Shown one piece after another: positions 1 through 64,000 of a stretch of DNA of 64,000 nucleotides (position 1 is the stretch's first letter; the number at the start of each line of letters is the position of its first letter). The stretch covers positions 6,364-70,363 of the forward strand of contig JAFIFH010000071.1 in assembly GCA_020832105.1 (NCBI GenBank), written 5' to 3'. A program made the translations under genes and the position numbers. The stretch is from Idiomarina sp. Its GTDB lineage: Bacteria; Pseudomonadota; Gammaproteobacteria; Enterobacterales; Alteromonadaceae. The notes beneath the pieces are model-generated. The model searched no databases. It had not been told where the DNA came from and was given only the letters and a program-made list of their open reading frames with translations.

Positions 1-447
1 ATAGCCCGATTTTGCTTTAAAGCGCAAAAATGGAATACCGGCGGCGGTCAGGGAGTTCTTTAAAAACCAGTTACGCTTAGCCTGGTGCTGATTCGCCTCA
101 ACCGGCTCCAGTTCTATCACCGCCACTACACGCATACCGTTGTGACGGTCGCACAACACATAGTCGAGCATGCGATTAGACACCTTGCCCTGGGCCTCAC
201 GAATGGCAGCGCGGGACATGCCTTTGTCACGAATGCTGACGACGTCACCTAAGCGCACCTTGGTTAAAATACGGTACTGATCACCAAGACCACGCTCTAG
301 CAGGGTCAGAAACTGCTCTTCCGTGGCAGAAAATAAGCTTTCCTGACGCTTTTTATAGGGGTAGGGTGAATAACGTTCGGTTAACCGGGACGCCAGCATG
401 GCAATCAATACCAACACTGCAATAAAACCAATCAGGACGAACTCCAT
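1..447 (-). CDS. DUF2726-like membrane-anchored protein (3' end beyond window edge)
   Basis: Hand translation from ATG (complement of 445-447): MEFVLIGFIAVLVLIAMLASRL (TM helix), then EEQFLTLLERGLGDQYRILTKVRLGDV, MLDYVLCDRHNGMRVVAVIELEP and AAGIPFLRFKAKSGY. I associate this pattern with DUF2726. Absent from the ORF track because it is open at the window edge. Confidence 0.55.
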   Translation of the reverse strand, partial: MEFVLIGFIAVLVLIAMLASRLTERYSPYPYKKRQESLFSATEEQFLTLLERGLGDQYRILTKVRLGDVVSIRDKGMSRAAIREAQGKVSNRMLDYVLCDRHNGMRVVAVIELEPVEANQHQAKRNWFLKNSLTAAGIPFLRFKAKSGY

Positions 448-542
448 GACATACCTCACACACTAAATTGAATCTCGATATCAATAGTAATGCAAAGCGA
501 GTGCCAAAACTTTAGCTCGTCCTGATTTAATGGTGAAAAACA

Positions 543-1469
543 CTACTTAGGCTGATAACCGCCGGCGATACCCTTGGTGGTAATGCTGACCGCATCATGG
601 GCATGCAATGATTCGTAGTGATTAATGCGGATCCAGAAGTCGCGAATCTCGCTATGCTGATTCAGACAAAACTTCACGCGACGTGCCGCATCTTCACAAA
701 ACATCAGGTTTTGGCCATTCAGCCGTGCAAATTCCTGCTCATCTTCACGTTTCACCGCTGCCTGCACCGGGGTCTTCAAAGTTCCTTCAATGGCGTCTAT
801 CAGGGCTTCAATGGGCAGGTCATTGGTATCACTGCGCAGTTTCACTTTGACATCAGCAATGGAGCGCTGGCTGTGCGGGGTGGCGGGCACGCCATCGGTG
901 GTACCCAGCCATGCTAACACGTCCTGCTTATCGACACTGGTACCCTCAAAGCGGCTGACAAAGGCTTCCTGAATAATTTGTCGGGCGAGCGCAGCTGAAC
1001 ATGGGCAGGTTGACGAGTATGGCACCGCAACACCCAGTTCAATATCCAGGCCTTGCTCAGTAAGTACCGCCTGTAACGTAACCGGATAAGCTTTCCAGCC
1101 TTGTTTTTTACTAATCAGCGACTTGCGACGTAAATGGTAATCGAAATGAAAACGCACCATAGCCTTGGTGCTCAAATCAGCATGTGAGCTAATAAAGCTA
1201 TTCAATAACGTTTGCAGTTGTGCAGGCTGCAAGCTGCCACTTGCCGACAATTCGTCGACTGCCAGATACAGGCGTGACATATGAATGCCTTTCGCATGGG
1301 CATCGTCAAGGCTGACAAAGGCGTCGACTTTAGCGCTCACCTGGCGATCCGGCTGGCCTGGAACGGTGACCAGTAACGGCATTTCAATATTGCTCATGCC
1401 AACCCAGTCAAGTGTCCCAACGGTTTGGGCACTGTCTTGGTTAGCGATATCGGGCATCGAGGTTGGCAT
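543..1469 (-). CDS. folE2: GTP cyclohydrolase I type 2 (FolE2 / GCYH-IB)
   Basis: ORF 543..1502. Contains [18 protein letters not shown] and [13 protein letters not shown], typical of FolE2. Start placed at Met12 (GGAG about 10 nt upstream); Met1 (1502) or Met16 (1457) are also possible. Confidence 0.85.
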
Positions 1470-1515
1470 GCGTTGACTACTCCGCGGTCTGGGTGGTGTC
1501 ATAGTGCTAATGACA

Positions 1516-1528
1516 AGATATTATATCT
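1516..1528. promoter_or_regulatory. Perfect 13-bp palindrome AGATATTATATCT overlapping a minus-strand TATAAT; candidate operator/-10 of folE2 (possible Zur-type box)
   Basis: Palindrome read directly. The complement of 1520-1525 is TATAAT, and TTAAAT lies 17 bp upstream on the minus strand (1543-1548). About 47 bp upstream of the preferred folE2 start. Confidence 0.3.
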
Positions 1529-1636
1529 GACTTGCGCTGTTTATTTAACTATCATGTCAAACAGACGCATGCAGAAGCTGTAAACTATTACGCCAGCTTA
1601 CTTATTTTGGATTGCTATCCCAACACGGAAATTTCA

Positions 1637-1999
1637 ATGACCACTATCAGTTATTCCGAATCAATCGACTTCACCTTGCTGGAGCAATACTTTGAATTAT
1701 TAGGTAGCGAGGGTATTCGCGAAAGCCTGACCACGCTACAACAACTGATGCCTGAATACATCAGCGAGCTCGAAGACAAGGCAGCGCAGCAGGATGAAAC
1801 AGGTTTTCGCCGCCAGGCTCACAAGATCAAAGGTGGTTGCCGCTCGCTTGGTTTTGCTCGTTTAGGCAAATTAATGGAGTTTCTTGAGCGCGACCAATGG
1901 CGGTGGGACGACACCCTTGAGGCCATCGCGCAGTGGCAGTTATGGCTACCTGAAGACCTGCAGAGCGTACAAAATTGGCTGTACACGAAAGAAAAGTAA
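1637..1999 (+). CDS. Stand-alone histidine phosphotransfer (Hpt) protein
   Basis: ORF 1532..1999. Internal ATG at 1637 gives about 120 aa. Hpt signature RRQAHKIKGGCRSLGFARL (HxxKG). Convergent with arcA. Confidence 0.7.
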   Translation: MTTISYSESIDFTLLEQYFELLGSEGIRESLTTLQQLMPEYISELEDKAAQQDETGFRRQAHKIKGGCRSLGFARLGKLMEFLERDQWRWDDTLEAIAQWQLWLPEDLQSVQNWLYTKEK

Positions 2000-2048
2000 G
2001 CATCGCAAGCGGTGCTTACTAGTAGTCAAAAGGATAAACCAGAAAGAC

Positions 2049-2075
2049 AAAAAACCAGCCGCAGCTGGTTTTTCT
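2049..2075. terminator. Bidirectional rho-independent terminator between Hpt gene and arcA
   Basis: AAAAAACCAGC-CGCA-GCTGGTTTTT: a GC stem flanked by an A-run and a T-run. Confidence 0.6.
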
Positions 2076-2098
2076 TTATATGCGGACCAACACACTGT

Positions 2099-2827
2099 TT
2101 ATTGCGATACTTCAACCCGAACATCACCAACAAAGCGATACCCTTCACCATGAATAGTGGTGATCAGGTTAGGTGTTTCAGGGTGAGACTCAAAATGGCG
2201 ACGGATACGGCGAATAGCGACGTCTACCGTACGGTCATTAGGGCGTAGTTCGCGATCGAGCATTTTACGAACCAGAGTTTCACGGTCATGAATTTTGCCC
2301 GGTTGAGTTAAAAACAACTCCATGGCCCGGTATTCACTCTTCGGTAAGCGAAACATTTTCTTTTCTGGTGAATACAAGCAGCGGCTGTCGCAGTCCAGAA
2401 CCCAGCCATTAAAATGAAACTCACGCGAACCTTCAACTTTCGGTTCGGTTGGCTTTTGGCTGTGTTCGATACGGCGATATAGGTTACGCACACGAATCGT
2501 TAACTCTTTTGGATTATATGGTTTAATCAGATAATCGTCGGCACCAAGCTCAAGGGCCAGGAGACGGTCCTCGTCGCTGTCGCGGCCAGTCAAAAAGACC
2601 AAACCAATATTTTTTTGCTCACGTAATGATTCAGCGAGTTCAAGACCACTTTGGCCAGGCAGGTTGACATCCATAATGATGAGATCAACTGGCTGTTGGG
2701 CCATGATGTGTTCCATTTGCTTGCCATCCGCGGCGTCAAAAACTTCATAGCCTTCTTGTTGGAATAGGCGGGCGAGAGTTTGTCGGGTGACGACTTCGTC
2801 TTCCACGATTAGAAGTTTTGCGCTCAT
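2099..2827 (-). CDS. arcA: OmpR-family response regulator ArcA
   Basis: Near-colinear with E. coli ArcA as I recall it: LIVEDEVVTRQTL, FLTGRDSDEDRLLALELGADDYLIKPYNPKELTIR, RTVDVAIRRIRRHFESHPETPNLITTIHGEGYRF. Confidence 0.9.
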   Translation of the reverse strand: MSAKLLIVEDEVVTRQTLARLFQQEGYEVFDAADGKQMEHIMAQQPVDLIIMDVNLPGQSGLELAESLREQKNIGLVFLTGRDSDEDRLLALELGADDYLIKPYNPKELTIRVRNLYRRIEHSQKPTEPKVEGSREFHFNGWVLDCDSRCLYSPEKKMFRLPKSEYRAMELFLTQPGKIHDRETLVRKMLDRELRPNDRTVDVAIRRIRRHFESHPETPNLITTIHGEGYRFVGDVRVEVSQ

Positions 2828-2899
2828 AGATCATCCTGTGTTGTTACGGTTGTGCAAACTAAATCCAGATCAATGACTAAGGATAAGTTTTTTAGCGGG

Positions 2900-4513
2900 T
2901 CAATTGCAAGTTTTAACGTCATTTGCCTCTTCATAACCACACTCGATGACAACTTCGAAGCCTTCGTCGGGCGCGCTTTGACAGTTAATGCTGCCATCCA
3001 GTGTATGGGTCACCAAATTATAGACCAGGTGCATGCCTAATCCACTGTTGCCTTTGCCTCGTTTGCTGGTCACAAAAGGGTCGAAGATTCTGCGTAAAAT
3101 ATCAGCAGGTACGCCAACGCCGTTGTCTTTGTAGACAAGTTTTAACTGGCCATTGTCAGTGGTGACTGTAATCTCAACCCGACCTGGCGCGTTGGCAGCA
3201 AACCCATGCAATACCGAGTTGTCGAACAGGCTTAATATCAACTGATGCCAGATACCCACCTTCGCCAGAATCGGTTTTTGTAGGGTGCAGCTAATATCCA
3301 CCTCGATCGCCTGACTATGTTCAACATAGGCCCGGGCACTGGTAATAATGTCTTCGAGCATTTGCTTAAAGTCGATGGGGGTGGATTCTTCACCCGCATG
3401 TTCGATAGCAAGTTTCTTGAAGTTATTGATCAATTCAACCGCCCGCCCAAGATTGCGCTGCACAATCGTCAATTGTTGATTGAGCTCCGCATGTAAGTCG
3501 TCAGGCGCTTTTTTGATGGTGTTATCAAGCATTGAGGTAGCGGTTACGGCCATCCCTAAGGGCGTGTTGATTTCATGACTAATGCCAGCGACCAGTTCAG
3601 ATAGCGAGGACATTTTTTGTGCTTCAACTTGCCGCCCCTGATGCTGATGCAGCTGCTCAAGGGTTTCCAGCAGCTCCTGGTTGGCGTTGCGCAAGGCATT
3701 GGTGCGGTCCTGAACCTGTTGTTCAAGTTCTGCGGTGAGCTGCGCGGCTGCCGCTTCTGATTTGGTGTGCTGGTAAGTGAACTGTTGAATCCGGTCAAGC
3801 ACCGTATTGACGTTGCGCCCAAGCATGTCGAGTTCACGAAAAGGTGTATGTTTGAGCCGCAGGCTATAGTTTCGTGTGCGCGCAATATCGCCGATGTCCT
3901 CGATCATTCTATGCAGGTGGCGAGTGAAAAAACGACTCAGCAACTTCGCCATAAGCAGTGCCAAGGCAATGGCGAACAGCACAACGATAAAAGCCAGCAG
4001 GGTGTAATGTTGCAGCGACTGATTCAGTGACTGCCTGGTCGCACGCACAAATACGTAACCACGTGGGGGTTGGTCAGCTGAAAATGCGGATTGTGCCCCC
4101 AGCGACACAGTAAAGGGCACCATAATGTCAATCCCCTGGTGGCTAATTCGGGCCTGCCGCAGGTCGCTGAAAGCCTGTTCGCGAGAAGCAATCGGGGTTA
4201 CGCCAGGGCGGTTATAACTGGTCAGGAAATTCAGTTCACCATCACTGCTGTAGGTATACACGTGTGCGTTCAGAATAAAGTCGGTGTACTCAAACTGTTC
4301 AGCAAAGGACTCGTGCCAGTTGTCCGCATGGTGCGACAGCTGCTGCTTCACGTTCAGGGCGAGTGCATGGGCCTGGTCGCTCACCCGCTCTTCCAGATGC
4401 AGCCGTTGTTGCTGGTAACTGAGCCAGGCATACAGGCTGAAAGCCGAAAGCGAGGCTACGCAGGTGATACAGGCGGTGGTGATAAGAAGGCCTTTGCTGA
4501 GCGTACTTAACAT
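2900..4513 (-). CDS. Membrane sensor histidine kinase (two TM helices, periplasmic domain, HAMP-like linker, HisKA, HATPase; no receiver or Hpt domain)
   Basis: 537 aa. TM helices near residues 10-32 and 170-192. H-box LVAGISHEINTPLGM. ATPase motifs DNGVGVP and GNSGLGMHLV. The start overlaps the rsmC stop by 7 bp. Confidence 0.85.
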   Translation of the reverse strand: MLSTLSKGLLITTACITCVASLSAFSLYAWLSYQQQRLHLEERVSDQAHALALNVKQQLSHHADNWHESFAEQFEYTDFILNAHVYTYSSDGELNFLTSYNRPGVTPIASREQAFSDLRQARISHQGIDIMVPFTVSLGAQSAFSADQPPRGYVFVRATRQSLNQSLQHYTLLAFIVVLFAIALALLMAKLLSRFFTRHLHRMIEDIGDIARTRNYSLRLKHTPFRELDMLGRNVNTVLDRIQQFTYQHTKSEAAAAQLTAELEQQVQDRTNALRNANQELLETLEQLHQHQGRQVEAQKMSSLSELVAGISHEINTPLGMAVTATSMLDNTIKKAPDDLHAELNQQLTIVQRNLGRAVELINNFKKLAIEHAGEESTPIDFKQMLEDIITSARAYVEHSQAIEVDISCTLQKPILAKVGIWHQLILSLFDNSVLHGFAANAPGRVEITVTTDNGQLKLVYKDNGVGVPADILRRIFDPFVTSKRGKGNSGLGMHLVYNLVTHTLDGSINCQSAPDEGFEVVIECGYEEANDVKTCN

Positions 4514-5523
4514 GGTTTGTGCGCCTGGAGGATCTTATAGCGACCATTATTCAAAGGTTCGCTCACTTCCCGAAAGCGCTCTCGCAGTAACGCGTTATAG
4601 CCAAGGAAACTGTTGGCAACGATCAACAGGCGACCACCCGGTTTGAGCTTCTTTGCCACCTCACTGATAAATTTACCGGCTATCTCATAATCCGTGCGTT
4701 GACCAGAATGAAAGGGTGGGTTGGTGATAATCCAGTCGAAGCGCCCGGTGACTGCATCAAGACCATCACTGGCAAGTACTTCAAAGGGGCTGTCCAGTTG
4801 CTGCGTGTGTAAGGTTTGCTCAGTGGTGGCTAACGCGAAGGCACTGACATCACTGGCAACGATGGCGTCAATCGAACAGTGGGCACGAACGAAAGCGCTG
4901 ATAGCGCCACTGCCACAGGCGAAGTCGAGTACGCGGCCATGGATTTTCGGCTGAGCGCCTATGTACTCGAGTAGCAGAGCCGTGCCGGCGTCTAAGCGTT
5001 GCTCGCTGAACACCCCCGGTAAATTAAAAACCGTGGTGGCCGGTTCGCCCGGCAGCTGATAGGTGGTCTGGTAATCGTCGAGCTTAAATGGCGCAACCTG
5101 GGTGGCGTTGCGTTGACAGACATAGAGTAGGCAGTGATTGCCACTGGCTACTTTTTGCGCGGGACTAAAGCTTGCCGGTAGCTGTTTTACAATTGACTTG
5201 ATACCCCCTTTATTCGGGCCAACCAGGTAGAGGGTGGCGTCCTCGGGCATCATCGCGGCGAGATTATCGAATAACATCCGGCACAGGCTTTTTTCTTTAG
5301 GTACATACAGCACGGCTTGATCAACGCTGGTTTGGAAAAGCTGTGGATCCAGCTCTGCGGCAAAGCTATCGTTGTCAGCAGCGAAATGGTGATACAGGTT
5401 GGCGTAATAAAAGTGCGCCCGACAAGATTGCTGGCGGCTAAGAGAGTCTTGTGCATTGACCAACAGGGTTGCGGGTGTCACCACCTCATGGCGGAGTAAT
5501 AACTGGCTGGGGTTATCCAACAT
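4507..5523 (-). CDS. rsmC: 16S rRNA (guanine1207-N2)-methyltransferase RsmC
   Basis: 338 aa with a duplicated methyltransferase fold. VLDFACGSGAIS and ITNPPFHSG motifs. Colinear with E. coli RsmC. Confidence 0.85.
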   Translation of the reverse strand: MLDNPSQLLLRHEVVTPATLLVNAQDSLSRQQSCRAHFYYANLYHHFAADNDSFAAELDPQLFQTSVDQAVLYVPKEKSLCRMLFDNLAAMMPEDATLYLVGPNKGGIKSIVKQLPASFSPAQKVASGNHCLLYVCQRNATQVAPFKLDDYQTTYQLPGEPATTVFNLPGVFSEQRLDAGTALLLEYIGAQPKIHGRVLDFACGSGAISAFVRAHCSIDAIVASDVSAFALATTEQTLHTQQLDSPFEVLASDGLDAVTGRFDWIITNPPFHSGQRTDYEIAGKFISEVAKKLKPGGRLLIVANSFLGYNALLRERFREVSEPLNNGRYKILQAHKPC

Positions 5524-7186
5524 ATTGGTAACTGAAGCTCCCGTTTTTCAGGATTAAGGTTGAGGGGCCGCGATTCTCATCAATGCGTTTGCTTTCATAT
5601 TCCCCTTGTAAAACAACCCCGGAGTATAACACGCGGTTGGCATGGACAATGATCATCTGGCGCTCCGGAGCGCGCTTTTGTAATTCTTTGAACTGGATTT
5701 TTAGCACCGTAATATTGCGTCGATGATTTTCCAGTTTTTGCTCCAGGGGCTGCAGAAACTTCTTCAATTTAGCGCTGGGCATGTCTTCTTCACGTGCCCG
5801 CTGACGCGCTTTGCTCAGCTTTTTCACCATCGCCATTTCGTCACGCAGCCCCTTGCTTAAGCGTTCGGTATCAGCAAGGTAGGACTCGTCGGCGGTGGGG
5901 GATGCGATATTAATATAGGTTTTAGTGCCAGCAGGGGCACCAATTTGACCAGCATAGACATGGGTGGTGGTGTCGATGACACCGCCAATGAGTTTACCTC
6001 GCGCCTCTTTGCCCTCACCGCCAAGGCACAGAGTACCCTGGGTGATGACATGGCAATGGGTTAACTGCTTGTCGACAATAACGCCTTTGTTGGCCTTTAA
6101 TGTGGCGTACTGACTATAGGAAACCCAAAGCGAACCGCCAGCAGTCACCCGGGTGGAATGCTCTACGCTGGGGGCGGGAACGGCGTCATCGTCATCAACC
6201 TGTTCCGATTGTTGGCCGATAACGCCCTTGGTAATCGTGATATTGCCAGCCGCTTCAATGACTGCGGAGTCGACATAGCCAGTCACCGTCACATCACCGC
6301 CTGCGGTCACTTTCATCCCAGGGCCGACATTACCGTTAATCAGCACCGAGCCCTCGTAATTGACATGCCCGGTAGTAGCATCGACTTTGCGCATGGTCAG
6401 TACATCGTCAATATGGGCAGCATTATCGAGAATACGCGGTAAACCCTGATTGGCCGCAATTAGCAGATTAGCATCCTCAGGGCTGACCACTGCGCCATTG
6501 CCAGCGTGAAGATCGCGATTTTTACCGGGGGTTGCCTCAAGGGCCAATCCCTTGACGGTAAACCCAGGGTTGCCTTGGGTTGGAGGCACTCGGCGCAATA
6601 GCTTGGTGCCTGGCTGGACACTGATGACCTCGCCCAGATCACGCATATCTACCTTTTCATTTTCATTCTTGACCTGGGGCCTGAGAACGCGCTCTCGGGC
6701 ATCCTGAGTCAGTGGCTCAAACCGTGCATCATCGCCATCGATGGCTGGCCGACCCCGGGCAATCAGTACTTCCAATTCGCTACCAGGTTCACCATGCAGG
6801 CTATGGTCAATGACTTTCTCCATGGCCTGGCGGCGTATACCCATGGTCACCCCGGATTCCCGCAACATTTTAAGTAATTGGTTGAGGGACAGGGGGGTAC
6901 CGCCAAAAGGTGCGGTGCTAACGGCATGGACCTGCATGTCATCTTCACTGACTTCCAGGCGAATCGTCGCCGGCAGACATTGGCCGATGCGAATCAGTGA
7001 GGTGTCTTCAGTGGCAACCGCGCTCAGTGCATTGCTAAAGGCATTGTCATCCAGTAAACAAGCGGCGGAGCCAGAATGTTCAAAAACTTGCTGTAAGGTC
7101 TTCTCGTCGAGATCGGCCCGTTCTACCCTATTGCCAATCGACAGGTAGAGCGTTTCACCAGTTTGCACAAAATCGATTCCGTTCAT
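5513..7186 (-). CDS. FapA-family (DUF342) protein
   Basis: 557 aa. Central beta-helix-like repeats (GNVGPGMKVTAGGDVTVTGYVDSAVIEAAGNITITKGVIG) and a C-terminal coiled coil, typical of DUF342/FapA. Overlaps both neighbouring genes. Confidence 0.8.
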   Translation of the reverse strand: MNGIDFVQTGETLYLSIGNRVERADLDEKTLQQVFEHSGSAACLLDDNAFSNALSAVATEDTSLIRIGQCLPATIRLEVSEDDMQVHAVSTAPFGGTPLSLNQLLKMLRESGVTMGIRRQAMEKVIDHSLHGEPGSELEVLIARGRPAIDGDDARFEPLTQDARERVLRPQVKNENEKVDMRDLGEVISVQPGTKLLRRVPPTQGNPGFTVKGLALEATPGKNRDLHAGNGAVVSPEDANLLIAANQGLPRILDNAAHIDDVLTMRKVDATTGHVNYEGSVLINGNVGPGMKVTAGGDVTVTGYVDSAVIEAAGNITITKGVIGQQSEQVDDDDAVPAPSVEHSTRVTAGGSLWVSYSQYATLKANKGVIVDKQLTHCHVITQGTLCLGGEGKEARGKLIGGVIDTTTHVYAGQIGAPAGTKTYINIASPTADESYLADTERLSKGLRDEMAMVKKLSKARQRAREEDMPSAKLKKFLQPLEQKLENHRRNITVLKIQFKELQKRAPERQMIIVHANRVLYSGVVLQGEYESKRIDENRGPSTLILKNGSFSYQYVG

Positions 7187-7755
7187 CTTGGGTCATCCAG
7201 ATGTTTAAGTTCATCTGCGTTTGTTTCAGCCTGGGCGGTATCAAGTAACTCCCGCGCACGTTTGAAATCAAAACTGTTAAGGGCCTGCTGTATGCGGTCA
7301 ACGACGCCGTCAGGCCAATGCCGGGCGTGTTCGTTTGCCCAATGCTTAAACATAGTAAGCGACTTCAAGTTATGCTGTTCGAGCGCCTGACGCAACTCCT
7401 CTAAGCCATCTTTTTGCGTATTTGTTGCGGGTGCTACAGCTGCTGGGTAATGCTCCTGAATGCTGTGCAATACATCAGCCAGTGCGCTTAGTAATTGATC
7501 TTGCTCGGCTTTTCCAGGCGCTGCCGCCGGCGGCGCTAGTTGATTGGCAATCAGCGCAAGAGTGGTGGCACCGCAGCTCGGTGCTGTGCTTTTTAAATCA
7601 TGGGCGAGTTGCTGGGTTTGCGTCGGGGTGAGTGACATTGGCTGAAGGTATGCGACATATTGCTGATAGAAGGTGGCGAGCACGCGCAGCATTAACGGGC
7701 GCTGTTGCTGGCACCATTGTAGTGCGATGGATTCGTCAATGGCTTGAGTGGTCAT
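7183..7755 (-). CDS. Hpt-like domain protein with an unknown C-terminal half
   Basis: 190 aa. QQLAHDLKSTAPSCGATTLALIANQL fits the Hpt HxxK(G/S)...GA helix. 4-bp ATGA overlaps at both ends. Confidence 0.55.
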   Translation of the reverse strand: MTTQAIDESIALQWCQQQRPLMLRVLATFYQQYVAYLQPMSLTPTQTQQLAHDLKSTAPSCGATTLALIANQLAPPAAAPGKAEQDQLLSALADVLHSIQEHYPAAVAPATNTQKDGLEELRQALEQHNLKSLTMFKHWANEHARHWPDGVVDRIQQALNSFDFKRARELLDTAQAETNADELKHLDDPR

Positions 7756-8306
7756 CGGGATACCAGTTCGACCCCTTGCTCTGAACGTAACTTGTCAACC
7801 AGTGCGCGAGGAATGGTGACTTCGGCCGTGGCTGCCACAACCTGCGAGTTAAACTCTACCAACCGGGCGTTAATGGTCACACCGTCCGCTCGCTCTACTG
7901 CAGTGGCAGCGAGAATATATTGAGCTGGCTGAACTTCACGGAGTTCCAGATAATCACGACTTAACGGGAAGTCCCCTGCTGAGGTGACCCGAACACCGTC
8001 GGTAAGCTTGAATTCAACCACGTCCAGGTGCGCTTTATGCAGTTCCGCCATTAAAGTTTCCTGTAATTGCAGGGCCAGCAAACTAGAGCGATTGAGGTCG
8101 CTTTCCAGCCAGGCTGGGGTGGTAACCATCACGCGCTGACCGCCGCGCACGTATTCGCCGGAGCTCATCAGTTGCTCAGTCAGCGACTGTGCATAACCGC
8201 GAATGTCGTTTGGCGCAGGTGACTGTGGCTGACTGCTACAGGCTAGCAAGAGTAAACTGGACACGCTCAGGGCAACCCACTTGAACCATGTTGTATTGCT
8301 CGGCAT
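7752..8306 (-). CDS. Lipoprotein, FlgO/LpoB-like fold suspected
   Basis: 184 aa. Lipobox LLLLAC. The core (VMVTTPAWLESDLNRSSLLALQLQETLMAELHKAHLDVVEF, GDFPLSRDYLEL, YILAATAVERADGVTINARLVE) resembles FlgO-family proteins as I recall them. Confidence 0.5.
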   Translation of the reverse strand: MPSNTTWFKWVALSVSSLLLLACSSQPQSPAPNDIRGYAQSLTEQLMSSGEYVRGGQRVMVTTPAWLESDLNRSSLLALQLQETLMAELHKAHLDVVEFKLTDGVRVTSAGDFPLSRDYLELREVQPAQYILAATAVERADGVTINARLVEFNSQVVAATAEVTIPRALVDKLRSEQGVELVSR

Positions 8307-8319
8307 CGGTAACTCCTCG

Positions 8320-9012
8320 TTATGGTTGACGCTGACGGGTCATTGCACGTTGCGGCGACCCCTGGATTTTTTCACTACCGTAACGCTCTGTGCGTTGCGT
8401 ATCCAGGCGGTGTACCTGAGATAGAGTCGCCGGGGCAGCATGTCGATACAACTGGCCATGACGGATTTCGCTCAGCGCGCCTTCGCCCTGGATAGCGCCC
8501 CAAGGAAAGAAATGGGTGGCTGCGCGTGCAACACTATTGTCCTGCACATTAATCAGGCGCAGGTTAACCAATAAACCGCCGCTCACTTCGCTATAGGTAC
8601 CGGTGAGAAAATAGTCTAACCGCTGACGGTTGCTTAGCTCAGCGACGTCGCGACTTAGCATGAGTTCCTGATGGTCTTCCAGGCGTAACTGGCGAGAGGT
8701 GCGATACTCAACAATGTGCGCGCCGCGCTGGGTGGCTGCGCTGATGAGCCCTTCCTGGATTTGTTGCACCATGATCCGGTCACGGTTACTGCCTTGCTGG
8801 CGTAAGCTGTGCACAGGCACCAGGCTACCGACCCCAATCCGCTGTGGCTGAGTGGCGTGAGATGGGTTAAAGATGCCATTGGCAAGGCTATCGGTATGGT
8901 GTTGTAGCGCCTGGGCAGAATCGTCAACAGACGGGGTGGCGGTGCAGGCTGCAGCCAATAGCGTGACGAGAACAACTGCACTGCAGCGCAAAGCAAGCTG
9001 ACCAACAGACAT
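8320..9012 (-). CDS. Lipoprotein, second FlgO-like paralogue with a basic C-terminal tail
   Basis: 230 aa. Lipobox LLAAAC. Same architecture (IGVGSLVPVHSL, MLSRDVAEL, YFLTGTYSEVSGGLLVNLRLIN). GAGG RBS upstream. Confidence 0.45.
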   Translation of the reverse strand: MSVGQLALRCSAVVLVTLLAAACTATPSVDDSAQALQHHTDSLANGIFNPSHATQPQRIGVGSLVPVHSLRQQGSNRDRIMVQQIQEGLISAATQRGAHIVEYRTSRQLRLEDHQELMLSRDVAELSNRQRLDYFLTGTYSEVSGGLLVNLRLINVQDNSVARAATHFFPWGAIQGEGALSEIRHGQLYRHAAPATLSQVHRLDTQRTERYGSEKIQGSPQRAMTRQRQP

Positions 9013-9097
9013 GAGAAACCTCGTTATTAAAGCTTAGTTACTCAGGCTATCGGCCAGCATGGCAATCCCTTTAGCAAAAGGGCAGTAAGGCTGCAGG

Positions 9098-10126
9098 TTA
9101 ATCGTGCAGTGGTACCGCCTGATTTGGATAGGCTTCCACAAAGGTGTCGACCATTTCAGTGGCCAGCGGTGCTTCGTTGCTATCAAAGCAGGCAATATGG
9201 AACAACGCCTCGCCTTCATTGGTCACCGGGATGTTGCTAGCGCCGATAACAATGCCGGTAACGCTGGCTTTTACGTCTGAGCTATGGCCACCATGGGGCG
9301 GCGCAATTTGCGCGATGACTTGCCCACGGGTCACCGTTTGCCCCAGTTCGGCAAGTTTGATCACCAGGCCGTCACTGTCGCTGCGCACCCATAATGAGCG
9401 CTGTGCCCAGACAGGTTTTACTTTTTTGCGCGTGCGTCGGCCTTTGAGCATTTTGAGCATTTTCAGCACGTTGGTGACGCCATTGACACCGGCTTCAATG
9501 GCAGTGTAGTCAAAGCGCAGGGCTTCTCCTGCTTCATACAGGATCAACGGAATATTCAATTCCGCAGCCAGTGAGCGCAGCGAACCATCGCGATCTTTGA
9601 CGTTCATGATCACCGGACAGTTAAAAGCTTCTGCCATCTCGCAGGCGACTTCGTTGTCCATATTGACGCGAATTTGCGGTAAGTTACTGCGATGAATAGC
9701 ACCGGTGTGTAGGTCAATAATATGGGTCGCGCGCTGCACCAACACGGTATTAAACAGATACGCCAGGCGACTGCCCAGTGCGCCGCGCTCCGAGCCCGGA
9801 AAACAGCGATTCAAATCACGCCGGTCCGGTAAGTAGCGGGACTGCTGAATAAAACCGAACATATTTACCACAGGGACAATCATCAGCGTGCCACTGAGTC
9901 TGGTCGGGTCGACCTGGTTGGCCACCCGCCGACAGATCTCAATGCCATTTAATTCATCACCGTGAATCGCTGCGCAGACCAACACAATAGGGCCTCTTTT
10001 GACGCCATGTAAGACCTCAACATGGAGATCCATGGGGGCGTCATTGTATAAACGGGCTGCGGGCAAGTAGATACTTTCACGACTACCTGGGGCAACCTTA
10101 CTTTCATGTAACTGAAACGCTCTCAT
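9098..10126 (-). CDS. Succinylglutamate desuccinylase/aspartoacylase (AstE/AspA, M14-like) family protein
   Basis: 342 aa. IHGDELNG and a later DLHTG histidine pattern typical of the zinc deacylase family. Directly downstream of rimK. Confidence 0.8.
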   Translation of the reverse strand: MRAFQLHESKVAPGSRESIYLPAARLYNDAPMDLHVEVLHGVKRGPIVLVCAAIHGDELNGIEICRRVANQVDPTRLSGTLMIVPVVNMFGFIQQSRYLPDRRDLNRCFPGSERGALGSRLAYLFNTVLVQRATHIIDLHTGAIHRSNLPQIRVNMDNEVACEMAEAFNCPVIMNVKDRDGSLRSLAAELNIPLILYEAGEALRFDYTAIEAGVNGVTNVLKMLKMLKGRRTRKKVKPVWAQRSLWVRSDSDGLVIKLAELGQTVTRGQVIAQIAPPHGGHSSDVKASVTGIVIGASNIPVTNEGEALFHIACFDSNEAPLATEMVDTFVEAYPNQAVPLHD

Positions 10127-10132
10127 GCGTGC

Positions 10133-11041
10133 TTAGCCTTTACCCTTGGTGCGGGTCTGATTAGCTTTGCCAGCATTTTTCTCAATGAAAGAAATAATTT
10201 GCGTGGCCACGTCTTTGTCGGTAGCCATTTCAATACCTTCAAGCCCAGGTGAGCTGTTTACTTCCATCACCAGAGGTCCGTGGTTAGAGCGCAGTAAGTC
10301 GACACCGGCGACACTCAAGCCCATGGTTTTCGCTGCTTTTACCGCCGTTGCCCGCTCCGATGCAGTCAGCTTGACCAGGGTCGCGCTGCCACCACGGTGC
10401 AGGTTAGAACGGAACTCACCAGGTTTAGCCTGGCGCTTCATCGCTGCGATGACCTTGTCACCAATGACGAAACAGCGTAAATCAGCACCACCGGCTTCTT
10501 TAATATATTCTTGCACCATAAAGTGAGCGTTCAGACCCATAAAGGCCTCAATCACGCTTTCTGCTGCCCCGCGGGTTTCGGCCAATACGACGCCAATACC
10601 CTGGGTACCTTCAAGCAGCTTGATCACACAGGGTGCGCCACCGACCATATCGATTAGATCCGGGATATCACTTGGTTTACTGGCAAACCCAGTGACCGGC
10701 AAACCAATGCCTTTGCGGGACAGTAACTGCAGTGAACGCAGTTTGTCACGACTGCGGCTTATCGCCACTGACTCATTTAATGGGTAAACACCCATCATTT
10801 CAAACTGACGTAGAACGGCGGTGCCATAGAAGGTAATGGAAGCGCCAATGCGCGGAATGATCGCGTCGAATTCAGGCAGTTCTTTACCTTTCATATGAAT
10901 GCTGGGTTCTTTTGCGTTGATATTCATATAGCAACGCAGTGGATCAAGCACCACCATCTCATGGCCACGGGCTTCACCCGCCTCGATCATGCGGCGTGTG
11001 GAGTATAGATTTTTGTTGCGCGAAAGTATTCCGATTCTCAT
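10133..11041 (-). CDS. rimK: Ribosomal protein S6 L-glutamate ligase RimK (ATP-grasp)
   Basis: 302 aa: [58 protein letters not shown]. Confidence 0.9.
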
Positions 11042-11475
11042 TTTGGTACCCCTGTCAGATAGGACGCTTTAGGATCAACAATATAACGACCATTCATCGC
11101 CTGGCGGCCCAAAAGCATGCGAAATTTCATGGTATCACGATTAGTTAATGTTACTTCAGTGCGAAAAGACTTGTCGCCGATCACCAGTGTGGTCTGGATG
11201 ACATATCGGGTTTCACGGTGGCCACCTGAATCGGTGACGGTGCGCTGTTCGAGCACCGGTGCTTCGCATATATGTTCAACGTCACTATCCTGACTTGGAT
11301 GGACCCAAATGCGCAACCACTCTGCATCATCTTTTTGAAAGGGTTCAAGCTTAAAGGCGTGCAAGCAAGAAGTGCGCGCGCCGGTATCGACTTTTACTTT
11401 AATACTGGTAATGCCTAAATCGGGCAGCGACGCCCATTCACGCCAGCCCAGCATGTCAGTTGTTCGTGTTGGCAA
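11038..11475 (-). CDS. Retropepsin-like aspartic protease (annotated in databases as ATP-dependent zinc protease / RimB-like)
   Basis: 145 aa. [13 protein letters not shown] (DTG motif). 4-bp overlap with rimK. Confidence 0.8.
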
Positions 11476-11554
11476 AATCGCCTCCGGTAATGCTTGTTAT
11501 ATCAAACTTATTAAACAGGCGCATGCACCAGGTGTGCTACGCAATGAGTTGTCA

Positions 11555-12379
11555 TTAAGGATAGGGCATTCGGTAGGAATTATCTTGACCCTGTACAACG
11601 CTGGGGGTCTGCGTGATGACAACGCCCGCATTGTGCATAGCGGGTAACATTAAATCAATCAATTTTGAGCGAGCGGTAAAAAATCCCTCCTGTTGCGCCC
11701 ACACCGACCACTGTACCTGTACGCCAAGCACCCCAATACTGAGCCGAAATAGTTCGGGCAGAGGCTCGCTTAAGATCATGTCATGGCCGCGGGCTACTTC
11801 CGCTAACAAGGTTTCAAGGGCGACAATGTCGGTGTCCAGGGCCAGCCACATCTGTAAATCAATCCGTCGAATGGCAAACTTGGAAAAGTTAATCACATGA
11901 CCTTTGATCAGGTCGTCATTGGGCACGCGCACGTAGAGATTATCGAAGGTGCGTATTTTGATCGCTAACCAGTCGATACTAATAACCTCGCCGCGGGTGT
12001 TCTGCACGCCCACCACATCGCCCACTTTAAAGCTCTTCTCGCCAAGTAAAAATAAGCCGCTGATAAAGTTGGAGGTGGAAGTTTGCGACGCAAAACCGAT
12101 GGCGACCGACAACACACCGGCTACGGCAAGCAGCACGCCGCTATGAAAGCCAAGCTCGCTGAGCGCGATGAGCAAAAATATAAAAAGTACGGTGTAAGAC
12201 ATCGCCCGGCGAAACAAAATCGCCTTATGTGGACTGGTATGGTTATCCACATATTTGCGCATCCCGTGAACGACCAGATTACGCAGCACTAAGCCCAGAG
12301 CGATATAGCCCAGTGCGCGTAACCAGGCGCTCCAGTCAGCGCCTTGTAATGGTTGAAGAACTTGCTGCAAAATATCCAA
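11555..12379 (-). CDS. MscS-family mechanosensitive channel
   Basis: 274 aa. Three TM helices, then FKVGDVVGVQNTRGEVISIDWLAIKIRTFDNLYVRVPN, the MscS beta-domain signature. Confidence 0.8.
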   Translation of the reverse strand: MDILQQVLQPLQGADWSAWLRALGYIALGLVLRNLVVHGMRKYVDNHTSPHKAILFRRAMSYTVLFIFLLIALSELGFHSGVLLAVAGVLSVAIGFASQTSTSNFISGLFLLGEKSFKVGDVVGVQNTRGEVISIDWLAIKIRTFDNLYVRVPNDDLIKGHVINFSKFAIRRIDLQMWLALDTDIVALETLLAEVARGHDMILSEPLPELFRLSIGVLGVQVQWSVWAQQEGFFTARSKLIDLMLPAMHNAGVVITQTPSVVQGQDNSYRMPYP

Positions 12380-12394
12380 ACTATAGCCCTGCTG

Positions 12395-13183
12395 TTATCC
12401 GATAATGGCTTCTAAAGCACGCAAAATAGTACGCGCCTCGCTGCGTAGGCGAGGTTCACTGATAAGTTGTAACACCTCATGGCGGCAGGGGACTGTTTTA
12501 CCATAATGAAGACTCAATTCGTCGGTAAGCTTTTCATTGGTGATGGTGAGTGCGGTGGTCCAGAAGCTTTTGCCGTCTACCCGATACACTGGCAAATATT
12601 GCGCGGGCAGATTTATCTTGTCCAGGCTTAGGTGGTCGCCGTCACGATTACACAGGCGCAATTCGAGCATCGCCCGGTGCGGCACCCTGACACCGGAATC
12701 CACTTCATGCTCGACGTCACTAAAAAATTGGTAACAAAGTTCGCCGCGGCGCGTATTGCTGCCAAACCATGTTAACGGCAGCTTCTCGATAAAGAACTCG
12801 TAGAATGGTTGTTTGCCATTGCCAATATAGAGTTGATACATCAGCGGTAGACTCAGATAAAATTTTGGCCGCCTGCCGCTGGGGATCATCATCGCCTGTC
12901 CTAAACGGACTACCAGGTTCTTGTCCGCCATTGCCGGCACGATACGCAACGTACTTTCCTGTTCACCGCTGGTCCAGCGCTGGATGATTTCTGCATCCAC
13001 AGGTACAGTGGCCTGGTGGCGAATCTCAAGCTCAGGGTTGAGCGCGCACTGAGGGTGTTCCCGAGGCATTCGCGAGAGCTGCCACTGTTGCGGCTGACGT
13101 TGAATGTAGAGGGTCTCGTGTTGAGCTTGAATAGAGATAGCCTCACCGAGCGGGAGTTGTAAGGCCTCAGCGGCATGCAACAT
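12395..13183 (-). CDS. Conserved hypothetical protein (family not recognised)
   Basis: 262-aa ORF with normal codon usage, 15 bp upstream of the MscS-family gene. No motif I can name. Confidence 0.5.
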   Translation of the reverse strand: MLHAAEALQLPLGEAISIQAQHETLYIQRQPQQWQLSRMPREHPQCALNPELEIRHQATVPVDAEIIQRWTSGEQESTLRIVPAMADKNLVVRLGQAMMIPSGRRPKFYLSLPLMYQLYIGNGKQPFYEFFIEKLPLTWFGSNTRRGELCYQFFSDVEHEVDSGVRVPHRAMLELRLCNRDGDHLSLDKINLPAQYLPVYRVDGKSFWTTALTITNEKLTDELSLHYGKTVPCRHEVLQLISEPRLRSEARTILRALEAIIG

Positions 13184-13304
13184 AATGTTTTATCTTTTCG
13201 AAAAGAAGGCTGATAGTGATAATCGCTTTTTTCGTTTTATACGTAAAGGGATAAGACTGTTATTCTCGCAAATCATATTCTAATTATTCGAGAGAATCGA
13301 AACC

Positions 13305-14039
13305 ATGAGTAAGTGCACCACCTGTACATGTCATACCCCGTTGGGCTTCGATATTCGTATGGCCTTTCAGCCCATCGTCAATGTGAATTCAGCAACCGTG
13401 TTCGCGTATGAAGCGCTGGTCCGTGGCAGTCAGGGGGAAGGCGCTGGAAGTGTGATTAGCAAGGTGAATACCGAGAATCTGTATAGCTTCGATCAGGCCT
13501 GTCGGGTCAAAGCCATTGAGACCGCCGCCGCAGTGGAGTTGCCCACTAAGCTTTCGATTAATTTCATGCCCAATGCGATCTATGACCCGGAAACCTGCCT
13601 GGCGAAAACGCTGCAAACTGCTAAAAAAGTGAACTTTCCGCACCATAATATTATTTTTGAAGTGACTGAACACGAAAAAGTCGAAAATCATGACTTACTT
13701 GTGGATGTCTTTCGCACCTATCAACGCCATGGTTTTATGACCGCCATTGATGATTTCGGCGAGGGCTATGCAGGGCTTAACCTGCTGGCTGACTTCCAGC
13801 CTGATTTGCTGAAGCTGGACATGAAGATGATCCGTAATATTCATGCGGATAGGGTAAAGAAAGCGATTTTCTCGGGCATCCATAAAGTGGCCGAAGAGCT
13901 TGGCATTATCCTCATTGCTGAGGGCGTTGAAACCCACGAAGAATATGCCTTTTTCAAGCATGCCGGGGTGAATTTACAACAAGGCTATTATTTTGCCAAG
14001 CCAGCCCTGGAGCATGCGCCTATTCCTGATTGGCATTAA
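13305..14039 (+). CDS. Stand-alone EAL-domain c-di-GMP phosphodiesterase
   Basis: 244 aa. The catalytic set appears complete: YEALVRG, FMPN, FEVTEHE, AIDDFGEGYAG, LKLDMKMI, IAEGVETHEE, QGYYFAKP. Confidence 0.85.
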   Translation: MSKCTTCTCHTPLGFDIRMAFQPIVNVNSATVFAYEALVRGSQGEGAGSVISKVNTENLYSFDQACRVKAIETAAAVELPTKLSINFMPNAIYDPETCLAKTLQTAKKVNFPHHNIIFEVTEHEKVENHDLLVDVFRTYQRHGFMTAIDDFGEGYAGLNLLADFQPDLLKLDMKMIRNIHADRVKKAIFSGIHKVAEELGIILIAEGVETHEEYAFFKHAGVNLQQGYYFAKPALEHAPIPDWH

Positions 14040-14736
14040 CCTGGTGGTGATCTGAAAGGTGTTGTAAGCGCGTCGACTGCAGGGCTTTAAGATGCGCGAT
14101 GAATTCATCCAGTGGGCGATCAAGGGCGTTTTGCGAAATATATAAATCGTAACCGAGCATTTCGCGCATCAACACCATTCGCACGGCAAAGGTTGCGATG
14201 ACCCCACGGTATCGCTTTCCACTCTCACTGATGTATATATCTGGTACATCAACATAGTCCAGGTATTCGCGGTGTGCCGGCATTTCACTGCGCAAAGCCT
14301 GCAGCATCAGCGGGCGTTGCTGATGCACCAGGTGGACAGCGAGGCGCGGCGAAAGCTGCTGTAAAAAATTATCATAGTGGCGTAAGCGGATGCCCAGAAA
14401 AGGGATCTGCTGGCGCTCTAATCCGCGCTGCACGTCTGGCACATCAAAGCGCACGATATCTTCCCAGTTCACCGTCCAGCTGCCGCGAAAATGAAAGTAG
14501 GTCATCGCGCTGGGAGTAATTTCAAGACTAGTTTCCGGCTCCACCAGCTTGCCAACCCCAAGGGCCATCGCCACCAGACAAAAAGCAGCAAGCGATAAAT
14601 GCAGCGGCCAGGGCAGGGCTAATTGTGCGTCGACAAACAGCAGCAGGGCCAGGCCTCCAGCGCCAATGACAATAAACACCCGACCATTGCGCTTGGTGTG
14701 CGGGCGGATGCGTTGAACCAGTGAGGGACTATTCAT
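14020..14736 (-). CDS. Membrane protein of unknown function
   Basis: ORF 14020..14832. Start moved to Met33 (MNSPSLVQRIR). Two predicted TM helices (VFIVIGAGGLALLLFV and LSLAAFCLVAMALGVG). The 3' end overlaps the EAL gene by 20 bp. Confidence 0.5.
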   Translation of the reverse strand: MNSPSLVQRIRPHTKRNGRVFIVIGAGGLALLLFVDAQLALPWPLHLSLAAFCLVAMALGVGKLVEPETSLEITPSAMTYFHFRGSWTVNWEDIVRFDVPDVQRGLERQQIPFLGIRLRHYDNFLQQLSPRLAVHLVHQQRPLMLQALRSEMPAHREYLDYVDVPDIYISESGKRYRGVIATFAVRMVLMREMLGYDLYISQNALDRPLDEFIAHLKALQSTRLQHLSDHHQVNANQE

Positions 14737-14877
14737 CAGCTTAGCCACCATATTACCAGGGGCACCATGACCAGCGCCCATATGACAATGAGCCGCCCAC
14801 GCAGGCAGGTTTGGCAATCCGTCTGCCACCAACGTTTCGTGCCTGGCTGAGAGGCTGAATGCTTTTTGACCATAGGT

Positions 14878-15582
14878 TCAGTATGCCTGTTGTAACGCAT
14901 CTTGCAAGAGCGCTTGAGTGAACGATGTTTTCAGGTAATACCCCCGTGGCAGCGTTTCAATACGCTCTCCATTCGGGCCTATAGCGGCCGTCAGCGCTTT
15001 GCTGTTGGCGGCCTTGGGCCGCAATTGAAGAGCCTGGCCGTGGCGGGCAGTAATGGATTGGACCTGCCCCATCACTATCATCTCGGTGATTTCCTCCCAA
15101 TCGGCTTTTAATAGTGCGTCCTGGGCGGCGGTTGGGGTCCATAGCACAGGCATGCCAAGACAACGTTCGGCTGGGGGTATTTCACGGCGCCCATCCAGGG
15201 GGACCCAAAGAACCTGGCGTAACTTGTTGCGTACATTACTCTGCTCCCAGCTAATGCCATTTAAGCCAGTTAACGGGGTTACGCAGACAAAGGTGGTTTC
15301 CAGAGGTTTACCCTCAGGGGTCAGCGGAATGGTCTTTAATTCGATCCCCAATTCGGGAAAGTCCTGTTCCGGTTTGGATCCGGCGGATGCACCCAGATAG
15401 AGTTCGATGAGCTGACCGCTCCAGCCTTTTGCACGGACCAGGTTTAGCGGTGTGACCCAGCCTGCGTTCTCCGCCAGCCAGCCCAGAGGCATACCCGCCA
15501 GGGCGCGCGCACGGTGCAAAAGTTCAGCGGTGCTTGCCGGCGGCGTTTGCGCCACCTGCGGCAGTTGTAGATAGTCAGTCAT
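14878..15582 (-). CDS. mutH: DNA mismatch repair endonuclease MutH
   Basis: 234 aa: [36 protein letters not shown]. Confidence 0.9.
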
Positions 15583-15792
15583 GTTCCATAGCTTATGTTT
15601 ACAATGCAGGTTATCTGTTGTTCACGTCGGTTGTGATGACACTATAACTGATGCGTGGCTGTGTTCACATATGCAGTGCATAGGGAGGGGGTTATAGCGG
15701 ATTTACATCGTTCAGGGCGACGTTATGGTTTGCCCATTGTCAGCCTTTGTGGAAGAATCAGAGTCAGAGACAAATTGTGAGGAGTGGCTCGC

Positions 15793-16302
15793 GTGATAGA
15801 TGCCGAAGGCTATCGTTCCAATGTCGGCATAGTGATATGTAACGAGCACGGGCAAGTTTTCTGGGCCAGACGCTATGGACAAAACAGCTGGCAGTTTCCA
15901 CAAGGTGGCATCGATGACGGGGAATCACCCGAACAGGCGATGTACCGGGAGCTTTATGAAGAAGTAGGCTTAAAACCGCAGCAGGTGGAGTTAATCTACA
16001 CCAGCCGCAACTGGTTTCGTTACAAGCTGCCGAAACGCCTGGTGCGCAAAGGCGCTAAACCTGTGTGTATTGGACAAAAACAAAAATGGTTTCTGCTGCG
16101 TTTGACGTGTGCAGAGTCTGACGTTGATGTGTTGCAGTCAGGCCATCCAGAGTTCGACGGCTGGCGCTGGGTAAGCTATTGGTACCCGGTGCGTCAGGTC
16201 GTTTCATTTAAACGCGACGTGTACCGTCGGGTGATGAAAGAGTTTGCCCCTGTGGCGATGCCATTTCAGCATAAACGCAATAAAAGGAAGCGCAGGCGAT
16301 AA
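15793..16302 (+). CDS. rppH: RNA pyrophosphohydrolase RppH (NudH)
   Basis: GTG at 15793, 8 nt after GAGGAG, gives [17 protein letters not shown]. Nudix box [24 protein letters not shown]-terminus [28 protein letters not shown]. Confidence 0.9.
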
Positions 16303-16305
16303 TCT

Positions 16306-18585
16306 ATGGCGATGCTGAATAAATTACATCGAATCGTGGAGGCGGTAAATCAGGCCCCAGAGTTTGATACGGCACTACGAGCTATGGTGACGCGGGTCAA
16401 AGCCGCGTTGGAAACCGATGTATGCAGTATTTACATAGCTGACTATCAGTCAGAAGAGTTTGTTCTGGCCGCCAGTGATGGTCTCAAAATGACTGCTGGC
16501 GAGCGAATCACGCTGAAATTTGGTGAGGGCCTGATAAGTCTCGCTGCCCAGCGTGAAGAGCCGCTCAATTTCGCCGATGCGACCCAACACCCAAGCTTCA
16601 AGTTCATTGCCGAGGTAGAAGAAGAAAACTTCAATGCAATGCTGGTGGCGCCGATCATCCATCAACGTCGCGTTCTTGGCGTGCTTGCAGTGCAACAAAT
16701 GCATGTACGTGCTTTTTCCGGTGAAGAAGAATCTTTTGTCGTAACATTGGCGGCACAGTTAGCGTCGGTGATCGCCCACGCCGAAGCCAAAGGCTTGCTG
16801 GCCGGCCACAGTGCCCCCTGGCTACGAAGCCTGCACGCTATTCCGGGTTCTCCGGGGGTGGCTATAGGCCCAGCGTTTATTGGCAAGCCTGCGGCGCGGT
16901 TAAGTGCCGTGGTGCCGCGTAAAACTGATAAACCATGGCATCATATTCGTCTATTTCGCAAAGCAGTGATGCAAACCCGCCGCGAGCTGAAACAGCTGGC
17001 GCACCAGGTCGCTGACTACGTGGCCGAAGACACACTCGCCATTTTTGATGTCTATCAGGGCATGCTTGATGCCGCCAGTCTCGGCAATGCAGTAGAAGCC
17101 CGAATTCGTGAAGGCTGGATGGCGCAAACCGCGGTCAAATTAACGGTCGAGGACTACGTTGCCCAGTTTGAAGACCTTGACGATCCCTACCTTCAAGAAC
17201 GCGCGGTGGATGTGCGCGACCTTGGTCAGCGCATTTTGGCGCACCTGCAAAAACGTGTGCATGACAATAAAATTGTCCCGGACGACTGTATTCTGGTGGC
17301 TGAAGAAGTGACCGCATCGATGTTGGCTGGTATTCCTCGCCACAAGCTTCAGGGGATTGTGTCATTGCGCGGTAGTGCCAACTCCCATGCGGCAATTATG
17401 GCCCGCAGCATGGGTGTGCCAGCGGTGCTGGGTATCGAAGATGTCCCGTTACAGTATCTGGAAGACCAGTTTCTGATTGTAGATGGCTACAGCGGTGAGC
17501 TATTTGTAAACCCATTTGAGCAGGTGTTAGAAGAATATCGCCAACTGCAGGTGGAAGAAGAAGAGCTGGCGCAAATTGTTGCCCAACATCGTGACTTGCC
17601 TGCGCAGACTAAAGATGGTGAAGCCATTAGTTTGCAGATGAATGCCGGGCTCAATATTGAGCATGGTAAAGAGCATAACGGTTATGTGGACGGCATCGGC
17701 CTGTACCGCACTGAAATTCCGTTTATGATGAAAGACCGCTTCCCAACTGAGACCGAGCAGCGCGAACTGTATGCCCAGGTGCTGGCGAGCTTCCCTAATC
17801 AAAGTGTGGTGATGCGCACCTTGGATGTTGGTGGTGACAAGCCGTTACCTTATTTTCCCTTACATGAAGACAATCCTTTTCTTGGCTGGCGCGGGATCCG
17901 GTTAACCCTCGATCATCCGGAAATTTTTCTGGTTCAGGCTCGGGCCATGCTTGCTGCCAATATTGATCACGGCAACCTAAAAGTGCTGTTGCCGATGATT
18001 TCGTCCCTTGAAGAAGTTGATGAGGCCTCGCGTTTGCTCAACCAGGCGTATTTTGAGGTGCGTAATGAACTGGTTCAACAGCAGCCGGGTAAAACCCTGC
18101 AGCGTCCGCAGCTTGGGGTAATGATTGAAGTGCCCGGGATTCTCTACCAAATGGATATGATTGCGCCGCGGGTGGACTTTTTCTCCGTGGGGACCAATGA
18201 CCTGACCCAATACCTATTGGCTGTGGATCGCAATAACCCGCGCGTGGCGAAGTTGTACGACCCGTACCATCCGGCCGTACTGCGGGCTTTAATGCACATT
18301 ATTGAAACCAGTAATCGCCTGGACAAGCCGGTCAGCGTGTGTGGTGAGTTTGCCGGTGACCCGGGCGGGGCCATGTTGTTGGTTGCCATGGGCTACCGTA
18401 ATTTGAGTATGAGTAGTCATAACCTGGATAAAGTAAAGTGGATCATTCGTCATGTGCATACGTCAACTCTGCAGGTTCTACTCACGCAGGCGCTCAAGGC
18501 GCGGCACCCGTCCCAGGTGCGACGAGTGGTGAATAACAAGCTTGAAAGCCTTGGACTTGGTGGCTTCGTTCGTGCGGGTAAATAA
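16306..18585 (+). CDS. ptsP: Phosphoenolpyruvate-protein phosphotransferase PtsP (EI-Ntr, GAF + EI)
   Basis: 759 aa. N-terminal GAF domain. GSANSHAAIMARSMGVPAV (active-site His). GTNDLTQYLLAVDR. Confidence 0.9.
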   Translation: MAMLNKLHRIVEAVNQAPEFDTALRAMVTRVKAALETDVCSIYIADYQSEEFVLAASDGLKMTAGERITLKFGEGLISLAAQREEPLNFADATQHPSFKFIAEVEEENFNAMLVAPIIHQRRVLGVLAVQQMHVRAFSGEEESFVVTLAAQLASVIAHAEAKGLLAGHSAPWLRSLHAIPGSPGVAIGPAFIGKPAARLSAVVPRKTDKPWHHIRLFRKAVMQTRRELKQLAHQVADYVAEDTLAIFDVYQGMLDAASLGNAVEARIREGWMAQTAVKLTVEDYVAQFEDLDDPYLQERAVDVRDLGQRILAHLQKRVHDNKIVPDDCILVAEEVTASMLAGIPRHKLQGIVSLRGSANSHAAIMARSMGVPAVLGIEDVPLQYLEDQFLIVDGYSGELFVNPFEQVLEEYRQLQVEEEELAQIVAQHRDLPAQTKDGEAISLQMNAGLNIEHGKEHNGYVDGIGLYRTEIPFMMKDRFPTETEQRELYAQVLASFPNQSVVMRTLDVGGDKPLPYFPLHEDNPFLGWRGIRLTLDHPEIFLVQARAMLAANIDHGNLKVLLPMISSLEEVDEASRLLNQAYFEVRNELVQQQPGKTLQRPQLGVMIEVPGILYQMDMIAPRVDFFSVGTNDLTQYLLAVDRNNPRVAKLYDPYHPAVLRALMHIIETSNRLDKPVSVCGEFAGDPGGAMLLVAMGYRNLSMSSHNLDKVKWIIRHVHTSTLQVLLTQALKARHPSQVRRVVNNKLESLGLGGFVRAGK

Positions 18586-19377
18586 ATGACACTGAGTTTT
18601 TTGCTGCTTGGGCTCGGCGGCCTGGTCGCTGGCTTATTGTCGGGTATGCTCGGAATTGGCGGCGGTATTATTGCGGTACCGTTATTGATTTACTTACTGC
18701 CCGGCATGGGCATTCCGCCCGAGCTGGTGGCACCAATGGCGGTGGGCACAAGCTTGGCGACCATTGTGGTGACCACAGCGTCTGGCGCCTATGCCCACCA
18801 TTTACGCAAAATGATTCTGTGGGACTGGGTGCGGCTGATGGCGCCTGTACTGGTACTCGGCGGTATTCTTGGCGGCTACATTGGCGCCAGTATTGACCCG
18901 GTCATGCTGCAGCGTATTTTTGCCAGCGTACTCTTATTGCTGGCGGCGCGGATGATTTGGAAGACCCAGCCACGGGCTGCAGATAAGCGGATTGCACATA
19001 CCCCGGTACGCTTCTGGTCGGCCGGCATTGGGGTTATTTCAGCGTTAGTAGGCATCGGCGGCGGCGCCCTGGTGGTGCCTTTACTGCATTATTATCAGGT
19101 AGCGATGCGTAATGCTGTGGCAGTGGCTGCAGTGTGCAGCGTGCTATTGGCGATCTTTGGTACCGCTACCTATGCGTGGATGGGGCGTGCCGGGGTCAAT
19201 GTTGATGGTGCGATTGGGTATGTGTATTTACCCGCATGGCTTGGTATAGGTATTGTCTCGGCGCTGGTTGCGCCGCTTGGTGCCCGGCTCGCGCAGCGCC
19301 TGCCGGTGCGCTACCTGCAGCGCGCTTTTGCGATGTTATTGGTTATTGTGTCGGTGCATTTATTCGTCAGTTCCTAA
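18586..19377 (+). CDS. TSUP-family (TauE/SafE) membrane transporter
   Basis: 263 aa, polytopic, with duplicated GIGGG motifs (GMLGIGGGIIAVPLL and LVGIGGGALVVPLL). The ATG abuts the ptsP stop. Confidence 0.8.
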   Translation: MTLSFLLLGLGGLVAGLLSGMLGIGGGIIAVPLLIYLLPGMGIPPELVAPMAVGTSLATIVVTTASGAYAHHLRKMILWDWVRLMAPVLVLGGILGGYIGASIDPVMLQRIFASVLLLLAARMIWKTQPRAADKRIAHTPVRFWSAGIGVISALVGIGGGALVVPLLHYYQVAMRNAVAVAAVCSVLLAIFGTATYAWMGRAGVNVDGAIGYVYLPAWLGIGIVSALVAPLGARLAQRLPVRYLQRAFAMLLVIVSVHLFVSS

Positions 19378-19482
19378 GCAATGAAGCGCGCCATCATTTA
19401 AGGTAAGATACGACCACTTTTATCACCCGCGGCGTCATTTGCACGGCGCGGATTCTCCGCAATATAGAAAGGACTTCATCGC

Positions 19483-20337
19483 ATGGCGAACAATTATATG
19501 GTCCACCCTGGCTGGGACCCGATTATTTTTAGCGTGGGACCTGTTGATCTGCGCTGGTATGGCTTGATGTATCTGCTTGGTCTGGCCTTCGCGTGGTGGT
19601 GGGGCAACCGTCAGGCACAGCGCAGTCAGCAGGGCGTTGCGATTGGTAATCAGAGCTGGACCAAGGAGCAGTGGAGTGACCTGTTATTCTGGGGATTTCT
19701 GGCTTTAATTATTGGCGGCCGGGTTGGGTATGTGATTTTTTACCAGTTTGCCGAGTTTACTAGCAATCCATTGTCGCTATTTAATATGAGTTCTGGGGGG
19801 ATGTCTTTTCACGGTGGCCTGCTCGGCGCTATTACCGCGATTGTCCTCTATGCGAAAGTCAAAGGGCGCTCGGTCCTTGCGGTGGGCGACTTCGTTGCGC
19901 CGCTCGTACCAATTGGACTCGGTGCCGGACGCTTAGGTAACTTTATCAATGGTGAGCTCTGGGGGCGTACAACCGATGTGCCCTGGGCGATGATATTCCC
20001 GGCTGCGGGCCCAGACCCACGCCACGCTTCGCAACTGTACCAGGCATTTTTTGAAGGCCTGGTGTTATTTGCGGTGCTTTATCTGTTTACCCGTAAACCG
20101 CGTCAAACCGGCATGGTCAGTGGTCTGTTTTTAGCCTGCTACGGCGCCTTTCGTTTATTTACCGAAGCCTTCCGACAGCCTGATGCCCATTTGGGTTTAC
20201 TTGCCGGACAGTTGTCGATGGGGCAGTGGTTGTCGATCCCTATGCTGCTTGCAGGTATCGCGTTAATGTTAGTGGCCAGTCGCGGTACTTTTACTCCGAC
20301 TAAACGCGACTTTACCCAGCCAGCTAGTAAAAAATAA
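19483..20337 (+). CDS. lgt: Prolipoprotein diacylglyceryl transferase
   Basis: 284 aa: [36 protein letters not shown]. Confidence 0.9.
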
Positions 20338-20357
20338 CTGGATTAGGAGCACCTTCG

Positions 20358-21191
20358 ATGCAGCAATATCTTCAACTTATGCAACACGTGCTTGACCATG
20401 GCACCGACAAATCTGACCGCACCGGTACGGGCACGCGCAGTGTGTTTGGCTACCAGATGCGCTTTGATCTCAGCCAGGGATTTCCTTTGGTCACCACGAA
20501 AAAGTGCCATTTGCGTTCAATCATTCACGAGCTGCTGTGGTTTCTGGCAGGTGATACCAATATTAAGTATCTGCAAGAGAACGGGGTAAATATCTGGAAC
20601 GACTGGGCGACGGAGTCCGGCGAACTAGGCCCGGTATATGGTGCGCAGTGGCGCAATTGGCCCACACCGGATGGTCAGCATATTGATCAAATCAGCGAGT
20701 TGATCACGCAAATCAAGAACAACCCTGACTCACGTCGATTACTGGTAAGTGCCTGGAACCCGGGTGTGCTTCCAGAATCAGGGAAGAGCCCCAATGAAAA
20801 CGCAGCCAATGGTCGGCAGGCGTTGCCACCATGCCATACCATGTTCCAGTTTTATGTGGCCGACGGCAAGCTCTCCTGCCAGCTGTACCAGCGCAGTGCC
20901 GATATCTTCCTCGGTGTGCCCTTCAATATCGCCAGTTATGCACTGCTCACGCTGATGATTGCCCAGGTGTGTGGTCTTGAGCCTGGTGACTTTGTGCATA
21001 CGTTTGGCGATGCGCACCTCTATAGCAATCATTTTGAGCAGGCTAAAGAGCAATTAAGTCGCACACCATATTCGCTGCCCACGATGCGCATAAATCCAGA
21101 AGTAAAAGACTTATTTGCCTTTACCTTCGACGACTTTGAACTGCTTGATTATCAGGCGCACCCGCATATCAAAGCACCCATCGCGGTGTAA
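20358..21191 (+). CDS. thyA: Thymidylate synthase
   Basis: 277 aa: [55 protein letters not shown]. Confidence 0.95.
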
Positions 21192-21218
21192 CACCTACGC
21201 GGTGTTTGGAGTAGCTTA

Positions 21219-22007
21219 ATGGACGATTATCAGCGCCGTTTTGGCGGTATTGAACGGCTTTATGGTGAACGCAATGCGGCATCCATTGCGGCACTGCATA
21301 TCGCGGTGATCGGGGTCGGCGGGGTCGGCTCCTGGGCCGCAGAGGCGTTGGTGCGTACAGGGGTTGGCACAATCACTTTAATCGATATGGACGAAGTTTG
21401 CCTGAGCAATATCAATCGCCAGTCCCATGCGCTGACGGAAACTATCGGCCAAGCAAAAATTGAAGTGCTTGCGGCTCGCCTGCAAAGCATTAACCCTGGG
21501 CTTAAAGTCCACCTGATTGACGACTTTGTCAGCCCGGACAATATCGCTGAATGTCTCGCAGGGCGACCCGATGGCGTGCTCGATGCGATTGACAGTATTG
21601 CTGCAAAAACGGCACTGCTAGCCTGGTGCAAGCGCAACAAGATCCGCATAGTGACCACTGGCGGTGCTGGCGGGCAAATCGACCCGAGCCAAATTCAGGT
21701 GGCCGATGTCGCCAAGGTCATTCAGGATCCGCTGATGGCCAAAGTGCGTTCACAACTGCGCCGCGACTACCATTTCACCACTAACCCCAAACGCAAATTC
21801 GGCATCGATTGCGTCTACTCCACCGAGCAGCTGCGATATCCGGTTGGCGACGGCCGCGTCAGCCACGCAAAACCCGGCACCAATGACACCCCGATGAACT
21901 GCAGCACCGGCTTTGGCGCCTCCATGATGGTCACCGCCAGCTTCGGCCTACAAGCCGCCGCCACCCTCATCCACCGCCTCATCCCCGAACCCAAACCCAC
22001 CGCCTGA
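21219..22007 (+). CDS. tcdA: tRNA threonylcarbamoyladenosine dehydratase TcdA (CsdL, E1-like)
   Basis: 262 aa: RRFGGIERLYG, VIGVGGVGSWAAEALVRTGVG, LIDMDEVCLSNINRQ. Confidence 0.85.
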   Translation: MDDYQRRFGGIERLYGERNAASIAALHIAVIGVGGVGSWAAEALVRTGVGTITLIDMDEVCLSNINRQSHALTETIGQAKIEVLAARLQSINPGLKVHLIDDFVSPDNIAECLAGRPDGVLDAIDSIAAKTALLAWCKRNKIRIVTTGGAGGQIDPSQIQVADVAKVIQDPLMAKVRSQLRRDYHFTTNPKRKFGIDCVYSTEQLRYPVGDGRVSHAKPGTNDTPMNCSTGFGASMMVTASFGLQAAATLIHRLIPEPKPTA

Positions 22008-22027
22008 CGCTTGCGCTGCAGATTTCA

Positions 22028-22219
22028 CCTGCCGTCAGGCCGTGCATGTGGAGGGCTTCCGGGCGCTATGGGTTGGCCTTGCCAGGACGCCGTAAACCCT
22101 TCCCTGGGGGCTCGGCTCGCGCATCCCTGCGCTCGACGCCTGGCAACACCAAACCCATATCGCCCTCGCGCCCTCCGTCCACGATCGTGCAAGGGCAGGT
22201 AAAATCTGCCGACCGATCC
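22028..22219. repeat. Inverted 16-bp repeat pair: GCAGATTTCACCTGCC (22028-22043) and GGCAGGTAAAATCTGC (22204-22219)
   Basis: Hand comparison of the reverse complement gives 15 of 16 matches. Confidence 0.6.
22095..22150 (+). repeat. 56-bp GC-rich repeat unit, copy A (contains hairpin GCGCA-TCCC-TGCGC)
   Basis: GGACGCCGTAAACCCTTCCCTGGGGGCTCGGCTCGCGCATCCCTGCGCTCGACGCC. Its reverse complement aligns with 22437-22492 at about 46 of 56 positions, including a perfect 22-bp core. Confidence 0.7.
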
Positions 22220-22248
22220 ACAGCCTCGCGCCAGTTGCGTAGGTCAGG

Positions 22249-22272
22249 CTCGGCCTGACGCCCAGCGATGAT
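22249..22272. repeat. REP-like hairpin GTAGGTCAGGCT-CG-GCCTGACGCC
   Basis: Stem GTCAGGC/GCCTGAC. 20 of 24 identical to 60036-60059, and the stem differences are compensatory (T-A to G-C). Confidence 0.65.
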
Positions 22273-22436
22273 TAACGTCAAGCGAAACCCTGCGTTTACA
22301 TTCGGAGTAATGGTCTTACTTACGGGGAAAGCTAATGCGGGAGCGGGCGATAGCCTTAAGTGGAAGGGCTGGCTGTAAGTCGAGGTTGATGGCAGGCGCG
22401 TGGGGGACGGCATGTTACCTTGAGGGGGCTTCGAGC

Positions 22437-22492
22437 GCAGGGATGCGCGAGCAGAGCCTACATGGATGTACTTGCGGCGTCCCCATCAAGGT
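22437..22492 (-). repeat. 56-bp GC-rich repeat unit, copy A' (inverted relative to 22095-22150)
   Basis: GGCTTCGAGCGCAGGGATGCGCGAGCAGAGCCTACATGGATGTACTTGCGGCGTCC. See copy A. Confidence 0.7.
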
Positions 22493-22559
22493 ATATGCCG
22501 GCACCCACAGGAGCCTGCCTTAATCACAGCCGGATGCCAGCCCCTTCGGGTGTAAGGGC

Positions 22560-22985
22560 TTAGCAGAAGCGGGCGGCGCTGTGGCGGGCGCGGCGGATGA
22601 TTTGGTAGAGGCCGTTGCTGCGTGAAGGGGCGAGGTGTTTGATCAGGTTGCAGTCTTTGAGCCATTGTTCGACGTCGAAGTGGGTGGCGAAGTGGGCGCT
22701 TTGATTTTGCAGGGGCAGCAGCGCGGCGTAGGTGAGGGCGCTGACCATGCGTGATTCGCTGGCGAAATCGTAGTGCAGCGCGGTGCTGGTGCCACGCACG
22801 TGCAGCCAGACTTTAGCTTCGCAACCCTGTACTCTGTGTGCTTCGTTACACAATTCGGCAGCCAGCACAGGTTGCTGCTTTGCCGCCTGAATCAATACAC
22901 GGTAAATGTCCTGCCAGTTGCGTTGGGCTTGTAAGGCGTCGCGTAAGGCGATGGCGTTGGCTGAAAGTGGAAGCATATGGCTCAT
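22560..22985 (-). CDS. csdE: SufE/CsdE-family sulfur acceptor protein
   Basis: ORF 22560..23048. Start at Met22 (MSHMLPLS). Conserved VQGCEAKVWLHV cysteine loop and C-terminal SRSNGLYQII, as in the SufE/CsdE family. Confidence 0.75.
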   Translation of the reverse strand: MSHMLPLSANAIALRDALQAQRNWQDIYRVLIQAAKQQPVLAAELCNEAHRVQGCEAKVWLHVRGTSTALHYDFASESRMVSALTYAALLPLQNQSAHFATHFDVEQWLKDCNLIKHLAPSRSNGLYQIIRRARHSAARFC

Positions 22986-23170
22986 TGCTGGATAAAGGCT
23001 GCTCAAAGTGAACAAAATGTCGGCGCTGACACTATAAGTTGACAGCAAGTTTATGGAAATTCGCCGATATTATACTCACAAACCTTGTTTGATGCAGGCG
23101 GGTTTTACATAATGCAGCACGGTTCATCGAGAATTATCTGGATCTTTACGACGTAAAGAAGGAAGAAGTT

Positions 23171-23920
23171 ATGAAAATTTTAGTCGCGGTGAAGCGAGTG
23201 ATTGACTACAACGTCAAAGTTCGTGTGAAAGCCGATCAGTCAGATGTTGATCTGGCTAATGTAAAAATGGCGCTGAATCCATTTTGTGAAATTGCTATTG
23301 AAGAAGCAGTGCGCCTGAAAGAGAAAGGCACCGCAGAAGAAGTTGTGGTGGTTTCTATTGGCCCTAAAGCTTGCCAGGAGCAGTTACGCACAGCTATGGC
23401 GCTGGGTGCGGACCGTGCTATCCATGTTGAATCTGACACCATGCCTGACTCGTTGGCAGTGGCTAAGCTACTTAAAGCTGTGGTTGCTGAAGAAAAGCCA
23501 GATATGGTGATTTTAGGTAAGCAGTCGATTGATTCTGATAACAACCAGACCGGCCAAATGCTGGGTGCGCTGACCGGCATGCCACAAGGTACCTTCGCTT
23601 CAGAAGTCGTGGTTAGTGACGGTAAAGTTGATGTGACCCGTGAGGTAGACGGCGGTTTGCAGACGTTGCGTTTAACCCTGCCAGCCATTGTGACCACCGA
23701 TTTGCGTTTGAATGAACCACGCTACGCATCACTACCGAATATTATGAAAGCTAAGCGCAAACCACTGGATGTGAAAAGCCCAGCGGATTTAGGCGTTGAG
23801 ATTGGTAGTAATATTAAACTGGTTAAGGCAGAGCCACCAGCAGAGCGCAGTGCAGGGGTTCGTGTTGCAGATGTGGCAGAACTGGTCGACAAACTTAAGA
23901 ATGAGGCAAAAGTATTATGA
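23171..23920 (+). CDS. etfB: Electron transfer flavoprotein beta subunit
   Basis: 249 aa: [53 protein letters not shown]. Confidence 0.9.
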
Positions 23921-24849
23921 GCATTCTAGTCATTGCCGAACATGACAATAAGACGCTGAATCAAGCGACGTTGAAAACCATTGCCGCGGCCAAACAGGTG
24001 GGTGGTGACATTGACGTACTGGTTGCAGGCCTTAGCGCACAGAGCGTGGCCGATAATGCCGCTCAGGTTGAAGGCGTGCATCGTGTATTGCTGGCTGATA
24101 ACGCAGCATACGAGCATCAGCTAGCCGAAAATATCAGTGAACTGGTGGCGAAAGTTGGCGCAGACTACAGCCATATTTTCGCATCAGCGACCACCACCGG
24201 TAAGAACTTTATGCCGCGGGTTGCTGCATTACTGGATGTCGGTCAAATCTCGGACATTCTGGCAGTAGAAAGTGCGGATACCTTTAGACGCCCAATCTAC
24301 GCGGGCAACGCAATTGCCACCGTGCAAAGTAGCGACAGCATTAAAGTCATCACGGTACGCGGCACTGCATTTGATCCGGTGGCCGACACTGGCGGCAGCG
24401 CTACGGTTGAGCCGATCAGTGATGTCTTCGCCAGCGACAAGGTTGAGTTCGTTGGTGAGCAACTGGCAGCGTCTGAGCGCCCGGACCTGGCCGCCGCACC
24501 GATTGTGGTATCTGGTGGTCGTGGCATGCAAAACGGTGAGAACTTCAAATTACTGGAAAGCCTGGCGGACAAACTGGGCGCAGCTGTAGGTGCTTCGCGC
24601 GCGGCAGTGGACGCTGGATTTGTGCCGAACGATATGCAGGTTGGCCAGACCGGTAAAATTGTTGCCCCGCAACTGTATATCGCGGTGGGAATCAGTGGTG
24701 CGATTCAGCATCTTGCCGGAATGAAAGATTCTAAAGTCATTGTTGCGATTAACAAAGATGAAGAAGCGCCGATTTTTCAGGTCGCAGATTACGGTTTGGT
24801 TGCTGATTTATTTGAAGCACTGCCGGAACTTGAGAAGGCGTTGTCATAA
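23917..24849 (+). CDS. etfA: Electron transfer flavoprotein alpha subunit
   Basis: 310 aa: [45 protein letters not shown]. 4-bp overlap with etfB. Confidence 0.9.
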
Positions 24850-24869
24850 ACCGTTACAAGAACTAGTGA

Positions 24870-24900
24870 CAAGCAGGTTGGTCCTCTGCTAACCTGCTTG
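24870..24900 (+). terminator. Hairpin after etfA (10-bp stem, no clear U-tract)
   Basis: CAAGCAGGTT-N11-AACCTGCTTG. Confidence 0.35.
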
Positions 24901-25058
24901 CTATAGTTACAAAAATTAAACGTTTGCAGGATTAATCATCGCCATGTCTCGGTGTCTAAACCGACGATGAAGTCGCAGCGAGTGCTAGTTCAGCAAGTGT
25001 CAACATAACGCCAGGGACTCACACTCACGTGGGGTACGCAGGATAGGTGGCAACAACA

Positions 25059-26897
25059 ATGAAAAGAAAAGCAACTATGATTAAAAAATTACCTCTCGCC
25101 TCTGCGATCGCGTTGGCTATCGCGATACCAGCTCAAGCTGCTGATTTTGATTTAGGTCCATACCGAATCAGTGTTGATTCCACATTGTCGCTGGGTGCCA
25201 CAATGCGTGCTGGAAGCGCTGACTCGCGGGTACTTCATCCAGGCAACTTCGCTGGTGGGCAAGGTCAGTCGGGTGTAGCCGACGACGGTAACCTTAACTA
25301 TGACAGTGGCGATCTGACTTCATTAGTATTCCGTGGTATCCACGATATCGCGATTGACGGCGGTAACCACGGTGCATTTATTCGGTTTAACTACTGGTAT
25401 GACGATGTGCTGGAAAATGCCAACGTTAACCATGGTCACACAGCAACCAATTACACCCCTGACGCGCGTCTGAACACAGATGCGTTTGATGACTATTCGG
25501 CGGGTAAAGGTGTTAATTTACTCGACGCATTCGTCTACACAGGGTTTGACGTTGCTAATCGCCCGGTAGATTTACGGGTCGGCCGCCAGGTGCTGAGTTG
25601 GGGTGAAAGTACCTTTATTCAGAACGGTATCAACTCAATCAACCCTGCGGACGTGAATGCAATTCGTCGTCCTGGCGCAGAAGTTCGTGAAGCACTGCTG
25701 CCGGTTGGTATGGTGTCTGCGTCCATTGGTATCAGCGATAGCTGGAGCATTGACACCTTTGTTGGATTCGAATGGGACAACACCAAGCTTGACGGTTGTG
25801 GTAGCTTTTTCTCTACCGTTGATATCATTGGCGGCCCAGGCTGTGACAAAGTCACCTTGAATCCACAGGTTGCGCCAGGTCGTTTCCTTAGCGATCAGGA
25901 GTCGGTAGAAGCGGGTGCCTATATTACCCGTGCAGCAGATATGGAAGCGAGTGACAGTGGCCAGTGGGGTATTTCAGGTCGTTATTACTCAAACGAACTG
26001 GATACTGAATTTGGTTTCTATTATATCAATGTGCACAACACACAACCTATTATCTCTGCCTACGATTGGATCCAGTCTGCATGGGACGGTCCGGAAGCAT
26101 GGGAAGCTGGTGACATTAGCACTGCTAACGTTGCTGCCTTAGGCCCGCGTTACTTTGTTGAGTGGCCAGAAGACAATCAAATTTACGGTGCCAGCTTCAG
26201 TACCACGTTAGGTACCTGGGCATGGTCCGGTGAAGTCAGCTATCGTCCGAATCAAGCGGTGCAAATTAACACCACTGAAATTCTGGCGGCAGGTTTACAG
26301 CCAGCAGCACCGAGCACCTTCCGTTCACGGATCAACGAAGCACGCCCGGATGGTGAGCCGATGGGTGCCTATGCACGTGGTTTCGAAGAACTGAAAGTGT
26401 ATCAGGCACAGATGACCTTCGTGAACTTTGTGGATCGCCTGTGGGGCTCTCAACGTATGACCTTTATCGGTGAAGTTGGGGTCAACCACGTTGACAACCT
26501 GCCTGGTATTAACGAACAGCGTTTTGGTCGTAACCCGGTGTATGGTAAGTGCTTAACGTCACGCGATCTGGGCCTTGGCCCTGATGGACCGAACCAGAAC
26601 TGTGACGGCTTCGTCACTACCACATCATTTGGTTACCGCACTCGCTTCCAGTTTGAATATGCCAACGTTTGGCGTGGCTGGAACGTGAACCCAGCGGTGG
26701 TCTTTAACCATGACGTGAAAGGTTATTCACCGAACCCTAACTTTATTGAAGGTCGTATCAACGTTGGTTTGTTGGCAGACATGACCTACTCGAGCTCCTA
26801 TCGAGTAAGCCTTGCATACAACTACTACACGGGTGCGGATTACGATCCAGCACAAGACCGTGACCACGTTGGCGTGAACTTCTCGTACAGCTTCTAA
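25059..26897 (+). CDS. DUF1302-family outer-membrane protein
   Basis: ORF 25047..26897. ATG at 25059 or 25077. Signal peptide ending AIPAQA-AD. GRQVLSWGESTFIQNGINSINPADVNAIRRPGAEVREALLP is characteristic of DUF1302. C-terminal ...NFSYSF (aromatic terminal residue). Confidence 0.8.
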   Translation: MKRKATMIKKLPLASAIALAIAIPAQAADFDLGPYRISVDSTLSLGATMRAGSADSRVLHPGNFAGGQGQSGVADDGNLNYDSGDLTSLVFRGIHDIAIDGGNHGAFIRFNYWYDDVLENANVNHGHTATNYTPDARLNTDAFDDYSAGKGVNLLDAFVYTGFDVANRPVDLRVGRQVLSWGESTFIQNGINSINPADVNAIRRPGAEVREALLPVGMVSASIGISDSWSIDTFVGFEWDNTKLDGCGSFFSTVDIIGGPGCDKVTLNPQVAPGRFLSDQESVEAGAYITRAADMEASDSGQWGISGRYYSNELDTEFGFYYINVHNTQPIISAYDWIQSAWDGPEAWEAGDISTANVAALGPRYFVEWPEDNQIYGASFSTTLGTWAWSGEVSYRPNQAVQINTTEILAAGLQPAAPSTFRSRINEARPDGEPMGAYARGFEELKVYQAQMTFVNFVDRLWGSQRMTFIGEVGVNHVDNLPGINEQRFGRNPVYGKCLTSRDLGLGPDGPNQNCDGFVTTTSFGYRTRFQFEYANVWRGWNVNPAVVFNHDVKGYSPNPNFIEGRINVGLLADMTYSSSYRVSLAYNYYTGADYDPAQDRDHVGVNFSYSF

Positions 26898-26953
26898 ATG
26901 GCTTGCGAGCAACGCCCGAATAGGTAGGACGACTGCCCTTGCAGTCAAACAAA

Positions 26954-26976
26954 AGCCAGCTTAAGCTGGCTTTTTT
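26954..26976 (+). terminator. Rho-independent terminator after the DUF1302 gene
   Basis: AGCCAGC-TTAA-GCTGGCT followed by TTTTT. Confidence 0.7.
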
Positions 26977-27006
26977 GTGCGCGAAATATTTGCTTTCCTT
27001 GGGGGA

Positions 27007-29079
27007 ATGATGAAGACATCACTAAGTTATTTAATTGCAGGCACCACCGCACTGTGCGGTTTTGGCGCACTGACCTATAGTCACAGTTCACTGGCTGACG
27101 ATGTGAAACCGCTGCAGTATGACGATGTTTTTATGCTCGAATTTGCCGCTGACCCGCAAATTCATCGCGACGGGGAGCAGGTGATTTTTGTTCGCCGCAG
27201 CCTGGACCGACAAATCGACCGGGTAAGTGGGCGCTTGTGGCAGGTCAATACAGACGGCAGCAACTTGCGCCCGTTGACCCAGGGAGAGGGCAATGAGAGC
27301 GCGCCACGCTGGTCACCTAATTATGATCGCATCGCGTATGTATCCAACACGAGTGGTCAATCGCAAATTCATATTCGCTGGCAGGACACCGGCCACAGTT
27401 CTCCCATATCAACCTTGCAGCACTCACCTGCTAATCTGAGCTGGTCGCCAGATGGCGAATGGCTTGCATTTACCATGTTTAAGCCGCAGCAACGTTCGGC
27501 ACCCGTGCAGTTGCCAGGGCAACCACCAGGCGCTGAGTGGGCAGAGGCGCCCATTTATATCGACAGTGTGCGCTATCGTCAGGACGGTGCAGGGTATTTA
27601 CCGCAAGGTCATAGCCATGTGTACCTCATGCCCGCCGAAGGCGGCACCCCGCGCCAGCTCACTGCAGGCGACTTTGACGTTCGCAGTAACCTGAGCTGGG
27701 CACCAGATGGCAGTGCGTTGTATTTTTCCGCGGACATGAGCAACGACCCCATTGCGAGCCCGGTGAATTCCGGTATCTATCGCCTGACCCTTGAAGACCA
27801 GTCATTGACCAAGCTGACCGACCGTGATGGACCGGACAGCAACCCCAAAGTATCACCAAGCGGCCGTCAAATTGCGTACCTTGGCTATGATGATCGTAAG
27901 CTCGCGCACCAGGCCAATCGTCTCTATGTGATGAATGCAGACGGTTCCAACGTACGCAATATAACCGAAGATCTCGACCGTGCAGTGAGTGACTTTGCTT
28001 GGACTGCCGACGGGCGCGGTATTTATTTTAGTTATGATGATGAAGGGCAGGGGCGCTTAGCATTGCACTCACTGCGTGGCGTTACTGAAACGCTGACTGG
28101 GGGTCTCGGCGGGTTATCCTATAGTCGCCCTTATACGGGTGGGCAGTTCTCGGTGGCTGACAATGGCAACGTGGTGTTCACCCAGATGGCCGCCAACCGG
28201 CCGGCTGAACTGGCGTTGCTGCAGGGCAGTCAGACGCGTCAGATCACTGATTTAAACCGCGATTTCCTGGCTAAACGCACCGTTGGTGAGGTGGAAGAAT
28301 TCTGGTATGACTCCAGCGTTGACGACCAGCGTATTCAGGGCTGGATTATGTATCCGCCGGGCTTCGATGAAAGCGAAAGCTACCCAATGATCCTCGAAAT
28401 CCATGGTGGACCACATACTGCCTATGGCCCCGTATTCGCGATGGAACTGCAGTTGATGGCGGCCCAAGGCTATGTGGTGTTGTATACCAACCCGCGCGGC
28501 AGCACCAGCTATGGAGAGGATTTTGCGAACCTGATTCACCATAATTACCCAAGCCATGATTTCGACGATTTAATGGATGGCGTGGACGCGGTGGTAGAGC
28601 GTGGCTTCATTAACGAAGACGAGCTTTTTGTGATGGGCGGTAGCGGTGGTGGGGTCTTAACCTCTTGGAGTATCGCTCACACCGACCGCTTTGCAGCCGC
28701 TGCGGTCGTCAACCCGGTGATTAACTGGTTTAGCTTTGTCTTGACTGCAGACATGTACCCCTATTTCAGTCAGTACTGGTTCCCAGGGATGCCATGGGAC
28801 CATATCGACCACTACATGCAGTACTCCCCGATTAGCCATGTGGGCAAGGTGAATACGCCGGTGATATTGTTTACCGGTGAAGCGGACCATCGCACACCTA
28901 TCAGCGAAACGGAGCAGTACTATCAGGCACTGCAATTGCGGGGCGTGGAGAGTGCTATGGTGCGGGTGCCTGGTGCGTCGCACGCCTTGCATGCGCGGCC
29001 CAGCAACCTGATGGCGAAGCCGGCCTACGCAGTGTACTGGTTTGAAAAGTATCGCCAAAGCCAGCAAGACGAGGACTAA
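27007..29079 (+). CDS. Secreted S9-family serine peptidase (TolB-like beta-propeller + prolyl oligopeptidase domain)
   Basis: ORF 26977..29079. ATG at 27007 follows GGGGGA. Signal peptide MMKTSLSYLIAGTTALCGFGALTYSHSSLA. WSPDG repeats. Catalytic GGSGGG serine motif, then a downstream GEADHRTP Asp and a C-terminal His. Confidence 0.85.
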   Translation: MMKTSLSYLIAGTTALCGFGALTYSHSSLADDVKPLQYDDVFMLEFAADPQIHRDGEQVIFVRRSLDRQIDRVSGRLWQVNTDGSNLRPLTQGEGNESAPRWSPNYDRIAYVSNTSGQSQIHIRWQDTGHSSPISTLQHSPANLSWSPDGEWLAFTMFKPQQRSAPVQLPGQPPGAEWAEAPIYIDSVRYRQDGAGYLPQGHSHVYLMPAEGGTPRQLTAGDFDVRSNLSWAPDGSALYFSADMSNDPIASPVNSGIYRLTLEDQSLTKLTDRDGPDSNPKVSPSGRQIAYLGYDDRKLAHQANRLYVMNADGSNVRNITEDLDRAVSDFAWTADGRGIYFSYDDEGQGRLALHSLRGVTETLTGGLGGLSYSRPYTGGQFSVADNGNVVFTQMAANRPAELALLQGSQTRQITDLNRDFLAKRTVGEVEEFWYDSSVDDQRIQGWIMYPPGFDESESYPMILEIHGGPHTAYGPVFAMELQLMAAQGYVVLYTNPRGSTSYGEDFANLIHHNYPSHDFDDLMDGVDAVVERGFINEDELFVMGGSGGGVLTSWSIAHTDRFAAAAVVNPVINWFSFVLTADMYPYFSQYWFPGMPWDHIDHYMQYSPISHVGKVNTPVILFTGEADHRTPISETEQYYQALQLRGVESAMVRVPGASHALHARPSNLMAKPAYAVYWFEKYRQSQQDED

Positions 29080-29853
29080 ATGAGCGGTCAACACGCTGAC
29101 GAAGCAGCTGGTGCTGCTTCGGTTTCCTGCCCACACTGGCAAAGCTTGCTGGACCAGCAGCTAGGTGAGGACTACTTTTCACAATTAATCAGTAAAGTAG
29201 CTGCCGCGCGCAGGCAAACCCACGTTTACCCACCGGCAGACCAGGTGTTCGAGGCGTTTAAGTGTACGCCCTGGGCGCAGGTGAAAGTCGTCGTGTTGGG
29301 GCAGGACCCATACCACCAGCCTGGGCAGGCTCATGGTCTGGCCTTTTCAGTGCCAGCAGACGTGAAGGTACCGCCGTCATTGCGCAATATGTATAAAGCT
29401 CTGGCGTATGACGACGAGGACTTCGTGGCACCGCAACATGGTGATTTGCGCAGCTGGGCGCAGCAGGGGGTTTTGTTGCTGAATACGGTACTGACCGTGG
29501 AGGAGGGCAAAGCCCACGCACACGCCAAATTGGGTTGGGAACACTTTACCGATGCGGTGATGACAGCGCTCAATCAGCACCCGCAACCGCTGGTGTTTTT
29601 GTTGTGGGGTAAGCACGCACAGGCCAAAGGCCAGTTCATTACCGACCCGCGGCACCTGAAGTTAACCAGCGTCCACCCCTCGCCATTGTCTGCCCACCGA
29701 GGGTTTTTGACCTGCGGTCACTTTGCCACAGCCAATCAGTTTTTACGCGAACATCAGCGCCCGCCGATCAACTGGCGCTCGGTGTGTGACGCGCCCGATG
29801 CACGTGGAACAGACGCTCAAACACAGCAACGCCAGCAGAAGCTGGCGTTCTAG
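29080..29853 (+). CDS. ung: Uracil-DNA glycosylase
   Basis: 257 aa: VVVLGQDPYHQPGQAHGLAFSV, GVLLLNTVLTV, HPSPLSAHRGF. The ATG directly abuts the peptidase stop (TAAATG). Confidence 0.9.
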   Translation: MSGQHADEAAGAASVSCPHWQSLLDQQLGEDYFSQLISKVAAARRQTHVYPPADQVFEAFKCTPWAQVKVVVLGQDPYHQPGQAHGLAFSVPADVKVPPSLRNMYKALAYDDEDFVAPQHGDLRSWAQQGVLLLNTVLTVEEGKAHAHAKLGWEHFTDAVMTALNQHPQPLVFLLWGKHAQAKGQFITDPRHLKLTSVHPSPLSAHRGFLTCGHFATANQFLREHQRPPINWRSVCDAPDARGTDAQTQQRQQKLAF

Positions 29854-29871
29854 CACTTAAGGTGCGGGCTG

Positions 29872-30042
29872 TTAGAGTTGGAGTTCTTCAAGCTCACAAT
29901 CGAAACAGTAATCGATATCCATGAGTTCTTTGCGTAAACGATGACGTTCTTTTAGTGCTTCTATCTCACGCCACTTGCGTTTGCTACCACGTGACTTACT
30001 GGTTTTTTCAGCGACATTCTTAAGTTCTTCTGAATGGTCCAT
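29872..30042 (-). CDS. Small (56 aa) charged protein, DUF3545-like
   Basis: Hand translation: MDHSEELKNVAEKTSKSRGSKRKWREIEALKERHRLRKELMDIDYCFDCELEELQL. The KRKWREIEA..K..RLRKEL core matches a small conserved gammaproteobacterial family as I recall it. Below the ORF-track length cutoff. Confidence 0.5.
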   Translation of the reverse strand: MDHSEELKNVAEKTSKSRGSKRKWREIEALKERHRLRKELMDIDYCFDCELEELQL

Positions 30043-30197
30043 GGGACACCCCCTGTCTACGACTAATTAACAATTCTGTCAACGCATTGACCTTTTACCA
30101 TAACTTTAAGCACTATAAAAGCCAATTGTTACAATTAAATTAACATGTCGGATGATTTTAACAGCGGGTAGAACTCGCAACCTTGCCACGCAGGCAC

Positions 30198-30225
30198 AAA
30201 AAAAGCAGCGCGAGCGCTGCTTTTT
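30198..30225. terminator. Bidirectional terminator downstream of suhB
   Basis: AAAAAAAGCAGCG-CGAG-CGCTGCTTTTT. Confidence 0.7.
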
Positions 30226-30243
30226 AGCAAATGGGGGGTAGCC

Positions 30244-31047
30244 TTACTTTAACAAAGAAGCAGGTAACAAGGGGCGCATCTGAGTCACCATGGCCTGTAA
30301 TGCTTTCGGGCTTGCTGCAACAATATTACCTGACTGGTAATGGTTCATGCCGCCAGAAAAGTCAGTCACCATGCCACCCGCTTCACGGACCAGCAAATCA
30401 CCAGCTGCCATGTCCCACTGCTTAAGACCTGCTTCCCAGTAACCGTCGTAACGGCCTGCAGCAACATAAGCCAGATCCAGTGCCGCAGAACCCATCCGGC
30501 GGATGTCCGCAGCCTGTTCAAAGAACTTATTAAACACGGCCTGGTATTCCGGCATGATGTGCTTCATTTTGAACGGGAAACCGGTTGCAAGTAGCGTTGC
30601 TTCGAGGTCTTTCAGTTTGCGCACACGAATGCGATAACCATTCAGTTGGGCACCGCCACCGCGGGTTGCGGTAAACAGTTCGTCGCGTACGGGGTCAAAA
30701 ACAACGGCTTGTTGCGCCTGGCCTTTAACGACCAATGCAATAGAAATACAGAAGTGAGGGATGCCACGCATAAAGTTGCTAGTGCCATCAATAGGGTCGA
30801 TAACCCATTGGTAATCACTGTCGCTGCCCACTTGCTCACCAGACTCTTCAGCCAGAATGCTATGTCTTGGGTAGGACTTGCGAATGGTGTCGATGATAAT
30901 GCTTTCTGCAGCACGATCTACGTTGGTGACAAAGTCGTGCTGACCTTTACCTTCAATGGTGAGCTGTTCGCCCTGTGCCACTGATTTCATAATGACTTTG
31001 CCGGCCGCGCGCGCAGCGCGCACCGCGATGTTAAGCATCGGATGCAT
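30244..31047 (-). CDS. suhB: Inositol monophosphatase SuhB
   Basis: 267 aa: ILAEESG, WVIDPIDGTSNF, MGSAALDLAYVAAGRYDGYWE. Confidence 0.9.
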   Translation of the reverse strand: MHPMLNIAVRAARAAGKVIMKSVAQGEQLTIEGKGQHDFVTNVDRAAESIIIDTIRKSYPRHSILAEESGEQVGSDSDYQWVIDPIDGTSNFMRGIPHFCISIALVVKGQAQQAVVFDPVRDELFTATRGGGAQLNGYRIRVRKLKDLEATLLATGFPFKMKHIMPEYQAVFNKFFEQAADIRRMGSAALDLAYVAAGRYDGYWEAGLKQWDMAAGDLLVREAGGMVTDFSGGMNHYQSGNIVAASPKALQAMVTQMRPLLPASLLK

Positions 31048-31227
31048 GTGATTACCTTTTATTTGCTAAAGAACGTGTATATTTTTTCGTCAAAAAACGA
31101 GGGCGTATTATACGTGAACCGCGACTGAACGCAAATGCTGTCATGACCTGTGCAAACCTCTATGTTAAAATTGCAGGTATCACGGCGGTGAAGCAGACCG
31201 TATAGCAAAACAGGAGTCAGGGCATAG

Positions 31228-32076
31228 ATGTCACACCCACAGGTACTTGAGAATATCCGCATTGTGCTGGTGAATACCTCGCATCAAGGCAACATTGGAT
31301 CAGCGGCGCGCGCGATGAAAACCATGGGGTTGAGTGACCTGGTCCTGGTCGACCCGGTAGAAGCCCCGCAAAGTCATGCGTCGGCGCTTGCCGCAGGCGC
31401 GACTGACATTCTGGCCAGTGCGCGCACCGTTGCAACCCTGCAAGAGGCGATAGCCGACTGCCAATTAGTGCTGGCCACCAGTGCCCGCTCGCGGACGCTG
31501 GACTGGCCGATGCTGTCACCCCGTGAAGCCGGTGCGAAGGCAGTGGGTGAGGCGTTTAATAGTAAGGTGGCATTGGTCTTTGGTCGTGAGAATAGTGGTT
31601 TAACCAATGAAGAGTTACAGATGAGCCAATTCCACGTCCATATTCCCGCCAACCCAGAGTACAGCTCATTGAATCTTGCAATGGCGGTGCAGACCTTAAG
31701 TTATGAAATGCGCTCGGCCTGGCTTGAGGTGGAAGCACCTACAGCAGCGACCGCATCCAGCACAGAAGGTGCCGCGGACAACTACCCGAACGGGGATGAT
31801 CTGGCGCGCTTTTACGCACATCTGGAGCAGAGCCTGACAGAGTCAGGGTTTATCGTTCGCCAGCACCCAGGGCAGGTGATGAATAAGTTACGACGCTTGT
31901 TCAACCGCGCGCGGCCGGAGCAAAATGAACTCAATATTTTGCGTGGCATGCTCTCAACGTATGACAAGCGCTACGCTCAGCTGCTCAAGACCAGCAGTCA
32001 GCAGGCCCCTGCGGCCGCCGACACTGATGCAGTTGAAACGAACGTAGCGGTAACTCATAGCAAGGATCAGTCATGA
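31228..32076 (+). CDS. trmJ: tRNA (cytidine/uridine-2'-O)-methyltransferase TrmJ, with a C-terminal extension
   Basis: 282 aa: [56 protein letters not shown] (SpoU/TrmH motifs). Confidence 0.85.
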
Positions 32077-33266
32077 GCCTGCCGAACATAAAAAGCCCTG
32101 TGTACCTGGATTATGCAGCGACAACCCCGATGGACCCGAAAGTCGCGGAAAAAATGATGCGCTTTATGACCATGGACGGGGTGTTTGGTAATCCGGCGTC
32201 GCGCTCTCACCGTTATGGTTGGCAAGCGGAAGAGGCGGTAGACGAAGCGCGCGGTCAGATAGCGGATTTAATTCATGCGGACCCGCGGGAAATTGTATTT
32301 ACCAGTGGCGCGACCGAATCCGATAACCTGGCGATTAAAGGGGTGGCTGAACAGGCGCAGAAGCAGGCCGATGGCAATCCCAACCGTAACCAGATTATCA
32401 CGCTCAAAACCGAACATAAGGCCGTGCTGGATACCTGTCATGACCTCGAACAGCGTGGCTTCGTGGTGCACTACCTCGATGTAGACAGTCAGGGGCGTCT
32501 GGATCTGGACATCCTGCGCCAGGCCATCAACGAATACACATTGCTGGTCAGCGTGATGCATGTCAACAATGAGACCGGTGTGGTTCAGGACATCGCCGAG
32601 ATCGCCCGCTTGTGCCATGCCAAAGATGTTTTATTACATGTGGATGCCGCGCAAAGTGTAGGCAAAATTCGGGTGGATGTACGTAATCTTGATGTTGATC
32701 TGCTATCCATCTCGGCCCATAAAATGTATGGGCCCAAGGGCATAGGTGCGCTATTTGTAAGGCGCCAGCCAAAGGTTCGTCTGCATGCACAAATCCATGG
32801 TGGGGGACACGAGCGTGGCATGCGTTCAGGCACCCTTGCGACCCATCAAATCGTTGGCTTTGGCGAGGCCGCGCGGTTGGCTGATAAATTACTGAGTGAA
32901 GAAAGCATGCATCTGCATGGACTTCGCGAGCGCCTGTTGACCGGCTTTAAAGCCCTTGGGGGCGTGACCCTCAATGGTCACCCTGAGCAATGCGCACCGG
33001 GTATTCTCAATGTGTCTTTTGCCGATGTAGATGGTGAAATGTTATTGATGAGTTTAAAGGACCTGGCGGTATCCACAGGGTCGGCGTGTAACTCAGCCAG
33101 TGTCGAACCTTCATTTGTGCTCAGTGCGATGGGACTTAGCCGAGAGCAGGCCCATGCGTCGGTGCGCTTTAGTGTCGGCCGGTTCACTCAGGAGCAGGAC
33201 ATCGACACCTGTCTGGCCATCGTCAAAGACACCCTTGAGCGTTTGCGGGCGAACCCAATCTGGTAA
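32073..33266 (+). CDS. iscS: Cysteine desulfurase IscS (short C-terminus)
   Basis: 397 aa. Colinear with E. coli IscS: [50 protein letters not shown] (PLP Lys), SSGSAC-type loop [10 protein letters not shown]. Ends at LRANPIW. ATGA overlap with trmJ. Confidence 0.85.
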
Positions 33267-33270
33267 CAAG

Positions 33271-33290
33271 CCAGGGCAGGGTTGCCCTGG
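33271..33290. terminator. Hairpin between convergent iscS and msrA
   Basis: CCAGGGCA-GGGT-TGCCCTGG, an 8-bp GC-rich stem with no U-tract. Confidence 0.4.
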
Positions 33291-33301
33291 CCCGGATGCG
33301 C

Positions 33302-33889
33302 TTAGGCGGATGCCTGGGCAGGTTGCTTTAAACGACTGGCAAAGGTTTGTTTAAACTTGGCCAGTTTCGGGCCCACCACCATCGCACAATAAGGTTGTTG
33401 CGGGTTTCTCTCGTAATAATCGCGATGATACGCTTCTGCAACAAAATAATTGGTGAGCGGTTCAACCGCGGTGACAACGGGTGCCGGCCAGGTTTGATCG
33501 GCTTCCATTTCGGCAATAATCTGCTGGGCTTCAGCGAACTGAATGTCGTCATGGTAAAAGATAACCGAACGATACTGTGGGCCCACGTCATTGCCCTGAC
33601 GGTTGAGCTGAGTCGGATCGTGTAGGGCAAAGAGAATCTCCAGGATCTCACGAAAGCTAATGTGATTCGTATCATAGGTCAGGCGGACCACTTCGGCGTG
33701 GCCGCTGGTGCCATTGCAAATGTCCTGATAAGTCGGTTTGTCCAGATGCCCGCCAGCATACCCTGACTCGGCGTCGATAATACCTTCAACCTGCTTAAAC
33801 GCAGACTCAATACACCAAAAACACCCGCCCCCCAGGGTTGCATGCTGAATGTGTGCTTGGGAATTTGATTCAGTAGATGTAAACGACAT
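33302..33889 (-). CDS. msrA: Peptide-methionine (S)-S-oxide reductase MsrA
   Basis: 195 aa: ATLGGGCFWCIESAF, GYAGG, TSGHAEVVRLTYD, DPTQLNRQGNDVGPQYRS. Confidence 0.9.
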   Translation of the reverse strand: MSFTSTESNSQAHIQHATLGGGCFWCIESAFKQVEGIIDAESGYAGGHLDKPTYQDICNGTSGHAEVVRLTYDTNHISFREILEILFALHDPTQLNRQGNDVGPQYRSVIFYHDDIQFAEAQQIIAEMEADQTWPAPVVTAVEPLTNYFVAEAYHRDYYERNPQQPYCAMVVGPKLAKFKQTFASRLKQPAQASA

Positions 33890-34132
33890 AATAACAACTC
33901 CTAATGGGCGTATAGACGTCTATAATAGATCGTTGATGCGCGTTTGCATAGCCCTTTTAAAAAAACTTTTATTGGGAATCAGAGGCGCGTTCGCGTATAA
34001 TTCGCGCGAATTTATGAACTCGTGGGCAACGTCTCTTGACTAACTACGCATAGGCCAACATGAAGGCCCAGTGCGATAGCAGAAAAGACCAGCGCAAACC
34101 GCGAAAAAATTACCGAATTGGAGTGAATAGCA

Positions 34133-34563
34133 TGGCTTTGGAACGTACCCTTTCAATTATCAAACCTGACGCAGTTGCAAAAAACGTGATCGGCGCAATC
34201 GTAAACCGTTTTGAAAGCGCTGACCTGCGTATCGTTGGTCAGAAAATGATGCACCTGAGCAAAGAGCAGGCGGAAGGATTTTACGCGGAGCACAGCGAAC
34301 GTCCTTTCTTTGGCGCGCTGGTTGAGTTCATGACCTCTGGTCCTATCGTAGTGATGGCACTTGAAGGTGAAGACGCAGTACGTAAAAACCGTGAAATCAT
34401 GGGTGCAACCAACCCGGCTGAAGCATTAGCGGGTACTTTGCGTGCTGATTACGCAGAAACTATCGATGAAAACGCGGTGCATGGTTCTGACGCACCTGAG
34501 TCTGCAGCTCGTGAAATCGCGTACTTCTTCTCAGACGAAGAAGTGTGTTCACGTACACGTTAA
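34133..34563 (+). CDS. ndk: Nucleoside diphosphate kinase
   Basis: Internal ATG at 34133 after GGAGTG gives [22 protein letters not shown] active-site His. 143 aa. Confidence 0.95.
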
Positions 34564-34576
34564 TTGACCCAACTGT

Positions 34577-34595
34577 TGCAGGCTCTTTGCCTGCA
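34577..34595. repeat. REP-like hairpin TGCAGGC-TCTTT-GCCTGCA
   Basis: Same GCAGGC..GCCTGC core as the hairpins at 22249 and 60036. Confidence 0.5.
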
Positions 34596-34623
34596 CCCTG
34601 GTTCATCACGTGAACAAATTGCA

Positions 34624-34649
34624 TAAAAGGGGCGTATAGAGCCCCTTTT
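34624..34649 (+). terminator. Rho-independent terminator after ndk
   Basis: AAAAGGGGC-GTATAGA-GCCCCTTTTT. Confidence 0.65.
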
Positions 34650-34818
34650 TCTGTACATTAGACCAGGTTTTACAGCATCTGCAACGCACGTGGTAAGCTG
34701 TAACAAGCTTTTCACCGGGCAACACCAGGTGCAGTACACTAAGATCACCAGGCACGCTAGAATACACAGCGCAGTCACAGGCGCTAAACTTGCAAAGTCG
34801 CAAGTTGCGGAGGTAACG

Positions 34819-35943
34819 ATGACAACCACAAACGAAAAAATTAACTTGCTCGACCTTGATCGGCAGGCCATGCATGACTTTTTTGCCGAACTGGGCGAGA
34901 AGAAATTTCGTGCAGAGCAGGTCATGAAGTGGGTGCATCATTTTAACGTCGATAACTTTGATGATATGACCAACCTGAATAAGGTTCTGCGGGCTAAACT
35001 CAAAGAGATCGCCGAAATCCGCGCGCCAATCGTGAAACGTCAGCAAGAATCCAGCGACGGCACGATCAAGTTTGCGATGGAGCTATTCGACGGCCAGGAA
35101 GTAGAAACCGTATGGATTCCGGAAGACGACCGTGCCACCTTATGTGTCTCCTCACAGGTCGGTTGCGCGCTGGAGTGCACATTCTGCTCCACCGGTTATC
35201 AGGGCTTCAACCGAAATTTACGCGTGGCTGAAATCATTGGCCAGGTCTGGCGGGTCAATCAACTGCTCGGTCCGTTTGGCAAAACTAACGTGAAACCTGT
35301 CACCAACGTGGTGATGATGGGCATGGGCGAGCCTTTGCTCAACCTGAAAAACGTGGTGCCGGCGATGTCACTGATGATGGATGATTTAGGCGTAGGCCTG
35401 TCCAAACGACGGGTGACACTGTCCACCTCAGGGGTTGTGCCGGCATTGGATATGCTGCGTGAAAAAATCGATGTGGCATTAGCGATATCTCTGCATGCGC
35501 CAGATGACAAGCTGCGTGACGAAATCGTACCGATTAATAAGAAATATCCGATCCGTGAATTTTTAGCATCGGCGAAAGCCTATGTCGAGCAATCCAAAGC
35601 GCAAAAGGCAGTCACCGTAGAATACGTGATGCTGGACCATATCAACGATTCCACCGATCAGGCTCATATGCTGGCGAAGACCCTACAAGGGGTACCATGT
35701 AAAGTTAACCTGATTCCGTTCAATCCATTTCCGCAATCACCCTATGGTCGTTCGAGCAATTCCCGCATAGACCGTTTTGCAAAGGTATTGATGGAACATG
35801 GTTATACCGTTATGGTTAGAAAAACCCGTGGTGATGATATTGATGCAGCCTGTGGCCAATTGGTTGGGGATGTAGTGGATCGCACGAAACGCTTGCTGAA
35901 GAACCAGCAAAAAACGCAGTCCATTGATATTAAAGCCGTGTAA
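34819..35943 (+). CDS. rlmN: 23S rRNA/tRNA adenine-C2 methyltransferase RlmN (radical SAM)
   Basis: ATG at 34819 after [50 protein letters not shown] radical-SAM cluster. [11 protein letters not shown]. Confidence 0.9.
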
Positions 35944-35964
35944 TCACGCGAGGCCTGAATACCC

Positions 35965-37038
35965 ATGACGGATGAACAAGCACGCCAGGATACGTCCGCC
36001 GAGACGGTAACGGACTCTGTCTCCCCCGGTCGTATGCTTCGAGAAGGGCGCGAGCGCCTGAACTTAAGCCACGAGCAGGTGGCTGAACGCTTACGTTTAC
36101 GCCAGCAGATCGTTGTTGATCTGGAAGCGGACCAATTTGATAAGCACGTAGCAGGTACCTTTACCCGTGGCTACCTGCGAGCGTATGCCCGGTTGGTGAA
36201 TGTCGACGAAGGGCGCGTTATTGCAGCATACGAAAGCCTGGGTCTGAACGACAAGCCACAGAACATGCAAAGCTTTTCCCGCCGCACCCGCCAGCAAAGT
36301 CAGGACAACCGCCTGATGCTGGTCACCTATATTATTGGTGCCATTATCATAGGGTCGGCGATTATCTTTTGGCTGCAGAATAACAACCAGGTCGATGACG
36401 AAGCGAACACGCCGCGTCAGGAGCAGGGTGTGGCAGAGCGCCTCGTTGCAGAGCAAGATGCACAGGTTGAGTTCGAGCCTACCGAAGATTCAGGGCTAAC
36501 TGCAGCGACCCGCGAACCGATTTTCATTGATACCAGCTTGCTGGACGCTGACCGGGTACGGGCAGATGATACCGACGCCACCGACACAGTCAGTGAGTCT
36601 GCAACAGAGGCTGCTGCACACCAGGCGGAAGAAGACCTTGCACAGCAAGAGATTGCAGACGCTGCGTTGGCTGAACAGGCGGCAGAACGAGCCGCTGAGC
36701 AGGCCGCAGAAGAAGCACGGGAACAGCAGCGCGCAGCGCAGGCTGCCAGTGCAGCTGAGGCTGAAGCGCAGACCGAGGGTGGTGCTATTCCGGACGCAGA
36801 ATTAGTGCTGGTTTTCGCGGCGGACACCTGGATTCGGATTGAAGATGCGACAGGTGAAGCCATCGCGTTTGGCGTAAAGTCTGCAGGGCATCAGAGTGCC
36901 CTTGACGGCAATTCCCCTTATGAAATCACCCTGGGCGCGCCTGAAAACGTGACACTGTATTATCAGGGTAGCCAGATTGATTTGTCATCCTATCGCGCCG
37001 GACGTGTTGCGCGTCTGACGCTACCAGCAGCTGAGTAG
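35965..37038 (+). CDS. rodZ: Cytoskeleton protein RodZ
   Basis: 357 aa. N-terminal XRE HTH ([24 protein letters not shown]), a TM helix, a low-complexity Ala/Glu/Gln linker and a C-terminal DUF4115-like domain. Confidence 0.8.
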
Positions 37039-37046
37039 TAAACATC

Positions 37047-38186
37047 ATGCACGCAGAATCTCCCATTAATCGTCGTCCAAGTCGTCGTATTTACGTTGGC
37101 AATGTGCCTATTGGTGATGGTGCCCCCATTGCGGTGCAATCGATGACCAATACCGATACCTGTGATGTCGCGGCCACCGTGGCTCAAATCCAGAAGATTG
37201 CTGATGCAGGCGCCGATATTGTGCGCGTTTCCGTACCAACCATGGATGCCGCTGAAGCATTTAAACTGATCAAACAACAAAGCTCGATCCCGTTAGTCGC
37301 CGATATTCATTTCGACTACCGCATTGCGCTGAAGGTGGCTGAATATGGGGTTGATTGCTTACGCATAAACCCCGGCAACATTGGCAACGAGCAACGCATT
37401 CGTGCGGTGGTTGATTGCGCCCGTGATTACAATATCCCTATCCGAATTGGGGTCAATGGCGGTTCGTTAGAACGTGATCTGCAAGAAAAATATGGCGAGC
37501 CAACCGGCCAGGCTTTGCTTGAATCTGCGATGCGCCATGTAGATATTTTGCAGCGTTTTGATTTTCAGAATTTTAAAGTCAGTGTCAAAGCATCTGATGT
37601 GTTTTTAGCGGTAGATGCTTACCGCTTGCTGGCAAAAGAAATTGACCAGCCACTGCATTTGGGTATCACCGAAGCGGGCGGCGCGCGGGCTGGCGCAGTG
37701 AAATCTGCGGTGGGCCTGGGGATGCTATTAGCCGAGGGCATTGGCGACACACTTCGAGTATCGCTGGCGGCAGACCCGGTGGAAGAGATAAAAGTAGGCT
37801 TTGATATTCTTAAGTCGCTGCGCATTCGATCCCGTGGGATTAACTTTATCGCCTGCCCAAGCTGTTCACGGCAGGAGTTTGATGTCATCAGCACCGTTAA
37901 CGCCCTGGAACAGCGGCTGGAAGACATTGTGACGCCGATGGATGTGTCGATTATTGGCTGCGTGGTGAACGGGCCCGGTGAGGCGCTAGTGTCAGATCTT
38001 GGTCTTGCAGGGGCGAAAAACCGCTCAGGTTTTTACGTCGATGGCCAGCGCCAGAAAGAGCGTCTGGATAATAATAATCTGGTGGACGTGCTTGAGCGCA
38101 GAATCCGTGATCAAGTTGCAAAGCGAGAACGAGAGCAACCCATTGCGGTGACTCAGGTGGACGCCGAGGGTAAGCAAACCCTATAA
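37047..38186 (+). CDS. ispG: 4-hydroxy-3-methylbut-2-enyl diphosphate synthase
   Basis: 379 aa: [41 protein letters not shown]. Confidence 0.95.
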
Positions 38187-38274
38187 TGCCCGGCATTTGC
38201 TGTCAGGCATTGACCATTCAGTGCAACACTTTTTCATTTGCATCGACATTTAAGTTTTTAGGAAATAAGTAATC

Positions 38275-39549
38275 GTGGCCAAGCAAATACAGGCAATTCG
38301 TGGAATGAACGACATTCTGCCAGGGCAAAGTCGTCGCTGGCAGTATCTTGAAAACATTATCCGTCAAGTAGTTGCAGCCTATGGCTACGACGAAATCCGC
38401 ATGCCAGTGGTGGAACAAACGGATCTGTTTAAGCGCTCTATTGGTGAAGTCACTGATATTGTCGAAAAAGAGATGTACACCTTTGAGGACCGTAATGGCG
38501 ACAGCCTGACCTTGCGTCCGGAAGGCACCGCCAGTTGCGTGCGCGCGGGCAACGAGCACGGCTTACTGTATAACCAGCAGCAACGCCTGTGGTATATGGG
38601 GCCGATGTTTCGTCATGAACGCCCGCAGAAGGGGCGGTATCGACAGTTTCATCAGGTGGGTGTAGAAGTATTTGGCCTTGATGGCCCGGACATCGACGCT
38701 GAGCTGATCCAGATGACTGCGCGCTTGTGGAAAACCCTTGGTCTTACCGAGCACCTCACGCTGGAGCTTAACTCGCTGGCGTCAAATGAAGCGCGTGCAA
38801 ACTACAAAGTTGCATTGACTGAGTATTTAGGCGCGCATGCAGAATTACTGGATGACGACAGTAAGCGTCGGCTGGAAAGTAATCCGCTGCGCATTCTTGA
38901 TTCAAAAAACCCGGCCATGGCAGAGATGCTGGCCGCCGCGCCTAAACTGTCGGAATACTGGGATGACGAATCACGTGAGCACTTCAATGGCTTGTGTGCC
39001 CGCCTGGACGCCGCGGGTATTACCTATACCCACAATGAGCGCTTAGTGCGTGGTTTAGATTATTATAATCGCAGCGTTTTTGAATGGGTGACCACAAGCC
39101 TTGGCGCTCAGGGCACTGTGTGCGCTGGTGGCCGTTATGACGGTCTGGTTGAACAACTCGGTGGTAAAGGTACGCCTGCGGTTGGTTTTGCGATGGGCCT
39201 GGAACGTTTGGTGCTGATGCTAGAGCAACTTGATCAGGCCGACTTACCTGCAGCCGTGGACGTCTATGTTTCAGCAATGGGCGAACAGGCGGAACTTCCG
39301 GCGGTGAAAATTGCCGAACGCCTGCGTGACGAATTCCCGGGGCTGCGGGTGATGCAGCACTGTGGCGGCGGTAACTTTAAGAAACAACTAAAACGCGCAG
39401 ACAAGTCAGGCGCTCGTCTGGCCCTGATTATGGGTGATGATGAAATCGCCAACGAGGTTGTCAGCGTTAAATACCTGCGTGAAGATAAGCCGCAGCAAAG
39501 CTTGACCTGGGACCAGTTATCTCAGGTTATAACCACAATACATAGTTAA
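38275..39549 (+). CDS. hisS: Histidine-tRNA ligase
   Basis: GTG start. [39 protein letters not shown]-type motif [14 protein letters not shown]. Confidence 0.95.
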
Positions 39550-39566
39550 AAAAAGAGGATTTGCAG

Positions 39567-40181
39567 GTGGAACACGAAGATCAACAGGTCGAGCAAATAA
39601 AACAGTTTTTACGTGAATACGGTATCTGGATTGGCGCCGGTGTGGTGATAGGTCTGGGTTCGCTGTTTGGCTGGCGTGCTTATCAGGCTGCGCAGGTGGA
39701 AACACAACATGAGCGTACCGCAGCGTACCAACAGGTGTCACAACAACTGCAAAGCAGCGATGAAGACGCCTTGCGGGTCGCAGAGCAGCTGATTAATGAA
39801 CTTGACGGTACAGCCCATGGCGTCGTGGCACGTTTACAGCTGGCCCAGCAAGCCGTGCAAAACGGTGAGCTAGAACGCGCAGCTGAAATCCTGCGGGTGG
39901 CTCAAAATGATGCCCCGAAGCCAGTGCTTAAAGCCCTTGCTACTACTCGCCTGGCGCGTGTAGAACTGGCCTTAGGTAACTACGAACAGGCATTGCAGGC
40001 GTTAGAGCAGAATTTACCTGAGAGCTTTACTGCGCAGGTTGAAGAAGTTCGTGGAGATGTTTATTTTGCGCAGGGTGATACCCAACAGGCACGTCGCGCA
40101 TATCAGGCTGCAGTGGATTTAGGTGGTGCACAGTCGTCACCTAGCCTGCAGATGAAATTTGAAAACCTGGCAGGTGAGTAA
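39567..40181 (+). CDS. yfgM: YfgM-family TPR protein (ancillary SecYEG subunit)
   Basis: GTG at 39567 after AGAGGA gives MEHEDQQVEQIKQFLREYG, a TM helix and TPR-like repeats. Conserved position between hisS and bamB. Confidence 0.75.
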   Translation: MEHEDQQVEQIKQFLREYGIWIGAGVVIGLGSLFGWRAYQAAQVETQHERTAAYQQVSQQLQSSDEDALRVAEQLINELDGTAHGVVARLQLAQQAVQNGELERAAEILRVAQNDAPKPVLKALATTRLARVELALGNYEQALQALEQNLPESFTAQVEEVRGDVYFAQGDTQQARRAYQAAVDLGGAQSSPSLQMKFENLAGE

Positions 40182-40184
40182 TTG

Positions 40185-41375
40185 ATGAATTTGAATACAT
40201 GGCGCAACCTGCTCAGTGGTCTGGTGTTGGCAGGGCTTGTCAGCGCTTGTTCCAGTACTGAGGAGCCAGATTACGCAGAGCTTGGCGCAATTGATGAGCA
40301 GTTAAGCCCGTCGGTGGCGTGGACCTTTAACCTTGGCGATGGCAGTGATGAATTTTACAGCCGGCTGTCACCTGTGTATGCGGATGGCGTGCTCTACGCT
40401 GCCGACCGCCATGGCCGGGTGAGTGCGGTGAATGCCGACAACGGTCGTCGTGTGTGGCAGGCTGACTTGTCCCCAGACAAACCGTTTTCATTATTCAGTG
40501 TGTTTCGTAAGGGGCCTCCGGCACGTCTGTCCGGTGGTATCGTGCACGACAATGGCACCTTGTATCTGGGCAGTGAGAATGGTGAGTTATTCGCTCTCGA
40601 TGCCGCTAGCGGTGACGTAACCTGGCAGGTTTCTGTGCCCGGCGAAGTGATCTCAGCCCCGGCTGTGGGTGAAGGCTTTGTGATTGCGCATTTGGGTAAC
40701 GGCATGGTGGTCGCCCTTGATATGGCAAATGGCGAAGAGCGCTGGCGCCATGAAGAAGAAGTGCCAACTTTGTCGCTGCGGGGCTCTTCATCGCCGGTGA
40801 TCCAATCGGGTGGCGTTGTAGTCGGTACCAATAATGGCCGTGCGGCTGTATTGATTCTGGAAAACGGCCAGATTGCCTGGGACGATCGTCTGGTGGCACC
40901 TACCGGCGCAAGTGACCTGCAGCGCATGGTCGACATTGACGCGTCGCCTGTCGTACGCGGTGAAAACGTATACATGCTGGCGTATAACGGTGAATTGATT
41001 GCGTTGGAATTGCGTACCGGAGACGTGCTTTGGCGCCGGGACTACGCCGGCTATCGCACGCCACAAGTGACCGCTTCACGGATCTTTTTAACGACTCAGC
41101 GTAGCCATATTGCGGCATTAGATCGGATCAATGGTAATGAGCGCTGGCGCAACAATGAGCTGTATGGGCGCAGCCTGACAGAAGTCGCGGTGATGCCGAA
41201 TCACTTAGTCAGCGCCGACCGGTTTGGTGTTGTGCATTGGTTTGACCGTGAGTCAGGTCAGTTGGTCGGGCGTCATGAAGTACGTAGAGATACCATTCAG
41301 GTAGCTCCGATCAGAGTTAATGACAAAGTCATTATTCAAACGAACAAGGGTCGTTTGATCGCACTGAGCTACTAA
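40185..41375 (+). CDS. bamB: Outer membrane protein assembly factor BamB
   Basis: Lipobox LVSAC. PQQ-like beta-propeller repeats (GTLYLGSENGELFALDAASGDVTWQ and related). Confidence 0.85.
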   Translation: MNLNTWRNLLSGLVLAGLVSACSSTEEPDYAELGAIDEQLSPSVAWTFNLGDGSDEFYSRLSPVYADGVLYAADRHGRVSAVNADNGRRVWQADLSPDKPFSLFSVFRKGPPARLSGGIVHDNGTLYLGSENGELFALDAASGDVTWQVSVPGEVISAPAVGEGFVIAHLGNGMVVALDMANGEERWRHEEEVPTLSLRGSSSPVIQSGGVVVGTNNGRAAVLILENGQIAWDDRLVAPTGASDLQRMVDIDASPVVRGENVYMLAYNGELIALELRTGDVLWRRDYAGYRTPQVTASRIFLTTQRSHIAALDRINGNERWRNNELYGRSLTEVAVMPNHLVSADRFGVVHWFDRESGQLVGRHEVRRDTIQVAPIRVNDKVIIQTNKGRLIALSY

Positions 41376-41427
41376 GCTCGGCACGCTATTTTCCACTGCG
41401 CTCATGATGAGCTGGCAAGTGGTGTTG

Positions 41428-41454
41428 CAGGGTTGGCCGTGATGGCCAGCCCTG
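41428..41454 (+). terminator. Hairpin after bamB (11-bp stem, weak U-tract)
   Basis: CAGGGTTGGCC-GTGAT-GGCCAGCCCTG with one G-U pair. Confidence 0.35.
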
Positions 41455-41489
41455 TCGTATTGTACGTTACGCTATTTTAAGGATATTTG

Positions 41490-42935
41490 ATGCTTCCGGT
41501 GGTTGCACTGGTGGGGCGCCCAAATGTGGGCAAATCCACATTATTTAATCGTCTTACGCACTCGCGTGATGCTCTAGTTGCGGATTTTCCGGGGTTAACC
41601 CGTGACCGTAAGTACGGCCAGGCGAAGTACGACGGTTACCAGTTTATTGTTATTGACACCGGTGGTATTCAAGGCGATGAACAGGGCATTGATGTGCATA
41701 TGGCGAAGCAGTCATTACAGGCCATTGATGAAGCTGACATCGTCCTGTTCCTGGTGGACGCCCGTGATGGGGTGACCGCAGCAGATATTGGTATCGCGGA
41801 CCATTTGCGTAAGCAGAACAAAGAAGTCTGGGTTGTTGCCAATAAAATCGATGGCCTGGATGCGGACTCTGCAGGCGCTGACTTTTATCAGTTAGGTCTT
41901 GGCGAGATATATCACATTGCCGCAGCCCATGGCCGCGGCGTGCAGCAGCTGCTGAACCGCACCCTGGACCCTTTGCGCGAGGCCTACCCTGACGTTATCG
42001 CCCCACCACCTGAGTCTCGTGATGAAGACGAAGAGGGGATGATTCGCCAGGCCGAGTATTACGCAGACAAGCCGATTAAGATTGCGATTGTCGGTCGCCC
42101 GAATGTGGGTAAGTCGACGTTAACCAACCGCCTGTTGGGTGAAGAACGGGTGGTGGTCTACGACCAGCCTGGCACGACCCGGGACAGTATTTACATTGAC
42201 ATGGAGCGTGACGATCAGAAGTATGTGCTGATCGACACCGCTGGGGTGCGTAAACGTGGGCGTATCGACTTAGCAGTTGAAAAGTTCTCGGTGATTAAAA
42301 CCCTGCAAGCGATTGAAGATGCGAACGTGGTGATGCTGGTCATCGATGCCCGTGATCAGATTAGCGACCAGGATTTGAGCCTGCTGGGTTTTGCGCTGAA
42401 CGCAGGCCGTTCTATCGTCATCACAGTGAACAAATGGGATGGTTTGGATAACGACGCTAAAGACTGGATCAAGCAAGAGCTCGACCGTCGCTTAGGCTTT
42501 GTTGATTTTGCCCGCATTCACTTTATTTCTGCGTTACATGGCACCAACGTGGGGCACTTGTTCGGCTCGGTGAAAGAGGCTTATCAGTCCGCCACCCAGC
42601 GAGTGAATACCGCACAGCTGACTCAGATCATGGAAATGGCCCAGGAAGAGCACCAACCGCCGCTGGTTCGTGGGCGTCGGGTCAAGCTTAAGTATGCCCA
42701 TGCCGGTGGTTATAACCCACCATTGGTGGTGATTCACGGTAACCAGGTGAGTTCGTTACCTAATACCTACAAGCGCTATCTAATGAATTATTTCCGTCGC
42801 GCATTAAAAGTGATGGGAACGCCAATTAAGGTAGAGTTTAGAGAGGGTGCAAACCCCTTTGAAGGCAAGCGCAACAAGTTGACTTTGTCACAGCAGCGCA
42901 AGCGCAAACGGATGCTGCGCCACGTGAAGAAGTAA
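41490..42935 (+). CDS. der: Ribosome-associated GTPase Der (EngA)
   Basis: [22 protein letters not shown], and a second G domain [16 protein letters not shown]-like C-terminus. Confidence 0.95.
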
Positions 42936-42956
42936 GTGGATAAGAAATAAATGAAC

Positions 42957-42990
42957 AAGGGCATGCATTGGCATGCCCTTGTTGTTTTTA
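42957..42990 (+). terminator. Rho-independent terminator after der
   Basis: ACAAGGGCATG-CATTGG-CATGCCCTTGT followed by TGTTTTT. Overlaps the hslO stop. Confidence 0.6.
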
Positions 42991-43863
42991 CTGCAGAGGA
43001 TCCTGCTGGTGCCCCTGAATGGCGGCCAGATCACTTTCGTCGTACACATAATCGTTAAGACAGTAATCACAGGTCAGGCGAATTTCGCCGTCACTTTGAA
43101 TAATCTCTTTCAATTCCGCCACCGGCACACTGTATAACGCGCTCATGCTGCGATCATGGGAGCAGCCACAGAAAAACCGCACCGCCATGGGCTCGTACAC
43201 AATCACGTCATCTTCATGATACAAACGGTGCAGGACCACATTGGCTTCAAGTTGAGTCAGCTCGTCGGCGGTGATGGTGTCAGTCAGAGTTGCCAGATGA
43301 GTGAAACCACGCGCAGACTCGTCGTCCGCCTCAGGCTGCCCGGGTAGTGCCTGCAGCAACAAGCCGCCAACCCGCTCTGCATTCGCATGTAACCAGACGC
43401 GGGTACGTAGCTGCTCTGACTGGGTAAAATAACGCTCTACCGCGGCAGCAAGCCCCGGGTCGGTGGCTTTCACTTCGACCACGCCCTGATAACGTTCGCC
43501 GTCATCCGGGCTTAAGGTAATGATCAAATAGGCTTTGTCACCAACCAGTTCAGCGAAGCTGTGCTCGTTTAAGTCACGGGTTAAACGAGCCACCCCACGT
43601 AACTCTTGCTGCTGGCTGCCATTCACCGTGGCAAAGTTCAATGCACCATTGCCTTGGAGTTGCAGGTTAATGTGGCCCTCAAACTTAAGGGTGGCGCTGA
43701 GCAGGCTGGTAACCGCCATCAGCTGGCCTAGTAAATCACGCACATACTCCGGGTAGTCGTGGCCCTCGACCAGGCGCTGGTAACTTTTTTCTAGTTGCAC
43801 AAGCTCGCCACGCACGGGTGCGTTGGCGAATGTATATCGGATTAAGCTGTCAGCTGATTGCAC
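42988..43863 (-). CDS. hslO: Redox-regulated chaperone Hsp33
   Basis: 291 aa. C-terminal zinc centre FFCGCS ... CDYC. Confidence 0.9.
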   Translation of the reverse strand: MQSADSLIRYTFANAPVRGELVQLEKSYQRLVEGHDYPEYVRDLLGQLMAVTSLLSATLKFEGHINLQLQGNGALNFATVNGSQQQELRGVARLTRDLNEHSFAELVGDKAYLIITLSPDDGERYQGVVEVKATDPGLAAAVERYFTQSEQLRTRVWLHANAERVGGLLLQALPGQPEADDESARGFTHLATLTDTITADELTQLEANVVLHRLYHEDDVIVYEPMAVRFFCGCSHDRSMSALYSVPVAELKEIIQSDGEIRLTCDYCLNDYVYDESDLAAIQGHQQDPLQ

Positions 43864-43872
43864 ACAAAACCT

Positions 43873-44274
43873 CTACTGCTGTTTGAACTTGATTATGTCG
43901 CGGCGCTGCTTTTTATCAGGGCGACCGTCAGGGTGGGGATTATATAACGCATTGGCTTTACGTGCTGTAGCATTTTCCTCCCGGCGCTTGATACTCGCAG
44001 GCGTTTCCTCATAGAGGCTTTGCGCTTCAGGTGCACCGCGGCGCTGCTCACTGAGCCCGACTACCACCACTTCAATGCGCTCCGGGCCACGGGGAATCAA
44101 CAACGTAGCCTGTAGCTCAACGCTCTTCGAAGGCTTACTGCGTTGGCCATTATAACTCACTTTACCGGCTTGGATGGCCTGGCGGGCAAGGGCGCGGGTT
44201 TTAAAAAATCGTGCAGCCCATAACCATTTATCGAGGCGCACCGCTTTGCTTTGTTGGGTCGCTGGGGAACTCAT
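43873..44274 (-). CDS. hslR: Ribosome-associated heat shock protein Hsp15 (S4 domain)
   Basis: Start at internal Met (44274): MSSPATQQSKAVRLDKWLWAARFFKTRALA. Confidence 0.85.
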   Translation of the reverse strand: MSSPATQQSKAVRLDKWLWAARFFKTRALARQAIQAGKVSYNGQRSKPSKSVELQATLLIPRGPERIEVVVVGLSEQRRGAPEAQSLYEETPASIKRREENATARKANALYNPHPDGRPDKKQRRDIIKFKQQ

Positions 44275-44502
44275 GGCAATCCTCTTCGTCTGATACTGAG
44301 CGATTCGGGTTTCATTGGCGTAGTTATATTGTAACATAGGGCCATTGTTAAACCTTACTGTTGACTATTTGTTGCTAACCCTTCTGTTCGCAGGCTAGAA
44401 TGGCGCAGGCTGGTGCAAAAAGCCGATGCGTTAATATCTGAAGATATCAATGGATGCGGTCGCCGGGATACGGTGCACACTCAGCCAATATAAAATTCTT
44501 GA

Positions 44503-44538
44503 AACGATAATTATAACGATAACTATAACGATACATAA
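44503..44538 (+). repeat. Three tandem 12-bp direct repeats AACGATAA(T/C)TAT / AACGATACATAA abutting the gspC start
   Basis: Read directly: AACGATAATTAT AACGATAACTAT AACGATACATAA. Confidence 0.8.
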
Positions 44539-44539
44539 T

Positions 44540-45442
44540 GTGCAGTTAATTCAATCCAGAATCCAACAACAGTTTACCCCAAAGCGTCAGCGCGTTGCAG
44601 CGATGGTGCTCGCGTGGCTATTTATTCTTATCGCTATCTGGTGGCTGGCGCTGCTAACCTGGCGCTTGCTGACCCCAGCCGATACCTTGGTGGTGGCTCC
44701 CGCACAAAATCAAGCGCGCCTGGCGCAGGCTTCGACCAATGTGCGAGCGATTCAACAGCTTAATATCTTTGGCGATCGCGCCGCTGTGGACGCGCAGCAA
44801 GAGGACGCTTTGGATGCCCCTGAAACCACGCTCAATGTGCGTTTAGTGGGCTTAGTAGCGAGTGCAAATCCGCAGCGTTCAGCGGCGATTATCGAACAAT
44901 CGGGTAGCCAGCAAACCTATATCATTGGTGAGCGTATCGGCAATAGTCGCGCGACGGTGGAGCAAATACTGCCAGATCGTGTGTTACTGGACAACGGTGG
45001 GCGCCGGGAGGTCTTGTATATGGAAGGCCGAGATGGTTCTGAGGCGCAATTACGTATGTTTAGCGCTAGCGCCAATGAAGATGCGCAACCGCGCCAGTCG
45101 ACGCAACCTACCCGGGTCGACACGCGTGGTAATCAGCAGGTGGCGGAAGCGGTGGCTTCCGCGCGCGAGAACCCTGCGATGATCATGGAAATTATTAATA
45201 TCAGCCCGGTGCGTGATGGCCAGCAAATTACTGGTTATCAGTTGCAACCGCGCGAAGACCGGGAGCTTTTTGCAGCATTAGGCCTGCAAGCCGGCGACAT
45301 AGCCGTGGCTATCAATGGCTACGATTTGACTGACCCTGCGCAAGCACTGGCTGCGATGAACGAGCTTCAGGATTCATCACGGGCCATTATTCAGGTGCGA
45401 CGGGGCAACGACATTATCGACCTGGAACTACAGGTTCCTTAG
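44540..45442 (+). CDS. gspC: Type II secretion system protein C
   Basis: ORF 44450..45442. GTG at 44540 is preferred, giving about 20 aa before TM helix MVLAWLFILIAIWWLALLTW. HR domain and C-terminal PDZ-like region (GLQAGDIAVAINGYDL). Confidence 0.7.
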   Translation: MQLIQSRIQQQFTPKRQRVAAMVLAWLFILIAIWWLALLTWRLLTPADTLVVAPAQNQARLAQASTNVRAIQQLNIFGDRAAVDAQQEDALDAPETTLNVRLVGLVASANPQRSAAIIEQSGSQQTYIIGERIGNSRATVEQILPDRVLLDNGGRREVLYMEGRDGSEAQLRMFSASANEDAQPRQSTQPTRVDTRGNQQVAEAVASARENPAMIMEIINISPVRDGQQITGYQLQPREDRELFAALGLQAGDIAVAINGYDLTDPAQALAAMNELQDSSRAIIQVRRGNDIIDLELQVP

Positions 45443-45459
45443 CGCTAACAGGTGTAAGC

Positions 45460-47667
45460 ATGCGGATTTTACGACCCAAACTAATAACAACAATAACCAG
45501 CGCGCTGCTCCTTGCGGGCCTTGCGATGACGCCTTTGGCAATGGCCATGCAAAGTACCCAACAAAGCCAGAATGCCGAACGCAGCAACGCAGAGGACGAA
45601 GGTGAATTTTCTGCCTCGTTTAATAACACCGATATCAATGAATTTATTCAAACGGTTAGTCGCAATTTAGAAAAAACCATTGTGGTTCACCCGGAGGTGC
45701 GCGGGCGCATCAATGTGCGCAGTTATGATGTGTTAAATCGCCGCCAGTATTACCAGTTTTTTCTTGATGTACTTGAGGTCTATAGCTACGCAGTGGTTGA
45801 ATCCGACAACGGTACCCTGCGCGTGATTCGTGATCGCGATGCACGTAATGCGGCGCTGCCGGTTGTAGATGACGGTAGCCATTCCGGCGCGTTAATGATT
45901 ACCCGTGTGGTCGCTGTTGAGAACGTCTCAGTGCGTGAACTGGCACCTTTGCTGCGTGGTCTGAACGATCAGTCCGGCGGTGGTAACGTGGTTAGCTACG
46001 ATCCCTCGAATGTGATCATGATCACTGGTCGTGCGTCTGTGGTGAACCGTTTGGTTGAAGTGATCGAGCGGGTCGACCAGGCAGGTGATCAGGACGTTGA
46101 GCGAATAGAGCTGGCGCATGCCTCTGCCGCTGAGATGGTGCGCATTGCTACCGCTATATTTATTCCACAAAGCTCAGGTAACACCCCCGAGCTTTTGATC
46201 CCGCGCATCGTGGCCGATGAGCGCACTAATAGCGTTTTGGTGAGCGGCGAGCCGCGGGTGCGTGCGCGGGTGATTCGCTTGATTGAAGAGCTTGATGCTG
46301 AGCTGGAAACCACCGGGAATACCCGGGTATTCTATTTGCGTTACGCCAAAGCCGAGGAAATGGTCGACGTGTTGCGCGGTATGACCGACACGATGATCGC
46401 TGAGGAAGAGCGGCAAAGCCAGACGCAAGGTGCCACAGGTAGTGGCAACCAGCGCACCGGTGGCGCAACCCAGCGGCGCAGAACGGGCGATGAAGTCAGT
46501 ATCCAGTCGCATGAGAGCACTAACTCCCTAATCGTGACGGCTCAGCCTGCGCTGATCCGTGCCATCGAGGATGTGGTACGCCAGCTCGATATCCGCCGTG
46601 CGCAGGTGCTGGTGGAGGCCATTATTGTCGAAGTCTTTGAAGGCGACGGGCTTAATTTTGGCATGCAGTGGCTAAGTGAAGATTTCGGCTTAATGCAGCA
46701 CAATAACGGCAACCTGGTGCCACTGGGGCAAATCGGTATTGCCGCAGAAGCAGCGCGTACCGAACCGGGTACCGTCACCGAGCGTATCGGTAATGATGGT
46801 AACCTGGTAACCACCCGTGAACCGGACCGTCGAGGTGATTTCAGCCTTGCTGCTCAGTTACTTAGCCAGGCCAACGGTCTGTTACTGGGCACGGTCCAGG
46901 ACGGTTGGGGCGCGGTACTGCAGGCGGTCTCTACCAACACCAACTCAAACATTCTTTCGGCGCCAAGTATTACCACGCTGGATAACCAGGAAGCGAACTT
47001 CCTGGTTGGTCAGGACGTACCAACGATCACCGGTGCCACCGCAGGGTCGAACAATGACAATCCATTCCAGACCGTTGACCGACGTGAGATCGGTATTCGT
47101 TTGCGGGTCACGCCACAAATTAACGAAGGCGACTCAGTGCAGCTGGTGATTGAACAGGAAGTATCGAGCCTGGCCGGTGCCACCAGTGTGGATATCACCA
47201 TTAATAAACGTGAATTAACCACCACAGTGCTTGCCCGTGACGGCGAAACCATTGTGTTAGGTGGCTTAATTGATGAAGACGTGCAGGAGAGTCTGTCAAA
47301 GGTACCAATTCTCGGTGATATTCCTATCCTAGGTCACTTATTCAAATCTACCAGTGTGACGACGCGTAAACGTAACCTGATGGTATTTATTCGGCCGACT
47401 ATTATTCGTGATGATGCACGTATGGACGAGCTGAGTAGCCGGAAATATAGCTACATTCGTGCACAGCAGTTAGAGCAGCGCGAGCGCGGTCTGTCGTTGC
47501 GTCAGAATTCACGTATCCCGGTATTACCTGAATGGGACGAGCACAACTTCCTGCCGCCAGGCTTTGAGCAGTATCTTGAGCGTGAAGAAATCGACGAAGA
47601 GCCGCCCGAGCGTGAAGACGAAGAAGCAGCGCGTCGCAACGAAGCATTGCTGGACGATGGAGCATAA
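45460..47667 (+). CDS. gspD: Type II secretion system secretin GspD
   Basis: 735 aa. Signal peptide, N0-N3 domains, secretin core (LSAPSITTLDNQEANFLVGQDVP, VPILGDIPILGHLFKS). Confidence 0.9.
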   Translation: MRILRPKLITTITSALLLAGLAMTPLAMAMQSTQQSQNAERSNAEDEGEFSASFNNTDINEFIQTVSRNLEKTIVVHPEVRGRINVRSYDVLNRRQYYQFFLDVLEVYSYAVVESDNGTLRVIRDRDARNAALPVVDDGSHSGALMITRVVAVENVSVRELAPLLRGLNDQSGGGNVVSYDPSNVIMITGRASVVNRLVEVIERVDQAGDQDVERIELAHASAAEMVRIATAIFIPQSSGNTPELLIPRIVADERTNSVLVSGEPRVRARVIRLIEELDAELETTGNTRVFYLRYAKAEEMVDVLRGMTDTMIAEEERQSQTQGATGSGNQRTGGATQRRRTGDEVSIQSHESTNSLIVTAQPALIRAIEDVVRQLDIRRAQVLVEAIIVEVFEGDGLNFGMQWLSEDFGLMQHNNGNLVPLGQIGIAAEAARTEPGTVTERIGNDGNLVTTREPDRRGDFSLAAQLLSQANGLLLGTVQDGWGAVLQAVSTNTNSNILSAPSITTLDNQEANFLVGQDVPTITGATAGSNNDNPFQTVDRREIGIRLRVTPQINEGDSVQLVIEQEVSSLAGATSVDITINKRELTTTVLARDGETIVLGGLIDEDVQESLSKVPILGDIPILGHLFKSTSVTTRKRNLMVFIRPTIIRDDARMDELSSRKYSYIRAQQLEQRERGLSLRQNSRIPVLPEWDEHNFLPPGFEQYLEREEIDEEPPEREDEEAARRNEALLDDGA

Positions 47668-47670
47668 ACC

Positions 47671-49161
47671 ATGAATGAAGCGGCAATGCCCCTATTTACC
47701 CGTTTGCCTTTCGCCTTTGCTAAACGCAATGGCGTGGTGCTGATGCAAACGGAAGATCAGCTGGTGGTGCATTGTCGACCTACGGTTACGCCCCATGCAC
47801 TGCACGAAGTGAGACGTCTGGTGGGGCGTTCATACCGGGTTGAGCGCCATGACGAGGCAGAATTCGATGCCTTGCTGACCCGTGCGTATCAGCGTGACTC
47901 ATCCGAGGCTAAACAGTTGATGGAAGACATCGGCAACGAGGTCAATCTGTTTTCGCTGGCGGACGAGATGCCGCAAACCGAAGATTTATTGGAAAGTGAG
48001 GACGACGCGCCCATTATCAAACTGATCAATGCGATGTTGAGTGAAGCCATCAAAGAAGGCGCCTCTGACATTCATATTGAGACCTTTGAAAAAGACCTGT
48101 TGATACGCTTTCGGATTGACGGCGTTCTACGTGAGATTTTGCGGCCTAATCGTAAGTTGGCGTCATTGCTGGTGTCGCGGATTAAGGTCATGGCGCAGCT
48201 TGATATCGCTGAAAAACGTTTGCCTCAGGATGGTCGTATCTCGCTGTTGATAGCCGGTCGTGCTGTGGATGTGCGGGTTTCAACCATGCCCTCTGCCCAT
48301 GGTGAGCGGGTGGTACTGCGATTGTTAGATAAAAACAATGCACGCCTGCAGCTCGAGCAACTCGGTATGACCCTGGCAAATCGACAAGTGTTTGCTGAGC
48401 TGATTCAAAAACCGCACGGTATTATTCTGGTTACCGGGCCTACAGGCTCTGGTAAAAGTACGACGTTGTACGCGGGTTTAAGCGAAATTAATTCGAAAGA
48501 CCGCAATATTCTCACGGTTGAAGACCCTATCGAGTATGCCATTGAAGGGATTGGCCAGACCCAGGTCAATCCGCGGGTGGATATGACCTTTGCCCGCGGT
48601 TTGCGGGCGATTTTACGGCAAGACCCGGACGTGGTCATGGTAGGTGAGATTCGTGACGCAGAAACCGCTCAAATTGGTGTGCAGGCGAGTTTAACCGGTC
48701 ACCTGGTGTTATCGACTTTACACACCAATACTGCCGCAGGTGCAATTACCCGCCTTGAAGATATGGGCATCGAGCCGTTTCTACTGTCGTCCAGTTTGCT
48801 CGCCGTGTTATCTCAGCGCCTGGTCAGAACCCTGTGCCCGGATTGTCGCCAGCCGTATCAGCCAAGTGCAGAAGAGCGTGAGATGCTGTTGCTCCCTGCG
48901 GACGCGCCGCAGCCGACCATCTACCGTGCAGTGGGATGTGAAAAATGTACCCACACTGGCTATCGCGGGCGTACCGGTATTCATGAAATGCTGGTGGTTG
49001 ATGAGACTATTCGTAGCCATGTGCATAATGGTCATGGCGAACAGGCCATTGAAAAGTATGCGCGGCAGAAATTCCCTAGTATCCGCCAGGACGGCCGTGA
49101 CAAAATTCTTGCAGGTATCACCACCTTAGAAGAAGTGTTACGGGTCACCCGCGAGGAGTAA
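47671..49161 (+). CDS. gspE: Type II secretion ATPase GspE
   Basis: 496 aa. Walker [11 protein letters not shown]. Tetracysteine CPDC...CEKC. Confidence 0.95.
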
Positions 49162-49164
49162 ACC

Positions 49165-50385
49165 ATGGCTGCATTTGAATACCAGGCCATGGATGCCAAA
49201 GGGCGCCGCAAAAAGGGCGTATTAGAGGCTGACAACGAGCGCCAGATCCGTCAACAGTTGCGTGAAAAAGGGCTGATTCCACTCACTATCAGCGAGGCCG
49301 CCGCCAGTGACAAAGGCCCGGCCACCAAACGCAGATTGTTCCAGGGTAAAGTCAGTGTTAGTGACCTTGCCTTAATATCACGTCAAATCGCAACGCTGGT
49401 CGCATCCGGCTTACCCATTGAACAATGCTTGCTGGCGGTTGCAGAGCAAACCGATAAACCGCGCCTGCAAAAAATGCTGATGTCGGTGCGCAGTAAAGTG
49501 GTGGAAGGTTATACCCTGGCTGAAGGCATGCGCGATTTCCCGCAGGTGTTTGATGAGCTGTATTGCGCGATGGTTGCTGCGGGGGAGAAGTCCGGGCACC
49601 TCGATGAAGTCCTCGAACGCCTCGCAGATTATACGGAACAACGCCAGCAGACCCGCAGTCAGATACAACAGGCGTCGGTGTACCCCGGCGTGTTGACCGT
49701 GGTTGCCATCGCGGTGATTGCCTTCTTGCTTGCCTCGGTGGTGCCGGAAATCGTCGATCAGTTTGCCGACCAGGGACAGGAATTGCCCGGGGTCACATTA
49801 TTCCTTATTGCGATCAGTAACTTTGTGCAAGACCACGGTTTGCTATTGGTGATTGCTATTATAGCGGCGGTTTTTGGCTTTAAAGCCGCTTTGCAACGAC
49901 CGAAATTTCGTTATGCGGTGCATCATAAAATGCTCTACATGCCATTTTTTGGGCGTATTATTAGAGGGATTAACACCGCAAGGTTTGCGCGCACGCTGAG
50001 TATCCTCACCGCATCAGCGGTACCGCTGCTGGATAGTTTAAAGATTACCGCGTCAGTGATGACCAATTTGCGCATGCGCGAGGTGGTGGAAGAAGCCTGT
50101 GACCGGGTACGCGAAGGGACCAGCCTGCGTGCATCCCTTGCCGACAGTAAGCTGTTTCCACCGATGATGCTGCACATGATTGCGTCAGGTGAAAAAAGCG
50201 GTGAACTGGAACAAATGCTCAAGCGTTGTGCAGATAACCAGGACAATGAGTTCTCGAACCTGGTCAACGTGAGCTTGAAGATTTTTGAACCTGCGCTGAT
50301 AGTGACCATGGCCGGCGTGGTGTTATTTATTGTACTTGCCATTATCCAACCGATACTGGCGCTTAACCAACAGGTAGGGTTGTAA
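49165..50385 (+). CDS. gspF: Type II secretion inner-membrane platform protein GspF
   Basis: 406 aa with duplicated GspF domains (MVAAGEKSGHLDEVL and MIASGEKSGELEQML). Confidence 0.95.
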   Translation: MAAFEYQAMDAKGRRKKGVLEADNERQIRQQLREKGLIPLTISEAAASDKGPATKRRLFQGKVSVSDLALISRQIATLVASGLPIEQCLLAVAEQTDKPRLQKMLMSVRSKVVEGYTLAEGMRDFPQVFDELYCAMVAAGEKSGHLDEVLERLADYTEQRQQTRSQIQQASVYPGVLTVVAIAVIAFLLASVVPEIVDQFADQGQELPGVTLFLIAISNFVQDHGLLLVIAIIAAVFGFKAALQRPKFRYAVHHKMLYMPFFGRIIRGINTARFARTLSILTASAVPLLDSLKITASVMTNLRMREVVEEACDRVREGTSLRASLADSKLFPPMMLHMIASGEKSGELEQMLKRCADNQDNEFSNLVNVSLKIFEPALIVTMAGVVLFIVLAIIQPILALNQQVGL

Positions 50386-50387
50386 CT

Positions 50388-50816
50388 ATGAAAATCAAAC
50401 AACAGGGTTTTTCACTGCTAGAGCTGATGGTGGTCCTCGTGATCCTCGGTATTCTGGCCAGTTTGGTGGTGCCGAACGTGATGGGTAGTCGCGACGATGG
50501 CGAGCGCCAGAAAGTGATCTCAGATATTGTTGCACTGGAAAATGCGTTAGATATGTATCGCCTGGATAACGGCGTGTATCCAACCACCGAGCAGGGCCTG
50601 GAAGCGCTGGTATATGAGCCACGCATCGATCCACAGCCGCGCCGCTATCGTGAAGGCGGCTACATTCGCCGTTTGCCTACAGACCCTTGGGGTAACGAGT
50701 ACCAGTTGCTTAACCCGGGTGAGCATGGGCGCGTGGATATCTTTTCGTTTGGCCCTGACGGCCAGCCTGGCACCGATGATGACATGGGTAACTGGAACCT
50801 GCATGAGTACCAGTAG
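50388..50816 (+). CDS. gspG: Major pseudopilin GspG
   Basis: QQGFSLLELMVVLVILGIL prepilin motif. DPWGNEYQLLNPGEHG. Confidence 0.95.
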   Translation: MKIKQQGFSLLELMVVLVILGILASLVVPNVMGSRDDGERQKVISDIVALENALDMYRLDNGVYPTTEQGLEALVYEPRIDPQPRRYREGGYIRRLPTDPWGNEYQLLNPGEHGRVDIFSFGPDGQPGTDDDMGNWNLHEYQ

Positions 50817-50825
50817 CCATTGCCG

Positions 50826-51398
50826 ATGACTTTGATAACGCCATCACGACATCGCCATGCGGCAGGGTTTACCCTGCTTGAAATCATTATTGTGGCGTTT
50901 ATTCTCGCGTTAATAGCGGGCACTGTGGTGGTCAATATGACGCCGCCCCAGCGTGACAGTGACGCACGCACCGCGGCGGTGGTATTTAAAGAGAAACTGA
51001 ACCACGCCCGCCAGGTTGCGTTGATTCGCAACTGGGTGATGGGCGTTGATGTTAAAGAACACAGCTATGCGTTTTATCGTTGGAATGATGGCCAGTGGCA
51101 GCGACAACAGGACGGCGCCCTGGATGGGGTTGAATTTAGCGACCTTGAACTAGAGCTGGTGCTCGGTGACTTCGCCATTCTGGACAATATTATTGACGGC
51201 GACCGCTCGGCAGTATTTCGTTCTGAACGAGATCGCCGAGACGATGATGAAGAGGTCATCGAGCCTCGTTTGCTAATTTTTGAAAGTAGTGATTTTGTGC
51301 CCTTCAGTCTCGCAGTTCATGATCGCTTCAGCGGCCTGAGCTATTGGGTTGACGGGCGTGACGGCATTCATCTGAGTGTAGAGGATCAGGAGCCATGA
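50826..51398 (+). CDS. gspH: Minor pseudopilin GspH
   Basis: AAGFTLLEIIIVAFILALIAG prepilin motif. Start ATG at 50826 (or TTG at 50820). Confidence 0.8.
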   Translation: MTLITPSRHRHAAGFTLLEIIIVAFILALIAGTVVVNMTPPQRDSDARTAAVVFKEKLNHARQVALIRNWVMGVDVKEHSYAFYRWNDGQWQRQQDGALDGVEFSDLELELVLGDFAILDNIIDGDRSAVFRSERDRRDDDEEVIEPRLLIFESSDFVPFSLAVHDRFSGLSYWVDGRDGIHLSVEDQEP

Positions 51399-51775
51399 AC
51401 ACGCGCGCTCGGCCCGCTCGTCAGGCAGGCTTTACCTTAATTGAGGTGATGCTGGCACTGAGTATTTTTACCATGGCGGCGCTTGCGGCGTTACAGGTTG
51501 CCACAGAGCATTTGCGCAGCATTGCGCTGATAGAAGAGCGGGCATTCGCTACGATGGTGGCGTCCAATCGCATGGCGGAAGTTCATATCAGTGATAACTG
51601 GCCGCCGCAAAACGGTGCCACAGGGCAGATGCAAATGGCCGAGCGTACCTGGTACTGGCGGCAGCTGTCCGTTGAGACGGTCACCGACGGCTTGCGTGAA
51701 GTCACGATTATTGTCAGTGCCGAAGAAGAGGGCGCTGAAGCAGCACGCATCAGTGGTTTCGTGGGGCAGCGATGA
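51395..51775 (+). CDS. gspI: Minor pseudopilin GspI
   Basis: QAGFTLIEVMLALSIF. 126 aa. Confidence 0.85.
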   Translation: MNTRARPARQAGFTLIEVMLALSIFTMAALAALQVATEHLRSIALIEERAFATMVASNRMAEVHISDNWPPQNGATGQMQMAERTWYWRQLSVETVTDGLREVTIIVSAEEEGAEAARISGFVGQR

Positions 51776-52377
51776 AGCGGGCACAGGGTTTTACACTGGT
51801 TGAACTGCTCCTCGCGATGCTGATCTTTGCGATGATAGGTTTAGCGAGCTCGTTTGTGTTGAACCAGATGTTGGTCAGTGATGAGCGCTCTAACGAACGC
51901 CGTGAACAGTTGCAGGATATGCAGTTTGCCATGCTGATGCTGGAGCGCGATGTACGCCAGATGGTGGCACGGCCATTGCGGGCGCAGCCGGCAGAGCATC
52001 GTAATATTTACGTGCTGAGCGATGGTCGCACCACCGACAGTGACGCCGATGGTCTGGGCTTCGTCCGCGCAGGCTGGAGCAACCCGAATGCGATGTTGCC
52101 GCGCTCAGGGCTGCAGCCTGTGGTGTACAGGTTGCGCGAGAATGTGCTGCAGCGACTGAGCTCGGATTACGTAGATGACGTCAGCGGCCGCCCCTATGAG
52201 CAGGACTTACTGCATGGGGTGGAGGACTTCCGTATTCGATTTGTGCATAACGGAGAGGAAACCAACAGCTGGTCGGTGCCTGACGCGCTGCCTGAAGTGG
52301 TTATTGTCAGCCTGACCACTGCAGAGTACGGTTTAATTGAACGCTGGTTATTAACTAGTGGCGAGGGGGCGTTATGA
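51772..52377 (+). CDS. gspJ: Minor pseudopilin GspJ
   Basis: AQGFTLVELLLAMLIFAMIG. 201 aa. Confidence 0.85.
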   Translation: MKRAQGFTLVELLLAMLIFAMIGLASSFVLNQMLVSDERSNERREQLQDMQFAMLMLERDVRQMVARPLRAQPAEHRNIYVLSDGRTTDSDADGLGFVRAGWSNPNAMLPRSGLQPVVYRLRENVLQRLSSDYVDDVSGRPYEQDLLHGVEDFRIRFVHNGEETNSWSVPDALPEVVIVSLTTAEYGLIERWLLTSGEGAL

Positions 52378-53399
52378 ACCGCTGCCTGAACGCTGGGAAA
52401 AGCCGCCATCAGCAACGCGGCGTTGCATTAATTACGGTGTTACTAGTGGTCGCTATTGTCGCTGTGGTGGCAGTCAATATGAGTGGCAGGTTGAAAGGCC
52501 AGGTCGACCGCGCGCACGCAATGGAAATGGCGGAAAACGCTTACTGGCATTGGCTGAGTGCCGAGCAGTTGGTGCGCCAGGTGCTACTGGCAGAAATTGA
52601 AAATGATGATTACGTGCATGGTGGCCAGAATTGGGCGAATCAACAGGGGCCATTTCCGGTTGAGGGCGGGTTCATCGGTGGCCGGGTGCGTGACTTGCAT
52701 GCCTGTTTTAACCTGAATGCGTTATTTCCGGGCAGTGAAGAGAGCCCGGTGGCCTCCTCAGGGTTAGCACTGGAGCAGTACCAGGCACTCTTGCAGGCGT
52801 TAGAATTTGATGATTTTACCGTGCAGCAACTCAGCGCCACATTGCTCGATTGGCTGGACGAAGACAATGTATTGACCAATCAATATGGTGCGGAAGATGC
52901 GGATTATGAGTCGATGCCAAGACCTTATCAGGCGGCGAATAGTTTAATGAGCCATATTAGCGAATTGCGGCAGGTCGTTGGCTATACCCAGGAAGTGTAC
53001 GAGCGGATAAGACCCCATGTGTGTGTGATTCCACAGCGGTCAGATTTAGCCTTTAACCTCAACACCATGGACCCTGAACGCCCGGAATTATTGAGCGCTA
53101 TCTTTCTAGGTCTGTTGGGGGTGGAGCAGGCACGGGATATGCTTAGCGGCTGGCCGCCGGAAGGCTATGCCAGCGTAGAGGAAATCACCAACCTGGCTGA
53201 ATTGCAGGGGCTGGTGCCAGAAGGTGACGAGCAGGTTCGGGGAGAAGAAAGTCTCACCGTTGAAAGCGAATTTTTTGAGTTACGTGCGGCAATTCAATAT
53301 GGCGATACCGAGTTCTTTGCGGTGTCGATCATTCAGGCGCTGGACGGCGAAGCGCGGATACTACATCGTTCGCGCAGAGGGTATGACTGGAATGATTAA
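52374..53399 (+). CDS. gspK: Minor pseudopilin GspK
   Basis: QRGVALITVLLVVAIVAVVA. 341 aa. Position in the operon. Confidence 0.85.
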   Translation: MNRCLNAGKSRHQQRGVALITVLLVVAIVAVVAVNMSGRLKGQVDRAHAMEMAENAYWHWLSAEQLVRQVLLAEIENDDYVHGGQNWANQQGPFPVEGGFIGGRVRDLHACFNLNALFPGSEESPVASSGLALEQYQALLQALEFDDFTVQQLSATLLDWLDEDNVLTNQYGAEDADYESMPRPYQAANSLMSHISELRQVVGYTQEVYERIRPHVCVIPQRSDLAFNLNTMDPERPELLSAIFLGLLGVEQARDMLSGWPPEGYASVEEITNLAELQGLVPEGDEQVRGEESLTVESEFFELRAAIQYGDTEFFAVSIIQALDGEARILHRSRRGYDWND

Positions 53400-54696
53400 A
53401 CAACTCATCATAAGACTGTCGGGCCAGGCGGATGGCAATATCCCATGGCTACTATGGCAAGCGCCTGACGCCAGTGCAGGAGAGCATGGCGGAGATATTC
53501 TGCAGCACGGGGTACTGTCGCATGCGAACGAGCTCAGCGAATTGCTGGAACTGAGTGAAGGCGCAAAAGTAACGGTACTGGTCAGCAGTACTGAAATCGG
53601 CTTTCACCAGCTTGATCTGCCACCCGGTTCGCGCCGGCATTTAGCCCAGGTGGTGCCTTATGCACTCGAGGAAGAGCTTGCTCAGGATATCAACGAGCTG
53701 CATTTTGCCTGGCAGCTCAGTGGCTGGCAGAATACTGAACGCGACATTGGCGATGAGTCTGAGCGCGGCCTGCCGGTGTGTGTGGTGGCGAAATCACAAA
53801 TGCAGGCCTGGCAGGACTGGCTTGATGCCAGCGGCCTCAAATACGCCGCGATTATTCCGGACCTGTTTATTTTGCCGCTGAGCGAGAATGAATGGTCGGC
53901 GATGAGCCTGGACGACGATATTATTGTGCGGCACAGTGCCTGGCGTGGTTTTGCTATCGAGCAGAGCTTGTTTGAAGACTTGTCTGAATTATTTAGTGAT
54001 GCGCTGACACCGCCAGCCTTGATCCGCTGCTGGGGCGAAGTGCACTGGCCCCATGCGCCGGCGCAGCTTGCCGCACCTGACGACCAGCATATGTCGGCAG
54101 TCAACGACGAATCCGCGATAAACGCAGAGCCAAATGGCGCCTTAACCCTGGCGCGGCGGTTGCAACCGCAGACCTCTATCAACCTGCTGCAAGGTGAGTT
54201 TGCACAAAAACGTAAACGCAAAGCGAACCTCGGTGTATGGCGTTGGCCGGCCATCGCAGCGGCGGTCTTACTTGGTTTATTGTTTGTTGATAAGGGCTTA
54301 TATATCTGGCAGCTGAATCAGCAACATAGCGAAGTGGTGCAAAGTATTGAAAACCGTTATCGCCAGACTTTCCCGGATGAAACCCGGGTGGTCAATGTAC
54401 GGGCGCAGTTGAATCAACATCTTGCCCGTTTGCAGGGCGGTGGCGACAGCACCCAGGTATTGGGTTTATTACAGCAGCTGGCACCTGCCTTCAATGGCAC
54501 CGACTTAGAGGTCACCCTGATGCAGTTTGACGCCGGGCGCAACGAATTACGGCTGCAGGCCACCGGGGCAAACTTCGCAGTCTTTGAGCGCTTTGGCGAA
54601 TTGGCACAGCAGCAGGCGTTAGAGGTTGAGCAAGGGCAATTAAATAGCCGTGCTGGCCGTATTGCCGGAACATTGATTGTGCGCGGGGGTAGCTGA
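53392..54696 (+). CDS. gspL: Type II secretion protein GspL
   Basis: ORF 53224..54696. Start at ATG 53392 (or 53383), overlapping the gspK stop. Cytoplasmic actin-like domain, TM helix WPAIAAAVLLGLLFV and periplasmic domain. Confidence 0.8.
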   Translation: MIKQLIIRLSGQADGNIPWLLWQAPDASAGEHGGDILQHGVLSHANELSELLELSEGAKVTVLVSSTEIGFHQLDLPPGSRRHLAQVVPYALEEELAQDINELHFAWQLSGWQNTERDIGDESERGLPVCVVAKSQMQAWQDWLDASGLKYAAIIPDLFILPLSENEWSAMSLDDDIIVRHSAWRGFAIEQSLFEDLSELFSDALTPPALIRCWGEVHWPHAPAQLAAPDDQHMSAVNDESAINAEPNGALTLARRLQPQTSINLLQGEFAQKRKRKANLGVWRWPAIAAAVLLGLLFVDKGLYIWQLNQQHSEVVQSIENRYRQTFPDETRVVNVRAQLNQHLARLQGGGDSTQVLGLLQQLAPAFNGTDLEVTLMQFDAGRNELRLQATGANFAVFERFGELAQQQALEVEQGQLNSRAGRIAGTLIVRGGS

Positions 54697-55226
54697 TGAA
54701 AGCGCAATTACAGCAGCAAGTTAAACAGTATCAAGGGCGAGCACAGCAGTGGTGGCGTAAGCGCGAACCACGCGAGCAGCAATTGCTGGTCCTGATGCTG
54801 GTGTTTACGCTGATTTTTATTTTTTGGTATGGCATCTGGCAACCACTGCAGCAAGCGACCGAACGCGCGCAAAACCGGCTGGCAACTCAACAGGAGACAT
54901 TGCGCTTTGTGGTGGAGTCAACCCAGCAGGTTGAGCAATTACGCAGCGGAGCGCCCCGTCAGCGGGCGACACCGATTAGTGGCAATGAACTGAATGGCTT
55001 CATCAGTCGCACTAGTGCCACCCATAACCTGGAAGTATCGCGGTTGCAGCCGCAGAACGAAGCGCTGCAGATCGTCTTTAATGAGGCTGATTTTGACAAT
55101 CTGCTGGCGTTTTTAGCCGCGCTGGATGAGCGTCAGGTACAAATTGAAGCCATTGATATCGCCGAGGGCGGTGAGCCTGGCGTGGTCCGGGTGCGTCGGT
55201 TACAAGTGCGAGCGGGGGCTTCATGA
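54696..55226 (+). CDS. gspM: Type II secretion protein GspM
   Basis: 176 aa. N-terminal TM LLVLMLVFTLIFIFWYGIW. Position after gspL. Confidence 0.8.
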   Translation: MKAQLQQQVKQYQGRAQQWWRKREPREQQLLVLMLVFTLIFIFWYGIWQPLQQATERAQNRLATQQETLRFVVESTQQVEQLRSGAPRQRATPISGNELNGFISRTSATHNLEVSRLQPQNEALQIVFNEADFDNLLAFLAALDERQVQIEAIDIAEGGEPGVVRVRRLQVRAGAS

Positions 55227-55963
55227 AGTTAGTATTTGCCGTTGTCGGCTGTGTGTTTTTATTTCTCATTGCTTTAGTGGTCACCGTGCCAGCGCGATTT
55301 GCGTTGCAGTTCGTGCCTTTACCCCCGGCGGTTCAAATCGGTGGTGTTGAAGGGACATTGTGGCGCGGAGAGGCAGACACCGTGCTGGTAGAAGGTACCA
55401 TGCTGCGTAATCTTAACTGGCAGGTGCAGCCGTTGTCGTTGTTAACCGGGCGAGTGGTTGCCGATATTGAGCTGGGTGAGCACGTGGATAACCTGCTAAT
55501 TGGCAGTGGCCGGGTGCGGGCATCACGCAATGAACTGGAAGTTGCAAACCTGCAGCTTGAAGCTCGCTTAGTGGATTTGGCCGCATTTGCCCCACAACCG
55601 AGCCCATTCCCGCTACGTGGCGACGTGGTGCTGAACATGACCACCTTTGTGCTGGGTCAGCCATTGTGCGCCCAGGCCAATGGTCAGGTGGAGCTGGTTG
55701 GCGGTGCCATGCAGGTTGGCCAGGCGTGGGAGGATCTGGGCGCCCTTGAAGCAACGATTGGTTGCGACAGTGGTTACCTGACCGCTGAACTGGTGGAGCC
55801 GAATACGGTAGGTTTACGTGCCAGTATGCGCGCCAGTATGAATAGCGCTGACGGTGAATTTCAGATTCTGCAGTCAGCGGAAGCACCACGCTCAATTCGC
55901 AATTTGGTCTCAGTATTGCCGCAGCAGGCACGCCAACGCCAGCGTTTTAGCGTGCGCTTCTAG
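55223..55963 (+). CDS. gspN: Type II secretion protein GspN
   Basis: 246 aa. N-terminal TM, then GVEGTLWRGEA. Last gene of the operon. Confidence 0.7.
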   Translation: MKLVFAVVGCVFLFLIALVVTVPARFALQFVPLPPAVQIGGVEGTLWRGEADTVLVEGTMLRNLNWQVQPLSLLTGRVVADIELGEHVDNLLIGSGRVRASRNELEVANLQLEARLVDLAAFAPQPSPFPLRGDVVLNMTTFVLGQPLCAQANGQVELVGGAMQVGQAWEDLGALEATIGCDSGYLTAELVEPNTVGLRASMRASMNSADGEFQILQSAEAPRSIRNLVSVLPQQARQRQRFSVRF

Positions 55964-56026
55964 TTTGCATCTGGTGCTCTTTTAGTTAAGCTAGTACGCA
56001 ATGATTGAATTAAAAAAGGTATAGGC

Positions 56027-56965
56027 ATGAACGAGATGTGGCTGTGGTTGGAAGACAACCAAGGTTTAATGGCGATGTATGCGGTGCGCTTTGTGGTGGG
56101 CCTGGCGATTCTGATAGGTGGTTTTATTCTGTCAGGCATTATCAGCCGACAGATTATGAAACGCCTGGATAAAAGCAAAATTGACAACGCTGTAGTGACA
56201 TTCTTAGCCGGTATCGTGCGTGCGATTATCGTTGCCGCTGCGATTATGATGGCACTGTCTCATGTGGGTATTCAGACCACGTCGTTTATTGCCATCCTTG
56301 GTGCCATGGGTCTGGCCATCGGTTTGTCGCTACAAGGCTCACTGGCCAATTTCGCCTCGGGCGTATTGATTATGATCTACCGCCCGTTCAAGTCAGGTGA
56401 TTATGTTGACGCAGGCGGCATCGGCGGCACTGTGATTGGCATTGAACTATTCACCACCGTGCTAAAAACGCCGGACAGTAAAAAAGTTGTGGTCCCCAAC
56501 TCACAAATCACCTCAAACCCGATTACTAACTTCTCTGAGCACCCAACCCGGCGCGTGGATATGGTGATTGGGGTAAGCTATAACGCTGATTTACGCAAAG
56601 CCAAAGAAGTATTAATGCGTGTTCTTAAAGAAGACGAGCGGGTTCTGCAAGACCCCGCGCCGCGCGTTTCGGTCAATGAACTGGCAGACTCGTCAGTAAA
56701 CTTTGTGGTTCGCCCATGGGTAAAAAGTGAAGATTACTGGCCGTTTTTCTGGGACACCATGGAAAAAATTAAGCTGACCCTGGACGATGAAGGTATCGGC
56801 ATTCCTTTCCCACAAATGGATGTGCACCTGCATCAGGCCGGTAGTGACGAAGGTCCAATTCGAATTGCCTCTACGGTCACGTCTGCAGACAGCAAGGCGT
56901 CTTCTGCCCCGGATAAGCCCAGCGACGATAACAACGCGCAAAAGCAACACGCTAATCACGGATAA
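56027..56965 (+). CDS. mscS: Small-conductance mechanosensitive channel MscS
   Basis: 312 aa. Colinear with E. coli MscS: ILGAMGLAIGLSLQGSLANFASGVLIMIYRPFKSGDYVD, NFSEHPTRRVD, IGIPFPQMDVHL. Confidence 0.8.
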   Translation: MNEMWLWLEDNQGLMAMYAVRFVVGLAILIGGFILSGIISRQIMKRLDKSKIDNAVVTFLAGIVRAIIVAAAIMMALSHVGIQTTSFIAILGAMGLAIGLSLQGSLANFASGVLIMIYRPFKSGDYVDAGGIGGTVIGIELFTTVLKTPDSKKVVVPNSQITSNPITNFSEHPTRRVDMVIGVSYNADLRKAKEVLMRVLKEDERVLQDPAPRVSVNELADSSVNFVVRPWVKSEDYWPFFWDTMEKIKLTLDDEGIGIPFPQMDVHLHQAGSDEGPIRIASTVTSADSKASSAPDKPSDDNNAQKQHANHG

Positions 56966-56991
56966 GCCAATGCTGGTTTCGTGCTAAGCGT

Positions 56992-57019
56992 AAAAAAACC
57001 CGCCATCGCGGGTTTTTTT
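56992..57019. terminator. Bidirectional rho-independent terminator between mscS and xseA
   Basis: AAAAAAACCCGC-CATC-GCGGGTTTTTTT. Confidence 0.8.
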
Positions 57020-57026
57020 ATGCGTG

Positions 57027-58388
57027 TTATTGGTGTTTCGCGGTGATCTTACTGGTCAGCGAGCCTTGACCTAAGCGGGTAGTGATAACACCGCCCACTA
57101 CAACCTGGTCGGTGTTTTTAACCACGTTTTCGTCGCTGTCCAGGGTAATGCTATAGCCGCGGCTGAGGGTTTGCAGCGGAGATACAATATGTAACGCCTG
57201 CATATTGGCAGCCATCCGGTGTTGCGCTTGGTTAAGCTGCACCTGAAGCGCGCGTTGTAGCCGTTGCTGATTGCTGGCAAGCTGCTCCTGGGCACCTTGC
57301 AGCCGACGCTGCGGCGTCAATTGACCCAAACGTACCGCGAGGTGGCGGTATTGCTGTTGGTGCTGGCTCATCGTTTGTTGCAAGCGCATCTGCGCCCGGC
57401 GGTTGAGCTCGTCCAGGCGCTGCCCTTGTTGCAGCAGCTGCTGTTGCGGGTGAAGAGGTTGCAGGCGCTGTTCGAGCATGGCGAATTGATGACCCGCCAG
57501 GTGCATCCGATGTTGCCATGCTCGCCATAGGCGCTGGGCTAACAGTTGCTGCTGGGCACGCATATGAGAGCGATCACGACTCACCAGTTCCGCCGCTGCA
57601 GAAGGCGTTGCGGCACGGATGTCGGCGACAAAATCACAGATGGAAAAGTCCACCTCGTGGCCCACCGCGCAAATCACGGGCAAGCGGCTGGTGAACACCA
57701 CCCGGGCCAGTGTTTCGTCGTTAAAACTCCATAAGTCCTCAAGTGAGCCACCGCCGCGGGTTAAAATAATGGCGTCGACCTCATTGCGTCGATTAGCGGT
57801 ATTCAGGGCGGCTATCAATTGTGCCGGGGCGGCCTCACCCTGCACCTGGGCTGGATACACAATGACGTTAAGGTCCGGATCGCGGCGCTTTAGTACCGCG
57901 AGCACGTCATGTAGCGCCGCGCCTGTCGCTGAGGTGACCACCCCAATGGTTTTAATCACCTCGGGTAATGGCCGTTTATGCTCAGGGTTAAACAACCCTT
58001 CGGCCTGCAGCCGTGCTTTCAGTTGTTCAAATTGCTGTTGTAACAGGCCAACTCCCGCATCTTCCATATGCTCAGCGATTAACTGATAATCTCCGCGGGG
58101 TTCATACAGACCAATTTTGGCGCGAATTAATACCTGCTTGCCATTTCCAACCTGGGTCATCACCCGCTGATTGGCATTGCGGAACATAGCGCAGCGTACC
58201 TGGGCTTTATCGTCTTTCAAGGTAAAATACCAATGCCCGGAGGATGGCGCGGAGAAATTCGAAATTTCCCCCACCAGCCAGACCTGGCCAAAGTGGGCCT
58301 CAAGCAGGCGGCGAACTGCCTGGTTCAGTTTAGAGACGCTGTAGATTTTTCGTTGTGGGTCTGCGGCCGGCTCGTTGGTGTCAAACAC
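57027..58388 (-). CDS. xseA: Exodeoxyribonuclease VII large subunit
   Basis: ORF 57027..58466. GTG at 58388, six nt after GAGGA, gives MFDTNEP..IYSVSKLNQAVRRLLEAHFGQVWLVGEISNFSAPSSGHWYFTLKD. About 453 aa, like E. coli XseA. Confidence 0.9.
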   Translation of the reverse strand: MFDTNEPAADPQRKIYSVSKLNQAVRRLLEAHFGQVWLVGEISNFSAPSSGHWYFTLKDDKAQVRCAMFRNANQRVMTQVGNGKQVLIRAKIGLYEPRGDYQLIAEHMEDAGVGLLQQQFEQLKARLQAEGLFNPEHKRPLPEVIKTIGVVTSATGAALHDVLAVLKRRDPDLNVIVYPAQVQGEAAPAQLIAALNTANRRNEVDAIILTRGGGSLEDLWSFNDETLARVVFTSRLPVICAVGHEVDFSICDFVADIRAATPSAAAELVSRDRSHMRAQQQLLAQRLWRAWQHRMHLAGHQFAMLEQRLQPLHPQQQLLQQGQRLDELNRRAQMRLQQTMSQHQQQYRHLAVRLGQLTPQRRLQGAQEQLASNQQRLQRALQVQLNQAQHRMAANMQALHIVSPLQTLSRGYSITLDSDENVVKNTDQVVVGGVITTRLGQGSLTSKITAKHQ

Positions 58389-58552
58389 AGCTGTTCCTCG
58401 CTGGTTAGATGCGTTGGGGAGTAAGACTGACCCGCGCATCTTGAGATATTCGATGAGTTTATGCAAAAACTAGTTTACTGTAGCTGCGCAGGTGAGTAAA
58501 ATACCGCCGCAACATTGATCCAGCTCCAACCCTTTGAAAGCGAGATGTTGCC

Positions 58553-60019
58553 ATGCTAAGAATTGCGCAAGAAGCCCTTACCTTTGACGACGTTCTGCTC
58601 GTCCCCGGTCACTCCACTGTTTTACCCCATACTGCCGATTTACGCACGCGTTTAACTCGTAGTATCGAACTTAATATTCCGATGGTGTCATCGGCGATGG
58701 ACACGGTGACTGAAGCAGATCTTGCCATTGCACTGGCGCAGGAAGGCGGCATGGGTTTCATCCACAAGAACATGAGCATCAGTGAACAGGCTGCCCACGT
58801 TCGTAAGGTGAAAAAATACGAGAGCGGCATCGTTAAAGATCCGGTAACAGTCACTCCAAGCATGACCATCGCTGAAGTTAAAGCCATTGCTCATGAACAC
58901 GGTTTTCAGGGGTTTCCGGTTGTAGATAAAGCTCGCCTGGTGGGTATTGTTACTGGCCGCGACACTCGCTTTGAAGACGACAGCCATAAAACCGTGAGTG
59001 ATGTGATGACCCCAGAAGGGCGCTTAGTCACGGTTAAGCAAAACGCAGGCAGTGAAGAGATTCTTGCGCTGATGCACGAACACCGCATTGAAAAAATTCT
59101 GGTCACTGACGACAACCAGGCGTTAGTGGGCATGATTACCCTCAAAGATTTCGAAAAAGCAGCCAACAAACCAAACGCCTGTAAAGATGACCAGGGTCGT
59201 TTGCGGGTTGGCGCTGCAGTGGGCGTAGGCGCGGGTACTGAAGAGCGGGTTGCCGCCTTAGTAGACGTCGGCGTTGACGTGATTCTGATTGATACCTCCC
59301 ATGGCCATTCTGAAGGTGTGCTAGAGCGTGTGCGCTGGGCGCGTAAACACTTCCCTGATGTGCAGCTTATTGCGGGTAACGTTGCGACTAAAGCTGGTGC
59401 AATTGCGCTAGCCGACGCTGGCGTTGATGCGGTAAAAGTGGGTATCGGCCCGGGTTCAATTTGTACCACCCGTATCGTAACCGGGTGTGGCGTACCGCAA
59501 ATTACCGCGATTTCAGACGCGGTTGAAGCACTGCAGGACCGTGACATTCCAGTGATTGCTGACGGTGGCATTCGTTTCTCTGGTGATATCGCCAAAGCGA
59601 TTGCAGCTGGCGCCAGCTGTGTGATGGTGGGTAGTATGCTTGCAGGCACCGAAGAGGCGCCTGGTGAAGTGGAGCTGTATCAAGGGCGTTACTACAAATC
59701 ATACCGTGGTATGGGTAGCTTAGGTGCGATGAACCAGAGCCACGGCTCGTCTGATCGCTATTTCCAAAGCAGCAACCAGGCAGAAAAACTGGTCCCGGAA
59801 GGGATTGAAGGGCGGGTAGCATACAAAGGCCCAATGGCGACCATTATCCATCAGCAAATGGGCGGCTTACGCTCGGCGATGGGCCTGACAGGCTCTGCTG
59901 ACATCCTGACACTGCGCACTAAGCCTGAATTTGTGCGGGTGACCTCGGCGGGTATGGGCGAGTCCCATGTACATGACGTGCAGATTACCAAAGAAGCGCC
60001 GAATTACCGTTTAGGCTAG
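58553..60019 (+). CDS. guaB: IMP dehydrogenase
   Basis: 488 aa: [24 protein letters not shown] pair, [19 protein letters not shown]. Confidence 0.95.
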
Positions 60020-60035
60020 GGCAATATCTGAAAAC

Positions 60036-60094
60036 GTAGGGCAGGCTTTGCCTGCCGCCACGCAATACCTGACGGCAGGCAGAGCCTGCCCTAC
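60036..60094. repeat. Pair of REP-like hairpins in inverted orientation (BIME-like) after guaB
   Basis: GTAGGGCAGGC-TTT-GCCTGCCGCC ... GGCAGGC-AGA-GCCTGCCCTAC. The outer GTAGGGCAGGC/GCCTGCCCTAC arms also pair with each other. Confidence 0.65.
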
Positions 60095-60118
60095 ATTGCA
60101 ATAAACACGAGAGACCTC

Positions 60119-61696
60119 ATGACCACAGACATTCATCAACACCGCATTCTTATCCTCGATTTTGGTTCACAGTACACCCAGCTTATCGCCCGTCGCATTC
60201 GTGAAATCGGCGTGTATTGTGAGTTGTGGGCCTGGGATGTTGATGCACAGGACATCAAAGACTTTAACCCCCAGGGTATTATTTTGTCTGGTGGCCCTGA
60301 GAGCGTACCAGAGCCGAACTCACCGCGCGCCCCACAGTATGTGTTTGAAGCCGGCGTACCGGTACTGGGTGTTTGTTACGGCATGCAAACCATGGCAGCG
60401 CAGCTGGGTGGTTCCGTACAAGGGTCTGATGAACGTGAATTTGGCTATGCGCAAATCGAGCGCGTCGCGGAAAGTGATTTGTTTAAGCACATTGAAGATG
60501 CGATTAGCGAAGATGGCCTGCCGTTACTTGACGTATGGATGAGTCACGGTGACAAAGTCATTGATATTCCTGAGGGCTTTGAAACCGTAGCGCGTACTCG
60601 CACATGCCCGCACGCCGCCATTGCTGACACCAAACGCCATTTTTATGGCCTCCAGTTCCACCCGGAAGTGACGCATACCCGCCAGGGTCTGCGTATGCTC
60701 GAGCACTTTGTGAACGACATTTGTGGCTGTGAGAACCTGTGGACACCTGCCACCATCATCGATGACGCCATTGAGCGCATTCGTGAGCAGGTGGGTAAAG
60801 ATAAAGTGATTCTGGGCCTGTCAGGTGGGGTGGATTCGTCGGTTACCGCAATGCTGTTGCACCGTGCTATTGGCAGCCAGCTGACTTGCGTATTTGTCGA
60901 CAACGGCTTGCTGCGCCTCAACGAAGGTGAGCAGGTAATGGAGATGTTTGGTGATCACTTCGGTCTCAATATTGTTCGCGTTGCCGCTGAAGACCGTTTT
61001 CTCAGTGAGCTTGCCGGTGTCACCGACCCGGAACTCAAGCGTAAAGTGATTGGCCGTGTGTTTATTGAAGTTTTCGATGAGCAGGCCACCTCCATTAAAG
61101 ACGTAAGCTGGCTGGCCCAGGGTACGATATACCCGGATGTAATCGAATCTGCAGGTTCGAAAACCGGGAAAGCGCATGTCATCAAGTCACACCATAACGT
61201 CGGCGGGTTGCCAGAGGACATGGCGCTGAGCCTGGTGGAGCCACTGCGTGAATTATTTAAAGACGAAGTGCGTAAAATTGGTCTTGAGCTTGGTCTGCCT
61301 TACGACATGTTGTATCGCCATCCATTCCCAGGACCAGGGTTGGGCGTGCGGGTACTGGCAGAAGTGAAGAAAGAATATTGCGATCTGCTACGTCGCGCCG
61401 ATGCTATTTTCATTGAAGAGCTGCGTAACTCAGGCTGGTATGACAAAGTCAGCCAGGCCTTTGCAGTGTTCCTGCCGGTGCGTTCGGTTGGGGTAATGGG
61501 CGATGCGCGTAAATACGATTGGGTAATTGCCGTGCGGGCGGTGGAAACTATCGACTTTATGACCGCGCGCTGGGCGCATTTACCATATGATTTGCTGGAA
61601 CGTGTCTCAAACCGTATTATTAATGAAATCAATGGAATTTCACGGGTTGTATATGACATTTCTGGTAAACCGCCTGCCACGATTGAGTGGGAATAA
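60119..61696 (+). CDS. guaA: GMP synthase (glutamine-hydrolysing)
   Basis: 525 aa: [31 protein letters not shown]-terminal KPPATIEWE. Confidence 0.95.
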
Positions 61697-61711
61697 GCTC
61701 AAGGACACCTC

Positions 61712-63115
61712 ATGCTGACAGAAGGTAGCTGGCTCAGCCTGCTGCCTTCGCTGCTGGCCATTCTCTTCGCCATCCTCACCCGGCGCGTCATTCTGGCGTT
61801 ACTTGGTGGGGTGCTTCTGGCTAATGCACTCTTTTACGCCCCCGACATGCTCAGCGCCGCGCTGGGCAGTGTGGTGTCATTGAGCAGTGCGCTGGTTGAC
61901 CCGGGTAATATGCAAATCTGGGGGTTTACCCTGATTATCGGTGCGTTGTTTGGCGTGCTGGAAGGAGGGGGCACCTTTCGCCATTTTGTCGCTGCGTTAG
62001 AAAAGCGTCAGCTTGGCAACTCACCGCGCAAAGCCCGTATGTTCACCTGGCTGCTTGGGGTCGCGGTGTTTATCGAATCCAATGTGTCAATCATGACCTC
62101 GGGCACCACCGCACGGCCGCTGTATGACCGCCTGGGGATGTCACGGGAAAAGCTCGCCTATATTATCGACTCAACCTGTGCGCCCATTTGTATCCTGATC
62201 CCATTGAATGCCTGGGGTGCTTTCAACTTAGGTTTGATCAGCGCCCAGGATATCGCCAATCCGTTACTGACCTTTGCAGAGTCACTGCTGTATAACTTCT
62301 ATGCGATTCTGGCTATTTTGCTGGCGCTATGGGTTGCCTGGAGCGGCTGGTCGATTGGCCCTATGCGGCAGGCAGACGCCGCGGCGAAAGCACGGCTGGC
62401 TAATCAGCCAGTGGCCAACGACACCCCTGCGCAAGCATCGCCTCAGTTGGCGTATCAGCAAAGTGCTGCGGTGACAGTGTTAGTGAGCCTGATCAGTATG
62501 GTGGTGATGGTGCCCCTGATGTTATTCATTACCGGTGGCGGTAGCATTGTCCAGGGTGCGGGCACCACCAGCGTGCTGGTGGCGGTGACCACTGCCTTTG
62601 TCATCGCCCTGGTGGGGTCACGGGTAACCCTGGCAAGCCCCTGGGCGACACTGGCTAAACATGCATTGCGTGGGGCCCGGGCAATTCTACCGCTCGCTAT
62701 TATTCTGTGGTTGGCGATGGTGCTTGGCGATATGACCCGGGCACTAGGGACCGCGGACTTTATTACCGGCCTGATTGATGACAGTTTCCCGGTATGGCTG
62801 CTGTTACCCATTGTGTTTGTGCTGGCGGCGCTCACCGCATTTGCAATAGGGTCGAGCTGGGGCACCTTTGCGATCATGCTGCCCTTGGCAATTCCGCTGG
62901 CGCTGAACCTTGGCCTGCCGCCAGCGCCTTTTATTGCGGCAGCGATTTCTGGCGGTATCTTTGGTGACCACGCATCACCTATTAGTGACACCACGATTAT
63001 TGCGTCTCTTGCGGCGGGTACGGAACACATTGACCATGTGCGCACCCAGTTGCCATATGCGCTGCTTGCGGCGACAGGTACGGTTGTCCTGTATGCGCTT
63101 TGGGGTCTGTTGTAA
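61712..63115 (+). CDS. NhaC-family Na+/H+ antiporter-like membrane transporter
   Basis: 467 aa, polytopic. N-terminal SLLPSLLAILFAILTRRV and overall organisation resemble the NhaC family. Confidence 0.7.
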   Translation: MLTEGSWLSLLPSLLAILFAILTRRVILALLGGVLLANALFYAPDMLSAALGSVVSLSSALVDPGNMQIWGFTLIIGALFGVLEGGGTFRHFVAALEKRQLGNSPRKARMFTWLLGVAVFIESNVSIMTSGTTARPLYDRLGMSREKLAYIIDSTCAPICILIPLNAWGAFNLGLISAQDIANPLLTFAESLLYNFYAILAILLALWVAWSGWSIGPMRQADAAAKARLANQPVANDTPAQASPQLAYQQSAAVTVLVSLISMVVMVPLMLFITGGGSIVQGAGTTSVLVAVTTAFVIALVGSRVTLASPWATLAKHALRGARAILPLAIILWLAMVLGDMTRALGTADFITGLIDDSFPVWLLLPIVFVLAALTAFAIGSSWGTFAIMLPLAIPLALNLGLPPAPFIAAAISGGIFGDHASPISDTTIIASLAAGTEHIDHVRTQLPYALLAATGTVVLYALWGLL

Positions 63116-63195
63116 ACGCGCAGACATGACGTTGAGCTGGAGGGGACCGCGAAACATTTAACCTGCGACTATACCAATCGTCATAGCCAGCAAGA

Positions 63196-63225
63196 ATAAA
63201 ACAACGCCAATTGACGTTGTTTTAT
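63196..63225 (+). terminator. AT-rich hairpin terminator after the antiporter gene
   Basis: ATAAAACAACG-CCAATTGA-CGTTGTTTTAT. Confidence 0.55.
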
Positions 63226-63299
63226 GACGACCCACCTGATAGCTTAAATTTACAAATCGTTAAGTAATTGATTTTTATGACTTTATTTTAATTAAAAAC

Positions 63300-63316
63300 C
63301 TGGCCTGATTGTTGCT
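63300..63316 (+). promoter_or_regulatory. Sigma54-like -24/-12 element CTGGCCTGATTGTTGCT
   Basis: Matches YTGGCACGrNNNTTGCW at all positions except 2 of the -24 hexamer, with exact GG-N10-GC spacing. Predicted +1 near 63326-63328. An alternative sigma70 -10 is TAAGAT at 63322-63327. Confidence 0.4.
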
Positions 63317-63326
63317 ATCCATAAGA

Positions 63327-63508
63327 TACACCTTGGATGTTTTACAAGGACGTATTTCAAAGGGACAGGCTTGAAGGAATAAGCAAAAGGAAAGGGCGCA
63401 GGATGCCAACAGGGAGACGAACTCAGGGAGAGTTCAGGCTGAAGGATCAGCATTAGGGAAGCGCAGGGAAAGATAAGGGACCAGCCCGCAGGAAGCGGGC
63501 TTTTTTTA
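63327..63508 (+). ncRNA. Csr/Rsm-family (CsrB/RsmY/RsmZ-like) CsrA-sequestering sRNA candidate
   Basis: 13 GGA motifs in about 175 nt with no ORF. GGA sits in hairpin loops at 63395-63407 (GGC-GCAGGAT-GCC), 63421-63433 (ACTC-AGGGA-GAGT) and 63438-63451 (GCTGA-AGGA-TCAGC). Terminator AGCCCGC-AGGAA-GCGGGCT plus T7 at 63483-63507, with GGA in its loop. Confidence 0.7.
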
Positions 63509-63617
63509 TTTCAGAAACTAAAACCATTATACTATCGCCAGAATGCCTGCCACCCCGGCTGGGCTATTTGCAAACGAGAACCTCGCAAATGGGAACGCGC
63601 TAGTGTCCGATACCGAT

Positions 63618-64000
63618 ATGTATTTTATGCAGCAAGCTCTGTTGCTTGCCGACGAAGCCGAGGCACTGGGCGAAGTGCCTGTGGGCGCAGTGGTGGTGCA
63701 TGACGGGCACATTGTAGGTCGTGGCCATAACCGTGTGATCACAGATGCCGACCCTTCAGCCCATGCGGAGATGGTCGCCGTGCGTGATGCAGCTAGCGTG
63801 CTACAAAACTATCGAATTATCGACACCACCTTGTATGTCACGCTGGAACCATGCCCGATGTGTGCGGGCATGCTGGTGCACAGTCGGGTGCGACGCTTGG
63901 TGTTTGGTGCTTACGATCTGAAAACAGGTGCCTGTGGCAGTGTATTAAATATTACTGCACACCCTCAACTTAACCATCAAATAGAGGTGACCGGCGGAGT
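63618..64000 (+). CDS. tadA: tRNA adenosine(34) deaminase TadA (3' end beyond window)
   Basis: Hand translation: MYFMQQALLLADEAEALGEVPVGAVVVHDGHIVGRGHNRVI..DPSAHAEMVA..LYVTLEPCPMCAGML (HAE and PCxxC zinc motifs). An in-frame ATG at 63543 is an alternative start. Confidence 0.85.
   Translation, partial: MYFMQQALLLADEAEALGEVPVGAVVVHDGHIVGRGHNRVITDADPSAHAEMVAVRDAASVLQNYRIIDTTLYVTLEPCPMCAGMLVHSRVRRLVFGAYDLKTGACGSVLNITAHPQLNHQIEVTGG

Follow-up and report, generated by a model that had tools for sequence, protein, structure and literature searches.

Within the 64-kb window (the whole stretch of DNA analysed here), guaB and guaA lie upstream of a gene for a Na+/H+ antiporter family protein (61712-63115; PF03553, E = 1e-46), which is followed in turn by the element described below and by tadA, a gene for a TadA-like deaminase. 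The antiporter gene stops at 63115. The tadA frame is open from 63543 (+), with homology to its relatives from about residue 21, and has two candidate starts, at 63543 or 63618, which lie 35-110 nt beyond the run of Ts that closes the element and place the distance between the antiporter stop codon and tadA at 427-502 bp. The original prediction had put an unannotated RNA between an antiporter gene and tadA, in a gap with no ORF of 60 aa or more. Both neighbours were confirmed, as was the lack of any ORF of at least that size, the longest in the gap being 53 and 44 aa on the minus strand and 39 aa on the plus strand.

Positions 63327-63508 of this gap carry 13 GGA trinucleotides on the plus strand and none on the minus strand. 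Over the window as a whole, which is poor in GGA (1091 observed against about 1590 expected), a stretch of 182 nt contains on average 1.55 GGAs (sd 1.32, both strands), and the next-highest count anywhere, on either strand, is 8. The stretch with these 8 GGAs (182 nt at about 32107, +), second in density, is ordinary and lies inside the coding region of a class-V aminotransferase (cysteine-desulfurase-like). The composition of the array stretch is A 33%, G 34%, C 17% and T 17% (A+G 67%), and its GGA count was compared with that of shuffled versions of the same letters. Mononucleotide shuffles gave a mean of 6.5 GGAs, reaching 13 or more in 30 of 20000 cases; dinucleotide shuffles gave a mean of 8.05, with 13 or more in 32 of 5000. 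The GGA excess outlasts correction for local purine richness.

The array itself (63335-63493, +) is composed of motifs starting at 63335, 63348, 63363, 63376, 63389, 63401, 63413, 63427, 63444, 63457, 63467, 63478 and 63491. Twelve of these have the form A(R)GGA, with AGGA and AGGGA accounting for six each. The motifs are spaced at 13.0±1.7 nt, with successive gaps of 13, 15, 13, 13, 12, 12, 14, 17, 13, 10, 11 and 13 nt, which corresponds to a coefficient of variation (CV) of 0.13 as compared with 0.72 under random placement; equal regularity was found in none of about 20000 placements. Since Tandem Repeats Finder detected no array between 63200 and 63560, the periodic GGAs do not amount to recent tandem copies of one unit.

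An intrinsic terminator on the plus strand (63483-63508) closes the array. Here AGCCCGC-AGGAA-GCGGGCT (63483-63501) forms a stem of seven pairs, six of them G-C, around a 5-nt loop that contains the last GGA, and is followed by T7; the structure reads as a terminator on the plus strand only. Five other hairpins on this strand also hold a GGA in their loops: TAC-AAGGAC-GTA (63343-63354), GCTTG-AAGGAA-TAAGC (63369-63384), GGCG-CAGGA-TGCC (63395-63407), GAACTC-AGGGA-GAGTTC (63419-63435) and GCTGA-AGGA-TCAGC (63438-63451). With the terminator included, the window therefore has six GGA-loop hairpins, and the GGAs in hairpin loops alternate with GGAs in unpaired linkers, about half of the motifs being in loops. 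The original prediction had counted 13 GGAs, mostly in the context A(N)GGA, and had named four GGA-loop hairpins, one of them the terminator, with its 7-bp GC stem and T7. All of this stands and two hairpins are added to the list, while the one previously drawn as GGC-GCAGGAT-GCC is written here as GGCG-CAGGA-TGCC.

From these features we delimit a predicted sRNA gene at 63330-63508 (+), which would yield an RNA of about 172-179 nt. Its 5' end is placed approximately at 63333-63336, as judged from the candidate -10 element described below, and its 3' end in the T-run at 63502-63508. The gene coincides with a block that is conserved in four species between diverged flanks. The three other species, Aliidiomarina soli, A. 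sedimenti and A. maris, have antiporter proteins that are 82% identical to that of the window, as compared with 61-63% for other Aliidiomarina and Idiomarina genomes, which assigns the window itself to an Aliidiomarina species (Idiomarinaceae, Gammaproteobacteria). In each of these three relatives, the top GGA stretch of the surrounding 8-9 kb locus was found at the equivalent site, about 200 nt past the antiporter gene and on the same strand, with 13-14 GGAs.

An alignment of the four species revealed that the GGA triplets and the terminator stem are invariant, whereas the bases between the GGAs vary freely and the intergenic flanks of the element can barely be aligned. The GGAs fall at nearly equal offsets across species (12, 26, 39, 51-53, 65-66, 77-78, 89-90, 103-104, 120-122, 134-136, and on), and A. 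soli and A. sedimenti alone have an extra 14-nt unit with an additional GGA. The structure is maintained as well. RNAalifold predicted 36 pairs, 12 of which have changed on both sides with pairing kept, and several of the consensus pairs are G·U. These covariation statistics are thin, as they draw on three independent lineages, A. soli and A. sedimenti being nearly identical.

Five of the GGA-loop hairpins hold their stems by way of compensatory substitutions. The hairpin at 63343-63354 has the form GCTTAC-AGGGAC-GTAAGT in A. soli, and its alignment pair 21-32 changes from UA to CG in A. maris. At 63369-63384, the stem GCTTG/TAAGC of the window is replaced by GCGTT/GACGC in A. soli and by GCCTC/GAGGC in A. 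maris, in a compensatory manner. The stem at 63419-63435, GAACTC/GAGTTC in the window, becomes CTAC/GTAG in A. soli and GAGCTC/GAGCTC in A. maris, with three pairs changed on both sides, and the stem at 63438-63451, GCTGA/TCAGC in the window, becomes CGCCAA/TTGGTG in A. soli and GCGA/TCGC in A. maris. In the window, A. soli and A. maris alike, these last three hairpins (63369, 63419 and 63438) have their GGA within a loop of 4-6 nt. The hairpin at 63395-63407 corresponds to GGGC-TGGAT-GCCC in A. soli and is weak or unclear in A. maris. Thus the orthologous region, which the original prediction had named as the place where GGA and hairpin conservation should be seen, retains in all three relatives the GGA register, compensated hairpins and the terminator between flanks that have diverged.

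The predicted sRNA folds with a minimum free energy of -49.4 kcal/mol (z = -3.3 against shuffles). In partition-function folds of the RNAs from all four species, GGA bases had a mean unpaired probability of 0.67-0.74, compared with 0.35-0.40 for other bases and 0.17-0.33 for other G bases, which bears out the placement of GGAs in loops that had been proposed from the window alone. The minus strand was considered as the RNA strand and rejected: it folds well (z = -4.6), because the hairpins are symmetric, but it lacks both a terminator and GGAs, and G·U pairs turn into A·C. The strand is fixed as plus by two things together, the one-sided terminator and the G·U pairs, whose minus-strand counterparts would be A·C mismatches. 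The 39-aa ORF (63337-63456, +), which begins with ATG, is not conserved, A. soli and A. maris having ATG-initiated ORFs on this strand of no more than 22 and 10 aa, respectively. Because this ORF is not conserved and the alignment has indels of 1, 2, 4 and 14 nt, a coding function is excluded. To judge from these sequence comparisons, the element is a gene for a non-coding RNA in which selection keeps the GGAs exposed.

We next consider the signals that might drive and delimit its transcription. Downstream of the antiporter stop codon lies an A/T-rich hairpin of 11 bp, ATAAAACAACG-CCAATTGA-CGTTGTTTTAT (63196-63225, +), a perfect helix within a chance Rfam alignment, and the relatives have hairpins at the equivalent place. 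This hairpin is likely the end of the upstream transcription unit; since it would end the antiporter unit, the sRNA should be a separate transcription unit. Reading the sequence together with the alignment suggests a weak sigma-70-type promoter for it at 63300-63327 (+), with a candidate -35 element CTGGCC (63300-63305), a 16-nt spacer and a candidate -10 element TAAGAT (63322-63327). At the -35 position A. maris has TTGGCC and A. soli TCGACT, and a simple promoter consensus scan did not call the 63300-63327 promoter. Beyond the terminator, a TATACT hexamer resembling a -10 element (63528-63533) is kept in all four species and is probably the -10 element of tadA.

Further upstream, the window contains a perfect match, AATCAATTACTTA, to the IHF consensus WATCAANNNNTTR (63261-63273, -), centred about 67 nt upstream of the putative start; the consensus has only 2 matches in the 64-kb window, against 2.2 expected by chance. 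The sole IHF match of the A. maris locus (L003, 5514-5526, -) has the same distance and orientation as that in the window. A. soli and A. sedimenti have no such consensus upstream of their copies; what lies there instead, at a distance of about 100 nt, is a perfect palindrome, CAGTTTTTTGAAAAACTG. A weak and doubtful GacA/UvrY-box-like sequence, TGATAGCTTAAATTTACA (63237-63254, +), has 9 of the 12 bases that TGTAAGN6CTTACA specifies. Ten matches at the 9/12 level occur in the window, where 19 are expected by chance, and a scan of the three relatives gave at most 7/12 and no conserved box, with a consensus that is of the Pseudomonas type and may not be that of the Idiomarinaceae.

The guaA-antiporter-tadA synteny extends to distant Aliidiomarina and Idiomarina genomes and to metagenome contigs (L004-L007 and L017-L020). 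At these loci the antiporter and tadA genes are separated by about 5-110 nt, and their junction has no GGA cluster and no match to R1, the covariance model of the element described below. When metagenomes were scanned with the antiporter protein, the relatives recovered were all of 60-63% identity and all without the element, and a further scan, for the terminator block GGACCAGCCCGCA..GGANGCGGGCTTTT that is invariant in the four species, found no match. Across the genomes and contigs compared, the element at the antiporter-tadA locus thus appears to be specific to one subclade.

To place the RNA among known families, the whole window was scanned against 4227 Rfam families at their gathering scores, which gave no matches, including to the clan CL00106 relatives CsrC (which we take to be RF00084), RsmY, PrrB_RsmZ and RsmX. 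In a relaxed scan, CsrB/RsmB (RF00018) was the sole meaningful match (23.3 bits, E = 1.4e-4, window 63296-63510), three weaker overlapping matches of the same clan having been dropped in its favour; the match spans the full length of the model and includes large deletions. CsrB was also the best Rfam match, again below threshold, of the A. soli copy (28.6 bits) and the A. sedimenti copy (29.7 bits), and these scores of 23-30 bits in the window, A. soli and A. sedimenti all fall short of the RF00018 gathering score of 71 bits. The impression that the primary sequence belongs to no recognisable family, and might represent a divergent member of this group, fits these Rfam results.

The comparison was also made in the opposite direction. 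The covariance model R1 was built from the sequences of the window, A. soli, A. sedimenti and A. maris, and was searched against 146 kb comprising the window, 11 Idiomarinaceae loci and the E. coli csrB and csrC loci. R1 matched the window at 63323-63512 with 186 bits. Outside its four source sequences, it matched E. coli csrB (24.3 bits, E ~2e-6) and csrC (22.1 bits, E ~8e-6), and nothing else in the 146 kb scored above 7 bits. A diverged homologue and a convergent solution would each fit these data.

CsrA regulates gene expression globally at the post-transcriptional level, and its whole circuit is controlled through its sponge RNAs. Idiomarina is the sister genus of Aliidiomarina. Three Idiomarina genomes have 1-2 CsrA, one UvrY/GacA and one BarA/GacS, together with LadS and Hfq (KEGG table, PMC7366521). 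A tblastn search with E. coli CsrA found no match in either the 64-kb window or the loci retrieved, and the same search for UvrY returned only a generic response regulator (26% identity). That Aliidiomarina would carry csrA can reasonably be inferred from the family.

Taken together, these data make it probable that the element encodes a free-standing sRNA of about 175 nt which sequesters CsrA on 13 exposed A(R)GGA sites. As an independent non-coding RNA gene it would be transcribed from left to right, ending at the terminator at 63483-63508, from a weak promoter that is probably assisted by an activator and by IHF. In the RNA, the 13 A(R)GGA motifs would follow one another at intervals of about 13 nt, about half of them in hairpin loops and the rest in single-stranded linkers. 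With two GGA sites taken up by every CsrA/RsmA dimer, a single RNA could accommodate about six dimers at most. CsrA would in this way be titrated off the ribosome-binding regions of its target mRNAs, relieving CsrA-mediated control, and such titration is the mechanism of CsrB/CsrC and RsmX/Y/Z. We infer the transcription of the sRNA, its exact 5' end, its binding of CsrA, the stoichiometry and its regulatory inputs.

A more specific version of events is possible, if rather doubtful. The CsrA sponge may have been born, or inserted, independently in one Aliidiomarina subclade at the antiporter-tadA junction, which is otherwise tight, and would not descend from CsrB, CsrC or RsmY/Z. It would have grown by gain and loss of GGA units of about 13 nt, as is suggested by the 14-nt unit that A. 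soli and A. sedimenti alone possess; on its strictly phased array of hairpins and linkers, about six CsrA dimers might assemble cooperatively into an ordered chain; and it would respond to an input other than a canonical GacA box, with assistance from IHF in some species.

Returning to the reading of the element as a free-standing CsrA-sequestering sRNA, four other explanations were weighed against it. The RNA could be a real sRNA whose GGA/purine array serves another partner, such as Hfq (which binds ARN motifs and a U-tail) or a different RNA-binding protein, or that base-pairs with UCC-rich sequences. The purine-rich composition (A+G 67%), A-rich linkers such as CAAAAGGAAAGGG and the U7 tail all fit a partner of this kind, as do the lack of a conserved GacA box and a strict 13-nt phasing that is atypical of E. 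coli CsrB and CsrC (CV 0.43-0.49). We nevertheless consider it unlikely, as the unit conserved is GGA, mostly A(R)GGA and often in a hairpin loop of 4-6 nt, and the sole likeness to a described RNA family, seen in both directions of search, is to CsrB/CsrC. A(R)GGA in a hairpin loop is the recognition element of CsrA according to published work on CsrA and RsmE.

It is very unlikely that the element is instead a cis-acting 5' leader or attenuator of tadA, from which transcription either terminates at 63483-63508 or reads through. This idea draws on the position of tadA, downstream on the same strand and 35-110 nt past the T-run; against it, the tadA genes of distant Aliidiomarina and Idiomarina directly follow the antiporter gene without any such element, the conserved TATACT at 63528-63533 would supply tadA with a promoter of its own past the terminator, the terminator is strong and invariant, and no alternative antiterminator pairing is evident.

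We regard as highly improbable the proposal that the element is not a functional RNA but either an intergenic remnant rich in purines or something that acts at the level of DNA, its surplus of GGA being due to chance. While local purine richness by itself predicts 6.5-8 GGAs, a count of 13 is seen in only 0.15-0.6% of shuffles matched for composition, and among about 20000 random placements not one matched the spacing regularity of the array. Moreover, the GGA register is kept where the flanks are unalignable, the stems have undergone compensatory changes, including G·U pairs specific to the plus strand, and a terminator is present. Finally, a 39-aa peptide gene at 63337-63456 (+) can be dismissed, since its ATG-initiated ORF exists in the window but is not conserved (at most 22 aa long in A. 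soli and 10 in A. maris) and the alignment has indels that would break the frame.

Sponge RNAs evolve fast, so that homology tools miss them outside well-studied orders. A gene for one in the Idiomarinaceae, which are halophilic, alkaliphilic marine bacteria, would provide a handle on Csr regulation in this family. Two of its features, the regular 13-nt phasing of its GGAs at a density that is the highest among the RNAs compared, and its presence or absence at a conserved junction, where sister species also differ by the gain or loss of a 14-nt unit, bear on the birth and growth of sponge RNAs and on the influence of site spacing on cooperative CsrA loading. Our understanding of the mechanism is left unchanged by this, and a sponge in a CsrA-bearing gammaproteobacterium will not surprise the specialist.

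Five sequence criteria for sRNAs that regulate CsrA were set out by Kulkarni et al. 2006 (PMC1488887; CSRNA_FIND). Four of these describe the window RNA: it is intergenic, it has a high density of AGGA/ARGGA, it ends in a rho-independent terminator, and its GGAs lie in loops or free regions. For the fifth, a conserved upstream site of the csrB, csrC or rsmY type, the best agreement was 9/12 in the window and at most 7/12 in the relatives, with a consensus of the Pseudomonas type. With no such site found to be conserved, the window RNA sits with the lower-confidence 'Table 2' type predictions of that study (PMC1488887), from the main text of which the Idiomarinaceae are absent. A search of the literature on CsrA and CsrB in Idiomarina and Aliidiomarina gave no account of such an RNA. 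A Csr/Rsm-type sRNA in the Idiomarinaceae thus seems to have no earlier description that we could find, and Rfam does not capture the window RNA.

The closest likeness by covariance model is to CsrB and CsrC of E. coli, and is reciprocal, if below threshold. Like the window RNA, these are the products of stand-alone intergenic sRNA genes closed by an intrinsic terminator, and they too have many A(R)GGA motifs that are predicted to be unpaired and are often found in hairpin loops. The composition in A/G/C/T is.33/.34/.17/.17 for the window RNA,.30/.33/.18/.18 for CsrB and.33/.31/.17/.19 for CsrC, and in the same measurement the unpaired probability of GGA bases was 0.72, 0.80 and 0.61, respectively. 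The window RNA is the shortest (about 175 nt, as against 369 nt for CsrB and 246 nt for CsrC) and the densest, with one GGA per 13.7 nt as compared with 16.8 and 17.6 nt, and its spacing is far more regular (CV 0.13 versus 0.43 and 0.49). This agreement in composition, GGA density and loop exposure supports the decoy architecture of the CsrB/CsrC/RsmY/RsmZ type that the original prediction had recognised. The genomic neighbours differ, being guaA-antiporter-tadA in the window and syd or yihA in E. coli. So does the upstream region in part, in that no conserved UvrY box was found for the window RNA, while an IHF-type site upstream is shared. IHF is required for csrB expression in both E. coli and Salmonella.

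In its compactness, the window RNA is reminiscent of RsmZ, RsmY and RsmX of Pseudomonas, which are RNAs of 110-180 nt with 5-8 GGAs distributed alternately over short stem-loops and single-stranded linkers. The complex of RsmZ with RsmE, as Duss et al. reportedly described in 2014, has this arrangement, and in it the dimers clamp neighbouring sites. The upstream activating sequence of rsmX/Y/Z, TGTAAGN6CTTACA, is not conserved at the window sRNA, and 13-14 GGAs in the window RNA and its relatives stand against the 5-8 of RsmX/Y/Z; what the window RNA has in common with them, besides its small size, is the alternation of GGAs between stem-loops and linkers and the presence of a GGA in the terminator loop.

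The gene order guaA-antiporter-tadA is retained in more distant Aliidiomarina and Idiomarina genomes and metagenome contigs (loci L004-L007 and L017-L020), where tadA starts 5-110 nt past the antiporter gene and no GGA-rich insert is found at the antiporter-tadA junction. Since these distant relatives keep the synteny but lack the insert, the sRNA gene was inserted here in a clade-specific manner.

Within the clade, the copies in A. soli and A. sedimenti, and only these, carry a 14-nt insertion, CTAAGGGACGCGCA (L001 ~4608-4621 and L002 ~5733-5746, respectively; columns 147-160 of alignment A2, which compares the sRNA copies of the four species), that brings a 14th GGA. The confinement of this GGA-bearing insertion to two species suggests that the array grows or shrinks by entire GGA units. 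Elsewhere in the window, the second-densest GGA stretch (8 GGA in 182 nt; 32107-32290, forward strand) lies within the coding region of a class-V aminotransferase resembling cysteine desulfurases, and appears to be a chance occurrence. Searches across window positions 1-64000 found no tRNA or tmRNA genes, nor did any Rfam family reach its gathering score there.

Upstream of the sRNA, a perfect match to the IHF consensus, WATCAANNNNTTR, is present on the reverse strand both in the window (63261-63273) and in A. maris (L003 5514-5526), in each case ~65 nt before the predicted sRNA start. The 64-kb window contains just one other match to this consensus, and the A. maris locus contains no other. 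In A. soli and A. sedimenti, the sRNA copy has no IHF consensus site upstream; the same position is occupied there by a perfect 18-bp palindrome, CAGTTTTTTGAAAAACTG (L001 ~4370-4387; L002 ~5494-5511), ~100 nt 5' of the first GGA, which could be a site for a different regulator or a terminator-like hairpin.

The neighbouring genes appear to have signals of their own on either side of the sRNA. An A/T-rich 11-bp hairpin, ATAAAACAACG-CCAATTGA-CGTTGTTTTAT (window 63196-63225), found 80 nt past the antiporter stop codon, probably terminates the guaBA-antiporter unit; in relatives, different hairpins occupy this position. Just 3' of the sRNA terminator, a TATACT hexamer (window 63528-63533, forward strand), kept in all four species, is probably the -10 element of a putative tadA promoter, whose -35 region would overlap the T-tail of the sRNA.
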